Below, in pieces: positions 1-64,000 of a stretch of DNA of 64,000 bases. Positions within the stretch are counted from its first letter, which is position 1. The number at the start of each line of letters is the position of its first letter. Position numbers and translations under genes: made by a program. Source of the DNA: a virus (lineage: Duplodnaviria > Caudoviricetes); the IMG/VR virus record IMGVR_UViG_3300042997_001039, positions 1 through 64,000 of that record; one strand, written 5' to 3'. The notes beneath the pieces are model-generated. The model was not told where the DNA came from. It saw only the letters and a list, made by a program, of their open reading frames with translations, and searched no databases.

Positions 1-579
1 GGTACAATCAAAGATGTATGGGAACGACGATTGACAGAATTGCGAGAAGTCACTGCTGGACGAGATTCTGATTTGGTAGAAGGTTACGGACATTTTGGTA
101 AACTGCAGGTACGCAACTTTATAAAATTTGCAGAACAGGTTGTTGCCGACTGCGACACTTATCGTCAGATCAAGAAAGTGGAACGCAAACCCCGAGCCAA
201 AAAAGCAGTACCACTTGAAAAACAAGTAGCCAAGTTTAAGTATCTTAAAGAATTTGCAGAGCTTAAACTCAAGAGTGAATCACCTACTAAACTTGTGGGG
301 GCAAGTGAAGCATGGTTTTACGACGTTGCCAAACGTAAGTTAATCCACGTGGTAGCAGATTCGCACCTGGGCACATTTTTTGTCAAAGGATCTGCTATTG
401 TGGGATTTGACCCAGCTACTACTGTGCAAAAAACCCTACGCAAACCAGCAGAACAGATCCGGAGCATTGTCAGTGTAGGGAAACCGGCTGCTCGTAAAGC
501 GTTCAAGGAAATCAAAGCCACTGAAGTTAAATTCAACGGACGTGGCAACGATAACTTGATCATTCTGAAAACATACTAA
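1..579 (+). CDS. Conserved phage hypothetical protein, 5'-truncated
   Basis: The frame is open from base 1 (GTIKDVWERRL...). The track start at 31 is an internal TTG. Lys-rich, with no recognisable motif. Confidence 0.7.
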   Translation, partial: GTIKDVWERRLTELREVTAGRDSDLVEGYGHFGKLQVRNFIKFAEQVVADCDTYRQIKKVERKPRAKKAVPLEKQVAKFKYLKEFAELKLKSESPTKLVGASEAWFYDVAKRKLIHVVADSHLGTFFVKGSAIVGFDPATTVQKTLRKPAEQIRSIVSVGKPAARKAFKEIKATEVKFNGRGNDNLIILKTY

Positions 580-582
580 ATA
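577..582 (+). promoter_or_regulatory. T4-like late promoter core TAAATA upstream of the neck gene
   Basis: TAAATA lies just before the structural gene, and the same motif recurs before more than 15 other late-type genes. Confidence 0.65.
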
Positions 583-602
583 TTGGGGCAAGGAGCCCCA
601 AT

Positions 603-1364
603 ATGGCAGACCAAACACTAGATCCACTTAAAAAACAACTGATTGAATATGTACAGTTACAGCTGGCCAGCGGTATCATTGACATTGAAATGGACCCGTC
701 GCACTTTGAAGCAGCATATCAGCGTACTATTGGTGTATACCGCCAACGTGCTCAAAATGCCTACGAAGAAAGCTACAGCTTTATGCAGTTGTTGGACAAT
801 GTAAACGAATACACCTTGCCACAAGAAGTCACACAGGTACGCCAAATCTTCCGTCGTACCATTGGCGTCACTGGCACTGGTGGACAGAGTTTTGATCCGT
901 TTGGTGCAGCAACCTTAAACGTGTATCTCTTAAACTTTAATAATGCTTCTGGCGGCCTGGCCACATACGATTTCTATCAACAATATGTTGAGTTGGCAGC
1001 ACGTATGTTTGGCGGCTACATCAACTACACTTGGAATCCTGTGACCAAGAAGTTGCAGCTAATTCGTGACCCACGTGGTTCCGGTGAAACTGTCCTACTC
1101 TGGACCTATAACCTGCGTCCAGAAATTGTGCTGTTAAGTGACTATCAGATTAGCCAATGGATACGTGATTACATGGTGGGTGCCAGCAAGTACATCATCG
1201 GTGAAGCCCGTGAAAAATTTGGTACTATTGCAGGACCTCAAGGCGGTGGAACCTTAAACGGTGCAGCTATGAAATCAGAAGGACAGGCCATTATGGACCG
1301 TTGTTTGGAAGATCTCAAGCTGTATGTGGATGGATCTCAGCCCTTGACCTTGGTGATCGGCTAA
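603..1364 (+). CDS. Neck/head-completion protein (T4 gp13-like)
   Basis: 253 aa. YVQLQLASGIIDIEMD start, a W..DY...K..IGEAR.KF..I.GP.GG.TLNG C-terminus typical of gp13-like neck proteins, and proximity to the sheath gene. Confidence 0.7.
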   Translation: MADQTLDPLKKQLIEYVQLQLASGIIDIEMDPSHFEAAYQRTIGVYRQRAQNAYEESYSFMQLLDNVNEYTLPQEVTQVRQIFRRTIGVTGTGGQSFDPFGAATLNVYLLNFNNASGGLATYDFYQQYVELAARMFGGYINYTWNPVTKKLQLIRDPRGSGETVLLWTYNLRPEIVLLSDYQISQWIRDYMVGASKYIIGEAREKFGTIAGPQGGGTLNGAAMKSEGQAIMDRCLEDLKLYVDGSQPLTLVIG

Positions 1365-1371
1365 CAACATG

Positions 1372-1400
1372 TAGACACAACATCAAGTTCTTGCTATAAT
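1372..1400 (+). promoter_or_regulatory. Sigma70-type promoter (TAGACA-17-TATAAT)
   Basis: -35 at 1372-1377 and -10 at 1395-1400, preceded by TGC. The ATG lies 7 nt after the -10. Confidence 0.7.
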
Positions 1401-1406
1401 AACTTT

Positions 1407-1931
1407 ATGGCAGACTTGATGATCGACCTCGAGGGCCTGGGAACAGGCCCAGACACCACTATCCTAACAATCGCAGCTCAAAGCTTTGATCCTCTTGGAA
1501 CTGGCTACTACGAGCAGTTTTATTACGCCCGCGTCACACTGGAAAGCCAAGACACCCGCAGCATACAACAAAGCACAATAGATTGGTGGGCTACTCAGCC
1601 TGCCTCTGCCCGAGATGAAGCATTTAACGAAGAAGGTAGAATTCCGTTAGATCAGGCCTTGGACGAGCTAGGTCGATTGATTTGGCATAGCAAGCGTGTC
1701 TGGGCCCAAGGCCCCACTTACGACATGAACATCCTGGAACACGCATACAAAAGCTACGGAAAACCTATTCCCTGGCAGTTTTATGCTGTGCGTGACAGCA
1801 GGTCAGTCTGTAGCTTATGGCCTGACCGTCCTAACCCACCAACAACACACCATGCCCTAGAAGATTGCCGTAAGCAGATTGCCATTGTACAAGCAACACT
1901 TAAACATTTGAACGTAACGGAACTATCATGA
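1407..1931 (+). CDS. DEDDh 3'-5' exonuclease/exoribonuclease (Rv2179c-like)
   Basis: Motifs LMIDLEGL (D-x-E), WAQGPTYD, RDSR and HHALEDC (H..L.D). Confidence 0.85.
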   Translation: MADLMIDLEGLGTGPDTTILTIAAQSFDPLGTGYYEQFYYARVTLESQDTRSIQQSTIDWWATQPASARDEAFNEEGRIPLDQALDELGRLIWHSKRVWAQGPTYDMNILEHAYKSYGKPIPWQFYAVRDSRSVCSLWPDRPNPPTTHHALEDCRKQIAIVQATLKHLNVTELS

Positions 1932-2566
1932 TCATTGGAATTTGCGGCCTGATTGGTTCAGGCAAAGACACTGTGGCAGACTACTTGGTAAACGTACACG
2001 GCTTCAGACGTGAAAGCTTTGCTGGCACACTTAAAGATGCTGTAGCCGCAGTGTTTGGATGGGATCGCACCTTGTTAGAAGGGCGTACCACAGCATCGCG
2101 GGAATGGCGTGAACAACGCGACGAATGGTGGAGCCAACGGTTAGGGCAAGAAATTACCCCACGTTGGGTTTTACAGTACTGGGGCACAGAAGTCTTGCGT
2201 CGAGGGTTTCACGACGATATTTGGATTGCTTCTATTGAAAACAAAATACGCAACAGCAGTGACGACATAGTGCTCAGCGATTGTCGTTTCCCCAACGAAA
2301 TTGGCAGTATACGTGTCGCCGGCGGTGTTATTGTACGCACTTGCCGTGGTGCCGATCCTGAATGGTTTCATGCTGCGGAAGTGGTAAATCGTGGCCCTAC
2401 GCAAAATCTAAGTTGGGCCAGTAACAAGTCTATCTTAGACAACTACAAAGTGCATGCCAGCGAAACTGCTTGGATTGGCACAGAATTTGATCATGAGTTA
2501 GACAACAATGGCTCAATGGATCACTTGTATGCTCAAGTGGATCGCATTGTTAAAAATCCGGCGTAA
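1928..2566 (+). CDS. Deoxynucleoside monophosphate kinase (T4 gp1-like)
   Basis: P-loop GLIGSGKDT, FA..LK.A, R..LQ..GTE..R, SDCRFPNE, H.SE and NNGS. Confidence 0.9.
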   Translation: MIIGICGLIGSGKDTVADYLVNVHGFRRESFAGTLKDAVAAVFGWDRTLLEGRTTASREWREQRDEWWSQRLGQEITPRWVLQYWGTEVLRRGFHDDIWIASIENKIRNSSDDIVLSDCRFPNEIGSIRVAGGVIVRTCRGADPEWFHAAEVVNRGPTQNLSWASNKSILDNYKVHASETAWIGTEFDHELDNNGSMDHLYAQVDRIVKNPA

Positions 2567-2894
2567 TATCCCCTGCCCTCCAGGGTAGTTCTAATCTTAC
2601 AACTTCAGCTATACAATTTAAACACACGGTTTTTAAGTTCCGTGTTTCACAGTTGTTGAGATCACCATCTATGTGATATACCATTAGCTGTGTATGATGC
2701 CTTGCTCGAAACCCACATCTATCACATGTGGGTTTTTTCTTATAGCCAGCTGTGAACCATCTTGGCCGTGCCGGTTTGATCCTTTTGTCCTGCCTAATAC
2801 ATACGTTACACCGGCTGCGATAGTACAGTTTTTCACGGTGATATCCATTTATGGCAGCGGGATTTTTATTGCAAACCTTGCATAGCGGTCTCAT
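2550..2894 (-). CDS. Zn-binding HNH-like protein with a degenerate active site
   Basis: Three CxxC pairs plus C..CG...HIDGDLNNC...NL..VCLNC. Late promoter 5 nt upstream. Confidence 0.7.
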   Translation of the reverse strand: MRPLCKVCNKNPAAINGYHREKLYYRSRCNVCIRQDKRIKPARPRWFTAGYKKKPTCDRCGFRARHHTQLMVYHIDGDLNNCETRNLKTVCLNCIAEVVRLELPWRAGDITPDF

Positions 2895-2994
2895 ACGACT
2901 ATTTATTCAGCAGACCTTAATCAAGGCATCCGTAACTGCCAGAATTTTAATCTATTGAATAAATATCAGTATCCAATTTTAATAAGGAACCACC

Positions 2995-5900
2995 ATGGCA
3001 CTAGTATCTCCCGGCGTAGAAGTTACAGTAATCGATGAATCGACTTACGTTCCTGCAGCCACTAATTCAGTACCTTACATCCTAATTGCTACGGCACAAG
3101 ACAAAGTGTCTGGCACAAGTGCTTTAACAGCAGTTGGAACCACTGCGGCTGAAGCTAACAAATTGAATTTAGTTACCAGCCAGCGTGATTTGGCAACATT
3201 ATACGGCAATCCATTCTTTTATAAAACTTCAGCTGGTACACCAATTAACGGTTACGAGCTAAACGAATATGGTTTATTAGCAGCTTTTTCAGTATTAGGT
3301 ATTAGTAACCGTGCATACGTTCAACGTGCCGATGTAAATTTGACTGAGCTTACAGCCAGTTTAGTTCGTCCCACAGGTGATCCAGCAGATGGAACATATT
3401 GGTTAGATACTGCAACTACTCTTTGGGGTATTAATCAATGGAATCAAACTACAGGTGCATTTACTGTAGCAACTCCGATTGTAATTACTTCTACTCAAGA
3501 TCTTACTGGTGGTATTCCTTCTGACAGTGTTGGTTCAATTGGCAACTACGCTGTAGTAGCAACTAATGCCAACAATCCAGTTTATTATAAAAATCTAAAC
3601 AACGATTGGGTTTTAGTAGGATCAGATGCATGGAAGAACAGCTGGACTACAGTTCAGGGTACACAATCAGTATCTGGTGCTGCATTAACAGTGGGCAATA
3701 CAATCATTATCAACGGTACTACTGTTGCAGTTCCAGCTGGTCAGACATTGGCCAGCTTGGTAGGAGCAATCAACACAGCCGCTATTGCAGGAGTCACTGC
3801 TGAAACCAATCTCACACGTACCAGTAACCAACTATGGTTGTATGGTGACAGTGCAGCAGAAGCTGATGGTAGTAGTGCTGATGGCGGCGTGATCAATATT
3901 GATCCAGCCAGTACAGCAGGATTATTGACCACATTGGGAATCACAGCCGGCAGCAATTTAACACCTGCCCTACAGCAAAGTGCCAACTTCACAGTGCCTC
4001 GTTGGAGAACTACAGATACAAGTCCACGTCCAACAGGATCAGTTTGGAACAAAACTACCAGCGTGAATCAAGGTGCCAACATTGTAGTCAAGCAATACGA
4101 TGCCACTTTAGATACGTTTGCCACTAAAGCAGCTCCGATCTATCAAAACGATCAAAGTGCTATCGCAGCTTACGATCCCACTGGCGGCGGCAAAAACATT
4201 CCAGCCGGAAGCCTGTACACACAATACAATGTGAGTCCGGAAGATTATGGTCCTGGTTACAACAACACATTTACACTGAAAGTATTTGAAAGAATTGCCA
4301 CCGGTGTTACCACTATTGTGGGCGATGATACTACTCCTGTATTTGTATCTACGGAAACATTTACAATTCAAACCAGCCAGCTCAATAGCACAGCATTGAC
4401 TACTGCTGCCACTGTTACATTAACAGGCACTACCGCAGCTGACTTTGTGGCTGCTGTGAGTGCTGCTGCTGTACCCAATGTGTTGGCCACAGTGACATCT
4501 ACTGGTGCTATTGCATTTACTCAGCTGCAAGGCGGCGTAATTGTACTGAAAGATATTTCAGGTACTCCTGTTGCAGATGCTGGATTCAACACCACAGTTG
4601 ACGGTGTTAGAACAGCAGGCGAAGATGCTGGATTGATTCTCAGCGATTGGGTAGCATTGACTTACACAGCAGATTCAGTGGCACCAGATCAAGATCCAGC
4701 TGACGGACGTCTATGGTACTACAGTGCTGTCAACCAAGTTGACATCATGATCAATGATGGTACATCGTGGGTAGGCTATCAAACAGTGACCAATGATGTG
4801 CGTGGTTATAACCTAACACAAACAGATCCAGCAGGTCCTATAGTTGCAACAACAGCACCGACAGAGCAAAGCGACGGAACTGCGTTGGTTTACGGCGATT
4901 TGTGGGTTGACACCAGCAACTTAGAAATTTATCCACAACTGTATCGTTGGGAATTGGTTGATGGAGTGGATCAGTGGGTACTAATTGACAACACAGACCA
5001 AACTACAGAAAATGGTATTTTGTTTGCGGATGCACGTTGGGCTCCTAACGGAACAACAGATCCAATCACTGGAAACATTCCAACTATTGTCAGTTTGCTG
5101 ACCAGCAGTTACTTGGATCTTGACGCACCTGATTATGCTGTGTATCCAACAGGAACTCTGCTGTGGAACACACGTCGCAATGGGTACAATGTGAAATCAT
5201 TCCAGGTTGATTACTTCAACGCAACTGATTTCTCAATTGATGCCTACAGCAATGTGGCAGCATACGCAGTTGGTGATAAAGTTCTTTATAATGGTGTTGT
5301 ATATGTTTGTATTTTAACCAGTACTGGTAACTTGCCAACTAATGGTACTTACTGGTCATTGTTAGAAACTAACGCATGGGTCAATGCCAGCGGTAATCGT
5401 GCAGATGGCTCGCCCAACATGGGACGCTTGGCTCAACGTGCTATTATTGTAGCTGCAATGAAATCGGCAATTGACACACAAGAAACACTGAGAGAAGAAC
5501 AAAATCAGTTCAATCTTATTGCTTGCCCAGGTTACCCAGAGCTGATCACTAACATGGTTGCACTCAACAACGAACGCACTAACACTGCATTCATTGTGGG
5601 TGATACTCCAATGCGATTAGGTCCAACTGGCAACGACATTGTGGATTTTGCTACCAACAACGGCGGATTAGGTACAGATGCTGCTGACGGATTAAGCATA
5701 AGCGATCCTTATGTGGGTGTGTTCTATCCCAGCTGCCAAACTGTAGATACTACAGGCAGTGTAGTTGTACAACCACCAAGTCACATGATGTTGCGTACAA
5801 TTATTCGCAGCGACGAAGTAGCGTTCCCATGGTTTGCACCAGCAGGTACTCTGCGTGGATTGGTTGATAATGCCACAAGATTAGGTTACATCAATGCTGC

Positions 5901-6384
5901 CACCAGCGAGTTTATACCGATTGCAACAGGTCAAGGTGTACGTGATGTATTGTATACCAACAAGATCAACCCAATCACATTCATCCCAGGTACTGGTATT
6001 GTGAACTATGGTAACAAGACTATTTCTGCTACACCAAGTGCGTTGGATCGCATTAACGTGGCCAGATTGGTAGCATTCTTGCGTTTACGTCTGGAAGAAA
6101 TTGGCAACAATTTCTTGTTTGAACCAAACGATGCATTGACTCGTAGTCAGATCACAAACGTGATCGAAAGTCTCATGCAAGACCTACGTGCCAAACGTGC
6201 CTTGTATGATTACCTGATTGTGTGCGATGAAAGCAACAACACACCAGCCAGAATTGATGCCAACGAACTATATGTTGACATTGCAATTGAGCCAGTGAAA
6301 GCTGTTGAGTTCATTTACATTCCAGTTCGCATCAAGAACACAGGCGAGATTGCTGCTGGTAACCCAGCTGCAAACGCAGTTTAA
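2995..6384 (+). CDS. gp18: Contractile tail sheath protein (gp18-like) with large insertion domains
   Basis: MALVSPGVEVTVIDES start and a sheath C-terminus (WFAPAG..RG, INPI....G.G...YG.KT, LDRINVARL, FLFEPND..TR, EFIYIP). Confidence 0.95.
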   Translation: MALVSPGVEVTVIDESTYVPAATNSVPYILIATAQDKVSGTSALTAVGTTAAEANKLNLVTSQRDLATLYGNPFFYKTSAGTPINGYELNEYGLLAAFSVLGISNRAYVQRADVNLTELTASLVRPTGDPADGTYWLDTATTLWGINQWNQTTGAFTVATPIVITSTQDLTGGIPSDSVGSIGNYAVVATNANNPVYYKNLNNDWVLVGSDAWKNSWTTVQGTQSVSGAALTVGNTIIINGTTVAVPAGQTLASLVGAINTAAIAGVTAETNLTRTSNQLWLYGDSAAEADGSSADGGVINIDPASTAGLLTTLGITAGSNLTPALQQSANFTVPRWRTTDTSPRPTGSVWNKTTSVNQGANIVVKQYDATLDTFATKAAPIYQNDQSAIAAYDPTGGGKNIPAGSLYTQYNVSPEDYGPGYNNTFTLKVFERIATGVTTIVGDDTTPVFVSTETFTIQTSQLNSTALTTAATVTLTGTTAADFVAAVSAAAVPNVLATVTSTGAIAFTQLQGGVIVLKDISGTPVADAGFNTTVDGVRTAGEDAGLILSDWVALTYTADSVAPDQDPADGRLWYYSAVNQVDIMINDGTSWVGYQTVTNDVRGYNLTQTDPAGPIVATTAPTEQSDGTALVYGDLWVDTSNLEIYPQLYRWELVDGVDQWVLIDNTDQTTENGILFADARWAPNGTTDPITGNIPTIVSLLTSSYLDLDAPDYAVYPTGTLLWNTRRNGYNVKSFQVDYFNATDFSIDAYSNVAAYAVGDKVLYNGVVYVCILTSTGNLPTNGTYWSLLETNAWVNASGNRADGSPNMGRLAQRAIIVAAMKSAIDTQETLREEQNQFNLIACPGYPELITNMVALNNERTNTAFIVGDTPMRLGPTGNDIVDFATNNGGLGTDAADGLSISDPYVGVFYPSCQTVDTTGSVVVQPPSHMMLRTIIRSDEVAFPWFAPAGTLRGLVDNATRLGYINAATSEFIPIATGQGVRDVLYTNKINPITFIPGTGIVNYGNKTISATPSALDRINVARLVAFLRLRLEEIGNNFLFEPNDALTRSQITNVIESLMQDLRAKRALYDYLIVCDESNNTPARIDANELYVDIAIEPVKAVEFIYIPVRIKNTGEIAAGNPAANAV

Positions 6385-6400
6385 TGGTGTTGTAATAACG

Positions 6401-6432
6401 AAAATGGGGTCTTTTGGCCCCATTTTTTTTTT
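6401..6432 (+). terminator. Rho-independent terminator after the sheath gene
   Basis: AAAATGGGGTC-TTTT-GGCCCCATTTT followed by a long T run. Confidence 0.85.
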
Positions 6433-6475
6433 GATCAGATCGATCATAAATAATTGCATATAGGAGATATACAAC

Positions 6476-7105
6476 ATGACCGTTACATCACTTTCAAGAA
6501 TGACGGTACCTTTGGGAACAGATACAGCCGGTGCAGGTTCGCAAGGTATGTTGATGCCCAAATTAAAGTACCGTTTTAGAGTAACACTATTAAATTTTGG
6601 GTTTTCAAGTCCAGTGACTGAATTATCTAAACAGGTAATCGATTTTACCAGACCTTCGCTTAGTTTCGAAGATATACCTATCGAAATTTACAACTCACGT
6701 ATATACGTGGCTGGTAAACACACTTGGGAATCATTGACTCTAAATGTAAGAGATGATGCCAGCGGACAAGTTAGCCGTTTAGTTGGGCAACAACTGCAGA
6801 AACAGTTCGACTTCCAAGAGCAAGCATCTGCTGCTTCTGGTATTGATTATAAATTTGTTACCAAATGCGAGATCTTGAACGGTGCCAACGGAACATTAGA
6901 TGCCGGCCCTGCGTCTGTGTTAGAAACATGGGAAATGTACGGTTGTTACATTCAACAGGCCAACTACAACGATCTCAACTACGGTACAAACGAAGCTGTT
7001 ACTATTTCGTTGACCATACGTTTTGATAATGCAACACAAGATCCATTGGGTCAAGGTGTAGGTTCACCAACACCGCGTACTATCAGTGATGTAGCAACAG
7101 GATAA
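6476..7105 (+). CDS. gp19: Tail tube protein (gp19-like)
   Basis: Follows the sheath gene. Motifs PKLKYRFRV, YVAGKHTWE, W...GC......Y.DL.Y and L.IRFDNA. Late promoter at 6447-6452 and SD GGAG. Confidence 0.9.
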   Translation: MTVTSLSRMTVPLGTDTAGAGSQGMLMPKLKYRFRVTLLNFGFSSPVTELSKQVIDFTRPSLSFEDIPIEIYNSRIYVAGKHTWESLTLNVRDDASGQVSRLVGQQLQKQFDFQEQASAASGIDYKFVTKCEILNGANGTLDAGPASVLETWEMYGCYIQQANYNDLNYGTNEAVTISLTIRFDNATQDPLGQGVGSPTPRTISDVATG

Positions 7106-7112
7106 TTCTGCC

Positions 7113-8231
7113 GTGGCATATGGCCAGAATAATCTAAACACAGCCGCGGACTTCAAACTCCGCGACTATCAACATGCACAAAGAGTGTTCCTTACCAATG
7201 GGTATGAGAACACTCCGCGTTATAAGTTTCTATTCCATGTGTATTTCAACATAAACCCTGCTGTTTTATCGGCCTATAAAGATCTTTACAGCTTAACTGA
7301 ATTAAGAACTTTGGGATTACTGGTCAAGAATATTGACCTTCCCAAGTTCAAAATGGCCACTGATACACTCAATCAATACAATCGTAAACGAATCGTACAG
7401 AAAAAAATTGACTACGAGCCTGTGCAGGTAGAAATGCACGATGACGGCGGCGACCTGGTTCGTAACATGTGGTACAATTACTTCAGTTACTACTACAAAG
7501 ATCCAACTCAGCAGTACGGTAGCCAGCCAGCCATGAACGGTGCTTTGGGTATCAATGCCACCGGTGCACAAGGTTTCTCCTACAACAACCGAGACATCTA
7601 TGCTGCCAACCGTGCTGTAAATGACTGGGGTTACATAGGTGAAGCATACGATGACAACAACAAGTCAGCCAGCGGCAAGCCACCGTTCTTTTCAGACATT
7701 TCTATATACGGATTTAATCAGCACAAATTTGTGCAGTATGTGTTGATTAATCCTCTAATCTCATCTTGGGAACATGACAAGTACGATTACAAAGAAGATG
7801 CTGGTGTTATGCAGAACAACATCAGTATACAGTACGAAACTGTAAAATATTATAGCGGTGCCATCGGCGAAACACGCCCTGACACCAATGTGGAAGGATT
7901 TGCAGATCCAGCATCATATGATACTACTCCCAGTTCATTGAGTAGACCCAGTGGGCAGGCCAGTGTGATAGGACAAGGCAGTATACTCAACACTGGCATA
8001 GGTGCTCGCACAGATTTGAATGCAGGATCGCCATTGAACGGCGTGGGCAATCCACAACAGGCAGATGTTAATTATAACACAGCCGGATTGAATCAAACTG
8101 ATCGACCATCCACTATTCTCAACAACGGATTAGTTCCAAACGTAAGAAATACCTTGCCAGGCCAAGTAAGACTGCAACCAAATGCCATAAACAATCAAAG
8201 TGGCATATTCCCTACACCACCAAGACCGTAA
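7113..8231 (+). CDS. Tube-fold baseplate/tail-tube initiator protein (gp48/gp54-like)
   Basis: gp19-like fold features (P..KFLFHVYF, VK.IDLPKF, NQYNRKR, I.YE). Adjacent to the tube gene. Confidence 0.7.
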   Translation: MAYGQNNLNTAADFKLRDYQHAQRVFLTNGYENTPRYKFLFHVYFNINPAVLSAYKDLYSLTELRTLGLLVKNIDLPKFKMATDTLNQYNRKRIVQKKIDYEPVQVEMHDDGGDLVRNMWYNYFSYYYKDPTQQYGSQPAMNGALGINATGAQGFSYNNRDIYAANRAVNDWGYIGEAYDDNNKSASGKPPFFSDISIYGFNQHKFVQYVLINPLISSWEHDKYDYKEDAGVMQNNISIQYETVKYYSGAIGETRPDTNVEGFADPASYDTTPSSLSRPSGQASVIGQGSILNTGIGARTDLNAGSPLNGVGNPQQADVNYNTAGLNQTDRPSTILNNGLVPNVRNTLPGQVRLQPNAINNQSGIFPTPPRP

Positions 8232-8244
8232 TAAGTAGAAGATA

Positions 8245-8604
8245 ATGGGCAGCGTAAACACCATCAACCCCAATGTAGACAACAGTGTTAGAATCTTTGA
8301 CGGATTCAACGATTTTGTGCTGGAAGTTGATTCTAACACATACAGTGTTGTCAACAGTTTTTTTGAAAGTATTTTCACTGACAAACAGGCTGCTGCCAAT
8401 CTCACTGATACTTTTTTTCGTATTGCTTCGCAAACTGGTGTACCTGTTTTAGATTTATTGGCACAGGTAGAAGGACAAGATTCCATCACAGTGACAACAA
8501 TCATGGCCTACTACCTCAACGGCCTGCGTAGTACCAGCACACTGATTGGTGTAAATGCTGTGGCCACTCCCAATTATTATACTGCCCGCAATGTTGCATC
8601 ATGA
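8245..8604 (+). CDS. Hypothetical virion/baseplate protein
   Basis: 119 aa inside the tail operon. Confidence 0.6.
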   Translation: MGSVNTINPNVDNSVRIFDGFNDFVLEVDSNTYSVVNSFFESIFTDKQAAANLTDTFFRIASQTGVPVLDLLAQVEGQDSITVTTIMAYYLNGLRSTSTLIGVNAVATPNYYTARNVAS

Positions 8605-9032
8605 CCAAATTTGCACAAGGCATTTATAAAGTTCAAAATCCTGCCAAATATGTTGGTACTCGTGAGCCAAGATATAGATCGAGTTGGGAACATACCTTTA
8701 TGACCTTTTGCGATACCAATGATCACATCCTGCAGTGGGCCAGTGAATCAGTGACAATACCCTACCGCCATCCGTTTACCGGTAAAATGACCAATTATAT
8801 TCCAGATTTCCTAATCACATATCAAGGCAGTGCTGGAAAAACTGTTGCCGAATTAATCGAAATCAAACCACGGAAACAAAGTGTGATGGAGGGCAAAATG
8901 TCGGAACGAGACCGTGCTGTGGTAGCTGTCAATCACTACAAATGGGACGCCGCATCTAAATGGGCACGCCGAAATGGCCTGACATTTAGAGTCCTTAACG
9001 AAGATCAGATTTACAGAAATGGTAGTCGTTAG
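8601..9032 (+). CDS. Head completion nuclease (T4 gp4-like, TnsA-N fold)
   Basis: YRSSWE..FM..CD, W.SE...IPY, Y.PDF, IEIKP..Q, N..KW.AA and F.VLNE. Confidence 0.9.
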   Translation: MTKFAQGIYKVQNPAKYVGTREPRYRSSWEHTFMTFCDTNDHILQWASESVTIPYRHPFTGKMTNYIPDFLITYQGSAGKTVAELIEIKPRKQSVMEGKMSERDRAVVAVNHYKWDAASKWARRNGLTFRVLNEDQIYRNGSR

Positions 9033-9046
9033 CCGGTAAATACGGT

Positions 9047-9532
9047 ATGACAAAAAAATTAGAAGAAATTTTTGGCTTCCCACCTGCAGATGATGTAGTA
9101 GAATCTGCACCTGGTGTTACCAAAGAAAATATCCCGGCCTTGTCCGAAAGTTTAGCACAGTTAGACAAAATAGAACTGGCCTTGCCTGCTGTGCGTGGAT
9201 TAGAATCCACGGATGGTGAAATGGATGATCTGGCCACCAAGGCCACAGAAAGCTTTGACAATCTCATGGACTTGGGCATGCAGGTTGACAGCCGTTATGC
9301 CAGCGAAATATTTGGGGTAGCCAGCCAGATGCTGGGACATGCTATCACAGCCAAGAACGCCAAGATCAACAAAAAATTAAAAATAATTGAGCTACAGCTT
9401 AAAAAAGCCAAGTTAGATATTGACACTGGCAGCGACAACAATCTACCCACAGCTGAAGGACATGTGCTGGACCGCAACGAACTGTTGACACGTTTGTTAA
9501 ACAAGTCTGAACCAGATGCTCCAAAAAGTTAG
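9047..9532 (+). CDS. Helical protein, possible terminase small subunit
   Basis: Coiled-coil core, R..E..SQML..A, a DRNELL tail, and a late promoter. The function is inferred from size and context. Confidence 0.45.
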   Translation: MTKKLEEIFGFPPADDVVESAPGVTKENIPALSESLAQLDKIELALPAVRGLESTDGEMDDLATKATESFDNLMDLGMQVDSRYASEIFGVASQMLGHAITAKNAKINKKLKIIELQLKKAKLDIDTGSDNNLPTAEGHVLDRNELLTRLLNKSEPDAPKS

Positions 9533-9562
9533 TTGTGCTAAATATATCCATAGGACTATGAC

Positions 9563-10174
9563 ATGAAAACATTTTCACAATACCTGACAGAAAGCGAAAA
9601 AACCTTTGATTATCGCATCAAAATCTGCGGTGATGTCGATGCCGAATTCTTAAAGATGTTCAAGGAAAAACTTAAAAAGTTTGATCCTGTTAAGATTTCA
9701 GATCCAAAGACCACACCGGTACAGGCCAAACCTGCAGATTTTCCAGGCATGACTAATCAACGAGTAACCATAATTGATGGCAGTTTTAGATATCCAGCTA
9801 CTCCTCCACAGATTGAACAGATGGCAGAGCTGTGTGGCTTAACTGCTGACCATGTTTGCGTTAACGATCTGCACTGGGCTGAAGGTATGGACCGTGAATT
9901 GTTGGGCATCGAAGAAGAAAATGCTGCACCAATCCTGGGCAAAGATTATCCAGCCGATTCAGCAGAACAGAAACGACTCAAGAAAGAATATGCTGATGGC
10001 AACCAGCAAGTGGTTCGCAATTCAGCTGAAAAAGCTCAGTGGACCGTGGCTGGTGGTCGAACACCTCCTGCCGTAACCACAAATGATTTGCCACAGGGTG
10101 TCCAAAGCCCTATGACACGAGTAAAACGCCCTCCACGTCCGGCCACCGGATTTCAAGCTCAAGGAAAAGTATAA
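9563..10174 (+). CDS. Probable internal head/prohead protein
   Basis: MKTFSQYLTE|S resembles T4 capsid-targeting and gp21-cleavage N-termini. Late promoter at 9539-9544. Confidence 0.6.
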   Translation: MKTFSQYLTESEKTFDYRIKICGDVDAEFLKMFKEKLKKFDPVKISDPKTTPVQAKPADFPGMTNQRVTIIDGSFRYPATPPQIEQMAELCGLTADHVCVNDLHWAEGMDRELLGIEEENAAPILGKDYPADSAEQKRLKKEYADGNQQVVRNSAEKAQWTVAGGRTPPAVTTNDLPQGVQSPMTRVKRPPRPATGFQAQGKV

Positions 10175-12714
10175 TGGATATGTATCGTATTTTAGAAAAT
10201 TTTGATGCTGTCAACAGCAAGCAGACTCTCACCGAAGGCCGCATGAAAGATATGCTAACAGATCGTGCAGAAAGCATGAGCAAAGCAGACTTTGTTGCCG
10301 ATGCTGGTGAATACGGTATGAGTCCAGAAGAAGCTGTTGAGTTTTGGATCGCTGTCAATGGCGACGACGAAGAGCTCGACGAAGATCTGCAGGCTGATAG
10401 TGGCGAGTATTATGAAGATTCGGCAGATTTCTTTGGCATGTTTGAACAAGACCACTTTGACGAAGAAAAAGAAAGTGAAGATGGAATGGAAGTACACGGT
10501 TATATCGATGGTAAACTTGTAATGGCCTGGAGATTCAATGGTCCCGACAAGACAGATGGTTACGGTGCTTATGATGATAGCGAATTAATTGACGAAGAGC
10601 GTCGCAGTCCAGAGGAATTTGATGCTGACGCCTTGGCTAAACAAAAAGCTCGCCTGGCTCGTGAAAAACAAAAGATAATGATGCAACGCAAGATTTCTGG
10701 ACAAGACTCGGGCAAACCTCCAGTGGTGCAAGATATGTCTGAAGCTGGCATGGAAGAAAGTGCTTTACAGGCTTATCTGGGCAAGAAAAAATATGGCCCA
10801 GAAGGAATGAAAGCCCTACAACAAGCAGGCCGCGAAGGTGCCAGCAAAGAAAAAATGGCAAAAATTCGTGCCAGTCATGACAAAATGGACGAAGCTGACA
10901 TGGATGAAGGCAACAAATTTGCCCACAATGTGCTGAAGGCCAAGGCAGCTGGAATGAAAAAAGCTGACCTCGACGGCGACGGAGACATGGAAACTGTGCG
11001 TGAAGTATTCCCAGGCACAACTGAATACGAATTGCGTTTTGGTAAAGATGATGCAGCCAGTGCGTTCGACAAGAAGAAAATCTCCACAGGTACTGTATAC
11101 TCACGTCGCTACCGAGACGAGCCCGACACAGATGATGATGCACCTCGTGCAGCAGGTCGCCCCGCAGGTACTGGTCGCAAGTTGGGAGCCAAAGGTCCCA
11201 GCGTAGCCAGCAAATTGTTGAAAGGCAAAGGCGGATTGAAAGAAGCAGATATTGAAATTCAAGATCGCGGTGAATATGATCGCGAAGGCGACATGGCTCT
11301 AAATCAAGTGCATCAAATTGCCGATGCTGCTCGCGAACTGCATGCTATCTTGGCATCAGACGATAATCTGCCAGAATGGGTACAGAGCAAGATTACTAAA
11401 GCATTGGACTACATTGACACAGCCAGGGATTATCTGGATGCCGAAGGTGAAATGGATCGCGAACAAGCTGTCCCAGAAGCTGGATACTCAGCCAAAGCAG
11501 GTCGTGCTGGTAAAGACTTAGGCAAGCCCGGCAAGAACTTTGCCAAGATTGCCGCAGGTGCTGCCGAACGTTATGGTTCAAAAGCCGCTGGTGAACGTGT
11601 TGCTGGTGCAGTCCTAAACAAACTGCGAACCAAGGAAGAAGTTGAATCCGTGGAAGAAAAGGCTCCTCCTGGTGCCAAAGCAGAACGCATGGTCAAGCAC
11701 ATCAAGTCGGGCTATGCCAAAGACGGTGGGCTAACTGATCAAGAAAAAGCCATTGCTTATGCCACAGCATGGAAAGCCAAAAAAGCTGGTAAAGTCGAAG
11801 AAGAGTCTGCAGACAAAAAAGATGTACCATTTGATGGACCGTATCGTACGAAAGACGATGACAAAGATCAATACGGCAACAAGATCAAACATGCTGCTCG
11901 ACATGCTGCACGTCAAGGTCTTGCAGACATGACCACAGCAGAACTCAAGGCTGAACTCAAGCGTAGAAGTCAAGTGGAAGAAGAGTCTACCGATACCAAA
12001 GACCAACATGCTGAGAAGGCCGGTAAAAAAGTAACCAAAGACATTGAACACGACGAAGGTCACAAAGGCCGCGACGATGCCAAGGCTGAAAAAGCTGGCA
12101 AGCGAGTCGCTAAAGATATCGAGTACGATGACAAGAAAGACAAAGAAGAAAAAGTTGACGAAACAACTGTGTCGGGTTCAGTAGCTCCAGCAGCCGGCGG
12201 CGATGCTCCTAAAAAGGGCAAAGGTGGAATGCAGTTTGGGCAAGGCGTCTACGAAGGTCAAGTTGCTGAAAGCTTTGAAAAGCAACTAAACAATGTCTTG
12301 AACGAAGGCATGAGTGTAAACGTCAGCACAGACGACACAGGCAAAAAGAGTATCAACGTGACAGCTACAGACTCAGATGCAGACGCCTTGGGCGATATGT
12401 TGAAGATGGCCGGCTTGTTCTCAAGCGAAGGCTATAGTCAAGCATGTCATCATTGTGGTGGCATACACGAAGCTGGTGCTTGTGGAGCTGACATGGTTGA
12501 AGAAGACTTGGCCAACAGTCCAGACGAAGTTTATGCTGATGCTGACTACATGACACAAACACTGTCAGGCGGTCTAAACGGTCCTAAAACAACTGGACAA
12601 ACTACTATTCCAGTTATTAATAGACAAGACAGTCGACAAGGTGTAATGGCCGAAGCTGAACGTGTCAAAGAACAAGCAGAATCACGCTTGTGGAATTTGT
12701 ACCGGAAGATCTAA
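10174..12714 (+). CDS. Large charged, modular prohead core/internal protein
   Basis: 846 aa, rich in D/E/K, with many x-x-E|(A/G/E/D) junctions and a repeated AEKAGKxVxKDIExD. Confidence 0.65.
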   Translation: MDMYRILENFDAVNSKQTLTEGRMKDMLTDRAESMSKADFVADAGEYGMSPEEAVEFWIAVNGDDEELDEDLQADSGEYYEDSADFFGMFEQDHFDEEKESEDGMEVHGYIDGKLVMAWRFNGPDKTDGYGAYDDSELIDEERRSPEEFDADALAKQKARLAREKQKIMMQRKISGQDSGKPPVVQDMSEAGMEESALQAYLGKKKYGPEGMKALQQAGREGASKEKMAKIRASHDKMDEADMDEGNKFAHNVLKAKAAGMKKADLDGDGDMETVREVFPGTTEYELRFGKDDAASAFDKKKISTGTVYSRRYRDEPDTDDDAPRAAGRPAGTGRKLGAKGPSVASKLLKGKGGLKEADIEIQDRGEYDREGDMALNQVHQIADAARELHAILASDDNLPEWVQSKITKALDYIDTARDYLDAEGEMDREQAVPEAGYSAKAGRAGKDLGKPGKNFAKIAAGAAERYGSKAAGERVAGAVLNKLRTKEEVESVEEKAPPGAKAERMVKHIKSGYAKDGGLTDQEKAIAYATAWKAKKAGKVEEESADKKDVPFDGPYRTKDDDKDQYGNKIKHAARHAARQGLADMTTAELKAELKRRSQVEEESTDTKDQHAEKAGKKVTKDIEHDEGHKGRDDAKAEKAGKRVAKDIEYDDKKDKEEKVDETTVSGSVAPAAGGDAPKKGKGGMQFGQGVYEGQVAESFEKQLNNVLNEGMSVNVSTDDTGKKSINVTATDSDADALGDMLKMAGLFSSEGYSQACHHCGGIHEAGACGADMVEEDLANSPDEVYADADYMTQTLSGGLNGPKTTGQTTIPVINRQDSRQGVMAEAERVKEQAESRLWNLYRKI

Positions 12715-12718
12715 CACA

Positions 12719-13594
12719 ATGAAAAAGCTCACAGACTATATTACTGAATCTGAATCTCCTGTTGCAGGGGACACATTTGCTATCAATATTCGTGAAGAAT
12801 GCCTAATTGAATCGCACGTAGTTGATGTAGTCGAAGATGGCATTGTGATTGAAGGCGATGATCGTTTGCTTGAGTTGCTTGAAGAATACGGCTTTCAGTT
12901 GGAAACTATTCGTCGGTATGGTGCTGTAGGTTCCAGTCCAGGCATGGGTTATACTGTGGGAGAAGCTGAAGATGAAGCTGGAACAAACCCTACCAATACC
13001 AAGCATGAACACGGCCAAGGTTACAGTGATGCCAGTCGCGGCATCAACAAGAATCCCTATGCCCCCAACACCCCAGCTGGTAATGCTTATCAAGCAGGAC
13101 AAGCAGCTTACAAAAGACATTTCAGTGAAAGTCAAGAATTAGCTCTTATCCGCAGCCGTGCTGGGCTTACTGAAACTGCTCCTTATCAACCTGAAACAGA
13201 TCCCAATCACAATGATCCTTTGGCTGCCAAAGCAGCAGACGACGCTGCTGTTGGTCCCATGGAAGAAGATGGTGTTGATCCTGTAAATGCACAAGGACAA
13301 GATGCCGAAGACCTGCAGGGTCAAGCTACCAGCAGTGTTGCTGGTGCTGTTGACGAAGCAGAATATCAAGGACGTGAAGTCAAACTGGGTAAACCCATGT
13401 CGGGCGATGTAAAAAAATCTAAAGTGTATGTGCGTGGTCCCAAAGGCAACGTGGTCAAGGTCAATTTTGGTGACCCCAACATGCGTATCAAAAAATCAAA
13501 TCCTGCACGTAGGAAAAGTTTTAGAGCCAGACACAACTGCGACAATCCTGGCCCGCGATGGAAAGCTCGTTATTGGTCATGTCGGGCCTGGTAA
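12719..13594 (+). CDS. Probable internal head protein with a basic C-terminal module (AEYQGREVKLGKP...RYWSCRAW)
   Basis: Start revised to MKKLTDYITE|S at 12719. The C-terminal module is familiar from T4-like environmental phages. Confidence 0.65.
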   Translation: MKKLTDYITESESPVAGDTFAINIREECLIESHVVDVVEDGIVIEGDDRLLELLEEYGFQLETIRRYGAVGSSPGMGYTVGEAEDEAGTNPTNTKHEHGQGYSDASRGINKNPYAPNTPAGNAYQAGQAAYKRHFSESQELALIRSRAGLTETAPYQPETDPNHNDPLAAKAADDAAVGPMEEDGVDPVNAQGQDAEDLQGQATSSVAGAVDEAEYQGREVKLGKPMSGDVKKSKVYVRGPKGNVVKVNFGDPNMRIKKSNPARRKSFRARHNCDNPGPRWKARYWSCRAW

Positions 13595-13610
13595 TAAAAA
13601 GGAATCATAA

Positions 13611-13889
13611 ATGCCACAAGCAAACGTATATACATCAGTATCAGCACAAGCCTGGTTCACAGACAAATGTAAAATTGCCACAGGAAATACTGCTGTGACA
13701 TTCAACATAGATCTCGTTTATCCAACTGCCACTGGCAATTTGTACGGTAATTCAGTTTCTATCCCTGCCAACTACACACAAACAGTATTTGTGGGCGTGG
13801 GTAATAAACTTACTGTAGCCGGTTCTAACTTTACAGCACAAGAAATTGGTACAACCAGTTCTGGCAGTTACGCAGTACGCCAGGCGTAA
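13611..13889 (+). CDS. Small beta-rich virion protein
   Basis: 92 aa rich in T/A/G/N. SD AAGGA upstream. Confidence 0.6.
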   Translation: MPQANVYTSVSAQAWFTDKCKIATGNTAVTFNIDLVYPTATGNLYGNSVSIPANYTQTVFVGVGNKLTVAGSNFTAQEIGTTSSGSYAVRQA

Positions 13890-13897
13890 GGTCACTC

Positions 13898-14281
13898 ATG
13901 CGAGCCAAGGAATTTGTTCCTGCTAAGATTACTGAAACAGCAGATGCCAAGATTTCCCGCAGACTACAAGCAGCTACTCGCGGCTTGAACGTCTACAGCG
14001 ATGCTGAACGACGAAGCACTGATTATGTGTTGAATCGTTTGGGTCAAGCAGTGGCATCTACAGATGGTACTTTTGTACCTGATATTGATATGAAATCGTG
14101 GATAGGCAAGAACAAAAGTACTCACCCTTATACCAAAGAAGAACAAGAGATGTTGAAAATGGCATACAAGGCCATTGGTGCCGATTATACGGATCTTAAC
14201 GGTGGTGACATGGACAGTGAAGAAATGTCAGAAGTCAACCGAGTCAGTCCTGTTAAAGCATTCCGAGGGTATCCCAGATGA
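13898..14281 (+). CDS. Hypothetical head-associated protein (paralog A)
   Basis: Starts MRAKEF and ends SPVKAFRGYPR. Confidence 0.65.
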   Translation: MRAKEFVPAKITETADAKISRRLQAATRGLNVYSDAERRSTDYVLNRLGQAVASTDGTFVPDIDMKSWIGKNKSTHPYTKEEQEMLKMAYKAIGADYTDLNGGDMDSEEMSEVNRVSPVKAFRGYPR

Positions 14282-14682
14282 GAGCCAGAGAATTTGTTCG
14301 CGAACAACGAGAGTTACCGGACGAAAGCAAAGGACCCATGCGTTACACTTATGTGATCCCAGGCTTGAGTGCTTCTGACCCTTATGGAAACTATCGTATG
14401 GGTGTGGCAATGGCACGTGCCAGAAGCGATTATGCCACTGAACTCAGCAGCGAAAACAAAGGAATTGATCCTTACAGACCAGAATGGTCAGCTGAAACTG
14501 CTTTTGGTGAACATGCTGTTGTTGTAGGGAGTAGTCCGCACATTGCACAATTGATTGACCGTGCTTTGGCGATGACTGGAACACCTGGCGGCAAACGATT
14601 AGTCAGCAGTGCTGACAGCCAGGAGCCTGCATTTGTAGATACACAAAGTCCTGTCCGGGCCTTTAAGGGATACCCAAGGTAA
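14278..14682 (+). CDS. Hypothetical head-associated protein (paralog B)
   Basis: Starts MRAREF and ends SPVRAFKGYPR. Confidence 0.65.
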   Translation: MRAREFVREQRELPDESKGPMRYTYVIPGLSASDPYGNYRMGVAMARARSDYATELSSENKGIDPYRPEWSAETAFGEHAVVVGSSPHIAQLIDRALAMTGTPGGKRLVSSADSQEPAFVDTQSPVRAFKGYPR

Positions 14683-16166
14683 TGGCCCAGCCAGATCCAC
14701 AATCAGTTGCACCCTGGTACCTGCGTAACATTACGCAGGCTCTTGAACTCAACGAAGCCACAGGCCAAGTATTTGTCCGTACCGATGCTCAATTGACCAT
14801 TGGCAACGTTGGTAACGTCAACGTAACTGATGTTGAAATTTTGGCATTGGGCAATATCGACATCAGCGGCAACACCATGCCTGTGTCGGGTAATGTCACA
14901 GTTTACCAAGGAACTGATCCCTGGGTTGTCAATGGCAACGTCAATGCCACAATCACTGGTGGCAACGTCGCAACAACCATAGGTGGAACCAATCTTGATG
15001 CGTTTGGCCGACTTCGTGTTAGCGAACCTTATACTTTATTTGACAGCCAAAACATGTATGTGGACGGCGGTCAATTCAGCAACGTGACTGCTACTGGTGG
15101 CAACATTTCTTATGTGGCCAATGAAAGCAGTTTTAATTTATCAGTGACCACATCCAACGGATCCAGTGTAATCAATCAATCTCGTACCACTCAAGCTTAT
15201 CAACCTGGTAAGAGCCTATTGACAATGAATACTTTTGCCATGGCCACACTCACAGCCAATTGTCGACAGCGTGTGGGATACTTTACTGATAAAAATGGTG
15301 TGTATTTTGAAGCCGATGGCACCACACTTTATTTGGTGATTCGCAGTAGTGCGTCGGGAACTGTAGTTGAAGAAAAAATAGCACAAGCCAACTGGAATGC
15401 TGACACACTCAAAACAGGAGTGAGTCCCAATCCCTCAGGATATAATCTGGATCCTACTCTTGTACAAATTTTGTGGAGTGACATTGAATGGCTGGGTGTA
15501 GGAACAGTACGAGCTGGCTTTGTAATAAATGGCGAGTTTATTGTATGTCATAGATTTAATCATGCTAACCAAGCTGGCAACACCCGTGTTTATATGACCT
15601 CAGCTACGCTGAATCCCAGATATGAAATAACCAACACTGGATCTGTGGGATCAGCCTTGACCATGAAACAGATCTGTTCTACAGTGATCTCCGAGGGCGG
15701 ATACAATCCAATAACCACAATTAATTACGCATCAGGCGGCATACGACCTACCAGGATATCTACAGGCAATGTATATACCAACTTGGCTACTATTAGATTA
15801 AATCCTGCTTATCCAGATGCTGTTGTTGTGGCAAGCCAAGTAGATTTATTGCTGACTGATGTACAATATGGAGCGTTTCAGTTAGTTCTTAATGCCAGCA
15901 ATGTGGCCAACTTGACTTTTGCTAATGTTGGAACAGGAATTGTTCAGGCAAATACCACTGCCAGACAGATTGATGACGGAACTGTGGTCTACGCAGGCTT
16001 GACCAGCAGCAGAGATAGTTTGACAGTTGGCGAAGATCTTAAACGTCGACTGCAACTCAGTAGATCTGCCAACGGAACTCCGGATACTTTGACCTTGTGT
16101 GTGGGATATGGAAGCAATAATGCTGATGTAATTTGGAAATTTGGATGGGAAGAAGTTACCAACTAA
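14682..16166 (+). CDS. Virion structural protein (fibre/lectin-like beta sandwich)
   Basis: N/T/G-rich, with DAFGRLRVSEPYTLFDS and DIEWLGVG.VR.GF motifs. Confidence 0.65.
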   Translation: MAQPDPQSVAPWYLRNITQALELNEATGQVFVRTDAQLTIGNVGNVNVTDVEILALGNIDISGNTMPVSGNVTVYQGTDPWVVNGNVNATITGGNVATTIGGTNLDAFGRLRVSEPYTLFDSQNMYVDGGQFSNVTATGGNISYVANESSFNLSVTTSNGSSVINQSRTTQAYQPGKSLLTMNTFAMATLTANCRQRVGYFTDKNGVYFEADGTTLYLVIRSSASGTVVEEKIAQANWNADTLKTGVSPNPSGYNLDPTLVQILWSDIEWLGVGTVRAGFVINGEFIVCHRFNHANQAGNTRVYMTSATLNPRYEITNTGSVGSALTMKQICSTVISEGGYNPITTINYASGGIRPTRISTGNVYTNLATIRLNPAYPDAVVVASQVDLLLTDVQYGAFQLVLNASNVANLTFANVGTGIVQANTTARQIDDGTVVYAGLTSSRDSLTVGEDLKRRLQLSRSANGTPDTLTLCVGYGSNNADVIWKFGWEEVTN

Positions 16167-16204
16167 AATAACAAACCACATTGGCAATCAGTGTTAAATA
16201 CCAT

Positions 16205-17752
16205 ATGGCCTCAACTGAACCGGCATTAGTCAAGACCCCTTATTCCAAAGTCACATACACACAGCAACAGATTGACGAATTTGTTGCCTGTGCGGATCCT
16301 GTGACTGGGCCGCAGTACTTCTTGGACAACTTCTTTTACATACAGCACCCTACTCGTGGTCGAATGCTGTATCATCCATTTGAGTATCAGAAACGCTTGA
16401 TTGATGTTTATCACGGATATCGTTACAGCATAAGCATGATGCCCAGACAGACCGGTAAGTCAACCACAGCAGCTGGTTATCTGTTATGGTACGCCATGTT
16501 TATTCCAGATTCAACTATCCTGGTGGCAGCACACAAGTACACAGGTTCGCAGGAAATCATGCAGCGTATACGCTATGCATATGAATCAGTGCCGGATCAT
16601 ATCAGAGCAGGTGCCACAAACTACAACAAGGGCTCTATAGAATTTGATAATGGAAGTCGTATAGTTTCGGCCACCACAACTGAAAACACTGGTCGAGGTA
16701 TGAGTATTTCACTGCTATACGCAGACGAATTTGCGTTCGTGCGTCCCACCATTGCCACGGAATTCTGGACTTCCATCTCACCTACCTTGGCCACTGGCGG
16801 TAAAGCCATCATCACATCAACTCCCAACTCAGACGAAGATCAGTTTGCACTCTTGTGGAAAGGTGCCAACAAGTGCGAAGATGAATACGGCAACCCTACA
16901 CAAGTGGGGCAAAACGGATTTAAGGCATATCGCAGCTTCTGGAACGAACATCCTGACCGCGACGAAACTTGGGCACAACAGCAACGAGCAGCATTGGGCG
17001 TAGATCGTTTCAGACGAGAAATGGACTGCGAATTCCTTATAGCCGATGAAACGCTTATTGCTCCGGCCAAACTGATTGATCTGGAAGGTCGAGATCCCCT
17101 GTACAAAACTGGCGAAGTGCGTTGGTATAAGCGACCGCAAGCGGATCGTATATATGTTGTGGGACTTGATCCCAGCTTAGGCACCGGCGGTGATCCTGCT
17201 GCCATACAGGTATTTGAAGCAAATTCAACTGAACAGGTGGCCGAATGGCGTCACAACAGAACTGATATTCCCACACAGATCAGGATCATGGCCGACATTA
17301 TCCGTCACATCAATGATGTGGTCCGTGACCCCAAAAGCATCTACTACAGTGTAGAAAACAACAGTATAGGCGAAGCTGCTTTGATCAGCATACAAGAATA
17401 CGGCGAAGAAAACATACAGGGTTATTTTCTTAGCGAAAGCGGAAAAAATCGCAAAGGATTCAACACCAGTAATAAACCCAAATTGGCAGCCTGTGCCAAA
17501 TTCAAACACTTGGTAGAAAGCCGTAGAATGACAATTTCCAGTGCCAGCCTAATATCAGAAATGAAAAACTTTGTGGCCCACGGAGTAGGATATGCTGCAA
17601 AACCCGGCGAAACAGACGACTTAATCATGGCCACGCTGTTAGTTACACGCATGTTACAGGTTCTACAAAGTTATCACAGCGAACTTGATACACAAATGCG
17701 TGATCACCAAGACGAAATGATTGCACCTCTTCCGTTCGTTATGACTATGTAA
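16205..17752 (+). CDS. terL: Terminase large subunit (gp17-like)
   Basis: Walker A PRQTGKST, Walker B LLYADEFAF, motif ITSTPN, nuclease VGLDPS.G.G.D and DD..MA. Start revised to the ATG at 16205. Confidence 0.95.
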   Translation: MASTEPALVKTPYSKVTYTQQQIDEFVACADPVTGPQYFLDNFFYIQHPTRGRMLYHPFEYQKRLIDVYHGYRYSISMMPRQTGKSTTAAGYLLWYAMFIPDSTILVAAHKYTGSQEIMQRIRYAYESVPDHIRAGATNYNKGSIEFDNGSRIVSATTTENTGRGMSISLLYADEFAFVRPTIATEFWTSISPTLATGGKAIITSTPNSDEDQFALLWKGANKCEDEYGNPTQVGQNGFKAYRSFWNEHPDRDETWAQQQRAALGVDRFRREMDCEFLIADETLIAPAKLIDLEGRDPLYKTGEVRWYKRPQADRIYVVGLDPSLGTGGDPAAIQVFEANSTEQVAEWRHNRTDIPTQIRIMADIIRHINDVVRDPKSIYYSVENNSIGEAALISIQEYGEENIQGYFLSESGKNRKGFNTSNKPKLAACAKFKHLVESRRMTISSASLISEMKNFVAHGVGYAAKPGETDDLIMATLLVTRMLQVLQSYHSELDTQMRDHQDEMIAPLPFVMTM

Positions 17753-17764
17753 TATAAATACAAC

Positions 17765-19150
17765 ATGGAAAACTCAGCACAAACCCAATTGTACAATTTA
17801 TTAGTAACCAGAGATTTTGAGCCTGAAATGAAAGATGCTCAGGGCAAAGACGTCAACGACCCTGCTGAAGCAGATATGTTTACTTTTGACTGGAAAACAG
17901 AAAACAAAAACTACGGAACAGTGGTTTTATTGGTGGGTCAAGACAAAAATTTAACTGTGTTTTTTGGCGACAACGTGGGTCGCAGTATGGAAGGTGAAGA
18001 TAAATCAGCATGGTACTCTTTCTTGAACCAGATCAAGCAGTTCTCCACACGTAATCTATTAAACTTTGAATTACAAAACATAAACAAATTGAAATATACC
18101 ATGCAAGGTATGGCTGCTATCAAGGAAGGCCTATTTGAAGGTTACTACGGTAACAAAAAATACAGCTACAGCGATCAACCAAAGCAGGTTAAATTGGTAA
18201 TCAAGCATGATCGTCCCCTGGGCGAGAGCGACAAGCGTTATCGTAACATTGACAGCATCTTTGTTGAAACCGGTGATGGTGAACGTTTCAAAGTGCCTAC
18301 TCGCAGTCTTGCACACGGCAAGATGTTGGCTCGCCATGTCAGCGAAGGTGGAAATCCTTATGATGCATTTGGCCAGCACATCGGTGAAGTGGTTTCCGAA
18401 ATGAATATTCTACGCAAATTTGTTCGTGCTGCTCGCGGTCGTCAATTCGGTGGTGCCGCTGGAGAAATGTCGGAAGCTGCTGTTTTGCACTATAACGAAC
18501 TCAAAGACAAAGCCAAACGCATGATTAGCCAACGTGGGTATCATCGCGAATTAGAAAGCTATGATCCTGCTGCTGCCACTGATGCAGGACAAATGGCAGA
18601 AACCATACGTGAAATGTTCATTGAACAGTCGTTAGACAGCCGTATCGAAGAAGCCTTACCAATCTTGGCCAGATTAACAGGAAAACAAAATCAAATGAAA
18701 GAAGCTGACCAATTTGAATCTTGGGCCAACACAGTAACCGAAGGTACTTGGGCCACTCCTGATACTCCTGAAGCCGAAAATGATCTCAAACTATTATTAA
18801 GTAAACCTTTTGCAGTTGGTCCCAATGCCACTTATGCAACTGAAAAGTTGTACGATTTATTAGGCGACGACCAATTGTTTGACCAACTAGCAGAACTGGC
18901 AGAGCAAGATCCCGATGCTGATGCCAGACCACTTATACAAGCTCGCTTGGAAGAATTAGATATTGATATTGCTATGCCTGCTGCCGAAGTGCTGCCGCCT
19001 GCTGAGCCAGCTGCTGCCCAAACTCCTCCACCAGAAGATCCTGTGCAGGCCGAAAATCTTGACACAGATGGTGTTATGATGACCAAGCCCAGCAACATGA
19101 GCAGTGAGAGTGTAGAAAGAATTCTCAAGTTGGCACAACTGATCAAATAA
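17765..19150 (+). CDS. Conserved virion/prohead-associated hypothetical protein
   Basis: 461 aa, TATAAATA 4 nt upstream, KEGLFEG-type junctions and an acidic Pro/Ala tail. Confidence 0.6.
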   Translation: MENSAQTQLYNLLVTRDFEPEMKDAQGKDVNDPAEADMFTFDWKTENKNYGTVVLLVGQDKNLTVFFGDNVGRSMEGEDKSAWYSFLNQIKQFSTRNLLNFELQNINKLKYTMQGMAAIKEGLFEGYYGNKKYSYSDQPKQVKLVIKHDRPLGESDKRYRNIDSIFVETGDGERFKVPTRSLAHGKMLARHVSEGGNPYDAFGQHIGEVVSEMNILRKFVRAARGRQFGGAAGEMSEAAVLHYNELKDKAKRMISQRGYHRELESYDPAAATDAGQMAETIREMFIEQSLDSRIEEALPILARLTGKQNQMKEADQFESWANTVTEGTWATPDTPEAENDLKLLLSKPFAVGPNATYATEKLYDLLGDDQLFDQLAELAEQDPDADARPLIQARLEELDIDIAMPAAEVLPPAEPAAAQTPPPEDPVQAENLDTDGVMMTKPSNMSSESVERILKLAQLIK

Positions 19151-19165
19151 ATTTGCCTTTTAGTG

Positions 19166-19194
19166 TTGCGATAATAAATACTTTCACGTATACT
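19166..19194 (+). promoter_or_regulatory. Sigma70 promoter TTGCGA-17-TATACT with a nested late TAAATA (19175-19180) for the ssb gene
   Basis: Direct motif reading. Confidence 0.55.
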
Positions 19195-19250
19195 CAGTGT
19201 TAGTATACGTTTGTATATTATTGTAAATCAACTTTAAAAGGCAACTTATC

Positions 19251-20243
19251 ATGGCATCATTAGCAGAAATCAGAGCAAGACTCCAGGCAGCAGAATCAAA
19301 CAAAGGTGGTCAATCATCCGGTGGCGGCGATAACGCAATTTATCCACACTGGAACATGGAAGAAGGTAGTTCAGCATTGTTGCGTTTCCTTCCAGACGCA
19401 AATAACAAAAACACATTTTTCTGGGTAGAACGAGCAATGATTCGTTTACCATTCAACGGAATCAAAGGTGAGATGGACACCAAACAAGTACAAGTACAAG
19501 TACCATGCGTAGAAATGTGGGGCGAGTCGTGCCCAATTCTGGCAGAAGTTCGTACTTGGTTCAAGGACAAGAGCCTTGAAGAAATGGGTCGCAAGTATTG
19601 GAAAAAGCGTAGCTATGTGTTCCAGGGCTTTGTACGTGAGAATCCAATCTCCGAAGACAAGACTCCAGAAAATCCAATCCGTAGATTTATCATTGGTCCA
19701 CAAATCTTTGCAACTATTAAGTCTGCATTGATGGATCCAGAACTTGAGGAATTGCCAACAGACATGTTGCGTGGTTTGGATTTCCGTATTGCTAAAACCA
19801 GCAAAGGCGGATATGCTGACTACAATACTTCGAAGTGGTCACGTAAAGAATCAGCCTTAACTGAAGCAGAACAAGCTGCTGTTGATAAACACGGTTTGTT
19901 TGATCTTTCTACATTCTTGCCCAAAAAGCCAACAGATATTGAGCTTAAGGTCATGAAGGAAATGTTCGAAGCATCAGTTGATGGTCAACCATATGACACA
20001 GAGCGTTGGGGTCAATACTTCCGTCCAGCAGGTGTTCAAGCACCTGCTGGCAACGGCGCACCTGCTGCTAATTCTACTCCTGCAGCACCAGCAGCAGTTC
20101 GATCGACGCCTACACCAGTGGATGATGTTCCATTTGACGCAGATGAACCAGCACCAGTGACAGTTCCGGTGGCAACTGAGAACAAGCCAGCAGCCAAAGC
20201 CGAGGACATTTTGGCAATGATCCGTGCACGTCAAGCCAAGTAG
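19251..20243 (+). CDS. gp32: Single-stranded DNA-binding protein (gp32-like)
   Basis: LRFLPD, CP.....R..FKD...EEMGRKYWKK, LDF.I.KT..GGYADY..SK and an acidic Ala/Pro tail. Confidence 0.92.
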   Translation: MASLAEIRARLQAAESNKGGQSSGGGDNAIYPHWNMEEGSSALLRFLPDANNKNTFFWVERAMIRLPFNGIKGEMDTKQVQVQVPCVEMWGESCPILAEVRTWFKDKSLEEMGRKYWKKRSYVFQGFVRENPISEDKTPENPIRRFIIGPQIFATIKSALMDPELEELPTDMLRGLDFRIAKTSKGGYADYNTSKWSRKESALTEAEQAAVDKHGLFDLSTFLPKKPTDIELKVMKEMFEASVDGQPYDTERWGQYFRPAGVQAPAGNGAPAANSTPAAPAAVRSTPTPVDDVPFDADEPAPVTVPVATENKPAAKAEDILAMIRARQAK

Positions 20244-20245
20244 CA

Positions 20246-21196
20246 ATGAAGAAAGTATTAGGACCAAATGACTATCAAACTTTTGAGATTGATAGTCAAA
20301 CCTCCCATGTAATTTTTCATGATTGCATGGGAGGGTTTGATTCTAACTATCGATCTCCGGTGTTAGATCGATTAGTACAGGTAACTAACAGTAGACCTTT
20401 AATAGTCCAAACAGAGTATCTGCCTAATGACAGAATTCGAAATAATTATCCCAGCTTAGATATTCAATTTGATATAGAACAACACCTAAATGTGTTGGGT
20501 CAATTTTATCAATATCGAATGCACCCCGAGATAAACTTTAAAAACTTTGTTTGCAGTTTTAATGGAACTGCACATGTATCAAGGAAGCTATTAGTCGCTA
20601 TACTATACAGGATGGGCTGGTACAATCCTGAATATTCCAGTAAGGTATTTGCATTTACCAACAACGAGCTTGTGGGACACATACAAGATTTTGTCGGCGA
20701 TCAAGAAAGATTTTATTGTAAATTCTTTACCGATAACAATTCTGACAAATTCTTTAACTCGACAAATGAGTTTAATTATAGAAGATTTGATCATTCGACT
20801 AACATTATAACTTTGGAAAACAAACTAACAAAAAGTTTTGTCCATCTAGTGAGCGAGAGTATGTCAACAACATATTGTCCATGCATTGGTGAAAAATTTC
20901 TTTATAGTGTTGTTACACGCGGACTTTTTGTTTGTTATGCACCATTGAATTGTCATAAACAATTGTTCGACTGTCACGGATTTAAAGCCTACGATAAAAT
21001 ATTTGATTATAGATTTGACACTGTTGAAAATCCTGTGGAACGACTAATGTGTCTTGTAGAAATGCTTACTAAGTTTGAGAAGCTCAGTCAAGATGATTGG
21101 ATGGATCTTTATCGACTAGAAACAGATGCAATTGAATTCAATTATGATCATTACTTTAGCAAAAATTATATCAAATGCCTTGAGCGTTTTGTTTAG
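20246..21196 (+). CDS. Putative GT-B-type glycosyltransferase-like protein
   Basis: C-terminal HLVSES...EK...GF..YD.IFDY.FD.VE...ERL pattern of a phage family resembling exostosin/GT10-like enzymes. AT-rich. Confidence 0.45.
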   Translation: MKKVLGPNDYQTFEIDSQTSHVIFHDCMGGFDSNYRSPVLDRLVQVTNSRPLIVQTEYLPNDRIRNNYPSLDIQFDIEQHLNVLGQFYQYRMHPEINFKNFVCSFNGTAHVSRKLLVAILYRMGWYNPEYSSKVFAFTNNELVGHIQDFVGDQERFYCKFFTDNNSDKFFNSTNEFNYRRFDHSTNIITLENKLTKSFVHLVSESMSTTYCPCIGEKFLYSVVTRGLFVCYAPLNCHKQLFDCHGFKAYDKIFDYRFDTVENPVERLMCLVEMLTKFEKLSQDDWMDLYRLETDAIEFNYDHYFSKNYIKCLERFV

Positions 21197-21207
21197 TTAT
21201 TAGAAAA

Positions 21208-21795
21208 ATGCAGCTACTTATAATCGGTGATAGTTTTGCTGCAGACTGGTCTGTTAAATATCGAGAAAAACATGGTTGGCCAAATTATCTAGCAGACAAA
21301 TATTCAGTAACCAACCTTGCACAAGCGGGTTGTAGCGAGTACAAGATTAAAAAACAATTGGATTCGATAAAACTCAAAGACTATACGCATTGTATTGTGA
21401 CTCATACTAGCCCGTCGAGGATTCCTGTAGAGAAAAATCCTTTACATTATAACGACACGTTACATCACAATTGCGATTTCATTTATGCAGATGTGGCTGA
21501 ATCTTCGAATATCGAAGTGTTGTGTGTTAAAGAATATTACGAAAAATTTTACAATGAGAATTTTTATAGATATGTATATGAACTTATAGCACAAGATATT
21601 TTTGACACATTGAATGGTGCTAAAATCAAAACATTACATATCTCATTTTTTGATTACCCTTTACGCTGTTTGGATTTTAATTATTACAAATTATTTAAGA
21701 AATTACCCGGAACCACAAACCATTTATCAGAAATAGGCAACAAAAAAGTTTTTACCAGTATCAATCATTGGTTAGAATCAGATGAAAAAATCTAA
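21208..21795 (+). CDS. SGNH/GDSL-like hydrolase or acyltransferase
   Basis: IIGDSFA (block I), NLAQAGCS (block II) and NHLSE.GN (catalytic His). Confidence 0.8.
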   Translation: MQLLIIGDSFAADWSVKYREKHGWPNYLADKYSVTNLAQAGCSEYKIKKQLDSIKLKDYTHCIVTHTSPSRIPVEKNPLHYNDTLHHNCDFIYADVAESSNIEVLCVKEYYEKFYNENFYRYVYELIAQDIFDTLNGAKIKTLHISFFDYPLRCLDFNYYKLFKKLPGTTNHLSEIGNKKVFTSINHWLESDEKI

Positions 21796-22636
21796 AGTAA
21801 TAATTGGCGGTTGTAGTTATACTGCTGGACTGCCCTGGCCATCGCGGCTATTTCCCAATACTGATGTGTTAAACTTGGCACAAGGTGGGGCCAGTAATCG
21901 ATTTATCAGCGACAGTATTATACACAGTATTGATCTTGCTAATAAACCTGACTTTGTTTTTATACTGTGGACTGGATTAAACAAATTGGATATGATTTTA
22001 CCAGATTCTCCTGCGGTAAAACAATTAGCACACTTCAATCAGTATTATGGCAAGATTGGAAATTCTTATTATATGTTTGACGGTGGAGACAAGTATAATT
22101 CTGTACTGGTAAAAAATTATAAAAATATCAAAGATCCATTATGGCCTGCGGTGAATAACTTATTGGATTTTTGTAATTTACCTGCCGGGATTGTAGCAGA
22201 ATGTTACAGAAAAAATATCTTGCCAATGCAGCAAGTTGAGTTAAACAACTTGGAACAATATTTGCAAACAAGTTTTTTCCTACAAAGACTATACAAAGAT
22301 TCAAAATTTTTTAACGATGTTTCTTTGTCGGCAGTGGTACAATGCTGTATCTTTTTAGATTATCATAAAATACCTTACCAATTTAGTTTTTTCTGCGATA
22401 TTTTTTCGGATCATGCCGATACTCCATTGTTACAAGGCAAAATTGATAAAACTAATATAAATTTTTCTCGCATTCCTTGGCAAAAGTATGTTAAACTAAC
22501 ACCATACGAATACGGTTTGAAAAACAACTTAATAGCAAAAGACGATTTTCATTTGACTGTTGATGGCATGAATCAATGGGCTAATGAAATAAAACAACAT
22601 TTAATAAAAGGCAATGACCATGGCAAAACCATTTGA
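21782..22636 (+). CDS. SGNH/GDSL-like protein
   Basis: GGCSYT, NLAQGGASN..I, ILWTG..K and DDFHL..DG...WA. Confidence 0.8.
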   Translation: MKKSKVIIGGCSYTAGLPWPSRLFPNTDVLNLAQGGASNRFISDSIIHSIDLANKPDFVFILWTGLNKLDMILPDSPAVKQLAHFNQYYGKIGNSYYMFDGGDKYNSVLVKNYKNIKDPLWPAVNNLLDFCNLPAGIVAECYRKNILPMQQVELNNLEQYLQTSFFLQRLYKDSKFFNDVSLSAVVQCCIFLDYHKIPYQFSFFCDIFSDHADTPLLQGKIDKTNINFSRIPWQKYVKLTPYEYGLKNNLIAKDDFHLTVDGMNQWANEIKQHLIKGNDHGKTI

Positions 22637-23684
22637 TGTATCAAAGTTCCGAAAGGAAATCACAAAAAGTATCGATGGATTAAGCATCGGTTTCAATGAT
22701 CCAACAGACTGGATTTCAACAGGTAATTATGCACTTAATTACTTAATCTCCGGAGACTTTAATAAAGGCGTTCCGCTAGGTAAAGTAACTGTATTTGCAG
22801 GTGAATCGGGTGCAGGAAAATCATATTTCTGTTCTGGCAACATCATTAAGAATGCACAGCAACAAGGCATTTTTGTTATATTAGTCGATAGTGAAAATGC
22901 ACTTGACGAAAGCTGGATGCAAGCACTAGGTGTGGATACTAGCCCAGACAAGCTTCTCAAGCTGTCAATGGCCATGATCGACGATGTAGCTAAAACCATT
23001 GCTACATTTATGGGCGATTACAAGGCATTACCGGATGGCGAACGTCCAAAAGTCTTATTTGTTATTGACAGTTTAGGTATGTTGTTGACACCCACAGACG
23101 TTAATCAGTTTGAAGCAGGCGAAATGAAAGGTGACTTGGGTCGTAAGCCAAAGGCCCTGACAGCACTGGTTCGTAACTGTGTCAACATGTTTGGTAGTTA
23201 TAACGTGGGCATGGTCTGTACCAATCACACATACGCATCACAAGACATGTTTGACCCTGATGACAAAATCTCAGGTGGACAAGGCTTTATCTATGCAAGC
23301 AGTATTGTTATTGCAATGAAGAAGCTGAAGTTGAAAGAGGACGAAGATGGTAACAAGATCTCTGACGTCATGGGTATTCGAGCCGCTTGCAAGGTCATGA
23401 AGACCCGCTATGCTAAACCTTTTGAAGGCGTCCAGGTCAAGATCCCGTACGAGACAGGCATGAACCCTTACAGTGGTCTAGTGGACTTGGCCGAAAAACG
23501 CGGCTTGTTAAAGAAAGATGGCAACAGACTGGCATTTACTACACCCGACGGTGAAGTAATTAAACAATTCCGCAAGGCTTGGGAAAGCAACGAAGATGGT
23601 TGTTTGGACAAAGTTATGCAAGATTTTGCAAAACAGACGGATGTGGTAAGTACTCCTGGCACAGTTACAGAAGGAGAAGAATAA
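22620..23684 (+). CDS. uvsX: RecA-like recombinase UvsX
   Basis: ISTGNYALN, Walker A GESGAGKS, VIDSLGML and GGQGFIYASS. Start MAKPF at 22620. Confidence 0.95.
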   Translation: MAKPFDVSKFRKEITKSIDGLSIGFNDPTDWISTGNYALNYLISGDFNKGVPLGKVTVFAGESGAGKSYFCSGNIIKNAQQQGIFVILVDSENALDESWMQALGVDTSPDKLLKLSMAMIDDVAKTIATFMGDYKALPDGERPKVLFVIDSLGMLLTPTDVNQFEAGEMKGDLGRKPKALTALVRNCVNMFGSYNVGMVCTNHTYASQDMFDPDDKISGGQGFIYASSIVIAMKKLKLKEDEDGNKISDVMGIRAACKVMKTRYAKPFEGVQVKIPYETGMNPYSGLVDLAEKRGLLKKDGNRLAFTTPDGEVIKQFRKAWESNEDGCLDKVMQDFAKQTDVVSTPGTVTEGEE

Positions 23685-23685
23685 C

Positions 23686-23943
23686 ATGTCAGTTGATTTA
23701 GCAGCAGCAGTTTGGGAAGAACTTAAACGTTATATTGGTCCTTTGGACAGAACCGAAGCAGCCGATTCACTGGTCAATTTACTAATAGATAGTAATTTTG
23801 ACTCTGACGAAATTCGTGAATCATTTAGAGGTGATGCCGAAGTTAAAAAAGCCCTACAAGGATACTTAGATGATCATGACGACGAAGAAGAGATCGACGA
23901 CGATAACGATTACGAAGAAGATGATGAGGAAGAAGATTATTAA
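23686..23943 (+). CDS. Small protein with a highly acidic tail
   Basis: 85 aa with a D/E-rich C-terminus, between uvsX and uvsY. Confidence 0.7.
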   Translation: MSVDLAAAVWEELKRYIGPLDRTEAADSLVNLLIDSNFDSDEIRESFRGDAEVKKALQGYLDDHDDEEEIDDDNDYEEDDEEEDY

Positions 23944-23945
23944 TC

Positions 23946-24398
23946 ATGTGGTATAACCGTGTAGTAGCCAATCTCGGAGAAATTCCTAATTTTATTGCTC
24001 ATTTTGAAATAGAGCTTGCGGAAGCCAAACGAGAATGTCGAATTGGTGGCTACGTAGAGATTAATATTAAAGAACTTCCTGGTATAACCGAACATCGTTT
24101 TAATCAACTGCAAGAGATCGAAGCGGTGCTTAACTTTCTAAACATACAACTACGCAAGATTCGTCGCAAGCACTTTAAACACTACCTCGAAGGATACGGC
24201 CGTGCTCTGACCAGTAGAGATGCTGAAAAGTATGTGGATGGCGAGGATGAAGTGATTGATTTTGAAACTATCATTAATGAAGTAGCCCTGCTTCGTAATA
24301 AATGGTTAGGTATTATGAAAGGTCTGGAAAGTAAACAGTGGATGTCGGGGCACATTGTTAGATTAAGAACAGCCGGAATGGAAGATGTACAAGTATGA
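23946..24398 (+). CDS. uvsY: Recombination mediator UvsY-like
   Basis: Helical. L.SRDAEKYVDGEDEV and GLESKQW..GHIVRLR.AG. Sits next to uvsX. Confidence 0.75.
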   Translation: MWYNRVVANLGEIPNFIAHFEIELAEAKRECRIGGYVEINIKELPGITEHRFNQLQEIEAVLNFLNIQLRKIRRKHFKHYLEGYGRALTSRDAEKYVDGEDEVIDFETIINEVALLRNKWLGIMKGLESKQWMSGHIVRLRTAGMEDVQV

Positions 24399-25153
24399 CA
24401 CGATTTAGTCGACCAGAACTTAGCCATCAACACAGCCTTGAAACTCTCAGTTGTTTGTATGAGTACGATGACTTTATGCAGAGTATTGATACTTTAGTTG
24501 ATATGGGTTGCGGCGACGGGCACGATTTAGAATGGTGGGCAACACGAACTACTCGTGACGAATCTGCCCGTCCTCTTAATATTCGTTGTCTTGGCGTAGA
24601 CATGGCCAAAGAATTGCCAATGGCCTATCGTTACTCTAATATACAATACTGTTCTCAAGATTTTGAAATCCCTGTAAAAATGCATAAACACAAATATGAT
24701 ATTGTTTGGTGTCATGATGCATTTCAGTATGTAATTGATCCATTTAATACGTTGGCTAATTGGTGGAAAATAATGAGCACTGGCGGTATGTTAGTTATTG
24801 TTGTGCCACAAACCACTAATCTCGAATTTAATGTACAGGCCTTTGACCAGCAAGACCATTGTTATTATAATTGGACCATGGTCAGTTTATTACATGTTCT
24901 TGCAGTGTCTGGGTTTGATTGCGGCAGCGGATTCTTTAAGAAAAATCCCGGAGATTCGTGGCTACACGCTGTAGTATACAAAAGCGAGCACGAGCCAATG
25001 AATCCCAAGACCACTAAGTGGTATGATCTATGCGATCGAAATTTACTTCCTGAAACAGCAGCACATTCAATACAGAAATATGGTTATTTACGGCAGCGTG
25101 ATTTAATTTTGCCGTGGTTAGATAAAAGTTTAACTTGGTTAGGGAAACAATAA
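24395..25153 (+). CDS. Class I SAM-dependent methyltransferase
   Basis: LVDMGCGDG, GVD, YDIVWCHDAFQY and GGMLVI.VP. Confidence 0.85.
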   Translation: MTRFSRPELSHQHSLETLSCLYEYDDFMQSIDTLVDMGCGDGHDLEWWATRTTRDESARPLNIRCLGVDMAKELPMAYRYSNIQYCSQDFEIPVKMHKHKYDIVWCHDAFQYVIDPFNTLANWWKIMSTGGMLVIVVPQTTNLEFNVQAFDQQDHCYYNWTMVSLLHVLAVSGFDCGSGFFKKNPGDSWLHAVVYKSEHEPMNPKTTKWYDLCDRNLLPETAAHSIQKYGYLRQRDLILPWLDKSLTWLGKQ

Positions 25154-25497
25154 TGATTGCAGGAAAAGTATGGGGCCAAACAGAACTGCTGGAAGCCAAC
25201 GGTGTGCTGGAGTTTCATCGCATTGAAGCTAAAAAAGGTGGAACCTGTAGCAAACATCAACATCAGTACAAATGGAACGGCTTTTATGTTGAAAAAGGTG
25301 CATTGTTGATACGGGTGTGGAAAAACAATTACGACTTAGTTGACGAAACTTTGCTAACAGATGGTATGTATACCAAAGTAGCCCCAGGCGAATTCCATCA
25401 GTTTGAAGCCTTGGCAGATACAGTGGCATTTGAATTGTATTGGGCTGAGTTTGATCACAATGATATCGAAAGAGAAAGCGTAGGATCTATAAAATAA
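25153..25497 (+). CDS. Cupin-fold protein (sugar isomerase/epimerase-like)
   Basis: CSKHQH..K.NGF.V..G.L and PGEFHQFEA metal-binding cupin motifs. Start at 25153. Confidence 0.8.
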   Translation: MIAGKVWGQTELLEANGVLEFHRIEAKKGGTCSKHQHQYKWNGFYVEKGALLIRVWKNNYDLVDETLLTDGMYTKVAPGEFHQFEALADTVAFELYWAEFDHNDIERESVGSIK

Positions 25498-26150
25498 TGT
25501 ACGAACATTTGGGTTGGTATTTCCCTGACCTCGATCAACACTTTTCAAGAACTGTGTCGCAATGGCCAGAGACCGATTATCAACAGGCCACTATCGATGA
25601 AGCATTGCAACACGTAACAAAATTTGATTGTGCAGTCGATGTTGGCGGAAATATCGGCCTACACACTGTTAGATTTGCACAAAAGTTTCAACAAGTTCAC
25701 TCGTTTGAACCTACTGCGGTCAATTTTGAATGTCTTGCCAAGAATACCGAATCTCTTGATAATGTTACACTGCATCAATTGGGATTGGGACATGAGCAAA
25801 CTGTATTAACAATACGACTACCGGTTGCATCTGACAATTGTGGTAATTTTTCTATAGTTGATTTTGATACAGATACTAACACAATTGATCAATCAATTTC
25901 GATAGTGACCATGGATTCGTTAAATCTTGCACCAGACTTGATCAAGATAGATGTGCAAGGGTTTGATTACAATGTGTTAGTTGGAGCTGCTGACACTATC
26001 AAGACTTACCGACCAGTAATTATTATAGAGTCTGAAACTAAAAAATCAAGAAACACCATCGGCGAATTCTTAACTGTGCGTGGCTATTCAGTAGCAGCTA
26101 AAATCCGCCATGATCAAATTTGGGTGTATTCTGAAACAGCCTTGCAATAG
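25497..26150 (+). CDS. FkbM-family methyltransferase
   Basis: AVDVGGNIGLH, SFEP..VNF, LIKIDVQGFD..VL.GA and P.IIIE. Confidence 0.9.
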   Translation: MYEHLGWYFPDLDQHFSRTVSQWPETDYQQATIDEALQHVTKFDCAVDVGGNIGLHTVRFAQKFQQVHSFEPTAVNFECLAKNTESLDNVTLHQLGLGHEQTVLTIRLPVASDNCGNFSIVDFDTDTNTIDQSISIVTMDSLNLAPDLIKIDVQGFDYNVLVGAADTIKTYRPVIIIESETKKSRNTIGEFLTVRGYSVAAKIRHDQIWVYSETALQ

Positions 26151-26958
26151 GTTGTCCTGTAGCCAATTCTGCACAGGTCCACTCTGTATGTGAGAGATTG
26201 ATCAACCACTCGCTACGATCAGGTCTTGCAGGTGATTCAATCAGGCTCCAGTCTAAGTTGGCCACTGGTGCAGCCAAACTCGTTTCACCTACAAAAGCAG
26301 GAACACCAGACACGACAGCTTGACTGCCAGGCCCGCTGTTCCAGTTTATCACAGCCCACGCATGATTTAATGCTCTATCAAAATCAAAGTCATCGTAGGT
26401 ATCGGGCATGTGCAAGGGCTTGTCTATAATACAACCTGGTAATACTACAACTTCTCGTCTAGGGTGACTGCGTATCACTATGGGTCTTTGTGTATGTTTG
26501 CGAAGATCGTCTACTGTTTGTTTCAACCAAGTCTCGATAGCGGGTTGTCCTGCCCATTGCTCGCTGTCGTCTCTTTGTAGAGCAATTATAATGTCATCCC
26601 CTGACTCACGCCACGGTTTCAATTGCAAATTTAGTTTCTGTGGTCTTTGTAGATCTATCCCGTGACCATAAAAGGCATTTGCTCCTGTACCATTTATGCC
26701 CATTTTCCAAGTATGTCCGCGTTGCAACATGCCTACTTCTAACACTATAACTGACCGACCACTATTGCAAAACGTCTGCCATACAGCGTGATTCTGTCGC
26801 ATACGACCCGACCATAACACACTCCAAATAACAGCAACATCTGCTGACATGTCGTGACTGCTGTGTGCAAAGCCCAGCTGATCGAGCCCTTGCTGAAACG
26901 CAGCAAACACTGGTTGACTGTTTAAGGCACCAAATTTATTAAATAGACCAAAACGCAT
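26098..26958 (-). CDS. Capsule-synthesis-like GT-B protein (KpsC/KpsS-like), paralog 1
   Basis: IIIALQR..S, IVIRSHP, AVINWNS..G..A...GVP.FV and R..WL..L...EW...E...G. Confidence 0.65.
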   Translation of the reverse strand: MRFGLFNKFGALNSQPVFAAFQQGLDQLGFAHSSHDMSADVAVIWSVLWSGRMRQNHAVWQTFCNSGRSVIVLEVGMLQRGHTWKMGINGTGANAFYGHGIDLQRPQKLNLQLKPWRESGDDIIIALQRDDSEQWAGQPAIETWLKQTVDDLRKHTQRPIVIRSHPRREVVVLPGCIIDKPLHMPDTYDDFDFDRALNHAWAVINWNSGPGSQAVVSGVPAFVGETSLAAPVANLDWSLIESPARPDRSEWLINLSHTEWTCAELATGQPIARLFQNTPKFDHGGF

Positions 26959-26962
26959 GAGA

Positions 26963-26986
26963 TTAAATACCTGAGACAGTATTTAA
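26963..26986. promoter_or_regulatory. Palindromic bidirectional late promoter (TTAAATAC-N8-GTATTTAA)
   Basis: A perfect 8-bp inverted repeat between divergent GT genes; each arm carries TAAATA on its own strand. Confidence 0.6.
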
Positions 26987-26994
26987 GGACATTT

Positions 26995-27816
26995 ATGACT
27001 CGCAAATTTTCTGTAGTAACCACGTTCAATCAAGCCGGATATGACAAGTATGGTAGCCGTATGATTGATACATTTTTGGCAAACTGGCCCCGAGAAGTCA
27101 ATTTATATGTGTATGCAGAAGATTGTCAAGTCGCACAAACAGCACCAAACTTAACTGTATACGATTTTCACGCTCGAGTGCCTGCGTTAGTGGCATTTAA
27201 GAATCAATATCAGGATGATCCACGTGCCAACGGCCGACTACCAATGGGTCCAGCCGGCAGTAACGGCAAACAACGTGGCATTGGATTCCGTTGGGACGCT
27301 GTAAGATTTAGCCACAAGATTTATGCTGTGTGTGATGCTGCCCGTAACAGTCTGGACACTGTTTTTTGGATGGATGCTGACATGGTATGCCATAGCCCAA
27401 TTACATTAGAAACAATTAATAGATTAATGCCGCTGACAGCAGACATTGCTTTCTTGGGTCGCAGTAACAAGTATACCGAAACAGGTTTATGGGCTATCAA
27501 CATGAGCAACAGTGCCAACATGTTGTTCATGCAATGGATGCAGGCAGCATATGATGATGCAGAAACAGGTGTGTTAGCCATGAAAGAATTCCACGACTGT
27601 TGGGTGTTTGATCGCACAAGAGAACGTTTGCAAGCTCAAGTGCCTGCGTGGCGACAATTAAATTGGTCTGCACAATTTGTGATGGGCGAAGGACATCCTC
27701 TTATCAATACAGAATGGGGTGCGTATTTGGATCACCTTAAAGGCAACCGCAAAGATGCCGGTCGTAGCAAGACCAAAGATCTTGTGGTCAACAGAGCAGA
27801 AGGGTATTGGCGATGA
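26995..27816 (+). CDS. GT-A nucleotide-diphospho-sugar transferase
   Basis: VVTTF...GY..YG, RFSHKIYA, WMDAD (DxD), ETG and EFHDCWVFD. Confidence 0.8.
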   Translation: MTRKFSVVTTFNQAGYDKYGSRMIDTFLANWPREVNLYVYAEDCQVAQTAPNLTVYDFHARVPALVAFKNQYQDDPRANGRLPMGPAGSNGKQRGIGFRWDAVRFSHKIYAVCDAARNSLDTVFWMDADMVCHSPITLETINRLMPLTADIAFLGRSNKYTETGLWAINMSNSANMLFMQWMQAAYDDAETGVLAMKEFHDCWVFDRTRERLQAQVPAWRQLNWSAQFVMGEGHPLINTEWGAYLDHLKGNRKDAGRSKTKDLVVNRAEGYWR

Positions 27817-28484
27817 AATCTTTTATTATTCACTTGCCGCGTATTGCCAGCAGTTTAGAATCTGCTTTAAAGACACAACAGGATCTTGCTGCCATCGGAG
27901 TAAACGCCGAACTGTTTGAAGGCACCTATGGTAGCGAAGCCCAGCAAATTTTTGCAGACGAAAACAGAACAGTGCATCCTATTAATTTTCGTGGCAATCC
28001 CACAGAAGAAAGAGATGCAAACAAAGCCAGTAAACCTGGAGTCATGGGTTGCTTCTATAGTCATTACAGGCTATGGAAACGGTGTGTGGAGATCAACGAA
28101 ACTATCTGTGTGTTTGAAGACGATGTTAAAGTACTTAGACCGTTAGCTAAGGTAGAGTTTGATGAAGTCTTAGTAATTGCAATGGGTTCTCGAAAGAATG
28201 AAAAATATCTGCAATACATTCACGATCCACAGGGCGAATGTCATGCAGCTGAATATCTTCATAAATCCATGCCTGGCACTGTGGGCTATATGATCAAACC
28301 TGCGGCTGCTAAAAAGTTATTGGATTATTATAAAAATACTTTTTTGTCCTCAGATAATGCCATTAACAGATGCGTGGTAACAATACAAATACACAGTCAC
28401 ATCATGGGATCCGTTCATCTTGACAAGAAGAGTCTGACAGTTAGCACAAAGTTTTGGGAAAGATATAGGAATAACAATCAATGA
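27813..28484 (+). CDS. GT25-family glycosyltransferase
   Basis: FIIHL.R...., G..GCF.SHY.LW..C, VFEDDV and GT.GY.I...AA.KLL. Confidence 0.85.
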   Translation: MKSFIIHLPRIASSLESALKTQQDLAAIGVNAELFEGTYGSEAQQIFADENRTVHPINFRGNPTEERDANKASKPGVMGCFYSHYRLWKRCVEINETICVFEDDVKVLRPLAKVEFDEVLVIAMGSRKNEKYLQYIHDPQGECHAAEYLHKSMPGTVGYMIKPAAAKKLLDYYKNTFLSSDNAINRCVVTIQIHSHIMGSVHLDKKSLTVSTKFWERYRNNNQ

Positions 28485-29062
28485 AAACATATTTCATAAA
28501 AGAAGGTTATCAACACAGATTAGATAATCGTTATTTTGACGATACTGAAAACACTGACAAGTGGCAGCGAGAAGTTTACACGTTTGCCAAAGATATAGCA
28601 ACAAAAAACAATTTTACCAAGATTATGGACATTGGTACTGGCTCTGCGTATAAGTTACTGGATAACTTCAAAGATTTTGAAACTGTAGGTATTGATGTCC
28701 CTCCTACAGTCAAATGGCTAAGAGAAACATACCCTGACAGAACCTGGGTTGATCAATTTGATCCCATTACTGGATATGATCTTGTAATTGCGTCGGATGT
28801 TATTGAACATATTCCAGACCCTGATGAACTATTAGATCTAATAGAACAGTCGGCTCCTCAACTAATAGTGTTGAGTACACCCGACAGAGACTTGTTGGAA
28901 AGAACTCCGAATGGCCCTCCTAAGAATCGAGCACATGTGAGAGAATGGACCATGCCAGAATTTTACAACTACATAAGTTCTAGATTTGAAGTCATAGAAC
29001 ACTTTATATCCAATCGAAAACAGTCAACTCAGACCATGTTGGCCCGACTGAGATCTAAGTAA
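28481..29062 (+). CDS. Class I SAM-dependent methyltransferase
   Basis: IMDIGTGSA, GID, YDLVIASDVIEHI.DP, LSTP and HVREW...EF. Confidence 0.88.
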   Translation: MKTYFIKEGYQHRLDNRYFDDTENTDKWQREVYTFAKDIATKNNFTKIMDIGTGSAYKLLDNFKDFETVGIDVPPTVKWLRETYPDRTWVDQFDPITGYDLVIASDVIEHIPDPDELLDLIEQSAPQLIVLSTPDRDLLERTPNGPPKNRAHVREWTMPEFYNYISSRFEVIEHFISNRKQSTQTMLARLRSK

Positions 29063-29879
29063 AGCTGTAGGTGAACTCTGGGTTGTACTGATTAACCGGA
29101 CCCAGATACTGTGCTAACAGATCTAAAGCTGCGCCTGACTGCCATTCTGATCTGGTATATTGACACCACGCTATATGTTCGTGCCACGCTGATCTCAAAG
29201 GAGGCTCTACAGGATTCCGCCAATCTTCTAGTGTAGAACGGCCTGCTGCCCATGTTGGACAAGGTTCTGTGCTAATGACTTTTTTACCGTACCAAAAAGC
29301 CTCGCAAGTAATAGCTGAACTTTGAGATACTACCAAATCAGCCCAGTCTAGGTCAGCCCACAAAGTAGAATATCTATTGGAAGCTTTTCCGGGCTTGGCT
29401 CTGATCCTAATCTCAGCACTAGGAAATTGTGTTGACATAGCTTCAGCCCAGGCTTCTGATGACTGACCGCTCCATACTCTAGTGGTTACTTTACTGGGTG
29501 CAATCAACACATTGCGAACCTGTTGTACCTTCCACGAGTGTTGTGGCAATTCCATCTTTGACCAACGCAAATGCGGCAAAGGCTGTAACACAGTATTAGC
29601 CCATCCGTTTACACTGGCTCGGTAAAACATTCTTTTTTTATGTAAGTGGTTACCTAAGTACCCACGCCCGATGTATATTGCGGGCCGACGGTTGTTTAGC
29701 CATGTAGTCACATGTGGCCGTGTGAGATCAGCATAGCAAAATACCGGAATATCTGGCGACACATCTTTCCAATTGTCACATAAAATTATACCAGGTCTTG
29801 TTTGCACCCAATTACTAACCCATTCTTGTATAAATGCATCGTCTTGACAATCTGACATTAACACTTGCAAATTTTTCAT
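29055..29879 (-). CDS. Capsule-synthesis-like GT-B protein, paralog 2
   Basis: VLIAPS, IRIRAKP, LVVSQSSAI.CEA...GK and R..W..HIAW.QY...E...G. Confidence 0.6.
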   Translation of the reverse strand: MKNLQVLMSDCQDDAFIQEWVSNWVQTRPGIILCDNWKDVSPDIPVFCYADLTRPHVTTWLNNRRPAIYIGRGYLGNHLHKKRMFYRASVNGWANTVLQPLPHLRWSKMELPQHSWKVQQVRNVLIAPSKVTTRVWSGQSSEAWAEAMSTQFPSAEIRIRAKPGKASNRYSTLWADLDWADLVVSQSSAITCEAFWYGKKVISTEPCPTWAAGRSTLEDWRNPVEPPLRSAWHEHIAWCQYTRSEWQSGAALDLLAQYLGPVNQYNPEFTYSFT

Positions 29880-30823
29880 AATTTAGCCCATTGACGCATG
29901 TGAGACCAGCACCGTCCTGAAACTAGATCTGCATGGCTCCAGTGAAATTGACTGATACGGTGTAACCAAGCAGTACGGTCTGGCATTAATGGAGTTTCAA
30001 TTTGACTGAGATCACAGTTGGCAATGTCACGGCATTGACTACGGCCAGTATCAGTTACAAATATTGGAACTCCTTCTAACGCAGCTCCTACAGTAGGACT
30101 GGAATTGTGTGCTACTGCTGCCCAACAATATTTTAAATCACGAATTAACGGAATTTCTGGATCACTCACAACAACATCACGTAGAACCCCATCCTTGGCA
30201 AACTCACCAATGTATTTACGTGCATGTTTATCTCCAGGATGTGGGCGAACCACAATAGGTCGATCTGTGTACTTTCTTAATTTTAAAATAGTATCAGCAG
30301 CCCAATCCACAACTGACACATTACCCATACTCCACCCACCGTTTCTTTGCAAACACAGTAAGATATGGTTGCCAGCGGTACGCCAGTCGCGTACACGAAT
30401 GCCCATATCTTGCTGTATACGTTTCCACTGTATAGGATCTGGATTGCTGTCACAGTACTCGCCGGTGTCAGGAAACACACCATCGTAGCTGTAACGCAGA
30501 TAGTGATGTGGATTTTTTATATCGTGATATAAAAATAAATTACTATCAGCAATTACAGTTCGTTTGCCGTGCTGACGTTGCTGGTCAAGTATGTGTTGTC
30601 TAAACTGCAGATGTGGTGCACTTTTACCGTGTTCGTGTACCCAGCCCAACATAACAGCTACATCTGCTGGTTCATATTGTAGTGTAGTAGATAAGATTCC
30701 TTTGTCGCCAACTGCATTTATACCCTCAACATATTTTTTTAATGTTAGAATTTTTTCATTGGACTCGTTGGGTCCTTTTAACAGTTTGGCAGGTAAAGTT
30801 GCAAGATAGCTTACTACTTTCAT
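29876..30823 (-). CDS. Capsule-synthesis-like GT-B protein, paralog 3
   Basis: ILLCLQR, IVVRPHPGD, AVAHNSSP.VGA.LEGVP and R..WL..ISQFHWS. Start revised to 30823 (ATGA overlap). Confidence 0.65.
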   Translation of the reverse strand: MKVVSYLATLPAKLLKGPNESNEKILTLKKYVEGINAVGDKGILSTTLQYEPADVAVMLGWVHEHGKSAPHLQFRQHILDQQRQHGKRTVIADSNLFLYHDIKNPHHYLRYSYDGVFPDTGEYCDSNPDPIQWKRIQQDMGIRVRDWRTAGNHILLCLQRNGGWSMGNVSVVDWAADTILKLRKYTDRPIVVRPHPGDKHARKYIGEFAKDGVLRDVVVSDPEIPLIRDLKYCWAAVAHNSSPTVGAALEGVPIFVTDTGRSQCRDIANCDLSQIETPLMPDRTAWLHRISQFHWSHADLVSGRCWSHMRQWAKL

Positions 30824-31821
30824 TTGATATCTTTTAGCACCGGTAATAAGTGCGACCAAGCTATACCGTCGCGCATTTCGTCCGTGGACCATTGGCATGC
30901 TGCAAGATTGCGTAACCACTGCTGAATCTCCAAGTCAGTTGCCATCCTAAGATCATTAATATTGCGTACCAATCTTGAGCTTATGCCCCAAGCAAAATTA
31001 CCAGAGTCGCAAGCAATGGTGGGAATGCCACTTAGTACACTATCAATTGCCAATCCACTGGTATATGTTACAGTACAGTATGCATTTTGAAGATCTTGGC
31101 TCCATGGCACTATTTGCCCGTCGCTGAATTTGATATTTTGCACACCTGCTAACAGCAGCTTCCTTGCAAGTTCTTCGTGGTCTCCAAATGCACGTTGACT
31201 GGCTAATGGATGGTTACGAACAACTATAAAACGATCAGTATGTTTTCTAATGTCCAAGATAGTTTTGTATGCCCAATCATTGATGTCATTACCGCGTAAG
31301 CTGGCATCGCCTGGTAGTTGAAGTGCTATTAATACATGTCCATCGGGGTTGGAATTCCATCCTGCCCAGTCGATTCCAAACTCTGCAAGTCTTTGATTTG
31401 CTGCGTCTGTCTTCAATGTAGGCCATTCTGCGTCAAGATTCAAGAAGCCGTTTACACCAACTCTCCAATATTGATTTTCTCGATCAGTCACACGATTTAA
31501 TAATGGAGTTTCTATACAGACAAAACATTTAGCATTTACTGCTACGGACGTTCTGGTTTGGTGTGTTCCTTTTTCTCTGGCCTTCCAAGATCCAAAAAAC
31601 ACAGCCACATCACACTCTTTATAAGCTTCGGCATATTCGTAAGAAATTTGATTTTGAGATAGATCTGTTGTTGCCCAACGACCAATTCTTGTAACATTTT
31701 CAAACTGTTGATCTTGATCAGAATTATCTACAATCCAAGATTCTACTCCAGCAGCAAAATCTTTAAGCAGTTCTCTTTCTTGTGTGTTGTTAGCTGACGC
31801 CATAAAAATTTTAATATGCAT
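30820..31821 (-). CDS. Capsule-synthesis-like GT-B protein, paralog 4
   Basis: LIALQLPGDASL, IVVRNHP, TVTYTSGLAIDS.L.GIP and WL..LA..QW...E...G. Confidence 0.7.
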   Translation of the reverse strand: MHIKIFMASANNTQERELLKDFAAGVESWIVDNSDQDQQFENVTRIGRWATTDLSQNQISYEYAEAYKECDVAVFFGSWKAREKGTHQTRTSVAVNAKCFVCIETPLLNRVTDRENQYWRVGVNGFLNLDAEWPTLKTDAANQRLAEFGIDWAGWNSNPDGHVLIALQLPGDASLRGNDINDWAYKTILDIRKHTDRFIVVRNHPLASQRAFGDHEELARKLLLAGVQNIKFSDGQIVPWSQDLQNAYCTVTYTSGLAIDSVLSGIPTIACDSGNFAWGISSRLVRNINDLRMATDLEIQQWLRNLAACQWSTDEMRDGIAWSHLLPVLKDIK

Positions 31822-32602
31822 TTAGTATCCTATAAGCTGTGCCATCTTTGAGTTCTCTAACATGAAACTGGCCATAGGCCAAGTGACAAGCCCATGCGTG
31901 TAATTTATCTGTGTCTGCCCAATATGGCGATTCTATCTGTGCGAGATCCTGGCTGGCCACCGGACCGGCAGCATTGGCAGGTGCAAGTGTAAAAGCAGGT
32001 ACTCCCAGCATGATACTTTCGGTAGCTGCATTAGAATTGAATGTTACCAGGGCATGTACATCATCCGCTAACACTTGAGCCAGAGGGTCTGTAGAAATAC
32101 GATCTATTCTATTAGCTGCACGTTGCCTTACTACAATGGGTCGATCAGTGTGTTGCTTTATTGTGTTGACAGTTTCGTCAATCCACCCGTCAAGGTCTAT
32201 GCCATAAAATTTACAAGGTTTTGTGTCTGGCACAGCAACAACAATCTTACGGCCATATCGTCTGGGCTGTAGTGTGATGCCCATACGCTGCCATCTATCT
32301 CCAGGACGATCAACAATATCGCTGTGCTGCAGATTGTTTTTGACTATGCGATGCCACACTTTCCAGCCCTGCGGATTTGAGGGATTGGGATTGTTACCAA
32401 AGTAACCAGAGTCCATGTAATAGAAATCTCTACCGTCTGCCCAACACTGTTTCATCAACTTGTGCTTGAGTATACCACGTACGACTATAGGATCTTGAGA
32501 AGCTGCATAATCAAATTCGGCAACAGGTATACCACCACTGCCCTTGGCAAACATGTTGATATATTCGTCTTTGCAGTTCTTACTGAAAAAGATCCAAGTC
32601 AT
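31811..32602 (-). CDS. Capsule-synthesis-like GT-B protein, paralog 5
   Basis: YYMDSGY, IVVRQR, LVTFNSNAA.ESIM.GVP and W..HLAY.QF...EL..G.A. Confidence 0.65.
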   Translation of the reverse strand: MTWIFFSKNCKDEYINMFAKGSGGIPVAEFDYAASQDPIVVRGILKHKLMKQCWADGRDFYYMDSGYFGNNPNPSNPQGWKVWHRIVKNNLQHSDIVDRPGDRWQRMGITLQPRRYGRKIVVAVPDTKPCKFYGIDLDGWIDETVNTIKQHTDRPIVVRQRAANRIDRISTDPLAQVLADDVHALVTFNSNAATESIMLGVPAFTLAPANAAGPVASQDLAQIESPYWADTDKLHAWACHLAYGQFHVRELKDGTAYRILNAY

Positions 32603-33258
32603 TTTATAACAACAACACTACATTGCTGGTGACCGCTACGCAATAAGGGTTTAAACTCACGATTGTATTCTGCCAGCCATTCGCCAACTGCACGATATTC
32701 ACCCTCGGCCCAGAGATCGTATTCGGCAGGATCTGACCAAGGATACATTTCATCAAACGCAATCACAGTGCCTGGCACAATGCGATCATTCAACAAGGTC
32801 AGCACATCGAGTGTGCTGCTGTACAAATCGCAGTCTACATGAAGAAAGCTAATGACACCAGGATGTTGTTCTTTCCACAGCGGAATACTATCACAAAACC
32901 ATCCAGGCACCAGTTTGACATTGGCAGCAAAAACTGGTTGCACAGGTTCTTTGCGCATGTCAAATTTGCCAGCAGGATGTGTTTTACCTTCGTCTCCGGT
33001 ACGTATATACCAAGGCTCCGGAAGTCCTACAAAGCTGTCAAACCCCCACACAGTTTGATTACAAAAGTGTTCGCTGATGTGAGCCATGGTTTTACCGCGA
33101 TAAACACCAAACTCTAATACATGTCCTGAGATTTTGGCCGCAGGCAGTATTTGAAGTAGATGTCTTTTACGATCAATGCCCTTGCTTTTGAACACTCCTC
33201 CAACAAGCGGAGCAGAATGAAAACAGTCTATGCTATAGTTATTTTTGTCAACAATCAT
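32599..33258 (-). CDS. TylF/MycF-like sugar O-methyltransferase
   Basis: VLEFGVYRG, GFDSF.GLPE, GWF..S, LHVDCDLY.ST and FDE. Start revised to 33258. Confidence 0.88.
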   Translation of the reverse strand: MIVDKNNYSIDCFHSAPLVGGVFKSKGIDRKRHLLQILPAAKISGHVLEFGVYRGKTMAHISEHFCNQTVWGFDSFVGLPEPWYIRTGDEGKTHPAGKFDMRKEPVQPVFAANVKLVPGWFCDSIPLWKEQHPGVISFLHVDCDLYSSTLDVLTLLNDRIVPGTVIAFDEMYPWSDPAEYDLWAEGEYRAVGEWLAEYNREFKPLLRSGHQQCSVVVIK

Positions 33259-33941
33259 TTGGTGCCTCGCTGTAAACAGTAGTCTGCCAGCATGTGTTCT
33301 CTGTGCCACTCGTCGGCTTGATTTGTGGTAGCAAACTCGTGAAAGCAAGGAGCCCCTAATGTATAGTGCAACAAATCTGCATTTATATTGGGTCCGTATT
33401 CGTCCGGTAACCAATTCCATTCTGCAGGCAAATCGCCAATTCGCTCATCCTTAATCCAGGTAAATCGATGTAGTTCTGCTCCTGTGGATTTTTGTACAAA
33501 CTCTGGAGTCAGTATTCGATTAGCGGGGTTCTGGCAGTTCCACAAGATCACACTCGACCAGTTTTTGCGTGGATAGTTTTCATTCTTTGCACCCAGATAC
33601 TTTTCTGTCATGCATGTTTCGTAATTGTGTTTGACCACTTGCACATCATAATGGTGTTGTCGCCACTCCCAAAGTTCCACAATGTCGCTGCGAACAATCA
33701 TGTCCCCGTCGATAAAAATAGCATGTCCTGTATAATCCATCAAGTGCGGAACCAGGAATCTACTGTAGATAAACTGGTTGCTACCGTCTGTGTGAGTTTC
33801 TGTGTAGTCATTAAACAAGTTAAGAGCCAATGGAATAATAGCCACTGGCTTACTGGCATGACGTATAATACTGTTGGCACATGTATGGTAAGCGACGGCT
33901 TCTCTGGGATCGTAGCCAATAAAAATAGGAATAGGTTTCAT
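33255..33941 (-). CDS. GT8-like glycosyltransferase
   Basis: IFIGYD.RE, F.YSRFLVP, FIDGDM (DxD), NWSSVILWN, LP.EWNWL and LHYTLG.P. Confidence 0.88.
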   Translation of the reverse strand: MKPIPIFIGYDPREAVAYHTCANSIIRHASKPVAIIPLALNLFNDYTETHTDGSNQFIYSRFLVPHLMDYTGHAIFIDGDMIVRSDIVELWEWRQHHYDVQVVKHNYETCMTEKYLGAKNENYPRKNWSSVILWNCQNPANRILTPEFVQKSTGAELHRFTWIKDERIGDLPAEWNWLPDEYGPNINADLLHYTLGAPCFHEFATTNQADEWHREHMLADYCLQRGTK

Positions 33942-33986
33942 ATGAATATTTATATGCGTCTATTATACATAGGGAGTAAATATGTG

Positions 33987-34709
33987 ATGAAAAAAGCAAA
34001 AAATTGTGCCTGTGTGATACACGGCACTGCATACGACTGGATTTATGTAGAACGCCTGTACAACATGTTGCAGGCCAACACATCTTATCAAATCCGTATG
34101 CATGTGTTTACAGAGCCCACCAGATCAGTACCTGCACCATTTATTAAACACGAGCTACAGGAATGGCCGGGTATTGCAGGACCCAAGAAGTCCTGGTGGT
34201 ACAAGATGCAGATGTTTGATCCTGCACACAATCTGGGCAGAGTTTTATACTTTGATTTAGACACAGTGATCACCGGCAATATTGATTGGATATGGCAGTT
34301 GAGTGATGATTATTTCTGGGCTATTAAAGATTTTAAATACATTTGGCGAACTGCTTGGAACGGGATTAATTCCAGTGTAATGATTTGGGACACAACCCGA
34401 TTTACTTGGATTTGGGACGATTTTTGTGGTAAAAATATCAACGCTGTAGTCAAGCAATTTCACGGCGACCAAGATTATTTAAATACAGTATTAACAGATC
34501 ACACTCGTAGATTTATAGATACAGAAGTAGTAAGGAGTTGGAGATGGCAATGCAAAGATGGCGGCATGGACATGCGCACACGAGCGTATTGCAAACCCAA
34601 TGCTGGTACTGTGGTTGATCCAAAAACTGCTATTATGATATTTCACGGACGACCTAAACCACACGAAATACACGACCCAATCATTGATAAATATTGGAAA
34701 TTGTTGTAA
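33987..34709 (+). CDS. GT-A (GT8-like) glycosyltransferase
   Basis: YVERLY.M, WW.K...F, YFDLDTVI, NSSVM.W, GDQDYL and FHGRPKPHE. Start revised to 33987. Confidence 0.85.
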   Translation: MKKAKNCACVIHGTAYDWIYVERLYNMLQANTSYQIRMHVFTEPTRSVPAPFIKHELQEWPGIAGPKKSWWYKMQMFDPAHNLGRVLYFDLDTVITGNIDWIWQLSDDYFWAIKDFKYIWRTAWNGINSSVMIWDTTRFTWIWDDFCGKNINAVVKQFHGDQDYLNTVLTDHTRRFIDTEVVRSWRWQCKDGGMDMRTRAYCKPNAGTVVDPKTAIMIFHGRPKPHEIHDPIIDKYWKLL

Positions 34710-34724
34710 AAATACAACAAAATT

Positions 34725-34748
34725 AAGCCCCTTTTTAGGGGCTTTTTT
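34725..34748 (+). terminator. Rho-independent terminator
   Basis: AAGCCCC-TTTTTA-GGGGCTT followed by TTTT. Confidence 0.85.
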
Positions 34749-34770
34749 GTGGCAAAAATACACATTTTGG

Positions 34771-34799
34771 TAGACCAGAAACTGCCCAAATGCTATACT
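34771..34799 (+). promoter_or_regulatory. Early sigma70 promoter 1 (TAGACC-17-TATACT)
   Basis: Direct motif; one of three repeated cassettes. Confidence 0.8.
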
Positions 34800-34828
34800 A
34801 GTTTTACAGTAACAAAACGGGGTACAAA

Positions 34829-35050
34829 ATGCAATTAGCAATAGGCACTAAAATCCGCTGGGAATCAGCAGCCGGCGTAAAGCGTGGCACTATCAAAAAC
34901 ATCGTTCTTAGTCCTGCTGCCAACGGAGTTATTACTCCTTGGATTGACGTTGATTGCAATATTACCAAAGACAGGGCGGTTACTAATTCCGTACGTCTTT
35001 GTGCCAGTGCTCCTAGCCTAATGATGTTCCAAGTTGCACTTGTTGCGTAA
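34829..35050 (+). CDS. Small early hypothetical protein (SH3-like barrel possible)
   Basis: 73 aa with its own promoter and SD. Confidence 0.65.
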   Translation: MQLAIGTKIRWESAAGVKRGTIKNIVLSPAANGVITPWIDVDCNITKDRAVTNSVRLCASAPSLMMFQVALVA

Positions 35051-35060
35051 AAACAACAGG

Positions 35061-35089
35061 TTGACCAGAAATACCCAATTTGCTATAAT
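35061..35089 (+). promoter_or_regulatory. Early sigma70 promoter 2 (TTGACC-17-TATAAT)
   Basis: Direct motif. Confidence 0.85.
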
Positions 35090-35119
35090 ATATTTACAGT
35101 AACAAAACAGGAGCACAAA

Positions 35120-35302
35120 ATGGTTATCCTAGCAAAAGACATAGGCCGTGAGATTTTAGAGACCCTTAGGGAATCTGCCAGACAAGCCCTTCCGGATGCT
35201 ACAGAAGCAGAACGCGAAGAAAGCATAGCTAAATTTCTAGGTGTCATGAGCGATGCAATGTTTGCGGGTCCAGCAAAAAAGTTGCGTAAAAACAACACCT
35301 AA
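35120..35302 (+). CDS. Small early hypothetical protein
   Basis: 60 aa, SD CAGGAG. Confidence 0.65.
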   Translation: MVILAKDIGREILETLRESARQALPDATEAEREESIAKFLGVMSDAMFAGPAKKLRKNNT

Positions 35303-35309
35303 AAAGTGG

Positions 35310-35338
35310 TAGACCGGTAATACACGATCGGCTATAAT
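35310..35338 (+). promoter_or_regulatory. Early sigma70 promoter 3 (TAGACC-17-TATAAT)
   Basis: Direct motif. Confidence 0.8.
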
Positions 35339-35368
35339 GTACTTACACTAACAAAACAGGAGCAGTAA

Positions 35369-36388
35369 ATGACCCAAGTTCTCATCCGCAACGGCGTTTA
35401 TCGTAACAAACCCGTACACAACGAAGTTTTTGAATTGGTCAGAGACTTCACAGTCGGTGCCAAGGGCGGCTTTGTGACTGTTGACAGCAAGGGCTTCTTT
35501 GGCCCAGAATACGGCATTGCTCGTGTCACAGTAGACAGCATGGAAGACATTGAAATCCAAGGTGCCACAGCCACCACTGAAACTGCTGTAAAGGCAGCAC
35601 CTGCGGCAGAAGCCTCTGATGCAGAAGTAATGGCTCGTATCCGCGAGCGTTTTGAAATCCTAGATGAAATGACCAAAGCGGCTGTAGCCGGCGACGTCCG
35701 TGCTATGATTGTGTCCGGCCCTCCGGGTGTAGGCAAGAGCTACGGCGTTGAGAAAATTGTAGAAGCTGCCTGCTTGTTTGACAAGATTTCGGGCAAGCGT
35801 CTCCGTGCAGAAGTTGTCAAAGGTAGTGCTACAGCATTAGGCCTGTACCAGACCCTGTACAAATACAGCGACCGGAACTGTGTGTTGGTTTTTGATGACT
35901 GCGACAGCATCTTGCTTGACGATGTGGCTCTTAACTTGTTGAAAGGTGCCCTGGACTCCGGTAAGAAGCGTAAGATTTCCTGGTTGAGCGACAGCTCAGT
36001 GCTACGCCGCGAAGGTATCCCAGACAGTTTCAACTTCAACGGTACAGTGATCTTTATTACTAACCTTAAGTTTGACAAGATGAAATCGCAAAAATTGCGT
36101 GATCACTTGGATGCCTTGCAATCACGCTGCCACTACTTGGACTTGACCTTGGACACCATGCGTGACAAGATCTTGCGTATCAAACAGATTGCCAACGACG
36201 GTCAGTTGTTTGAAGAGTACGAGTTTGACACAGAAACGCAAGAAGAGATCATTGACTTTATGACGCACAATGCCACTCGTTTCCGCGAAATGAGCTTGCG
36301 TATGGCAATCAAGATTGCAGACTTGCGTAAGAGCTTTCCGCTGAAATGGAAGGCCATGGCAGAAGTTACGTGTATGAAGTCGGCGTAA
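35369..36388 (+). CDS. AAA+ ATPase with an N-terminal accessory domain
   Basis: Walker A GPPGVGKS, Walker B LVFDDCD, sensor FITN and Arg finger LQSRC. Confidence 0.88.
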   Translation: MTQVLIRNGVYRNKPVHNEVFELVRDFTVGAKGGFVTVDSKGFFGPEYGIARVTVDSMEDIEIQGATATTETAVKAAPAAEASDAEVMARIRERFEILDEMTKAAVAGDVRAMIVSGPPGVGKSYGVEKIVEAACLFDKISGKRLRAEVVKGSATALGLYQTLYKYSDRNCVLVFDDCDSILLDDVALNLLKGALDSGKKRKISWLSDSSVLRREGIPDSFNFNGTVIFITNLKFDKMKSQKLRDHLDALQSRCHYLDLTLDTMRDKILRIKQIANDGQLFEEYEFDTETQEEIIDFMTHNATRFREMSLRMAIKIADLRKSFPLKWKAMAEVTCMKSA

Positions 36389-36396
36389 GGAGTTGA

Positions 36397-36660
36397 ATGA
36401 TGAAAACCACTGTAAAGACAGTGCCTTGTTTAAAAATCACTGTACCATTCACAATGAATGGTGTTACCAGACCTGCGTCAAAGACTATTCGTAGAGCCCG
36501 TGTTGCCGCTGAGTTCTACGCCGCACACCTGAACCGAGAATGGTGGAATACCTATAGCCAAATGGCACCTGTGGGTCAAGGACGCTATGTTCAAATGGAC
36601 GCTAGATATGATCGTCTATATCGCCGGGCCCTACAAGTATTCAAACAGTACCTTCCTTAA
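36397..36660 (+). CDS. Hypothetical protein
   Basis: 87 aa, SD GGAG. Confidence 0.6.
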   Translation: MMKTTVKTVPCLKITVPFTMNGVTRPASKTIRRARVAAEFYAAHLNREWWNTYSQMAPVGQGRYVQMDARYDRLYRRALQVFKQYLP

Positions 36661-36670
36661 AGGAACCAGA

Positions 36671-36913
36671 ATGAACGAACGAATTAAAGAGATTACTGTA
36701 CAGGCATTAGAAAACAGTCTTTTTGAACCTATTGAACCCACCGTAACAGTAGGCGAGGGTGAAAATAAAGTAACCATCCCACTTGTGTTTGCTGAAAAGT
36801 TCGCCGAGTTGATTGTTCGGGAATGTGCTGATGTGTGCCAACAATTCGGTAATGGCGGCTCTGGGTATACTCTCAGTTCTGAGATTAGAGAACATTTCGG
36901 AGTTGAAGAATGA
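36671..36913 (+). CDS. Small phage protein of the MNERIKE...EKFAELIVREC...EHFGVE family
   Basis: Recognisable recurrent phage family signature. Start revised to 36671. Confidence 0.75.
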   Translation: MNERIKEITVQALENSLFEPIEPTVTVGEGENKVTIPLVFAEKFAELIVRECADVCQQFGNGGSGYTLSSEIREHFGVEE

Positions 36914-37424
36914 GATCACATTATACATGCGGAAAATGTAAAACATCATTGGAAGCAACTCAAGAACATTTCTTTCCTAGCAATCTTAAAAAAGTTGCCA
37001 ATGATCTAACTCGACTTGTTATTTCTCAATGTAAACCTTGTGCCAATCAATATGCTACACAGTGGCGTAGTGATATCAAAGCAAAAGGCTTGACCCGAAG
37101 TCGAAAAAATACATTAGTAATGGCAGGTGCTGTTATTGGTACTGTTTATGTTATTGGTCCAGATATTCCCGGAACTCCTTATAAGATTGGAATAACATCT
37201 GGCTCAAAAATAGACAGAAGAAAAGCAGCATTACAAACATCACATTGGATGGAACTTAAAGAAGTCTGGAAATCAGATTTGTTAGATAGAGCAGATATTG
37301 TTGAAAAGAAACTTCATAAGCATTTTGAAAAGAAATGGGTGCGTGGAGAATGGTTTAATATTACCAAAGACGATATTTCTGATATTCCAGTATTAATAGA
37401 ACATTTCGGAGTCAAAGAATGAGA
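36889..37424 (+). repeat. 27-bp direct repeat (25/27 identical) at 36889-36915 and 37398-37424 flanking the endonuclease gene
   Basis: AGAACATTTCGGAGT(TG/CA)AAGAATGAGA. Confidence 0.9.
36910..37422 (+). CDS. Zn-ribbon plus GIY-YIG/T5orf172-type endonuclease
   Basis: CGKC...CKPC, then VYVIG...YKIGIT, R...LQT, E..LH..F....VRGEWF. Confidence 0.85.
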   Translation: MRSHYTCGKCKTSLEATQEHFFPSNLKKVANDLTRLVISQCKPCANQYATQWRSDIKAKGLTRSRKNTLVMAGAVIGTVYVIGPDIPGTPYKIGITSGSKIDRRKAALQTSHWMELKEVWKSDLLDRADIVEKKLHKHFEKKWVRGEWFNITKDDISDIPVLIEHFGVKE

Positions 37425-37604
37425 ATACTTGAAACTGAGGAAGTATTAATGCCAGAATCCTTTGAAGTGAGAATTTATTTCAAAGGCTACATAACACCAG
37501 AAACATTACAAGATGCTCGCCATAATAGTTATGGATTTTCTTATGAAGCATTGGGTAAAATGTTTGATGAGGAGTTGAAGAATGACAAACCCGACAGACG
37601 CTGA
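37419..37604 (+). CDS. Small hypothetical protein
   Basis: 61 aa, ATGA-coupled. Confidence 0.55.
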   Translation: MRILETEEVLMPESFEVRIYFKGYITPETLQDARHNSYGFSYEALGKMFDEELKNDKPDRR

Positions 37605-37833
37605 AAAAATTGCAGAGCTTAACAAGCTGATCGAAACGGGTCACCGCACAGTAGAAGCATGTCTAGAACGCATGGCTGCCATTGAATCTGATGCCAGTAT
37701 TGGACGAGTAGTCCGTGCAAAATTTAACAGCGGCAACAACATTCCGGTAACTAATATTACACTAAGTCGTAGTGAGATTGCAGTACAATTGGAGAATGAT
37801 GATGCGCAAGCTGGTAATGGAACGGTTAGGTAA
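37582..37833 (+). CDS. Small hypothetical protein
   Basis: 83 aa, SD GGAG. Confidence 0.55.
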   Translation: MTNPTDAEKIAELNKLIETGHRTVEACLERMAAIESDASIGRVVRAKFNSGNNIPVTNITLSRSEIAVQLENDDAQAGNGTVR

Positions 37834-37948
37834 TGTCTGGTGCGATGCTTTAGAAGTAGAACACGACATAGCACAAAGTGAATTCAGCTTGTTGAGCGAC
37901 GAAGAACTATTGGATCTCTACACTGAAGTTTTTGGCATTGGTGGTTAG
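37796..37948 (+). CDS. Small acidic hypothetical protein (50 aa, not in the ORF track)
   Basis: Translated by hand: MMMRKLVMERLGNVWCDALEVEHDIAQSEFSLLSDEELLDLYTEVFGIGG. SD GGAG. Confidence 0.6.
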   Translation: MMMRKLVMERLGNVWCDALEVEHDIAQSEFSLLSDEELLDLYTEVFGIGG

Positions 37949-38000
37949 ATTTTACCCGGATTGTCTGTAGTAAACGCTCCTGTTTAGACAATCTGTTTTG

Positions 38001-38031
38001 GGCATCGTAGCAATACGGTGCCTATTTTTTT
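38001..38031 (+). terminator. Rho-independent terminator ending the early operon
   Basis: GGCATCGTA-GCAA-TACGGTGCC with a GNRA loop and a T run. Confidence 0.85.
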
Positions 38032-38058
38032 GACTTTTGTCTACAAATAACATATAAT
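38030..38058 (+). promoter_or_regulatory. Sigma70 promoter TTGACT-17-TATAAT with an overlapping TAAATA
   Basis: Direct motif; ATG at 38066. Confidence 0.7.
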
Positions 38059-38065
38059 AAATACT

Positions 38066-38614
38066 ATGCACAATTTCAAAACTAATAAACAGCTTATAGT
38101 CGAAACACCACGCGGATTGTACAAATGGTCGCGTATCTTTAATCGCTTGCAACGAAACTTTTTCGATGAACCAGTTAAGCTACGTAGAGAAAAACAAATC
38201 GAAGATTTTATTGTATTGAATGGTTTTAAAAAAGTTCGATTCAAAACAGATACTGATTTGTTTCTAGACTTTATTCAAGTTGAAAGATGCGAGCGTAGTC
38301 AAGATGCAGATATAACAATTATCACTGATCAAAAGTTTAGCAGATATCCATGTCCTATTATTATTGAAAAAATACTTGAACAATTAGATAAGTGTCCTGC
38401 ATTATATCTGTGCTTGAATCGTCATTACATAAATTTAGACAACAGTTATCATGATTCTACATTAGACAGTAACTTTTGTCTAGCCACTACTCAATGGTTA
38501 AAAAAGTCTATGCCGGAAGTTGAAATTATTGACCTTAGTTTAAACGATGTAGACTACGGTCGCAGCTTTACATGGGCTGTACCAGACCGACATTATTATA
38601 TAAGAAAACGCTAG
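38066..38614 (+). CDS. Hypothetical protein
   Basis: 182 aa, AT-rich, no motif recognised. Confidence 0.65.
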   Translation: MHNFKTNKQLIVETPRGLYKWSRIFNRLQRNFFDEPVKLRREKQIEDFIVLNGFKKVRFKTDTDLFLDFIQVERCERSQDADITIITDQKFSRYPCPIIIEKILEQLDKCPALYLCLNRHYINLDNSYHDSTLDSNFCLATTQWLKKSMPEVEIIDLSLNDVDYGRSFTWAVPDRHYYIRKR

Positions 38615-39313
38615 ATGAAAATTATAGAGCATTTTAATCAATCCACAGTTAAAACAGACTGGAAGACTCAGTACATTCGTTATAGACTCGGCAGATTAAA
38701 ACATCAGTACTGGTTACTAAATCGTAAAAGCAACAATCAAATTATCATCGATAATTATGACTACTCAATTCTAAGAAACTGCCAACCGGGTCACACTATA
38801 TTTTTTGCCAGTGCTGGTTATTATTTAATGGATCTATTGCCAGACATGCACATCGTTGAGATGCATCCGGTAGTAAAAACCTTTTATCCAGATGCTATTA
38901 TATGCGAAGATAGAAATAACTTGCCTAATGTATTGCCTGTGTTGGCAGACAATTTTGCTGTAGTAAACAATCGAGCAGATATTTGGACTGAGCTAGAAAA
39001 CATCACCGGACATTGCGAAAAGTACGTTAAAGTTATGAGCCCAGGTTGTAGATTCTTTTATAGTTTTAGAGATACTCAAATTAGTGGATTGAATAGACTG
39101 ACCACAGATATGCAACAGCATTTTCTTAATTGGGCCTTGAGCTTAGAATCCAAGTTTGAATTAAAGTTATGCTGGCACTCTATTAATTTTAGAAAAAATA
39201 AACCCGATGGCAATGGGCGTTATAGCCAACTTGAGAATCCCGATACCACCAACGGCAACTTGAAATTTTGGTTTGTATACCAAAGCAAGCCTTGGGAGAT
39301 AGTCAATGATTGA
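38615..39313 (+). CDS. Hypothetical protein (possible degenerate Rossmann/MTase fold)
   Basis: 232 aa. The HTIFFASAG strand-loop and GCRFFYSF are weak hints only. Confidence 0.55.
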   Translation: MKIIEHFNQSTVKTDWKTQYIRYRLGRLKHQYWLLNRKSNNQIIIDNYDYSILRNCQPGHTIFFASAGYYLMDLLPDMHIVEMHPVVKTFYPDAIICEDRNNLPNVLPVLADNFAVVNNRADIWTELENITGHCEKYVKVMSPGCRFFYSFRDTQISGLNRLTTDMQQHFLNWALSLESKFELKLCWHSINFRKNKPDGNGRYSQLENPDTTNGNLKFWFVYQSKPWEIVND

Positions 39314-39872
39314 AATAGTTTGCTACATGGGCGGTACTTGCGGCGATCTAATTACTGCATTAATTGACAGACAACACGTCAAATTTAATAGAATTACCCG
39401 AGCAGTAATTCACCATTCCGATCGCACTAAACTCAAGAAACCTAATTTGTTTGCAAACGATTTAGAAAAAGATCAATATGTACAAGACATGGGTTTAATA
39501 TACCGCAGTGTACCCAGTCATGACATCGAATACCATATTCATAGACAACATTGCTTTATTGGAATTACAGTAAGCAATTTTGATGTAGCAATGTGGGCTG
39601 CTAAACGATTTAAAAAAGTACATAGACCGCATGTATGGGATGAAATGCAACGAGCCTGCGGTGCTGAGTCAGTCAATGACTATGCCCAGATGATGATAGA
39701 TTATTCTGGACTAATTAAAAAATCAACCGATAGATTAATAACACTGGAGTCTATTCGGCAAGGCCAAGCAGTAGATGATCTCGAAAAGTTATCAGGTCAT
39801 TCGGTTGACTCTGGTACACGAAACTTGTATAATAACTGGTTGACTTTGCAAAACGGATTATGGATGATCTAA
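39306..39872 (+). CDS. Hypothetical protein, possibly P-loop/sulfotransferase-like
   Basis: An N-terminal beta strand plus YMGGTCGD loop, VPSH and ITLESI. Confidence 0.5.
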   Translation: MIEIVCYMGGTCGDLITALIDRQHVKFNRITRAVIHHSDRTKLKKPNLFANDLEKDQYVQDMGLIYRSVPSHDIEYHIHRQHCFIGITVSNFDVAMWAAKRFKKVHRPHVWDEMQRACGAESVNDYAQMMIDYSGLIKKSTDRLITLESIRQGQAVDDLEKLSGHSVDSGTRNLYNNWLTLQNGLWMI

Positions 39873-41359
39873 TGAAACAAGCTATAATTATTGTACATGA
39901 TGAAGTTAATTGTAAAATAGAAGGGCTTGATCTTGACTGTCGTCGAGCACTTGTTAAAAAATTTAAATACATGAATCCAGCTGCACGATACTTGCCTGCA
40001 GTTAGACTAGGACGATGGGACGGCTGCGTACAATTCTTTCAATTAGGTGGCAGCACCTATGTAAATTTATTGCCAGAGATTATTCCTGTATTGGAATCAT
40101 TTGACTATGATATTGAGTTAGACGATCGTAGAACCTACAGTACAAAATTTGAATTTGTTTTAACGGCAGAAGATACATTCAGCAATCGTGCGTGGCCGCC
40201 TGGACACGAACGTGCGGGTCAGCCTGTAGTATTACGAGATTATCAAGTAGAGATCATCAATGACTTTCTAAGCAATACACAAAGTCTACAAGAAATAGCC
40301 ACTGGCGCAGGCAAAACACTTATAACAGCAGCATTAAGCTGGCAAGCCGGCAACTATGGGCGTAGTATTGTTATTGTACCTAATAAAAGTTTAGTTACAC
40401 AAACCGAAACTGATTACCGTAACTTGGGTCTAGATGTTGGTGTTTATTTTGGTGACAGAAAAGAATGGGGACGTCGGCATACTATCTGTACTTGGCAATC
40501 TCTCAACAACCTTTTAAAGAATACCAAGTCAGGCGAAGCTGAAATTACTATACAAGAGTTTCTTGAAGATGTGGTATGTGTTATTGTAGACGAAGTGCAT
40601 ATGGCCAAAGCAGACGCACTCAAAACATTGCTAACTGGCGTAATGGCACATATACCAATTCGATGGGGACTTACTGGTACTATCCCCAAAGAAGATTTTG
40701 AATTCAAGGCATTAGAAGTGAGCCTTGGGCCAGTTGTTGGTCGATTACGTGCTAGTGAACTACAGGCCCAAGGTGTATTGGCACAGTGCCATGTAAATAT
40801 TGTGCAGTTGGTTGACCATGTAGAATATAAGGACTACCAGAGCGAGCTTAAATACTTGGTAACCACACCAGAACGTATGGAAGCTGTTGCTAAAGTAATA
40901 GATAAAATTAAGGAAAGCGGTAATACACTTATATTAGTAGACCGCATTGAAACAGGCAAGATACTACAAACACAGATGAGTAGCTTGTTTAGCCTACTTA
41001 GCGATAAACCAGAAGTGGTATTTGTTTCAGGTTCGACAAAGGTAGCTGATCGCAAGGAAGAATATGATGAAATTGCTACGTCAACTAACAAAATTATTAT
41101 TGCCACATACGGTGTCGCTGCTGTCGGTATTAATATTCCTCGCATATTCAATTTGGTTATGGTGGAATCTGGCAAGAGCTTTACAAGGGTAATACAAAGT
41201 ATCGGCCGAGGTATCCGCAAGGCCGAAGACAAGGACCATGTAGAAATTTGGGACATTACTAGTACTTGTAAATTCAGCAAAAGACATTTGACTAAACGCA
41301 AGGCTTTTTATCGAGAAGCCAACTATCCGTTTAGTCAAGAAAAATTAGATTGGAGTTAA
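39872..41359 (+). CDS. uvsW: SF2 DNA helicase UvsW
   Basis: LRDYQ, ATGAGKT, VDEVH, GLTGT, GINIP and QSIGRGIR. Confidence 0.93.
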   Translation: MKQAIIIVHDEVNCKIEGLDLDCRRALVKKFKYMNPAARYLPAVRLGRWDGCVQFFQLGGSTYVNLLPEIIPVLESFDYDIELDDRRTYSTKFEFVLTAEDTFSNRAWPPGHERAGQPVVLRDYQVEIINDFLSNTQSLQEIATGAGKTLITAALSWQAGNYGRSIVIVPNKSLVTQTETDYRNLGLDVGVYFGDRKEWGRRHTICTWQSLNNLLKNTKSGEAEITIQEFLEDVVCVIVDEVHMAKADALKTLLTGVMAHIPIRWGLTGTIPKEDFEFKALEVSLGPVVGRLRASELQAQGVLAQCHVNIVQLVDHVEYKDYQSELKYLVTTPERMEAVAKVIDKIKESGNTLILVDRIETGKILQTQMSSLFSLLSDKPEVVFVSGSTKVADRKEEYDEIATSTNKIIIATYGVAAVGINIPRIFNLVMVESGKSFTRVIQSIGRGIRKAEDKDHVEIWDITSTCKFSKRHLTKRKAFYREANYPFSQEKLDWS

Positions 41360-41360
41360 T

Positions 41361-41969
41361 ATGGGCACAACTTTTAAACTTGCTGAAAAATATTTAAAAG
41401 TGGATACAAACACAGTGTTTGTAGAAATTGGTAGCGATCGTTACGAAGGATCTACTGAGTACTTTGCTGAATTAGCACAAGATAACAATACAATACTTCA
41501 CACTGTTGATCTTAGCAACGAAGCAAGAAATAGATTAGATCAAACCATTAACATGCACAATATCGTTTGGCATCAAGCTACAGGGTCTGATTGGGCCAAA
41601 AATGTATTTCCCACATTTGAGAAAAAGATTTCGTTATTGTACCTAGACAATTTTGATTACAACTGGAACATCTCGCGACCCAACGACAATATTGAATTGC
41701 AAAAAACACAATATCGAGAAGAGTTTGGCATCGAAATGACTAATCAAAATTGTCAGCTCGAACACTTTAAGCAGATGTTGTCTTTGTATCCTTATATGGC
41801 TGATTATAGTGTTATTATTTGTGACGATACTTATACTTTAAATGATTGTTGGATAGGCAAGTGTGGTCCTATAGTAGTTTATCTATTGGCCAACGGATAT
41901 CAAATTGTAGAAAAACACGCTGGCGGAGACGCCGGATATAGTTACGGAGTTATATTAGTAAGAGGCTAA
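41361..41969 (+). CDS. Class I SAM methyltransferase-like protein
   Basis: FVEIGS, HTVD, LLYLDNFD and IICDD. Confidence 0.7.
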   Translation: MGTTFKLAEKYLKVDTNTVFVEIGSDRYEGSTEYFAELAQDNNTILHTVDLSNEARNRLDQTINMHNIVWHQATGSDWAKNVFPTFEKKISLLYLDNFDYNWNISRPNDNIELQKTQYREEFGIEMTNQNCQLEHFKQMLSLYPYMADYSVIICDDTYTLNDCWIGKCGPIVVYLLANGYQIVEKHAGGDAGYSYGVILVRG

Positions 41970-41970
41970 A

Positions 41971-42651
41971 TTGGAAACAGTTATTATAACTTACCAAGCA
42001 GATCTGGAACGTGCATTACGTGCAGCAAAATCTATTAGTCTATACGGGGTAGGCAATTGTGTAGACCCTATACATATTGTAATCAATGACAGTCCTGTTA
42101 TATTCGAACAAGCACAATCTTTATTTGTAGATATCAAAAGAACACAAGTTTATCACTATACAGATATTAGTACATGGATACATGCTAGTAGCGGATGGTG
42201 GAGCCAGCAATGGCTTAAATTGCAGGCACACAAATTAGTATCAACTGATTGGTATATGCCGTTTGATAGCGATATGTATCTGTCCAGGTCTATTAAAAAC
42301 ACAGAGTTATTTTCAGGACGCAAAGCTATTTGCAATCTACACAATCGAAGTGTATATAAAGATAATAAACTATTTATTGAGTATATTGACAATGCTTGTG
42401 CCTACTGGCATGTTGATCCAGACGAAATATTTCAAATACTCAGAGAAACTCCACCTAATATAATGCATCGAGTCTCTGTAGATAACATGCTTAACGAAAT
42501 GACCCCCTGGGTGCTTGGTAGCACTCAGACACCCAGTCTGGAATTCTTTATCTATTGGGTATATTTGTATAAAAATAATCTTACTGATATGTACCAACAT
42601 CGAGATAATTGGTTTTGGTTCGGCGATGCATTTTATATGGATAATGATTGA
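41971..42651 (+). CDS. GT-A-like glycosyltransferase (DUF6492-like)
   Basis: GW..QQWLKL, YMPFDSD (DxD) and EF..Y. TTG start. Confidence 0.7.
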   Translation: METVIITYQADLERALRAAKSISLYGVGNCVDPIHIVINDSPVIFEQAQSLFVDIKRTQVYHYTDISTWIHASSGWWSQQWLKLQAHKLVSTDWYMPFDSDMYLSRSIKNTELFSGRKAICNLHNRSVYKDNKLFIEYIDNACAYWHVDPDEIFQILRETPPNIMHRVSVDNMLNEMTPWVLGSTQTPSLEFFIYWVYLYKNNLTDMYQHRDNWFWFGDAFYMDND

Positions 42652-42677
42652 CTTTTATAGATCACTTATTGTATAAT
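42648..42677 (+). promoter_or_regulatory. Sigma70 promoter TTGACT-18-TATAAT (extended TG)
   Basis: Direct motif; ATG 7 nt after the -10. Confidence 0.7.
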
Positions 42678-42683
42678 TAACAT

Positions 42684-43184
42684 ATGAGAATACTAACCTT
42701 AGATAACTTGGCCTACGATTTAAACACACTTCCAGAAGAAGTAGACGACATGCGTTTTGCCATACTTGACAATAGCGATCCGTCTAATCCAGACTATCAC
42801 TACATACCTTTAATCTTCCTGGAGAGCTTCAATTCACCAGCATTAGTTTTACAAATTGGCGACTATACAGTTAAGATGCCAATGGACTGGAAAATTTTGA
42901 TCGGAGAACCAGATTCAGGAGACCTGGAAGTGATACCCTTAACCAGTATCAATGATAGGGGCTTTAAGGCATTTCAGTTCAATCCGCTAAGTAGTTTTAG
43001 TCCGACTTTTCCCGAAATTGAAATTATAGATGTATATCATGATGTTACGTGGTATAGTCCTAAATTAAAGAATGGACAGATGTTGGCTATACCGTTAGAT
43101 GAAAGCCATAAACCAGATTGTGTGTATTTTGTCAAAGATATCAGCCGCAACTGTGAAATTGTTGATTACTCAAAGGCCTGGTAA
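42684..43184 (+). CDS. Conserved all-beta hypothetical protein (possible Hint-like fold)
   Basis: 166 aa, beta-rich pattern; see findings. Confidence 0.65.
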   Translation: MRILTLDNLAYDLNTLPEEVDDMRFAILDNSDPSNPDYHYIPLIFLESFNSPALVLQIGDYTVKMPMDWKILIGEPDSGDLEVIPLTSINDRGFKAFQFNPLSSFSPTFPEIEIIDVYHDVTWYSPKLKNGQMLAIPLDESHKPDCVYFVKDISRNCEIVDYSKAW

Positions 43185-43185
43185 A

Positions 43186-43383
43186 ATGAAACAATATGAA
43201 GAAGACAGCGTGATCCCAAAGATGACAGCCAATATACCGGCTCCCAAAGACAAAAACATTGATCGCCGCATACGAGAACTCGAAGACAAAATACGCAACC
43301 AAGAGCAACAGATGCATCGCATGCACAGAGATATAGTACGCTTACGAGTAGCTATCAACGAGGTATCAGCAAGGATTAAGTAA
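43186..43383 (+). CDS. Small coiled-coil protein
   Basis: Heptad run RIRELEDKIRNQEQQMHRM. Start at 43186. Confidence 0.6.
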   Translation: MKQYEEDSVIPKMTANIPAPKDKNIDRRIRELEDKIRNQEQQMHRMHRDIVRLRVAINEVSARIK

Positions 43384-43697
43384 TGGCACAGCCAACTGAC
43401 AAGTCAGTACGTGGACGTAGAATACAACAAAAGCATAGACATATTGCCAGACAAATGGCTATCCGTAAAGCTCACGCTTTTAATTTTGGTGGGCCTGGCG
43501 TAGTTGTTGGTGATTCAAATAACCCACACCGTTACCATAAAGTAAGCGGCATGACATGCGGTAATTCAAATTGTTTCGCATGTGGTAATCCGCGCAAATT
43601 CTTTGATGAACGCACTGTACAAGAGCAACGAGAGATGCAAGATGTAGAGCAAACCCGTAACAAACACAGTAATGGAACACTGCCACAAGATGAGTGA
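43383..43697 (+). CDS. Small basic protein with a C-x4-C-x2-C metal site
   Basis: HRYHK.S...CGNSNCFACGNPRK.. Confidence 0.7.
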   Translation: MAQPTDKSVRGRRIQQKHRHIARQMAIRKAHAFNFGGPGVVVGDSNNPHRYHKVSGMTCGNSNCFACGNPRKFFDERTVQEQREMQDVEQTRNKHSNGTLPQDE

Positions 43698-44139
43698 TAA
43701 ACTAAACATTGCCAACGAGATGAAACAGTTTGATCTCAAGAACCGCGACTTCTACGATGAGCTAACAGCAGAAGAACGTAAAAAGTTCAGCAACTATCTG
43801 ATGATACGTTGGGGCAGTAGTGTACAAGGTTCTAGGGAATTGCAAGAGTACTATGTGCAAAGCTGCAATCACTACTTTAACAAAAACTTCTTTGCCATCA
43901 GTAAACATCCTAAGCTGCAATGGCTGTGTGCTACAGCAGTGAGCCCAGGCATGGGAGTGCATAGGCATCAATGGATTAGTCCCAAGAAGAAAGAAGCCAG
44001 CTCTGGTACTATGCGAAAACAATTAGCAGAACTGTTTCCAAATATGAAAGACGACGAACTTGATCTACTGGCAAAGATCACTACCAAGAAAGAACTAGAC
44101 CAATACATTCGAGATCACGGCAACGAAGTTAAAAAATGA
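43690..44139 (+). CDS. Clamp-loader small subunit-like protein (gp62-like)
   Basis: KKFSNYLMIRW, HPKLQW, RHQWI..KK and a helical C-terminus resembling T4-like gp62. Confidence 0.5.
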   Translation: MSDKLNIANEMKQFDLKNRDFYDELTAEERKKFSNYLMIRWGSSVQGSRELQEYYVQSCNHYFNKNFFAISKHPKLQWLCATAVSPGMGVHRHQWISPKKKEASSGTMRKQLAELFPNMKDDELDLLAKITTKKELDQYIRDHGNEVKK

Positions 44140-44819
44140 AATTTGAATGCCAATACTGTAAGAAATCTTTTGCTAAAGAAACTACGCTCATGGTGCATGT
44201 CTGTGAGCAAAAGAAACGTTTTCAAAGTCAAAATGAAACTGGTATCCAGATTGGACTCAAATCTTATTTGCAATTTTATGAATCAAGCCAGGGTATAGGC
44301 AAAAAGAAAACCTTTGATGATTTTGCAACAAGTCCTTACTATAGAGCGTTTGCTCGTTTTGGTCAATATTGTGTCAGCATACGTGCTATCAATATTCCTC
44401 GCTTTGTTGAATGGTTACTGAAAAATAACAAAAAGATTGATTTTTGGTGTAAGGATACCGTGTACGAAGAATTTCTTGCACAGTATCTTCGAGTAGAGTC
44501 AGTGACTGATGCTTTAGAACGTGCCATAAGAGAAATGCAAGACTATGCAGAAGCCAATCCAGATTTAAAAAATGGTATCAGCGACTATTTTAGATATGGC
44601 AATACCAATCGATTGTTTTATCATATATCAACTGGACGTGTTAGTTCTTGGATTGTTTACAATTGTAAATCTGGAATTGAATTCCTTAATGGACTCCAAC
44701 CAGATCAAATTTCTATGATATGGAACATGATAGATTCTGATTTTTGGCAAAAGAAATTCAGTGATCATGCTGTTGATGTAGAATATGTCAAAGATATTTT
44801 GAAAAAGGCAGGCCTGTAA
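44136..44819 (+). CDS. C2H2-type Zn-finger protein with a helical domain
   Basis: CQYCKKSF..E.TL..H.CE. Directly upstream of mini-dnaE. Confidence 0.7.
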   Translation: MKFECQYCKKSFAKETTLMVHVCEQKKRFQSQNETGIQIGLKSYLQFYESSQGIGKKKTFDDFATSPYYRAFARFGQYCVSIRAINIPRFVEWLLKNNKKIDFWCKDTVYEEFLAQYLRVESVTDALERAIREMQDYAEANPDLKNGISDYFRYGNTNRLFYHISTGRVSSWIVYNCKSGIEFLNGLQPDQISMIWNMIDSDFWQKKFSDHAVDVEYVKDILKKAGL

Positions 44820-45370
44820 TGTCGGCAGATATTGATATTGATGTACCTGATAGAACAAAATTATTGAGACTAATACATCATGTACCAGCACGACAACAAA
44901 ATAGATCACACAATTCAGGTATATATGTCACCCAAATACCGTTTGACCCTGTTACAGGAACAGCGTCGATAGATTACGAAGAAGCTGAACAGCGAGGATA
45001 CTTCAAAATTGATTTATTGAATATGAGTGTATATCAATTGATAAAAGATCCAGAGCACTACAAACTTATGTTGGAGAGAACTCCTAACTGGACTCGGTTA
45101 TGGACTGACACTGAATGGTCTAAAAAAATAGTTCACGTGGGAAATTATACAGATTTATTAAGCAGCATGAAGCCAGATTCCATTGTGCGTATGGCAGCGT
45201 TTATCAGTATCATCCGACCCGGTAAAGCACATCTGCAAAGAAAGCCATGGGTTGATGTATTTGCTAATGTCTGGGATGGAGACAACTCTCGCGGATACAC
45301 ATTTAAAAAATCTCATAGCCTGGGCTATGCTCAATTAGTTGCATTACATATGAACTTGTTAGATGAATAA
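44819..45370 (+). CDS. dnaE: Miniature family-C DNA polymerase (DnaE palm plus partial fingers)
   Basis: Colinear DnaE motifs: DIDID, HNSG, GYFKIDLL, KPDS...IRPG and GYTFKKSH..Y. Confidence 0.85.
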   Translation: MSADIDIDVPDRTKLLRLIHHVPARQQNRSHNSGIYVTQIPFDPVTGTASIDYEEAEQRGYFKIDLLNMSVYQLIKDPEHYKLMLERTPNWTRLWTDTEWSKKIVHVGNYTDLLSSMKPDSIVRMAAFISIIRPGKAHLQRKPWVDVFANVWDGDNSRGYTFKKSHSLGYAQLVALHMNLLDE

Positions 45371-46067
45371 ACTACAACACATCTATGCCAATGGCTGTTC
45401 GTTTACACACGACAACTATATTATAAACGATCTGGAACAAGACTGTTATCCAGAGCTGTTAGCCAAAAGTTTAGGACTTGCATGCACCAATGCTGGGGTT
45501 CCGGGTAGCTGCAATAGAAGAATAATCAGAAATACCTTACGAGATTCTTTAACTTTTGATAACTCTACTATGGTAATAGTACAGTTGACTTTTTTATCTC
45601 GTACAGAAAAACCATTTACACCTGGTCAAGGCAACGAATGGAAATTGCAAGGCACAACTGAGGAATATCACGAAAGTATTAAAGCAAATCCATCTGAATT
45701 TTTAAACCAGGAATACTATCAAAACTACCTGCGTTTTTTTGACGAACGTGCAGAGCTCACAAACTTAGCTGCAGATCTAATTATGCTTTCGAGTTACTTA
45801 AATAGCAAAAACATTCCTTACTTTATTTTTCCTTACGTACAACTCTCTACTGATCCAGCAGTTTGCATTCAACATGATCTGCTGCAAAAAACACTATCTC
45901 AGGACGAGTATGTGCTTGACATATTAAAAGACAGTTTAATTGACAGATTAGGGCCCGGAGATTGGTATTATGATTCTTATCCTGGGCATCTAAACGTACA
46001 AGGACATAGACGTGCTGCAGAACTACTGCAAACATTGATGCCTATTGTATACGTCGGACCAAAGTAA
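45363..46067 (+). CDS. SGNH/GDSL-like protein
   Basis: ANGCSFT, NAGVPGSCN.RI and GHLN..GH...A. Confidence 0.82.
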   Translation: MNKLQHIYANGCSFTHDNYIINDLEQDCYPELLAKSLGLACTNAGVPGSCNRRIIRNTLRDSLTFDNSTMVIVQLTFLSRTEKPFTPGQGNEWKLQGTTEEYHESIKANPSEFLNQEYYQNYLRFFDERAELTNLAADLIMLSSYLNSKNIPYFIFPYVQLSTDPAVCIQHDLLQKTLSQDEYVLDILKDSLIDRLGPGDWYYDSYPGHLNVQGHRRAAELLQTLMPIVYVGPK

Positions 46068-46419
46068 TTGATCTTCTCTTGGCCTTCCTGCGTGTTAAAT
46101 CATTGAGACTACATACAGGTCCACACAAAATATTTAGATCTTTGTTGACAAATGTTCTACGATATGAAGTAAAAGGTTTCCATTCAGTTTTCAGAAAGAT
46201 ATTGATAGGCACTGATCTATTGCTTTCCCACCACCAAACGTTAGCTAGTTCTAGAAAAAGGTGTTTTAACTCGCTGTCTTGAATATTCCCAAAATCATAT
46301 ATAGTAGTGATATTTTCGTCTTGATTTTGCACAATTCCTACATATTCCACACCGGCGTAGACGCAAAGCGACATAAAAGGGTACTTTTCAGTTAGTTGTT
46401 GTATTATGTTTATGCCCAT
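46042..46419 (-). CDS. Conserved hypothetical protein
   Basis: 125 aa. YPF.S...Y...EY.GI.QN and WWWESNR..PI.IFL. TAAATA on the - strand at 46459-46464. Confidence 0.7.
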   Translation of the reverse strand: MGINIIQQLTEKYPFMSLCVYAGVEYVGIVQNQDENITTIYDFGNIQDSELKHLFLELANVWWWESNRSVPINIFLKTEWKPFTSYRRTFVNKDLNILCGPVCSLNDLTRRKAKRRSITLVRRIQ

Positions 46420-46440
46420 AAATATTCAAGGAGATTTCTA

Positions 46441-47226
46441 ATGTACGCGACCACTGCCTATTTATATCAACAAATTCAATCAGTTTTATTGATAGACACC
46501 AGTGGCGCTTATTTTGACGCGAGGTGGGATCCAGTGTACGCAAAAAACTTAACTTTAAATCTAGGAGTTGACAACGTCATACTCTTTCAGTTTCAGAACC
46601 AAGATCAGAAACCAACTAGCATAGTGGGTGCTACATTTACGTTCCGAATCATTAGTCAAAATGGCCAAGACCTGTTGTTTGCCAAAGAACTGGTGGCCTT
46701 AAATGCTGCGTCTGGTCGTGCCAAAGTGACCATTACCGCTGAAGAAACTCAGCACTTCCAAGAACAACCAGCCAGTTACAGTATTGAAATATCATCCGGC
46801 GTTTTAGACCAAGCGGTATTTACAGACGACCAAGCAGGTGCACGTGGCACAATCAATATTGTAAATTCAGTATTTCCAGCATTTACTGCCAGTCAAGTAC
46901 TAACTGTACCTAGTCAAGCACCTGTGGGTAATGTGTACTATACCAGTACTGTGACCACAGATGGAGCACCGTTAACTACTTTTCAGTTGGACACAGCCAA
47001 CATCACCGGCAACATCACAGTGCAAGGTGCAACTGCTGCTACAGCAAACACAGTAGAATGGTACAATGTTCCATTTGAGGACTTGAAGACTGGCAACGTG
47101 ATCAACCAACTGAATCTGACCAGTAGCACAGAAAGATTGGGTATCAATGTAGAAGGATTCCATCCTTACATAAGATTAGAATTGAACTTTAGCACTGGCG
47201 AACTAGCAGAAATACTTTATAGATGA
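46441..47226 (+). CDS. Virion structural protein (BppU N-terminal/Ig-like)
   Basis: Beta-rich, GVDN.I.F.F.NQDQKP. Late promoter at 46419-46424. Start at 46441. Confidence 0.65.
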   Translation: MYATTAYLYQQIQSVLLIDTSGAYFDARWDPVYAKNLTLNLGVDNVILFQFQNQDQKPTSIVGATFTFRIISQNGQDLLFAKELVALNAASGRAKVTITAEETQHFQEQPASYSIEISSGVLDQAVFTDDQAGARGTINIVNSVFPAFTASQVLTVPSQAPVGNVYYTSTVTTDGAPLTTFQLDTANITGNITVQGATAATANTVEWYNVPFEDLKTGNVINQLNLTSSTERLGINVEGFHPYIRLELNFSTGELAEILYR

Positions 47227-47942
47227 AATTCAAAAAGATAGTGGGGTTTGGCGACTCGTGGATTTGGGGAGACGAACTGTTAGATCCTTTACTACATAAT
47301 ATAACTAATTCTCACCCTATAATGCAGGAAAACACTCCCTACAGGGAGAGTCATTGTTTTCTGGGTCTATTGGGGCATCATTACGGTGTTCCGGTGGAGA
47401 ATTTTGGCATTCCGGGCGGCAGTCAACAAAGTGCTATGTGGACTTACTTGTGGTGGCTTGAACACGAACAACTAGACCTATCTGAATGTTTGTTATTAGT
47501 AGGACATACTGAATCCAACCGAGATACGTTTTACAATCCCGCCCATGTAAGCTACGCAAATGATCCTCCTTGGAACAAGTTTATACACAGTGCCTGGGTA
47601 CATAGTGGTGCTTCTTGTATTGATTCTGAATGGTCTAACATGGTCAAAACAAATATGATGTTAACAGATTGTAATGAATTAAGGAATCTTACCTATCGAC
47701 AATCTGTTTTATTTTTTGAAGGCCAAAATTATAAATTAGGTAATAATATAATCCAATTTACCACTATGGGCCCATCAATTGTTATTAATGCTAAAGGACT
47801 ATTATGGCCAGATTCTGGGCTTTCGACATTCATTAAAGGCTGCCCGGAGTTAATGGCACCGGGTCGTCATCCAAATGAGCAAGGTCATTTAGTTATCCGC
47901 GACCACTTGATTCCTGAGATAGATCGTGTTATACTAGCGTGA
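47223..47942 (+). CDS. SGNH/GDSL-like protein
   Basis: GFGDSWIWG, NFGIPGGS and GRHPNEQGH. Confidence 0.85.
   Translation: MKFKKIVGFGDSWIWGDELLDPLLHNITNSHPIMQENTPYRESHCFLGLLGHHYGVPVENFGIPGGSQQSAMWTYLWWLEHEQLDLSECLLLVGHTESNRDTFYNPAHVSYANDPPWNKFIHSAWVHSGASCIDSEWSNMVKTNMMLTDCNELRNLTYRQSVLFFEGQNYKLGNNIIQFTTMGPSIVINAKGLLWPDSGLSTFIKGCPELMAPGRHPNEQGHLVIRDHLIPEIDRVILA
47907..47935 (+). promoter_or_regulatory. Sigma70 promoter TTGATT-17-TATACT upstream of the primase gene
   Basis: Direct motif; ATG at 47942 is 7 nt after the -10. Confidence 0.6.
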
Positions 47943-48904
47943 TGCTAGATATTGTACAATACCTTCCAGGAAAACGCAAACAATCGAGTTCGGGCTGGAT
48001 CAGCTTTAACGGACCTTGTTGCATTCATAACGGCGAAAGTCAGGATCGACGTCAACGTGGAGGCCTTCTAAGTAGTTCTGAAGGATGGAGCTACCACTGT
48101 TTCAATTGTAATTTTACAGCCAGCTTTATTTTGGGACGCAATCTCAGCTTCAAAGCACGTAAGTTGTTGGGGTGGTTAAATGTACCAAAAGAAGAAATAG
48201 AACGTATCAATTTAGAAAGCTTGAAACATCGCAGCATTGCAGGTCTATTAGATGATAGGCAACGTACCGCTGCTGCCATACAAGATATACGATTTGAAGA
48301 ACATGACATAGGCGGCGTCGAATTTGTAACACCGGAACATACTGATATTTGGAATTACTTGCGACGTAGACATGCACCCATAGATTATCCTTTTATGGTT
48401 AGTGCAACCCTAAATTCAAGACCCGGAGTAATTATTCCATTTACCTATGACAATATAGTAGTAGGACGAACAACTAGATTCTTAGATGATCGTAAACCGG
48501 TATGGTTAAATGACTTTCAACCTGGATATGTATTTGGTACTGATTTACAGCATGCTAATTGGCAACATGTAATTGTAACCGAAGGTATATTTGACGCATT
48601 GTCGATTAGCGGGCTTGCACTCATGCACAATACAGTAAGTGATGCACAAGCAAGATTGATACGTACCTTGGGTCGAGAAATAACTGTAGTGCCAGATCAA
48701 GATCAACCTGGTATGGAGTTGGTAGAACGTGCCTTGGAGCTGGGTTGGGCAGTCAGCATGCCTGAGTGGGAAGGCTGTAAGGATGTAAACGATGCTGTAA
48801 TCAAATATGGTCGCTTGGCAACTTTGCTAACTATAATGCAATCAAGGGAAACCAGCCGAATCAAAATAGAAATGCGGAGAAAACAAGTTGTTAAAAGAAT
48901 ATAA
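47942..48904 (+). CDS. DNA primase (Zn-binding plus TOPRIM)
   Basis: CC.H...D...RGG, YHCFNC, VTEGIFDA, VPDQD..G and KDVND. Confidence 0.92.
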   Translation: MLDIVQYLPGKRKQSSSGWISFNGPCCIHNGESQDRRQRGGLLSSSEGWSYHCFNCNFTASFILGRNLSFKARKLLGWLNVPKEEIERINLESLKHRSIAGLLDDRQRTAAAIQDIRFEEHDIGGVEFVTPEHTDIWNYLRRRHAPIDYPFMVSATLNSRPGVIIPFTYDNIVVGRTTRFLDDRKPVWLNDFQPGYVFGTDLQHANWQHVIVTEGIFDALSISGLALMHNTVSDAQARLIRTLGREITVVPDQDQPGMELVERALELGWAVSMPEWEGCKDVNDAVIKYGRLATLLTIMQSRETSRIKIEMRRKQVVKRI

Positions 48905-50273
48905 TGTAGATGTTCAGCGTTTGTTTTTGGAAATGATGTTGTGTGACGCACAGAGTTATGTGCGTGTGCAGAACATTTATAATCCTGAAAACTTTGATCG
49001 CAATCTTAGAGCAGCCGCTGAGTTTATCAAGGAACATTGTGAACAACATCATACCATGCCAGATCGAGCACAGATATCTGCAACCACAGGCATAGCATTA
49101 CAAGACATTCCAGACTTAAACGACGGACACTTTGATTGGTTTTTGGAGGAATTCGAAGCGTTTACTCGTAGACAAGAACTAGAACGTGCAATTTTGAAGT
49201 CTGCAGACCTGTTGGAGAAAGGCGAGTTTGATCCAGTTGAAAAACTAATCAAGGACGCAGTACAGATATCCTTAACCAAGGATATGGGCACTGATTACTT
49301 TGGCAGCCCGGGAGAACGTATTAACCGATACTTTAATTCTGGTGGACAAGTGTCAACAGGTTGGCCGCAAATGGATCGATTGTTGTACGGTGGATTCAGC
49401 AGAGGTGAACTCAACATCTTTGCTGGTGGTTCTGGATCAGGTAAGAGCTTGGTCATGATGAATATTGCACTCAACTGGTTACAACAAGGACTCAGCGGTG
49501 TTTATATATCGTTAGAATTGAGCGAAGAACTGTGTGCTCTTCGTACAGATGCCATGTTGACCAGCATGAGTACCAAGGACATTCGCAAAGACATATCGAC
49601 TACTGAACTCAAAGTCAAGATGATGGGCAAGAAAGCGGGCGAATATCGTATCAAGGCATTTCCAGCACAAAGCACAGTAAACGACATTAGAAGTTACATT
49701 AAAGAAGTACAGATACAGACTGGTATTAAGATTGACTTTGTTATGGTTGACTACTTGGATTTGTTGATGCCGGTCAGTGCCAAGGTCAGTCCCAACGACT
49801 TGTTTGTCAAAGACAAGTATGTGTCGGAAGAACTGCGTAACTTGGCCAAAGAATTGGGCGTGTTGTTTGTGACAGCAAGCCAGTTGAATAGATCAGCAGT
49901 GGAAGAAATTGAATTTGACCACAGTCATATATCGGGTGGTATTAGTAAGATCAACACAGCCGACAACGTGTTTGGTATCTTTACTAGTCGAGCAATGCGT
50001 GAACGTGGCCGTTATCAAATACAATGTATGAAGTCACGTAGCTCAACAGGCGTAGGACAGAAGATTGAACTGGAATACAACATTGAAACCATGCGTATTA
50101 CAGATCCCGGTGAGGATATGACCAGTCAAGGTCCCAAGCCCAGTATTATGGATTCTATTAAATCTCGTAGTGATGTTACTCAATCTGACAGCCAAGAAGA
50201 CATACCCCGGGTCACAGCTGACATACAGAGCAGCAAGCTAAAACAATTGCTCGGACAAATAAAAACAACTTAA
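48888..50273 (+). CDS. Replicative DnaB-like helicase (gp41-like)
   Basis: GGSGSGKS, ISLELSE, VDYLDL, TASQLNR, GGISK and KSR. TTG start with SD GGAG. Confidence 0.93.
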   Translation: MLKEYNVDVQRLFLEMMLCDAQSYVRVQNIYNPENFDRNLRAAAEFIKEHCEQHHTMPDRAQISATTGIALQDIPDLNDGHFDWFLEEFEAFTRRQELERAILKSADLLEKGEFDPVEKLIKDAVQISLTKDMGTDYFGSPGERINRYFNSGGQVSTGWPQMDRLLYGGFSRGELNIFAGGSGSGKSLVMMNIALNWLQQGLSGVYISLELSEELCALRTDAMLTSMSTKDIRKDISTTELKVKMMGKKAGEYRIKAFPAQSTVNDIRSYIKEVQIQTGIKIDFVMVDYLDLLMPVSAKVSPNDLFVKDKYVSEELRNLAKELGVLFVTASQLNRSAVEEIEFDHSHISGGISKINTADNVFGIFTSRAMRERGRYQIQCMKSRSSTGVGQKIELEYNIETMRITDPGEDMTSQGPKPSIMDSIKSRSDVTQSDSQEDIPRVTADIQSSKLKQLLGQIKTT

Positions 50274-50278
50274 CATGT

Positions 50279-51421
50279 ATGAAAGATAAAAAATATTTTT
50301 GTTACGAAATTTACAAAAATCTTGCCATAGCGTCTGATCCATCCGGAAAGGTGGGATACAGTCCTTGCTCTTACTATCGAGGTTTTATTAAAGTTTCAGA
50401 CGATATTGATATTTCTAAAATTTGGAACAGCCAGGAACATGTAGCGTTAAAACAATCAGTAGAAAATGATCAGCCAATACCTGGTTGTGCCAGCTGTTAT
50501 CAAGAAGAAGCTGCTGGCTTAAAAAGCAGAAGGATGGGCTCAAAAGAATTTTATGAGATTTTTCAAAACAATACCGATATCGACATTTCAGGTCCTCAGG
50601 GATTGGATTATAGGGTGGGTAATTTGTGTAATCTTAAATGTGTTATATGTGGCCCTAGTAATAGCACGTCGTGGATTCCGGACTACTCACGCATATACCC
50701 AGACCGATCAGTAGAGATTTTTAAGCATCGAAAAAACGAACAGATTTTTTTATCCGATCCCAAAGTAGTTGAAAATATTAATATTGTGCATTTACACGGT
50801 GGTGGTGAACCGCTAATGAGCAATGCCCATATAAAGTTACTAGAACTAATACGCGATACAAAAGGATTATCGGATGTACGTATCTTATACAATACCAATG
50901 GCACGATCAGGGCTAGTGATCAGGTACTTGAATTATGGAGTCAATGCCGGTTAATAGAATTGTATTTTAGTATAGACGATGTTGGATCAAGATTTGAATA
51001 CCAACGCACTGGTGCTAAATGGACAGAGATAGAAGATAATATTTCTTGGTACAAACAGAAAATGCCGCACAATCATATGTTTAACATCAATTGCACATGG
51101 GGATATTTGAATTTTTATTATCTGCCGGACTTAGTAGATTGGTATAATAAAAACTTTTCTACTAATAGATATGGGGATCCAGTTAACCTTATCTTTCAAA
51201 AGGCCCTGGGGCAATTTTGTTTATCTTACATATCATCAACTATGTTACAAATGTTTAAAAAAAGATTTGCCAATTATCCGACCCTACTGCCTTTGCTATA
51301 TTCATTGAGTATAGATAACAGTAAGGATCATTCTGAATTTTGGAATTCCATACAAAATATCGATAAGATAAGAAAACAAGATTTTAAAAATCTTCACTCT
51401 GAATGGAGTCAATTACTATGA
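50279..51421 (+). CDS. Radical SAM protein with an N-terminal Cys-rich (Twitch-like) domain
   Basis: CNLKCVIC (CxxxCxxC), GGGEP, YNTNGT, SID and N-terminal PC...C.SC. Confidence 0.92.
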   Translation: MKDKKYFCYEIYKNLAIASDPSGKVGYSPCSYYRGFIKVSDDIDISKIWNSQEHVALKQSVENDQPIPGCASCYQEEAAGLKSRRMGSKEFYEIFQNNTDIDISGPQGLDYRVGNLCNLKCVICGPSNSTSWIPDYSRIYPDRSVEIFKHRKNEQIFLSDPKVVENINIVHLHGGGEPLMSNAHIKLLELIRDTKGLSDVRILYNTNGTIRASDQVLELWSQCRLIELYFSIDDVGSRFEYQRTGAKWTEIEDNISWYKQKMPHNHMFNINCTWGYLNFYYLPDLVDWYNKNFSTNRYGDPVNLIFQKALGQFCLSYISSTMLQMFKKRFANYPTLLPLLYSLSIDNSKDHSEFWNSIQNIDKIRKQDFKNLHSEWSQLL

Positions 51422-51942
51422 AGATATTATGTACAGGTAACCCTTCTCATAATACTATAGCTAGTGCTATACATCGGCTGTTTCCGTCTGCTGAATTTGC
51501 TAGTCGTGCTACCGGTTACGATCTTAGATTTTGGGATAAAGGAAGCGAAGATCATTTCCGTATGTGTATTAAAAACTATGATGTTTTCATCAACAGCTCT
51601 TATATTTGCAGTGGGGGTCAGTTAGCATTATTAGAAGCTACACACACCGAATGGGCATTAGCGGGCATACATGGTCATATTATTAATATTGGAAGTTCAG
51701 CAGAATGGGAAGGTATTAATACCAAATTTGATAGCTACAGTATACAAAAAAGAGGACTACGAGATCGTAGCTTACAGTTAAATGGCAAAAAATGCATAAA
51801 AACCTCTCATATTATTGCAGGTGGTCTTAACGACAAGTTACCAGGACACGAAAACTGGTTATCATTAGATGATATTGCTGACACCATACTTTGGATATTA
51901 CAAAATAAAGTACAGATACCGTTGCTGCAAATACAGACTTAG
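51418..51942 (+). CDS. Short-chain dehydrogenase/Rossmann-fold protein
   Basis: ILCTGN, DVFINSS, IINIGS and YxxxK (YSIQK). Start at 51418. Confidence 0.8.
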   Translation: MKILCTGNPSHNTIASAIHRLFPSAEFASRATGYDLRFWDKGSEDHFRMCIKNYDVFINSSYICSGGQLALLEATHTEWALAGIHGHIINIGSSAEWEGINTKFDSYSIQKRGLRDRSLQLNGKKCIKTSHIIAGGLNDKLPGHENWLSLDDIADTILWILQNKVQIPLLQIQT

Positions 51943-51992
51943 TAGTAAAGTCTAAATAATTATTATAATAAATACTCAAAGAGATTATTTTT

Positions 51993-52250
51993 ATGCAAAA
52001 ACATACACGCAGTATCTTGGAAGAACTAGATACGATCTATCAAGATCGCTTTCAGGATCGAGACCGCCGCTACATTGTAGAAAGTCGTGCCACTAATGTG
52101 ATTGCCAGCGCCATTAGATTAATCGAACAGATTGAATCTGCTTATCCTCCGGATCAAGCAGATAATTTAGTAAGAAAACTTTTGAATGCAATTCGTGACA
52201 AAGATCCTAAAAAATTTACAAGAACCGTGAGAAGAACTGATGCAGATTAA
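51993..52250 (+). CDS. Conserved hypothetical protein
   Basis: 85 aa, late promoter at 51969-51974, coupled to the next gene. Confidence 0.7.
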   Translation: MQKHTRSILEELDTIYQDRFQDRDRRYIVESRATNVIASAIRLIEQIESAYPPDQADNLVRKLLNAIRDKDPKKFTRTVRRTDAD

Positions 52251-54141
52251 CGAAGGCGGTAATGTATTCAAAGATACAGCCGGTAATCCACTCACCCAGC
52301 GTATTGCTCAAGCTGATGTCATGCCCACTGCTCAATGGCTAGAGAAGATTACTGGCCTTGACCTCACTAAAGACAAAGACAAGCGTGATGGCAAGCCAAT
52401 TCGATGGCTAGGATCGACTGGCCGCAAGGCTGATTCAGGCGATCTAGACATGAGTGTTGATGCTGGCGAAATGACAAAAGATCAGTTGGTCGCAGTGTTA
52501 GCACAATGGGCCAAGAGTAAAGGTGTGGATCCTGCCAAATACATCAAAAAATCAGGCTCTGCTGTGCACTTTTTTACTGCCATCAATGGCGACCCTAAGA
52601 ATGGATTTGTACAAACAGACTTTATGTTTAGTAATAAACCAAGATGGACACAATTTGTATTAAGCAGCGATCCTCGTAGCAAATATAAAGGTGCACTGCG
52701 CAACATCATGATGAACAGTATGGCCAAGGCCTTGGGATACAAGTTGAATCAAAACGACGGTATTATGGATCGTGCTACCAATGAGTTGATCACAGACGAT
52801 CCTGCTCAGGTAGCTCAAATGCTACTAAATCCCAATGCCACAGTGGCTGATCTTTACAGCGTAGAAGCCATCCTAAAATCATTGGAAGCAGACCCAAAAC
52901 GTGCTACCAAGATTGCCGACTTTAAAGCACACATGGATCGCGAAGGCATACAGTTCGACGAAGGCATCTACGAAACAACAGAACTCTACACTGAATATAA
53001 CGAAGTCAGCATCATGGCCCGTTTACGTGATCGCATTGTAAATCAAGGTATGCAGGTCATTGTGGAAGGTGTGCGTATTGAGCACCCCGAGGACATGATA
53101 TTTGATCAGCGTCCCAGTGCTGGTCTCAAGCAAGCACTAGATGGCATCGTAGCTGCTGCTCGGAATCCTAGTGAGACCACAGTTAAATGGGACGGAAAAC
53201 CAGCCATTATATTTGGCCGTAAACCCAACGGGGAATTTGTGCTGACTGATAAGTCGGGATTTGGTGCCAAAGGCTATGATGGATTGGCTACCAACCCAGA
53301 ACAGATTGCTAAAATTATGAATATGCGTGGTGGCGAGCGTGGCGAACTTATTGCTCTTTATCAACGATTGTTTCCTATGCTGCGTCGTGCAGTACCCGAA
53401 GACTTTCGCGGCTATGTTCAAGGCGACTTGTTGTACAGTGAAGCACCTGCGTTGAAGGGTGATAATTATGTATTCACACCCAATACTGTAACATATACAG
53501 TGCCGGCCAACACAGACCTGGGCCAAAAAATTTCACAAAGCACTGCAGCAGTGGCTATTCATACTGCATTGTCGGCTCCGGGTGCAGCACCTACACCTAT
53601 ACGTGCTGCTGCTTTAGAACCCAGTCCGGGACTGTTGATTTTGGATCCCAGTTTGAAAGAACCACGTGAGATCAAGTTAAACGCTGCCACTGTTAAAGAT
53701 GCTACCAGTCTGCTCACACAGTACGGTGCAGCAATGGATCGTTTGTTTAATCCCGCTGAACTGCGAGCACGTAAGATCAGCGATTTTCCTATCTTGATTA
53801 AAACCTACATCAACAGCCGTGTTCGCGGTGGCAGCTATGACAACTTGATCGGCGGATTTGGCGATTGGGTCAAACAAAAAGCACCAGCAAAAGCACCACG
53901 CATATTTGAATGGGCTACTGAAAACAAGCAGGCAGTGGCAGCACTATTTCAAGCATTCTTAGAAATATCCAGCCTTAAGAATCAAGTGGTCCGTCAGTTA
54001 GATGCACAAGCACACGATGTACAGGCCAGCATCAACAACGAACCTGGACACGAAGGCTATGTGGGCAACGGTATGAAGTTTGTGGATCGCATGCGTTTTA
54101 GTGCTGCAAACTTTGCCAAAAATAATCCTGAATTAGGATAG
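52240..54141 (+). CDS. Fusion of a Pol-beta-type nucleotidyltransferase and an RNA-ligase-like domain (DUF6267-like)
   Basis: N-terminal LGSTG...SGDLD...QTDFM; C-terminal VKWDG, QGDLLY, HEGYV and MKFV.R. Confidence 0.75.
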   Translation: MQINEGGNVFKDTAGNPLTQRIAQADVMPTAQWLEKITGLDLTKDKDKRDGKPIRWLGSTGRKADSGDLDMSVDAGEMTKDQLVAVLAQWAKSKGVDPAKYIKKSGSAVHFFTAINGDPKNGFVQTDFMFSNKPRWTQFVLSSDPRSKYKGALRNIMMNSMAKALGYKLNQNDGIMDRATNELITDDPAQVAQMLLNPNATVADLYSVEAILKSLEADPKRATKIADFKAHMDREGIQFDEGIYETTELYTEYNEVSIMARLRDRIVNQGMQVIVEGVRIEHPEDMIFDQRPSAGLKQALDGIVAAARNPSETTVKWDGKPAIIFGRKPNGEFVLTDKSGFGAKGYDGLATNPEQIAKIMNMRGGERGELIALYQRLFPMLRRAVPEDFRGYVQGDLLYSEAPALKGDNYVFTPNTVTYTVPANTDLGQKISQSTAAVAIHTALSAPGAAPTPIRAAALEPSPGLLILDPSLKEPREIKLNAATVKDATSLLTQYGAAMDRLFNPAELRARKISDFPILIKTYINSRVRGGSYDNLIGGFGDWVKQKAPAKAPRIFEWATENKQAVAALFQAFLEISSLKNQVVRQLDAQAHDVQASINNEPGHEGYVGNGMKFVDRMRFSAANFAKNNPELG

Positions 54142-54217
54142 GTACTGGCCGATTTCTGTCATTTGGTATAAATAAATGCAGGGACAAAACATTCCCACTT
54201 AACCAAGGAGCTTTAAA

Positions 54218-54685
54218 ATGGCATTTTTTCCACCAGCAAATGGCGATGCACAACCGGTATTCGCATTAGACTTAGCAAACGGCCCACAACAAGGCCAAAT
54301 CTCTTCAGCTGCACTAGTGCAGATGGCAGGTCCAAAACTGGACTTCTTCAGCGTTGTAGTTCAGAACGGTTCACAACAGAACATTGACTTGCAAAACCAG
54401 TTGGGTAACGTAACATCAGGCGTTTTCACACCAGGTGTTGTTGTTCAACTAAATCAAAGCATTCAAGAGACAGCCACCATTGCCATGTACCAGGTTGAAG
54501 CTGCTTCATCTGGTCTGATCAGCTACGCTGTATATCCAAGTGGTGCTTACACTGCTGCCACTCTGCAAGCTCAACTGCGTGCCTTGGGCAACATTCAGAT
54601 CACAGCCAGCGATGGTACAGTGACTGGTGTCAACGTTACAGGTACAGACGTTGTAAACGTAGGTTTCAAACTAGCTACCAGCTAA
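54218..54685 (+). CDS. Abundant small virion protein (decoration-type)
   Basis: TATAAATA at 54167-54174, strong SD AAGGAG, own terminator. Rich in A/G/T/V/Q. Confidence 0.65.
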   Translation: MAFFPPANGDAQPVFALDLANGPQQGQISSAALVQMAGPKLDFFSVVVQNGSQQNIDLQNQLGNVTSGVFTPGVVVQLNQSIQETATIAMYQVEAASSGLISYAVYPSGAYTAATLQAQLRALGNIQITASDGTVTGVNVTGTDVVNVGFKLATS

Positions 54686-54710
54686 TTTCGAGTCAGTTTA
54701 GTATAGACCC

Positions 54711-54741
54711 AAGCCCCGGATTTATTTTGGGGCTTTCTTTT
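54711..54741 (+). terminator. Rho-independent terminator
   Basis: AAGCCCCGGA-TTTAT-TTTGGGGCTT followed by TCTTTT. Confidence 0.75.
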
Positions 54742-54761
54742 GACCATTAAATACCTATACT

Positions 54762-55424
54762 ATGCAACCACTCAACCCAATTCCATTATGGCCTATCCTG
54801 ATGTATGATTTTCAGTGGGACGACCACGATCAATATCGAGACGAGATTGCCCAGGTATGTTACGACCTCGAAGAGAAGAAACATGTCAGTAATGTAGCAC
54901 CAGATGCCAAACGCGGCCTGTACGAAAGCGGATTTGACTTTGTATCTACAGATTCGCCTGCTGTGCTGGCATTCAGTCACTGGGCCAAACAGTGTATGTT
55001 TCGTGCTGCCGCCAATGCCAACAAGGCCTATTGGCCCCCAGGTATGAATGTCACAGTAGAGATACACGAATCCTGGTGCCACATCACACGTGATGGTGGC
55101 TATCATGACATGCATGCTCATCCTGGTAGTTCTTGGTCTGCTATCTATTACGTAGACACCGGAGACATGGGTGCTGCTGAAGATAAAAATGGTGTCAACA
55201 GATTTTACAACCCCAATAATTGTGCCTATGCAGATGCAGGAATGGCCTGGACCAATCGCAACACCAGCATTGACTTCAGAGCTGAACCTGGTATGATGGT
55301 TGTTTTCCCCAGTTGGCTACAACATTCTGCTGTGGTTTATCGCGGCACCAAGGATCGTATTGTGATTGCGTTGAATTGCAGAATTACTCGGTCTGATATG
55401 TCACAGGTGTCGATATCAACATGA
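54762..55424 (+). CDS. 2OG-Fe(II) oxygenase (TIGR02466-like)
   Basis: W......GG.H.MH.H, WSAIYYV, FPSWLQH.A and R.VIA.N. Confidence 0.88.
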   Translation: MQPLNPIPLWPILMYDFQWDDHDQYRDEIAQVCYDLEEKKHVSNVAPDAKRGLYESGFDFVSTDSPAVLAFSHWAKQCMFRAAANANKAYWPPGMNVTVEIHESWCHITRDGGYHDMHAHPGSSWSAIYYVDTGDMGAAEDKNGVNRFYNPNNCAYADAGMAWTNRNTSIDFRAEPGMMVVFPSWLQHSAVVYRGTKDRIVIALNCRITRSDMSQVSIST

Positions 55425-55861
55425 CTTTACGAATAAAATGCACCACACGCTTTGACATCACAGAAACTGGCATACGTAATCGTGTGTTCAGATCAAACAT
55501 GCCATTCCGGGACAAAACTGGACGAACAATTGTAACACAAGCAGAATGGCAACAAGCTAGAAATCAACAAGCTAATTGGGAAACTGTGAATCAAGTGATC
55601 AGTTTGCGTACACTGCCTGAGCGTATATCAGCTCCGATGGCAGATTCTGCTGCTGCAACTTGGTCATTTGAATTTGACGTAGTTGACCCTGGTTCTATTG
55701 CTCATAACAACGACCCTGTGGGTTATCTAATAGCTGACTGCAACGGGGTTCCGATGATAACTGGACTTGGAGAATCTTCTGATAATGCTGCATTTTTATC
55801 CAGCCAAGACACAGCAGCCAATATTTGGTTTGATGTTGTTCAACAGATTGACCATAAATAA
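55421..55861 (+). CDS. Hypothetical protein
   Basis: 146 aa, with RNQQANWETV.Q.ISLR. Confidence 0.65.
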   Translation: MTLRIKCTTRFDITETGIRNRVFRSNMPFRDKTGRTIVTQAEWQQARNQQANWETVNQVISLRTLPERISAPMADSAAATWSFEFDVVDPGSIAHNNDPVGYLIADCNGVPMITGLGESSDNAAFLSSQDTAANIWFDVVQQIDHK

Positions 55862-55879
55862 TCTGTCTAAGGATACATT

Positions 55880-56143
55880 ATGGTTGATACTACTGATATC
55901 GAAAAAAAGAGTTTGGAAGCACACGTGGAATTGTGTGCTGAACGTTATCGATTTCTAGAAAATAAGTTGGAGACAGTGGAAGCCACTGTCAGTAACGTCA
56001 ATGAAATGGTTGTTGATATTCGAGACATGATGGATAAAATAGTAGACAAACGTAATAATCAGATAATCAACTGGGGCACTGCTATTATAGGCAGCCTAGT
56101 AGCTTCTATTGTGTACCTTGTGATGCAATACGTGATCAAATGA
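55880..56143 (+). CDS. Coiled-coil protein with a C-terminal transmembrane helix (XhlA/holin-like)
   Basis: LEAHVELCAERY coiled coil, then a hydrophobic C-terminal helix. Confidence 0.65.
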   Translation: MVDTTDIEKKSLEAHVELCAERYRFLENKLETVEATVSNVNEMVVDIRDMMDKIVDKRNNQIINWGTAIIGSLVASIVYLVMQYVIK

Positions 56144-56643
56144 AAAAACAAGAAAAGATTCTACAAAAGCTACAACAAATTGTTGAGCCAGAATATAACC
56201 AGCTTAAATCTAATATGATTATAGCTCAAAACAATCAATATCATGTGTTTGATCGATATACTATAGAAAAATCTGCTGACAACACTTATTCAGTTGCAAG
56301 ACAACGTTATGTAGACAAAATTTTCTCTACATTGCCAGTAGCCCTGAGTTGGTGTATTGCAGACAAGATTCGAAACAGTCGATTGGCTTATGCTTTACAA
56401 AATTTAGATCAAGAGCGTTTAAGAATTGCTGCAGATGTGTTTGTTAGAGAATCCTTGTTAAAACAAATAAAAGACCCTGAACGCAGAGAAATAACATATA
56501 TTAAAATTACAGCCAAAAAACAAGGTCTTAGAGCTGTAGAAAATCGTCTTGCCAAATGTGTTAGTTTGGCTAAATACTATCAGATACGAGGATTCAACCG
56601 CGATGAAACTGCACGAACTAGACACACTCAAACAACAAGATAA
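56140..56643 (+). CDS. Hypothetical protein
   Basis: 167 aa, basic and helical. Confidence 0.6.
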   Translation: MKKQEKILQKLQQIVEPEYNQLKSNMIIAQNNQYHVFDRYTIEKSADNTYSVARQRYVDKIFSTLPVALSWCIADKIRNSRLAYALQNLDQERLRIAADVFVRESLLKQIKDPERREITYIKITAKKQGLRAVENRLAKCVSLAKYYQIRGFNRDETARTRHTQTTR

Positions 56644-57847
56644 AGCAGCACAAGTATTGGAACAACGATTGGGTCAATCCGTTTCGTTTTCAAATCTTAG
56701 TCTGCGTGAATCACGTCACATGCTACTGCGTGTACGTGGCTTAATTAACGAACACAGAGCCAGTGCTGCGTCACATTCAAGCGAACGTGATCCTGCTTAT
56801 CTCAAGTTAATTATGCTGGAATCAGGACTTAAAGGTCGGCTGAAAGAAGGTGCACCTCCTACAGTATTACCTTCTGATCAGAAATACACACAAGCATTAA
56901 GCCGAGTATATGGTCAACAGATAGTAAATAATCCTAAGTTCTCTGACTTGCTTGCCAGATTAAAGCGAGCAACTCCAAATGAACGAGAATTAGATATTAT
57001 TATCAAAACTGGTACATTACCAAATCATCTTGAAGAAATTGCTACTACTATGCCTGGGCAAGCACCTGTTGCCGGAACGATGCCTGCTACTGGCACTGTT
57101 GCAGCAAAGCCAGGACAACCAGTTGCTGCACCTGTAAATCTTAAAGATCCAAAACTTGTTGCTGCTACTAAAAAAGCACAATCGGGTCAAACACTGAATC
57201 CTCAGGAAAAAGAAATGATGGCTGCTGCTGGTGCTGCTGCTGTGGCTATGCAGAAAGAATCGCAACAAGCCCGCCGTAGACTGCGAGAAAGCGAAATACA
57301 ACAGGCCCAGGTTGTGTTGGCTGCTCAAGATATGGTTGATCAAATCCAAAAAATGCTTGAGCAGATTTCTGCTATGCAGTTTAAAGATTTGCCAGCTCTG
57401 ACAGATTCAATCAAGAACGACATGGGTGTTGATCAAGCCACTGCTTATCAATCAGCTGCTGCTGCCGCACTAACACAATTGTTGGCAGGTGTACAACAAG
57501 GCAAGACAGCCTTAGAAGGTGCACAAGGTACACTAACAGGCCAAGCTCCGGTGGTACCTGGTACAGAACCTGCTGCCGACATGGGCGCAGATTTAAATGC
57601 AGAACCGGATGTAGATGTAGATGTTGACGCAGAAATTACACCTGCTGACGACGAAGAACCAACACCGTTGGGTGCTCCTGAAACATTAGGTCGCGAACGC
57701 CGTGTTGCTGAGGCCGCCAAGAAAGGCAAGCCAGATTTCCTGGATCTTGACAAAGACGGCAACAAAAAAGAAACAATGAAATCGGCTGCGGCTGACAAAA
57801 AAGCAGGACCGAAGAAAGGTGTTAATCCTTTTGCCAAATCAAAATAA
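56603..57847 (+). CDS. Probable prohead scaffold/core protein
   Basis: Starts MKLHE|L, coiled coils, LRE|SE junctions and a DLDKDGN motif. Late promoter at 56571-56576. Confidence 0.6.
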   Translation: MKLHELDTLKQQDKAAQVLEQRLGQSVSFSNLSLRESRHMLLRVRGLINEHRASAASHSSERDPAYLKLIMLESGLKGRLKEGAPPTVLPSDQKYTQALSRVYGQQIVNNPKFSDLLARLKRATPNERELDIIIKTGTLPNHLEEIATTMPGQAPVAGTMPATGTVAAKPGQPVAAPVNLKDPKLVAATKKAQSGQTLNPQEKEMMAAAGAAAVAMQKESQQARRRLRESEIQQAQVVLAAQDMVDQIQKMLEQISAMQFKDLPALTDSIKNDMGVDQATAYQSAAAAALTQLLAGVQQGKTALEGAQGTLTGQAPVVPGTEPAADMGADLNAEPDVDVDVDAEITPADDEEPTPLGAPETLGRERRVAEAAKKGKPDFLDLDKDGNKKETMKSAAADKKAGPKKGVNPFAKSK

Positions 57848-58197
57848 TGCGATTAGTTGAGTTCGAAGTATCAAGCGTAAACACAGAAAAACTGGCTGCT
57901 TTAAGCCAGTTTCTGTTGTCTCGTACCGAAGATACCAATGCTAAGAAAACTATGCCGGTGTCAAGTTTTCTTGACCTAGCCAACAACATGGGTGTCGGCA
58001 TCACAGATGACCAATTACGCAATCTTGTACAACAACCCCCACTTAGCGAAATAATTGCCAATATCGAAGGCGATGCTGAAACTGGCACAATTACATTTAA
58101 AGGTGCTGAAGAAGTAGCACCTAATATGAGCGTGGATCAAGCTCGTGACACAGTCGACACAATGGCCAAACGAGCACTAAACAAAAAAGGACTTTGA
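57847..58197 (+). CDS. Hypothetical head-associated protein
   Basis: Starts MRLVE|F. Confidence 0.6.
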   Translation: MRLVEFEVSSVNTEKLAALSQFLLSRTEDTNAKKTMPVSSFLDLANNMGVGITDDQLRNLVQQPPLSEIIANIEGDAETGTITFKGAEEVAPNMSVDQARDTVDTMAKRALNKKGL

Positions 58198-58199
58198 TC

Positions 58200-58316
58200 A
58201 TGTTAGAAACAATTTTCTGGTTATTACTGGGTGCATTTGTGGGCTGGAATTTCCCCCAGCCAGATTTTGCCAAAGCTATCCAAGCAAAGATACTGGGCCT
58301 TTTTAAGAAATCGTGA
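58200..58316 (+). CDS. Small membrane protein (38 aa, not in the ORF track)
   Basis: Translated by hand: MLETIFWLLLGAFVGWNFPQPDFAKAIQAKILGLFKKS. GTGA overlap with the next gene. Confidence 0.7.
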   Translation: MLETIFWLLLGAFVGWNFPQPDFAKAIQAKILGLFKKS

Positions 58317-58891
58317 ACCTTGTTTATATTCACGGTGCCAGTGCCACCGGGGATAGTTTCAATTACATTCGGCACCATCTCGACCACCCTGACGAAATTG
58401 TCATAGAATACGACAGCCAAAATGGATTTGATCGTAATTTAGCAGACATGAAAAATATTGTCAGTAACATTGACAACATTGTGTTTGTGTGCCACAGTCT
58501 CGGCGGCATCTATGCCCTGCACTTGGCCTCTGCTTTTCCAGATCATATATTGGGTGCTGTAACAATGAGTACACCTTACGGTGGAGCCGAGTCAGCAGAC
58601 TATGCCAAATACTTTTTGCCATTTAACCGGTTGTTACGAGATATAGGACCCAACAGCGACCCAATGAAAACTGCCAGCCGTATTCAACTGCAGCATCCTT
58701 GGTTAAATGTAGTGACCACAAGAGGTGATAGTCCTTGGATAATGCAACCCAATGATGGCGTGGTTACTGTGAATAGCATGCGGCATAGATCTGAAATGCA
58801 GCTTCGGGAACTGTATATCAATCATTACGAAGTGGTAATGAGTCCCAAAACAGTTGATATCATCAAAGAGTTCGTGTATAATATTAAATAG
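58313..58891 (+). CDS. Alpha/beta hydrolase
   Basis: YIHGA, nucleophile elbow CHSLGG, STPYGG, NDGVV and NHYEVV. Confidence 0.88.
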   Translation: MNLVYIHGASATGDSFNYIRHHLDHPDEIVIEYDSQNGFDRNLADMKNIVSNIDNIVFVCHSLGGIYALHLASAFPDHILGAVTMSTPYGGAESADYAKYFLPFNRLLRDIGPNSDPMKTASRIQLQHPWLNVVTTRGDSPWIMQPNDGVVTVNSMRHRSEMQLRELYINHYEVVMSPKTVDIIKEFVYNIK

Positions 58892-58917
58892 TAATATAGA
58901 ACCCAAGGAGGTCTATT

Positions 58918-59265
58918 ATGAAACGTATATTTCTCGGTGTATTTTTAGCTGTCTTTCTTGTGGGCACCACACAAGCAGGTGGTTACGGCCGTGGCTACTA
59001 TAACGGCTATAACAATGGCTATCGCAATAGTTACAATAATGCCTGGGCCTGGGGCGGAGCAGCCTTTTTGGGAGGAGCCATCATTGGTGGAGCACTCACA
59101 TACGGAGCAAGACCTTATTATGCACCACCTCCTGTATACTATGCACCACCTCCTGTATACTATGCACCTCCGCCAGTATACTACACACCACCGCCGGCCA
59201 CTTATGTAGATCCAAATCCGGCACCAGTGCTGTACTGGGATAGTGTTTGTCAGTGTTATAGATAA
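58918..59265 (+). CDS. Secreted Gly/Tyr- and Pro-rich protein
   Basis: Signal peptide, a GGAIIGGAL hydrophobic segment and YAPPPVY repeats. Confidence 0.75.
   Translation: MKRIFLGVFLAVFLVGTTQAGGYGRGYYNGYNNGYRNSYNNAWAWGGAAFLGGAIIGGALTYGARPYYAPPPVYYAPPPVYYAPPPVYYTPPPATYVDPNPAPVLYWDSVCQCYR
59119..59196 (+). repeat. Coding tandem repeat with a 21-bp unit (YAPPPVY), about 3.7 copies
   Basis: TATGCACCACCTCCTGTATAC twice, then degenerate copies. Confidence 0.9.
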
Positions 59266-59274
59266 GGAAGCAAA

Positions 59275-59649
59275 ATGGCATATTCAGACAAAGTATTAGA
59301 TCATTACGAAAATCCTCGCAACGTAGGATCATTTGAAAAAGGTGACGACGACGTAGGCACAGGAATGGTAGGTGCACCCGCATGCGGTGATGTAATGAAA
59401 CTACAAATCAAAGTCCTGGACGGAATTATTACAGATGCACGATTCAAAACATACGGCTGCGGCTCGGCCATTGCCAGTTCGTCATTGGTTACTGAATGGG
59501 TCAAAGGGCGAACTCTTGACGAAGCAGCGACAATTAGAAATACTGAAATCGCTCAAGAACTCGCACTCCCGCCGGTTAAGATACATTGCAGCATCCTTGC
59601 AGAAGATGCTATCCGAGCAGCCATAGCAGACTACAGAAACAAACATTAA
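59275..59649 (+). CDS. iscU: Fe-S cluster scaffold IscU
   Basis: YSDKVLDHYENPRNVGS, GAPACGDVM, FKTYGCGSAIASSS and LPPVKIHCS. Confidence 0.97.
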   Translation: MAYSDKVLDHYENPRNVGSFEKGDDDVGTGMVGAPACGDVMKLQIKVLDGIITDARFKTYGCGSAIASSSLVTEWVKGRTLDEAATIRNTEIAQELALPPVKIHCSILAEDAIRAAIADYRNKH

Positions 59650-60527
59650 TGATATTACCAAATTTAGTATTGGTGATTCGTGCCAATTGCTGCTGGACAG
59701 AATCTGGTATTGATACATTATCTAGATGCCGTGATAAAAAAAGATTTCTCGAATATCCAGATCCGGTTGAATATTGTTACAACAGTCGCGGATTCCGTGA
59801 TGTTGAATGGCCCGAAGATCTGCAATCTGCCATATGGTGTGTCGGCGACAGCTTTACTGCTGGCATTGGGTCAGCATATGAAAACATATGGCCACAGAAA
59901 TTATCAGCTATAACTGGACGCAGAACAGTAAATGTTGCCATGGATGGAGCCAGTAATAATTGGATAGCTCAACGTGTAAAAGAAATTGCCAAGCATATCA
60001 ACCCAGAAAATATAGTTGTCATGTGGAGTTCGGTTGAACGTAGAGAAAAGTCAGCTGATGAAAGCCGTAACAAATTCTTCCAAAAGTTTTACAACGATGT
60101 TAAGGATCCATCTTGGCCAAACTGCCCAACAGCAGATAAATTCAATACCTTACCATTAGCAATAAGACAAGAATTAGCAAAGGATCACACAATTGGACTG
60201 CATTTACGTATTTCTAAGGATCTTGAATCAATTGAAATTATTAACCTTGATGAACTCAGAATAGTGCAGCTCATAGCCGAGCAAAATGAGCATATGAGCA
60301 ACTTTGAAAGTTGTGTAGAATTACTCAAAGATGTAAAATCAAACTTAATTTGTAGTTTTATTCCAGGCTTCGCAGAAGAACAATATCAAGCAGATTATGT
60401 CAAGGCATGTCGTTACGGACACATGTTGCCTATAATCAAGAAATTGGACCTGGCACGAGATGGCCATCATTTTGATAAAATAACTAGTCAGTGGGTGGCG
60501 GAGCAGATAGTGCCACTGTTGAAGTAA
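59649..60527 (+). CDS. SGNH/GDSL-like protein with an insertion
   Basis: YNSRGFRD, CVGDSFTAG, NVAMDGASN and RDGHHF. Start at 59649. Confidence 0.82.
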   Translation: MILPNLVLVIRANCCWTESGIDTLSRCRDKKRFLEYPDPVEYCYNSRGFRDVEWPEDLQSAIWCVGDSFTAGIGSAYENIWPQKLSAITGRRTVNVAMDGASNNWIAQRVKEIAKHINPENIVVMWSSVERREKSADESRNKFFQKFYNDVKDPSWPNCPTADKFNTLPLAIRQELAKDHTIGLHLRISKDLESIEIINLDELRIVQLIAEQNEHMSNFESCVELLKDVKSNLICSFIPGFAEEQYQADYVKACRYGHMLPIIKKLDLARDGHHFDKITSQWVAEQIVPLLK

Positions 60528-61644
60528 ACTGGTCTTTATTGTCAGGTTGCCAAATTGGACGTTCTTTTTCGTTTGCTTTTTCTATATTTTCTTCTGTGAT
60601 CAGTTGACCGATACCGGGATTATCTGTAATCCATCGATTATAAACATCTACACACTCATTGAAGTTTTTGATCATAAAACGTTTTTCTTTAAGAGTCTGC
60701 TTCTTAATAGGAACAGTTTCTACCATGATACCCAATTCAACCATGCGTTCAATAGACTTGTTAACTTGTAAGTAATTGCGATAATTATCTTTTAAAAAAT
60801 CACGACGGTCCTGGGGTAAAAATTGAACTATACTTTTGATATCGGCTGTTATTAATCCGGTACCTGCTTTGGAATTAGAATTGTGTGTTAATTGTGTAAA
60901 ACTTTCTGGCCGCTCTAATGCCAATGTGCCAATATCGCTGGCATAATAATGGCAGCGATTCCAGTCAGCAAAGTCTATGCCGTATGTGTCTTGCCAAGAA
61001 ATCTTGGGTTGACCTGCAAATATAGGAAGATTAATAATGTATTTTTCGATGTCTTTGAGATGAGTATCATATTTGAAATACGAAGCCACGTTAAAGTGTG
61101 CGTCACACCATTCTAAATAGATTTTGTAATCAACTAAAGTTTTAACAATAACTTCTGGATCAATAGTTATTTGTTCTTTGTAAAGATTAATAAAAGTATT
61201 TATTTTTTCTTCAGCAGAATATACATTAATTTTTTTAGTTACAGTATTGATACCCCAGCTGAGTGCATGTTCAAAAACATTTTCTCTGCGACAGGATATA
61301 ATAAAAAAGTTCTTGTTGAGATATTGATAGAATGGTATCTGTTCGGCCAATGTATCTTTTCTATTGCGTATATGGTAATGTGCAAGTCTGGAAGTTTTAT
61401 AATGGTCGCAGCCGTCTAATGTGCGTACTATTTCTTCTAGACTTTGGTAGTATCCCCAGGGCTGTTCTGGTTTACCCAATATCTCTCTGTTGAAATCCGG
61501 ACTGTAAAACTTGGTAATACCATTTGTAAGTTCGTGCAAATTGATTACCGGTCGATCATATTGGTGGAACTGCATGTAAACTGTAATCAGCCTTTGTAGT
61601 AAAGTACTGCCAACAGCATCTGGTGTTAAAATAAGTACGTTCAT
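60484..61644 (-). CDS. Sulfotransferase-like P-loop protein
   Basis: VLILTPDAVGSTLLQ resembles the 5'-PSB loop, and ISCRRENVFEHALS resembles the 3'-PB motif of Stf0-type enzymes. Start at 61644. Confidence 0.55.
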   Translation of the reverse strand: MNVLILTPDAVGSTLLQRLITVYMQFHQYDRPVINLHELTNGITKFYSPDFNREILGKPEQPWGYYQSLEEIVRTLDGCDHYKTSRLAHYHIRNRKDTLAEQIPFYQYLNKNFFIISCRRENVFEHALSWGINTVTKKINVYSAEEKINTFINLYKEQITIDPEVIVKTLVDYKIYLEWCDAHFNVASYFKYDTHLKDIEKYIINLPIFAGQPKISWQDTYGIDFADWNRCHYYASDIGTLALERPESFTQLTHNSNSKAGTGLITADIKSIVQFLPQDRRDFLKDNYRNYLQVNKSIERMVELGIMVETVPIKKQTLKEKRFMIKNFNECVDVYNRWITDNPGIGQLITEENIEKANEKERPIWQPDNKDQFTSTVALSAPPPTD

Positions 61645-61663
61645 GCGGGTATTTAAGTAAATA

Positions 61664-61692
61664 TTGACACAGTTCAAATTATCTGCTACAAT
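61664..61692 (+). promoter_or_regulatory. Sigma70 promoter TTGACA-17-TACAAT, with back-to-back TAAATA boxes at 61650-61663
   Basis: Direct motif. Confidence 0.7.
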
Positions 61693-61712
61693 AATCTAAT
61701 AGAGGAAATCAC

Positions 61713-62519
61713 ATGGCAAAACGTATTTTAATCATGGGCCTGCCCGGTTCTGGTAAAACAACAATGGCGACAGCACTTAAAAATCACATTGAAGACATCA
61801 AACATGAAGGTTATGGAATCACAGTCGAGTGGTTCAATGCCGACGAGATTAGAAAAAAATTCAACGATTGGGACTTTAGTGAAGCAGGTCGCATTCGTCA
61901 GAGTCTGCGTATGGATGATTTGGCTGCAAAATCCATAGCAGACTATGTAATCTGCGACTTTGTGGCACCATTGGTAGAAATGCGTAACAATTTCAAAGCT
62001 GATTGGACCATTTGGATGGATACAATTGAAAAAGGACGTTATGAGGATACCAATAAAGCATTTGTAGCTCCTACATTATATGACTTTCGCATCACAGAAC
62101 AAGATGCTGCCAAGTGGTCGGTGTTTGTAGCCGATCATATTTTAGCTGATCAACGCCGTCCTGTGTTTGACTGGCGTAAGGAAACAGTGCAAATGTTGGG
62201 TCGGTGGCAACCATGGCATACTGGACATCGTGCCTTGTTTGAGCGTTTGTTGCAGCGTACAGGACAAGTTATTATTCAAATCCGCGATGTGCAAGGTTGG
62301 CAAGGCAGCAATCCATTTGGTCTAGAGGAAGTTAAAGAATTCATACGTAGAGATCTAGATCCGTTGTACCAAGGCCAATATGATATTCAAATTGTACCCA
62401 ACATTGTACACATTGGCTGGGGGCGTGGCGTGGGATACACATCAGGTGAAGAGACATTTGACGAATCGATTACCAAGATTTCCGGTACTGATATCCGTCG
62501 ACAGATGGGCTTAAAATGA
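61713..62519 (+). CDS. cysC: Adenylylsulfate kinase-like domain fused to an HxGH nucleotidyltransferase
   Basis: GLPGSGKT, NADEIR, DFS..GR and DFVAP; then GRWQPWHTGH...ISGTDIR. Confidence 0.8.
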   Translation: MAKRILIMGLPGSGKTTMATALKNHIEDIKHEGYGITVEWFNADEIRKKFNDWDFSEAGRIRQSLRMDDLAAKSIADYVICDFVAPLVEMRNNFKADWTIWMDTIEKGRYEDTNKAFVAPTLYDFRITEQDAAKWSVFVADHILADQRRPVFDWRKETVQMLGRWQPWHTGHRALFERLLQRTGQVIIQIRDVQGWQGSNPFGLEEVKEFIRRDLDPLYQGQYDIQIVPNIVHIGWGRGVGYTSGEETFDESITKISGTDIRRQMGLK

Positions 62520-62728
62520 ATAAGTACTATATAAGATATAACACCAAACATGGAGAAGGTGATCTAGTATGGCGTGTCTTTGAAAACGGATCAGAATTTT
62601 TGGTACGCAATATTGACATTCGAGTTCCAGTGTTGGGTGAGTCTACCACGGAAGGTGATGTTGTAAAATGGAATATCGCCTGTAATGGTAGTATGGACAT
62701 AATCGACGGAGTCGCAATAATATCATGA
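62516..62728 (+). CDS. Small hypothetical protein
   Basis: 70 aa, YYIRYN...WRVFENG.E. Confidence 0.65.
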   Translation: MNKYYIRYNTKHGEGDLVWRVFENGSEFLVRNIDIRVPVLGESTTEGDVVKWNIACNGSMDIIDGVAIIS

Positions 62729-63051
62729 TTACCATAACTGAAACAGCAGCAAAGAAGATTGTCAGCAATATAGCCCGACGTGGGCAGGGAGTGGGCATTA
62801 AGGTGGGGGTAAAGACCACTGGCTGTTCTGGTCTTGCGTATGTGTTAGAATATCTGGACGAAGCACCATGCACATGGGACTGGACAGAGCACGAAAAAGA
62901 CGGAGCCAGAGTTTGGATAAATGCCAAGGATCTAGCATACATCGACGGACTCGAAATTGATTATGTCCGTAAAGGTCTTAACGAAGGCTTTGATTTTATC
63001 AATCCCAAGGAAGCAGCCCGTTGCGGTTGCGGAGAAAGCTTTACAATCTAA
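62725..63051 (+). CDS. iscA: A-type Fe-S carrier IscA
   Basis: IT.TE.AA, GVKTTGCSGLAY, G..IDY...GLNEGF.F.NP and CGCGESF. Confidence 0.96.
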   Translation: MITITETAAKKIVSNIARRGQGVGIKVGVKTTGCSGLAYVLEYLDEAPCTWDWTEHEKDGARVWINAKDLAYIDGLEIDYVRKGLNEGFDFINPKEAARCGCGESFTI

Positions 63052-63761
63052 TGATAACACAACGATACAGCTATATACCCATCGACAGAACTACTGTGGA
63101 TGGCAAAAGACATTACTGTTTGCCCGATGGAAAAAAAGTACCCAGTGTAACAACAATCCTAGATCGGACCAAGCCACAGGAAGCCAGAGATGCACTGGCA
63201 AACTGGCGAAAGAATGTAGGCGAACAACGTGCTCAACAAATCACTACAGAAGCAGCCAACAGAGGCACACGCATGCATGCCTACTTGGAAACTTATGTGA
63301 TGATGGACGAAATGAAGCCTTTGCCTGGCAACCCATTTGCACATCCTAGTTGGTTTATGGCTGCTGAGATTATTTTGCAAGGGCTAGTAAATGCTAACGA
63401 ATTCTGGGGTACAGAAGTTCCTGTGTATTATAGTGGGTTATATGCAGGCACCACAGACTTGGTGGGCAAGTGGAAGGATCAACCTGCCATCATGGATTTC
63501 AAGCAAAGCAACAAGGTCAAGAAGCGTGAGTACATCACTGACTACTTCTTGCAGCTGGCAGCATACGCACAAGCTCACAACGAAATGCACGGAACAGACA
63601 TCAACACCGGCGTTATTTTAATGGCTGTGCAGCCCAAACTGTTGGAAGATCACACTTACACCACGCCTCAGTATATGGAATTTGTTATTGAAGGCGACGA
63701 ATTTAAGTACTGGTCAAACGAATGGACCAAACGAGTTGAGCTATACTATCTAACAGCATAA
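63051..63761 (+). CDS. PD-(D/E)xK exonuclease (Cas4/lambda-exo-like)
   Basis: PSVTTIL, RGT.MH, E..V, YAGTTDL, DFKQS and QL.AY..A. Start at 63051. Confidence 0.9.
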   Translation: MITQRYSYIPIDRTTVDGKRHYCLPDGKKVPSVTTILDRTKPQEARDALANWRKNVGEQRAQQITTEAANRGTRMHAYLETYVMMDEMKPLPGNPFAHPSWFMAAEIILQGLVNANEFWGTEVPVYYSGLYAGTTDLVGKWKDQPAIMDFKQSNKVKKREYITDYFLQLAAYAQAHNEMHGTDINTGVILMAVQPKLLEDHTYTTPQYMEFVIEGDEFKYWSNEWTKRVELYYLTA

Positions 63762-63787
63762 ATACCTAATCAAATAGGTATACGTAA

Positions 63788-64000
63788 ATGGCCATTGTAC
63801 AAATCTCAAGAATTACCAACCGCAAAGGTTTAATAGAAAACCTGCCGCAGTTGGCTGGTGCCGAATTAGGGTGGGCAATTGATACTCGCCAACTGTTTAT
63901 TGGAAACGGAACACTCGAAGAAGGTGCGCCGGTTATCGGTAACACAGAAATTTTAACACAATTTTCCGACATTACTGCACTTAGTAACTATACTTACAAA
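63788..64000 (+). CDS. Tail fibre/collar-type virion protein, 3'-truncated
   Basis: Translated by hand: MAIVQISRITNRKG...LPQLAGAELGWAIDTRQLFIGNG. Late promoter at 63759-63764. Confidence 0.75.
   Translation, partial: MAIVQISRITNRKGLIENLPQLAGAELGWAIDTRQLFIGNGTLEEGAPVIGNTEILTQFSDITALSNYTYK

Follow-up and report, generated by a model that had tools for sequence, protein, structure and literature searches.

A 183-residue protein encoded by an uncultured jumbo phage is very probably the C-terminal, metal- and template-binding unit (hereafter C-unit) of a minimal DNA polymerase III α subunit (Pol III α) that group 2.2 jumbo phages encode in two genes. We examined the protein in a 64,000-nucleotide stretch of viral DNA (the window), part of an IMG/VR viral contig of 81,435 bases with a CheckV completeness of approximately 24%. 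The open reading frame (ORF) occupies positions 44819-45370 (+ strand) of the window. Its ATG overlaps the stop codon of the upstream ORF (TAATG), and the following ORF begins 8 nt before its stop codon.

Group 2.2 jumbo phages pair a family-B polymerase with a phage-specific minimal Pol III α (Iyer et al., 2021; PMC7824862, sections 3.4.1 and 3.5). The minimal enzyme consists of two standalone proteins from distant genes: one corresponds to the N-terminal subdomain, which binds NTP, and the other to the C-terminal subdomain, which binds Mg2+ and template (Iyer et al., 2021; PMC7824862). The split arrangement has thus been known from sequence since 2021, and our literature searches found no biochemical or bench test of any split mini Pol III member. 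The locus described here is one more well-characterized example of a known split enzyme. New here are a natural fusion of the two halves (P0178), which provides a ready expression construct, the linkage of the N-terminal unit (N-unit) to the clamp loader, and a conserved zinc-knuckle neighbor as a candidate partner.

Relationship of the 183-residue protein to Pol III α

The protein contains the motifs DxDxD (D4, D6, D8), K63-x-D65, R133-P134 and K163-x-x-H166. It matched phrog_11778, a family annotated as 'DNA polymerase', with an E-value of 1.3e-50 (residues 3-182 on profile positions 7-192 of 197) and matched the DnaE family phrog_405 colinearly over profile positions 579-691 and 779-808. 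When a profile of 77 diverse homologs was used to search the PDB, the best nine matches were all Pol III α (E 4e-6 to 8e-5), with the G-x-x-K-x-D block placed on Escherichia coli residues 538-641 and the FKKSH block on residues 739-770. Alignment to a bona fide 1093-residue DnaE using hhalign gave a probability of 91% (E 9e-7). The likeness to DnaE is visible only with a profile, since phmmer with the single 183-residue sequence returned no match in the PDB. The Pfam and NCBIfam models, among them the DnaE models PF07733 and TIGR00594, gave no family-score match to the protein, and a search of the contig with PF07733 gave none.

The AlphaFold2 model of the protein has a pLDDT of 95.6, and the best 17 PDB matches found with this model using Foldseek are all C-family polymerases. 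With VIA-align, 172-181 of the 183 residues superimpose on E. coli α (residues 399-777), Taq (460-834) and PolC (970-1292). The model shares with the DnaE and PolC structures (2HNH, 2HPI, 3E0D, 5LEW, 3F2B) the fold of the second part of the palm and the base of the fingers (Z 6.3-9.9, vs. 3.3 for the best unrelated structure). Also in common are the three catalytic Asp residues, the Lys beside the third of them, and the finger motifs RPG and (N/K)KSH. The resemblance to DnaE is therefore statistically and structurally sound, and the colinearity of motifs with E. coli DnaE that a first-pass annotation of this DNA had pointed out goes beyond chance in the PHROG, profile-PDB, hhalign and AlphaFold2 structure comparisons.

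The structural alignment also defines what has been lost. It begins at E. coli α residue 399, two residues ahead of D401, and the 183 residues span E. coli 399-777 with approximately 200 residues deleted in between and no extension at either end. The thumb is lost, with about 53 residues in place of E. coli 399-537, and so is the YQEQ/RRAMGKK finger segment, with about 10 residues in place of E. coli 642-738. The PHP, clamp-binding and OB parts are also absent from the chain. The alignment to E. coli α thus bears out the earlier list of missing parts (PHP, thumb, YQEQ-RRAMGKK fingers, clamp-binding region and OB fold). The catalytic Asp triad of the Pol β-like palm is present, and the chain starts past the GS nucleotide-binding motif, which it does not contain. 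In contrast to DnaE and PolC, the mini enzyme has no PHP domain, thumb, finger insert (E. coli 642-738), clamp-binding region or OB fold, and its palm is distributed over two polypeptides. Because the 183-residue protein falls below the curated cut-offs and lacks most of the domains that characterize DnaE, we do not regard it as DnaE proper.

The protein collection searched contained 5,689 members of the C-unit family (100-321 residues), forming 332 clusters at 50% identity. From these clusters we aligned 77 diverse, full-length representatives (26-64% identity; length approximately 185-215 residues). Residues D4, D6, K63, D65 and P134 are invariant among the 77, and D8, H31, G34, R133, K163 and H166 are nearly so. 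All of the 80 close relatives keep the key residues checked, including D4, D6, D8, K63 and D65, and their lengths vary only from 182 to 187 residues. The median dN/dS among close relatives is 0.074 (461 pairs, limited to 0.05 < dS < 1.5).

These data bear on the view that the gene is a decaying remnant of a captured dnaE, or encodes a non-catalytic scaffold. The protein covers only about one-sixth of DnaE and scores below the Pfam and NCBIfam cut-offs, as a remnant might. However, none of the three Asp residues varies, and strong purifying selection acts on a gene of constant length. The gene is thus neither a pseudogene nor a fragment in decay, and we consider a remnant or scaffold exceedingly improbable. 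The first-pass annotation had named conservation of the Asp residues and dN/dS as the measurements that would tell, with variable truncation and loss of the Asp residues as the signs of a pseudogene. The triad proved invariant and the dN/dS low, and among the 80 close relatives we saw neither sign.

The N-terminal unit and a natural single-chain fusion

The missing GS part of the palm is found on a second protein. The N-unit was recognized through the annotation of phage Sharanji, in which a 172-residue protein (WNN14566.1) matches phrog_11127 with an E-value of 3e-87. Family phrog_11127 bears the precomputed Pfam assignment PF07733, and the protein collection searched contained 6,720 members of the N-unit family. 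The N-unit matches DnaE profile positions 360-429, and every N-unit compared ends with the pattern ...WG(V/L)GRGSS...(L)D..EFL(R/K/N). In the hhalign alignment the C-terminus of the N-unit corresponds to DnaE residue 349, approximately eight residues before the PDFDIDF motif. The C-unit starts at the DxD motif equivalent to PDFDIDF, directly after the end of the N-unit in DnaE order. The split therefore falls inside the Pol β-like palm, after the GS motif and ahead of the DxD strand. Joining of the halves by a split intein was considered and rejected: the N-unit ends in ...EFLR and the C-unit starts with MSADIDID, and neither carries an intein-sized extension.

With the GRGS part on a separate phrog_11127 protein, the 183 residues represent half of a catalytic core of approximately 355-375 residues and would not be self-sufficient. 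The earlier suggestion that the protein would be among the smallest Pol C-type enzymes does not survive this finding, since it counted only one half of the core. That the chain works unaided, as a miniature polymerase or nucleotidyltransferase without a partner, could be argued from the presence of all three catalytic Asp residues and the confident in silico fold of the chain alone. We nevertheless judge it very unlikely, because the GS part of the palm resides on a strictly co-occurring gene or, in the fusion P0178 (see below), on the same chain.

Among cultured-phage records, the C-unit occurs in 96 and the N-unit in 93, in one copy each and with a nearly equal host distribution. Family phrog_11127 is single-copy in PAC2, Phosso and Sharanji and also in four large IMG/VR relatives of the window phage (G001, G002, G003 and G004), the C-units of which are approximately 72% identical to that of the window. 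Two of these genomes are essentially whole (G001, 345 kb, 99% complete; G002, 364 kb, with terminal repeats, 100% complete), and in both the two genes lie approximately 97 kb apart. Across the relatives' genomes examined the distance between the N- and C-unit genes is 30-224 kb.

Neither the Sharanji N-unit nor phrog_11127 as query gave a match on the window's own 81,435-base contig, so the N-unit of the window phage is deduced from its relatives. At a separation of approximately 97 kb, and with the C-unit near the middle of the fragment, an 81-kb fragment could not hold both halves. The phage's own N-unit would then lie in the approximately 76% of the genome that is missing from the contig.

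In all five genomes checked, the N-unit gene is located 0.7-2.6 kb upstream of the gene for the large subunit of the clamp loader, on the same strand. The C-unit gene lies between a UvsW helicase gene and primase/DnaB genes in four lineages. In the window this conserved replication block is bounded upstream by the gene for a UvsW-type SF2 helicase (39860-41359, + strand) and contains, on its downstream side, the gene for a DnaG-type (Toprim) primase (47939-48904, + strand) with that for a DnaB-type replicative helicase beside it (48888-50273, + strand). These surroundings place each half in a replication module of its own. The modules that hold the two halves are different ones.

A single-chain version of the enzyme occurs in nature. 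P0178, a 375-residue protein encoded on an ENA metagenome contig, consists of an N-unit, a 9-residue linker and a C-unit, in DnaE order. A full-length N-unit makes up its residues 8-180 (phrog_11127, E 5e-33), and a full-length C-unit, approximately 40% identical to the window protein, its residues 190-374 (phrog_11778, E 4e-47). As one chain, P0178 matches the Pol III α model TIGR00594 across the junction (E 8e-15). P0178 occupies the C-unit locus: the next gene on its 2.4-kb contig, on the minus strand, belongs to phrog_11637, as does the gene after the C-unit in cultured relatives and in the window. Both P0178 and the window protein contain a C-unit, but that of the window is unfused. Judged from its sequence, and found on a single 2.4-kb contig, P0178 is Rosetta-stone evidence that the halves act as one enzyme. 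We found no further fused forms among the longer relatives of the window protein or in IMG/VR searched with P0178, and the metagenome contigs searched for fusions yielded only two ordinary full-length dnaE genes.

Neighboring genes and the family-B polymerase

Two conserved genes precede the C-unit gene. The first encodes a 155-residue helical protein (phrog_11758; 43672-44139, + strand) and lies directly upstream of the second, which encodes a 227-residue protein (phrog_11058; 44136-44819, + strand) with an N-terminal C-x2-C-x12-H-x-C zinc knuckle. Residues 2-22 of the latter resemble classical zinc fingers (E 0.004), and its score against the C2H2 zinc-finger model PF00096 is 17.8 bits, vs. 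a cut-off of 25.2. In an ESM Atlas model of the zinc-knuckle protein (pTM 0.80), the sequence and structure neighbors belong to its own phage family only.

The first-pass annotation had proposed the catalytic subunit of a split polymerase that is completed by these neighbors, the upstream one being labeled gp62-like. The first part of this proposal stands: the 183-residue protein is consistent with the catalytic subunit of a split enzyme. The completing piece, however, is probably the distant phrog_11127 protein. The two neighbors were rejected as missing pieces of DnaE because hhalign found no similarity of either to any segment of DnaE (probability 0.1-0.2%). The gp62 label has no backing from Pfam or the PDB. 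None of 23 members of the 43672-44139 family matched a Pfam model, including the gp62 family PF16790, at E ≤ 0.1, and the family profile matched nothing in the PDB, including solved gp62. A faint gp62 lead for the 155-residue protein did appear in the Atlas, where gp62 makes up 11% of one neighboring cluster, at rank 19.

The two proteins might nevertheless act as extra subunits besides the N-unit, binding DNA in place of the lost thumb or clamp-binding regions. The gene order phrog_11758, phrog_11058, C-unit is common to the window and to the PA5oct-like, Asteriusvirus and Phosso/Atu_ph07 lineages (25-33% identity) and is kept in 75 of 80 IMG/VR loci. Family phrog_11058 is present in 93 phage records, in single copy and with a host spectrum equal to that of the polymerase halves, and its C5, C8, H21 and C23 do not vary among 37 homologs. 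In the window, the stop codon of the zinc-knuckle gene overlaps the start codon of the C-unit gene. Yet this coupling is not conserved, since in relatives the two genes can lie apart, with inserts of 6 to approximately 2400 nt between them, and co-occurrence of the neighbors is unspecific because all these phages share a large syntenic core. In addition, neither neighbor resembles a DnaE segment, and P0178 is not preceded by a recognizable phrog_11058 gene on its short contig. We therefore hold it to be distinctly unlikely that the two neighbors are subunits of the enzyme. A functional cassette of phrog_11758, phrog_11058 and the C-unit, with the zinc-knuckle protein as a DNA-binding accessory subunit that would replace the thumb or clamp-binding regions, is likewise doubtful. 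If real, the trio would contribute to a C-family polymerase assembled from several very small subunits.

The first-pass annotation had also remarked that gp43, the family-B polymerase, is not encoded in the window. We indeed found no match to PF00136 in the window or in the whole 81-kb contig. Family-B polymerase is, however, encoded in G001, G002, G004 and Sharanji, and in the complete relatives with the 72%-identical C-unit it is approximately 890-907 residues long. Since the contig is a fragment of approximately 24% and the relatives carry the polymerase, we consider the absence of gp43 most probably an artefact of the fragment and not a property of the phage.

Proposed function and comparison with known systems

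We propose that the two units associate non-covalently and thereby rebuild one nucleotidyltransferase active site. The N-unit (phrog_11127, approximately 172 residues) would supply the first part of the Pol β-like palm with the GRGS nucleotide-binding motif. The C-unit would contribute the strands that carry the catalytic Asp residues D4, D6 and D65 and the adjacent K63, together with a pared-down finger base consisting of the RPG and FKKSH helices. The resulting core of approximately 355 residues would catalyze Mg2+-dependent nucleotidyl transfer on DNA, and it may serve in short-patch synthesis alongside the family-B replicase, for repair, gap filling or primer extension. With the thumb, proofreading, clamp binding and part of the fingers missing, a distributive, auxiliary role is to be expected.

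In the Taq ternary complex, residues in contact with the incoming dNTP belong to the segment that corresponds to E. coli 642-738. With this finger segment and the thumb both absent, templated, processive synthesis is not assured. The two-piece enzyme could instead be a template-independent or otherwise specialized nucleotidyltransferase of the Pol β fold, engaged in tailing, primer modification or small-nucleotide synthesis and not in templated polymerization. Besides the lost thumb and finger segment, the lack of any proofreading or clamp-binding part and the family-B replicase that complete relatives already possess fit such a role. Against it, the retained RPG and FKKSH finger helices have been assigned to template binding (Iyer et al., 2021; PMC7824862), both genes lie within replication modules (primase/helicase and clamp loader), and PADLOC gave no match to its models of defence or signalling nucleotidyltransferases. 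We regard a non-templated enzyme as possible but unlikely. The auxiliary polymerase that we favor agrees with the suggestion of Iyer et al. (2021; PMC7824862), who likewise envisage auxiliary synthesis beside the family-B replicase.

The nearest cultured phages by C-unit sequence are jumbo phages of the PA5oct-like, Atu_ph07/Phosso and 121Q/PBECO4/Rak2-like groups. The window protein resembles the phrog_11778 C-units of 121Q (gp16), the PA5oct-like phages and Atu_ph07 in length, motifs, fold and position between the UvsW and primase/DnaB genes. As in these systems, the relatives of the window phage have a distant N-unit and a family-B polymerase. The window protein differs from the cultured-phage copies in that it is only 36-41% identical to them and its own N-unit is not on the contig.

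Probable members of this system have been described before as 'truncated' Pol III α, both a 172-residue protein of a Rak2-like phage (CBB_328; Buttimer et al., 2017; PMC5259590) and Atu_ph07 gp316 (PMC6102473). By its size and annotation, the CBB_328-type 172-residue protein looks like the partner N-unit. The 'truncated' 172-residue Pol III α would thus be the GRGS half (phrog_11127), unlike the ORF in the window.

Pol III α is the bacterial replicase, and the split enzyme bears on how its large multidomain form arose. A core of approximately 355 residues made from two small proteins is a candidate for a minimal C-family polymerase, and Iyer et al. (2021; PMC7824862) have suggested that the minimal Pol III α models the ancestral form. 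The halves are strongly conserved and very abundant in metagenomes; the collection of proteins searched contained more than 5,600 C-units and 6,700 N-units. The clade of the window C-unit is itself very abundant and uncultured, with copies 71-78% identical to one another.

Two further observations concern the window and its surroundings. A scan for promoters and terminators gave nothing above chance. A DnaQ-type exonuclease, the gene for which adjoins the UvsW gene in CBB and Sharanji, had no match on the 81-kb contig, including the ORFs that precede UvsW.

Variable spacing upstream of the C-unit

The distance between the zinc-knuckle gene (phrog_11058; 44136-44819, plus strand) and the C-unit, the gene for the C-terminal half of the split minimal Pol III alpha (phrog_11778; 44819-45370, plus strand), changes stepwise among the close IMG/VR relatives (loci L011-L085), with values of 6, ~360 and 700-2400 nt. 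These stepwise lengths mark the gap between the two genes as a hot spot for the gain and loss of small ORFs. For the insert at this position in 121Q-like phages, the annotation is virion structural protein.

Genes downstream of the C-unit

Directly downstream of the C-unit in the phage genomes PAC2, Sharanji and Phosso are annotated minus-strand genes, compared here by strand and position as annotated. The window carries a small minus-strand gene of phrog_11637 (46042-46419; E = 4e-33), and a member of this family is also the gene after the N-unit/C-unit fusion on the metagenome contig L099. Between the C-unit and this conserved minus-strand gene, the window holds an ORF (45363-46067; ~235 aa) with an SGNH/GDSL-like N-terminus and a weak match to DUF6071 (E = 0.008), for which PAC2, Sharanji and Phosso have no counterpart at the corresponding place. 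A second ORF of ~235 residues with an SGNH/GDSL-like N-terminus lies at 47223-47942; the N-terminal motifs of the pair are GCSF and GDSW, and the two proteins show weak mutual likeness (E = 0.002). Both ORFs are surrounded by replication genes.

N-unit neighborhood and an apparently divided dnaE

The clamp-loader large subunit is encoded 0.7-2.6 kb downstream of the gene for the N-unit (the partner half, phrog_11127), on the same strand, in all five genomes compared (G001, G002, PAC2, Phosso and Sharanji). In Sharanji and G002, the interval between these two genes includes a GroES-like gene. On the metagenome contig L100 (OKRZ01000398.1), an otherwise ordinary dnaE (3366-7382) appears to be present as two ORFs separated by 66 nt, encoding a 382-aa PHP-domain protein and a 933-aa polymerase; this division would represent either another type of split DnaE or a break that arose in sequencing.

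Other genes and signals in the window

A weakly matching methyltransferase-like ORF and a DUF6492 ORF (E = 1.7e-17), both within 41361-42651, are flanked by the UvsW helicase gene and the conserved phrog_11279 gene; neither was seen at the equivalent location in PAC2. No tRNA genes were found in the 64-kb window (1-64000), and a promoter scan of the region returned sigma-70-like sites in numbers not above chance. The region's best match (42648-42677; TTGACT, 18 nt, TATAAT; 11/12) sits immediately 5' of ORF 42684 and thus at the start of the co-directional gene series whose last member is the C-unit. Immediately following the DnaB-type helicase gene is a gene for a radical-SAM protein (50279-51421; PF04055, E = 2.6e-8). 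The protein encoded at 36910-37422 contains a T5orf172/MUG113 (Uri-type endonuclease) domain (E = 4e-10), a family tied to recombination in such jumbo phages (Iyer et al., 2021; PMC7824862).

Follow-up and report, generated by a model that had tools for sequence, protein, structure and literature searches.

Organization of the locus

The locus lies in a 64,000-nucleotide stretch of DNA (the window; positions 1 to 64,000 of IMG/VR record IMGVR_UViG_3300042997_001039) from an uncultured giant phage that is represented by an 81-kb fragment, about 24% complete. Two plus-strand open reading frames (ORFs) make up the locus: an 85-aa ORF at positions 51993–52250 and, overlapping it by 11 nt, a main ORF at 52240–54141 that encodes a protein of 633 aa. 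Both ORFs described in a preliminary description of this DNA are real, and all of the motifs quoted there are found where it had placed them. Upstream on the same strand, late-promoter-like TAAATA boxes (51953–51974) occupy positions −40 and −24 relative to the start codon of the 85-aa gene. The main ORF opens with the pentapeptide MQINE (52240–52254), whose L/I-x-E ending comes directly before a conserved GGNVFK, and continues with a predicted minimal family-X DNA-polymerase-like domain of palm and thumb (52255–52959; aa 6 to about 240). It is followed on the same strand by an inter-domain linker (52960–53070; aa 241–277) carrying IYE (aa 243–245), IVE (aa 274–276) and a conserved helix, ARLRDRIVNQGM, and by a putative ligase-type covalent nucleotidyltransferase domain, DUF6267 (53071–54141; aa 278–633 plus the stop codon).

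The main ORF, for short the PolX-ligase gene, is located directly downstream of a primase and a DnaB helicase, both here and in relatives, and the primase and helicase adjoin it in every relative examined. Its surroundings form a replication and virion block, and it does not stand beside tRNA, Pnkp or RtcB genes. No closely related phage genome came up in a Megablast search with 24 kb of the window.

A late promoter had been proposed ahead of this operon, and two comparisons back it. Most of 55 related loci, a set with many divergent members, have an NTAAATA box ~20–27 nt 5′ of the start codon of the orthologous 85-aa gene. Within the window, 12 of the 84 ORFs, the tail-sheath gene among them, have TAAATA between −50 and −12, against ~1.2 expected. 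It is this shorter core that is enriched; the exact T4 late octamer, TATAAATA, is not (4 found, 3.75 expected).

The 85-aa ORF is an orthologue of PA5oct gp259 and Atu_ph07 gp068 and matches phrog_11854, "virion structural protein", at 2.6e-13; gp259 carries the same annotation, without a mass spectrometry (MS) flag. Its gene family (cluster 3) is represented at 57 of the loci compared. The homologues of PA5oct, Vibrio phage 2.275.O, Phosso and Atu_ph07 come after primase and DnaB, in the same position whether or not a PolX-ligase gene comes next. The 85-aa protein had been put forward as a partner of the main protein; it is indeed a real, translationally coupled upstream ORF, but it is not specific to the PolX-ligase gene and, because it is syntenic with primase and helicase also in phages that lack that gene, is not a dedicated partner. 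A role as a Ku-like end binder was considered and set aside, the match to a Ku-like PHROG being weak (E 0.0023).

The N-terminal domain resembles a minimal family X polymerase

The N-terminal domain (N-domain) carries the motif LGSTGRKADSGDLD at aa 57–70 and QTDFM at aa 125, with the catalytic residues D68 and D70 encoded within 52408–52449 and D127 within 52612–52626 of the plus strand. G58-S59, D68-L-D70 and D127 together make up the Pol-beta signature. Homologues 40–57% identical to the N-domain show no or almost no variation at G58, G61, G67, D68, D70 and D127, and G58, D68, D70 and D127 are invariant in alignments that take in the PA5oct, Atu_ph07 and Phosso homologues.

The preliminary description had assigned this domain to the Pol-beta-type nucleotidyltransferases and proposed a Foldseek check of each domain. 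Upon comparison of an AF2 model (pLDDT 89) with the PDB, PolX, Pol lambda or Pol beta filled all of the best 50 Foldseek places (E from 7e-5). A VIA comparison with 48,161 chains likewise returned family X members for all of the best 10 (Z 9.4–6.8, 158–173 aligned residues), with a superposition that spans model residues about 10–210 and takes in the whole 174-aa chain of African swine fever virus (ASFV) Pol X. Other Pol-beta-superfamily enzymes gave palm-only VIA matches (~85 residues) at Z 6.6 or less, the CD-NTases being among the weaker ones at Z about 5, and the named BFVD matches were giant-virus family X polymerases. On motifs and fold matches the assignment was therefore right at the superfamily level, but the particular kin named with it (CCA-adding, CD-NTase and toxin nucleotidyltransferases) match over the palm only and at lower Z.

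Profile searches gave little for this domain. The window protein matched neither PF14792 (DNA_pol_B_palm) nor PF14791 (DNA_pol_B_thumb) at E 0.1 or better, one of 17 N-domain family members matched each of the two (E 0.081 and 0.22), and a PDB hmmsearch with the N-domain alignment did not find PolX. Neither the window protein nor any of the 17 homologues matched PF10127 (RlaP), even with the threshold relaxed to E 10. Pfam has no model for the N-domain family.

The 8-kDa (dRP-lyase) and fingers (HhH) domains are absent from the N-domain, which has ~240 aa and whose alignments begin at the palm, so it can be a minimal family X member only. On these models we regard it as a minimal family-X DNA-polymerase-like module, a more specific description than a generic Pol-beta nucleotidyltransferase. 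A PolX-type thumb and the family X top ranks speak for a polynucleotide primer end as the substrate; the modelled palm and thumb point to primer-end extension on nucleic acid, not to nucleotide-signal synthesis.

DUF6267 has a putative ligase-type fold

In the C-terminal domain (C-domain), which matches PF19782 (DUF6267) at 1.1e-39, the ligase motifs can be followed along the plus strand: motif I with K316 (VKWDG, aa 315; 53182–53196), motif III with D396 (QGDLLY, aa 394; 53419–53436), motif IV with E605-G606 (HEGYV, aa 604; 54049–54063) and motif V with K613 (MKFVDR, aa 612; 54073–54090). Across 32 homologues 31–63% identical to the C-domain, K316, D318, G319, D396, E605, G606, K613 and R617 are invariant (full-protein residue numbers, obtained by adding 267 to the alignment numbering), and motif III has an Asp, D396, where Glu is usual. 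Conservation of the catalytic Lys and Asp residues had been named as a point on which the preliminary description could fail; these residues are invariant in distant homologues of both domains.

The AF2 model of the C-domain (pLDDT 94) contains a helical insert at ~aa 482–590, and the chain ends ~20 aa after motif V. It has no OB domain, which is present in all known DNA ligases and which RNA ligases also lack. In the VIA comparison each of the best 23 chains is an RNA or DNA ligase (Z 7.4–4.8, 139–198 aligned residues), with NgrRnl (7.4), REL1 (6.8) and T4 Rnl1 (6.4) in the lead and DNA ligases at 6.0–4.8, all of them moderate values. The Foldseek list for this domain was likewise headed by ligases, but gave nothing at E 0.001 or better. 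The Lys-AMP ligase-type domain proposed earlier is thus correct at the superfamily level, given invariant motifs I, III, IV and V and the ligase fold matches.

Any closer placement is a matter of fold. DUF6267 was the sole Pfam match of the whole protein, with PF01068 and PF09414 unmatched, and no NCBIfam family matched the window protein. Searches of the PDB by phmmer and hmmsearch, with the protein and with the N-domain and C-domain alignments, returned chance-level matches only. In hhalign comparisons DUF6267 reached a probability of 0.2% with two phage ATP-dependent DNA ligases, 0.4% or less with three phage PF09414 RNA ligases, and below 2% with an NAD-dependent ligase and the ligase-like proteins of Atu_ph07 and Phosso; BLASTP found no match between the C-domain and Atu_ph07 gp066 or Phosso 446. 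We consider the C-domain a putative enzyme with a ligase-type covalent nucleotidyltransferase fold, which in the models appears to resemble RNA ligase families at the fold level only. In the literature searched we found no published function for DUF6267.

A role for DUF6267 as a missing replicative ligase was also considered. In S-RIM8, a T4-like cyanophage, it occurs without any PF01068, PF01653 or PF09414 ligase, and in Vibrio phage 2.275.O it accompanies both an ATP-dependent DNA ligase and an RNA ligase. Because it coexists with a canonical DNA ligase in the latter, DUF6267 is not simply the replicative ligase, and we rejected that role as a general one. Ordinary RNA ligases are encoded elsewhere in the genomes of both Vibrio phage 2.275.O and Atu_ph07.

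The two modules form a pair across related viruses

The N- and C-modules are a functional pair. In 80 related viral loci they occur as N-C fusions (59), as a C-N fusion (1) or as overlapping adjacent N and C genes (15), and among 1515 representatives at 50% identity both domain orders as well as stand-alone forms are seen. Close relatives of the pair number more than 4000, and about 280 cyanophage records contain the ligase half alone. Among the cultured phages of the collection the fused form was not found, as none of 295 matching records covers 80% or more of the query. The linker helix ARLRDRIVNQGM is also found C-terminally in some stand-alone N proteins and N-terminally in some stand-alone C proteins. 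The ligase-like gene that overlaps the N-domain gene of Atu_ph07 and Phosso is a different one, with EKLDG, EGVV and a weak PF09414 match. A ligase-like partner was also sought for PA5oct gp253, the N-domain orthologue in that phage; the candidate, gp255, showed no similarity. In one relative DUF6267 is fused to an Acb1-type 2H phosphoesterase, and other relatives are fused to HAD phosphatases. Fusions to HxGH (NMNAT-like) transferases recur as well and might reflect NAD+ use.

Protease-type motifs and virion packaging

Three motifs of the window protein, INE/GG at aa 3, IYE/T at aa 243 and IVE/G at aa 274, had been likened to prohead-protease sites. Both domains do have L/I-x-E sites ahead of them, conserved much more strongly than expected by chance. 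Among 132 full-length homologues, the N-terminal L/I-x-E is kept in 131, IVE in 124 and IYE in 88. Furthermore, 65 of 68 N-domains begin right after an L/I-x-E, 20 of these internally in multidomain proteins, and the exceptions begin at or near M-GG. Of the C-domains, 103 of 116 have the motif no more than 14 aa ahead of them, against a chance level of ~20% that we estimated roughly from residue frequencies. In the AF2 models pLDDT falls below 50 both for MQINE and for aa 268–277 (NQGMQVIVEG), the first 10 residues of the C-domain model. Stand-alone DUF6267 proteins can bear leaders such as MRAQEFLTE and MKIIELLTE, similar in form to those of the T4 internal proteins and Alt; the cyanophage and Vibrio-phage DUF6267 proteins have no leader.

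Proteases of the gp21 type cleave after L/I-x-E, and in T4 short N-terminal propeptides target proteins to the head (PMC9026906). PA5oct gp253, in which the catalytic residues are intact, is flagged by ESI-MS/MS in CsCl-purified virions, as are gp251, gp250 and gp247, orthologues of three downstream window genes. The same virion proteome includes 7 "virion-unrelated enzymes", so the detection of gp253 is not proof of packaging. Atu_ph07 gp065 and gp066 carry no virion-protein annotation. An S77 prohead protease is present in PA5oct and S-RIM8; we found no prohead protease gene on the 81-kb fragment or on three related partial contigs, which for the fragment is uninformative because only about 24% of that genome is represented. 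The conserved h-x-E-GG could also serve the structure or catalysis of the domain and not be a cut site. On this circumstantial support, to which the conserved late box adds, the window protein may be packaged in the virus head.

A proposed fill-and-seal enzyme and its alternatives

We propose, tentatively and with a little less than even confidence, that the window protein is a late-expressed fill-and-seal polynucleotide repair enzyme that is packaged, cut and injected, and whose substrate is likely to be the phage's own DNA. We infer the enzymatic activities, substrate, packaging and cleavage of this protein as follows. Together with the small upstream gene it would be transcribed from the late T4-type TAAATA promoter, loaded into the prohead and cleaved after E5 and E276, where L/I-x-E stands before each domain, and the two freed enzymes would then enter the cell together with the genome. 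There the N-terminal half would extend a 3′-OH by one or a few nucleotides at a metal site of D68, D70 and D127, and the DUF6267 half, once adenylylated at K316, would seal the 3′-OH/5′-phosphate nick. The likeliest substrate would be the phage's own DNA, with its gaps, nicks and damaged ends, either at or after injection or before packaging.

The same chemistry could act on RNA, as the preliminary description had mainly supposed: an RlaP-like enzyme and an RNA-ligase-like partner would restore 1–2 nt to cut tRNA or mRNA ends, left by host anticodon nucleases or other RNases, and reseal them. The absence of an OB domain and the RNA ligases that head the C-domain fold matches (NgrRnl/Rnl5, REL1, T4 Rnl1, Trl1 and Rnl2) favour RNA or 3′-ribo nicks, although the Z gap between RNA and DNA ligases is about 1 and counts as tied. 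The pairing of the Atu_ph07 and Phosso N-domain genes with a gene that weakly matches PF09414 (RNA_ligase) also speaks for RNA, as do the Acb1-type 2H phosphoesterase and HAD phosphatase fusions of relatives, classes that are used in RNA end-healing. RlaP enzymes, moreover, are established Pol-beta nucleotidyltransferases found beside RNA ligases (PMC7824862), and they add 1–2 NMP to RNA 3′ ends and do not use DNA (bioRxiv 10.64898/2025.12.29.696909). The N-domain, however, does not match PF10127, its C-terminal subdomain matches the PolX thumb and not the helical domain of RlaP, the gene sits in a replication and virion block away from tRNA, Pnkp and RtcB genes, and the genomes of Vibrio phage 2.275.O and Atu_ph07 already supply ordinary RNA ligases. 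We judge this alternative unlikely, and DNA a somewhat more likely substrate than RNA. Far less probable still, to the point that we give it very little weight, is the suggestion that the protein makes or destroys nucleotide second messengers (as a CD-NTase-like, anti-CBASS factor) or nucleotidylates proteins or small molecules. CD-NTases do belong to the Pol-beta superfamily and gave the palm-only matches at Z about 5, and one relative has an Acb1 domain; against this, a thumb is present, the top ranks are taken by family X polymerases only, the constant partner is a ligase-fold enzyme, and Acb1 is fused in one case only, within a multidomain protein that may reflect no more than co-delivery.

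A further alternative keeps the enzyme and dispenses with packaging and cleavage: late in infection, the uncut protein would fill and seal concatemers in the cytoplasm before they are packaged, and the h-x-E motifs would be structural. The constant adjacency of primase and helicase agrees with such a role, the late promoter box suits it equally well, S-RIM8 has DUF6267 but none of the PF01068, PF01653 and PF09414 ligases, the cyanophage and Vibrio-phage versions are leaderless, and known non-structural enzymes appear in the PA5oct virion list. On the other hand, h-x-E is kept even before internal N-domains that are preceded by unrelated sequence, the exceptions at or near M-GG fit a need for a free N-terminus at GG, and the motif stretches are modelled as disordered. 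The ESI-MS/MS flags of gp253 and the three downstream-gene orthologues in PA5oct virions, and the occurrence of DUF6267 beside a canonical DNA ligase in Vibrio phage 2.275.O, weigh in the same direction, and we hold this cytoplasmic role to be possible but somewhat unlikely.

The packaged fill-and-seal enzyme can be extended from this phage to its kind. In that broader form, which we again hold to be possible but somewhat unlikely, a large and mostly uncultured group of aquatic and soil phages would package a polyprotein of a mini-PolX and an OB-less DUF6267 ligase, cut it, and inject the parts for DNA repair ahead of expression. Damage by the environment or by host nucleases would then be repaired before any phage gene is expressed. 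Such phages would be the first bacteriophages with a DNA repair kit delivered by the virion, and their polymerase the first of family X from a phage; the only viral family X enzyme named in a 2022 review of phage DNA polymerases is ASFV Pol X (PMC8775771). If the fill-and-seal reading is right, DUF6267 would represent a new ligase clade and the fusion the smallest known polymerase-ligase repair unit, relevant to the ways in which phage genomes withstand sunlight, oxidants and host nucleases; if packaging holds as well, such proteins would add to the injected phage proteins a new class whose task is repair and not attack. The compact enzymes may also be of use in biotechnology.

Comparison with known systems

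The preliminary description had presented the locus as a candidate undescribed system. As a kind it is not wholly undescribed, since both a PolX-ligase fusion (PgVPolX) and viral sets of PolX and ligase (ASFV) are known. PgVPolX of Phaeocystis globosa virus 16T, shown biochemically to fill and seal a one-nucleotide gap (PMC5537341), is like the window protein a single viral polypeptide with an N-terminal family X module and a C-terminal polynucleotide ligase module. It differs in having a fuller Pol-beta-like core, dRP/AP-lyase activity and a ligase homologous to NAD+-dependent DNA ligases, whereas the window protein has palm and thumb only, a DUF6267 that profiles do not link to DNA or RNA ligases, a bacterial host, and head-protease-type motifs before each domain.

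ASFV encodes a repair set of polymerase and ligase, both reported in virions, and its Pol X (174 aa, PDB 5hr9) is likewise a minimal PolX without 8-kDa or fingers domains, aligned with the N-domain model across 159 residues (Z 8.1); the genes, however, are separate, the ASFV ligase has OB and DNA-binding domains, and the Pol X identity is only 16%. Bacterial LigD, the polymerase-ligase-phosphoesterase of NHEJ, also joins a gap-filling or end-extending polymerase and an ATP-dependent ligase in one break-repair protein, but it has a Ku partner, an OB domain in its ligase and a polymerase with the archaeo-eukaryotic primase fold, not that of PolX. RlaP (PF10127) shares the genomic coupling of a Pol-beta nucleotidyltransferase to a 5′-phosphate polynucleotide ligase, for which addition of the missing nucleotide followed by ligation has been proposed; it differs in its helical C-terminal domain and does not act on DNA, whereas the N-domain has a PolX-type thumb. 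Finally, the T4 internal proteins and Alt, which are targeted to the capsid, processed by gp21 and injected, resemble the window protein in their short leaders ending in L/I-x-E and, on the reading proposed here, in late expression and delivery with the DNA (PMC9026906), and differ in that their mature parts are not homologous to the window protein family.

Architecture and conservation of the 633-aa protein

The ORF calls place the gene for a 633-aa fusion of a PolX-like and a DUF6267 domain at window positions 52240-54141 (+ strand), overlapping by 11 nt an 85-aa ORF directly upstream (51993-52250, + strand), and all motifs that the preliminary description had quoted for the larger protein were found where it had placed them. 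The IMG/VR contig carrying the window is 81 kb long at an estimated completeness of 24%, which implies a source phage that is a jumbo myovirus of roughly 300-350 kb. The window has genes for a 1129-aa tail sheath, a large terminase, virion proteins, a DnaB-type helicase and a primase, and a DNA-level search of 50,697 phage records with 24 kb of it found no close relative. The stretch 50279-51942, which separates DnaB from the 85-aa gene, holds a 380-aa radical-SAM/SPASM-like gene and, overlapping it, a 179-aa gene without a family match; this insertion is absent from PA5oct, Vibrio phage 2.275.O and Phosso, and the radical-SAM gene is seen again at the same position in 18 compared loci (cluster 13).

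Relatives of the 633-aa protein at E ≤ 0.001 number more than 4000; the top 120 are full-length, 66-94% identical and come from contigs as long as 516 kb. When 1.84 billion cluster representatives were searched, 1515 clusters matched (284 at E 1e-30 or better), in which the two halves occur fused in N-C or C-N order, alone (N ~250 aa, C ~370 aa) or as parts of larger proteins, the longest of 1308 aa. The preliminary description held that loss of catalytic Lys or Asp residues would count against its reading. No such loss occurs in the alignments of N-domain (A1) and C-domain (A2) homologues, where we looked for it: in the N half, G61, G67, D68, D70 and D127 do not vary and G58 hardly does, and in the C half H282, D285, K316, D318, G319, D396, E605, G606, K613 and R617 are all invariant.

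Structural assignment of the two halves

Pfam, NCBIfam and PDB sequence searches returned nothing for the N half. Its AlphaFold model, built from A1, is confident (pLDDT 89), and its 50 best Foldseek matches in the PDB contain nothing but family X DNA polymerases (T. thermophilus PolX, Pol lambda, Pol beta; E from 7e-5, ~200 columns). In an independent all-against-all structural search, ranks 1-10 are taken by ten family X enzymes (Z 9.4-6.8, 158-173 residues aligned), including the Pol beta palm-thumb, Leishmania Pol beta, TdT, Pol lambda, Pol mu, two bacterial PolX and ASFV Pol X, whose whole 174-aa chain aligns to model residues 19-208 (Z 8.1). Below these, with Z no higher than 6.6, come TUTases, poly(A) polymerases, CD-NTases, OAS and CCA-adding enzymes, all confined to the ~85-residue palm (residues 23-139). 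The models closest to the N half in a viral structure library belong to uncharacterised phage proteins, Atu_ph07 gp065 among them, and the named matches there are giant-virus family X polymerases. Because family X enzymes rank highest over palm and thumb and the others match in the palm only, the N half as modelled is a minimal PolX-like module, with palm and thumb and without an 8-kDa or fingers domain. The earlier label of Pol-beta nucleotidyltransferase is right as to superfamily and less specific than this; with a PolX-like palm and thumb, extension of a polynucleotide 3' end becomes a more expected activity than signal synthesis or CCA addition. Assignment to RlaP was rejected, as the N half has no PF10127 match and the second domain of RlaP is described as helical.

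The C half belongs to Pfam DUF6267 (1.1e-39), a family that no paper recovered in our literature search names and that profile methods connect to no ligase family. Its model is very confident (pLDDT 94). The per-domain Foldseek comparison proposed in the preliminary description, which identified PolX for the N half, gave no significant match here, and its weak list is led by DNA ligases. Ranks 1-23 of the wider structural search are all polynucleotide ligases, comprising RNA ligases (Naegleria Rnl5, Z 7.4; trypanosome REL1, 6.8; T4 Rnl1, 6.4), fungal Trl1 (6.4), T4 Rnl2 (6.3) and archaeal, human, T4, Chlorella-virus and ASFV DNA ligases (6.0-4.8), moderate values at which RNA and DNA ligases are effectively tied. 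Two things make the predicted assignment to the ligase fold convincing: ligases alone fill the match list, and motifs I, III, IV and V do not vary. Unlike known ligase families, DUF6267 lacks an OB domain and has a ~110-aa helical module before motif IV, so that motifs IV and V stand at the extreme C-terminus.

Coupling of the halves and the likely substrate

Across 80 related viral loci, N-C fusions were found in 59 and a C-N fusion in one, while 15 carry the halves as adjacent genes overlapping by 1-37 nt and five have the C half only (two of these at contig ends). Two cultured jumbo phages, Atu_ph07 of Agrobacterium and Phosso of Sinorhizobium, have a different, unannotated ligase-like gene that overlaps the start of the PolX-like gene (gp066, L006:4013-4987, and protein 446, L005:3806-5041, in the respective compared loci); the two products, related to each other at 8e-29, share the motifs EKLDG and EGVV and match PF09414 weakly. 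Such repeated coupling argues for consecutive steps on one substrate, in which the N half would extend a 3' end and the C half would then seal it.

An HxGH cytidylyltransferase-like domain is fused to the pair, or to the C-domain alone, in five representatives, a recurrence that could reflect use of NAD+ or of some other adenylylated cofactor; other fusions involve NT5C/HAD, DUF5661 and, once, ParB_N with Acb1. P0235, a 918-aa metagenomic relative, combines DUF6267, ParB_N, a cytidylyltransferase-like domain and Acb1 (an anti-CBASS 2H phosphoesterase) and looks like a polyvalent protein. If such large fusions are co-delivered polyproteins, fusion need not imply a common pathway. In Synechococcus phage S-RIM8 (NC_020486.1 142095-145873, L002), a DUF6267 gene without a leader (gp183, 298 aa) lies between gp41 primase-helicase and MazG on one side and two 'cytidyltransferase' genes on the other.

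We consider DNA somewhat more likely than RNA as the substrate, given the thumb in the family X fold, the constant place of the gene downstream of the primase-helicase, and the precedents of PgVPolX and of the ASFV set of Pol X and ligase. The RNA reading draws on the missing OB domain, RNA ligases as the best C-half fold matches, the PF09414-like alternative partner in Atu_ph07, fusions to 2H (Acb1-type) phosphoesterase and HAD phosphatases, and the established RlaP-RNA-ligase paradigm (PMC7824862; bioRxiv 10.64898/2025.12.29.696909). DUF6267 is the sole ligase-like gene of S-RIM8, which has no PF01068, PF01653 or PF09414 ligase. In Vibrio phage 2.275.O it occurs alongside an ATP-dependent DNA ligase and an RNA ligase, for which reason we rejected a simply replicative ligase role. 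A mixed reading, in which the protein would seal 3'-ribonucleotide nicks in DNA as bacterial LigD does, is also conceivable.

Late promoter box and possible packaging and cleavage

The preliminary description had the gene driven by a late promoter with the 85-aa product as its partner. Comparison supports the promoter: most of 55 loci have, ~20-27 nt 5' of the 85-aa gene start, an NTAAATA box with an AAAGG ribosome site after it, and within the window TAAATA occurs at -50 to -12 of 12 of the 84 ORFs (~1.2 expected), including the tail-sheath gene (ORF starts, for example, 603, 2995, 6476, 9563, 51993, 54218 and 55880). TAAATA is likely the T4-type late promoter core of this phage group. The partnership did not hold, since homologues of the 85-aa gene directly follow primase and DnaB helicase in PA5oct (gp259), Vibrio phage 2.275.O, Phosso and Atu_ph07 (gp068) with or without a PolX-ligase gene downstream, making it a member of a conserved primase-helicase block. 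The stronger family match of the 85-aa protein is to a 'virion structural protein' family; a weak one, to a 'Ku-like DNA end binding' PHROG (phrog_4873, E 0.0023), is confined to the C-terminal part of that PHROG.

Several independent observations support packaging and cutting of the 633-aa protein. Using HMMs built from conserved neighbour genes, we found PA5oct orthologues of the 85-aa gene (gp259), the N-domain (gp253), and the 155-aa (gp251), 146-aa (gp250) and 432-aa (gp247) genes. All but gp259, annotated as 'virion structural protein' only, carry the annotation 'ESI-MS/MS' from a study of CsCl-purified particles, a virion list that also holds seven 'virion-unrelated enzymes'; gp253 retains the catalytic residues. 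The 432-aa protein (56549-57847), of low complexity and rich in Ala, Gln and Glu, is conserved in 51 of the related loci; its orthologue gp247 is an MS-detected virion structural protein, and it may act inside the head or in ejection. A 2OG-Fe(II) oxygenase gene (54762-55424; PF13759, 2.8e-18), present in only six of the related loci, is inserted in the block with virion-associated PA5oct orthologues.

T4-type prohead proteases cleave after L/I-x-E, and short N-terminal propeptides direct proteins into the T4 head (PMC9026906). The resemblance to such sites noted earlier before both domains proved to be conserved: among 132 full-length homologues, L/I-x-E is kept at residues 3-5 in 131 and at 274-276 in 124, and IYE at 243-245 in 88. 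Among the representatives clustered at 50% identity, [LIVMF]-x-E directly precedes 65 of 68 N-domain starts, 20 of them internal to multidomain proteins with unrelated sequence upstream, and the three exceptions start at or next to M-GG. The motif also lies within 14 residues upstream of 103 of 116 C-domain starts (chance ~20%, a rough estimate from residue frequencies), and leaders of the type MRAQEFLTE or MKIIELLTE open many of the C proteins that are encoded alone. Alternatively, the conserved Glu might belong to the fold or the active site; both stretches (3-5 and 274-276) are modelled at pLDDT <50, as suits a linear motif more than a folded one. An S77 prohead protease is present in PA5oct, and no prohead protease gene was found on the 81-kb partial contig. 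Neither gp065 nor gp066 of Atu_ph07 is annotated as a virion protein, and the cyanophage and Vibrio-phage DUF6267 proteins have no leader. On balance, we place packaging and processing of the 633-aa protein just on the probable side.

Comparison with known systems

Viral PolX and ligase for fill-and-seal repair are already known as a kind from PgVPolX, a PolX fused to an NAD+-dependent ligase for which gap filling and sealing have been shown (PMC5537341), and from ASFV, and the 633-aa protein appears to be of the same kind. A 2021 jumbo-phage survey covers RlaP and Rnl1/Rnl2, and the PolX-DUF6267 pair was not found in those of its passages that were searched (PMC7824862). What is new in the 633-aa protein is the bacteriophage setting, a minimal PolX family without a Pfam model, DUF6267 as a probable, previously unrecognised ligase clade with a new predicted topology, and apparent marks of capsid targeting.
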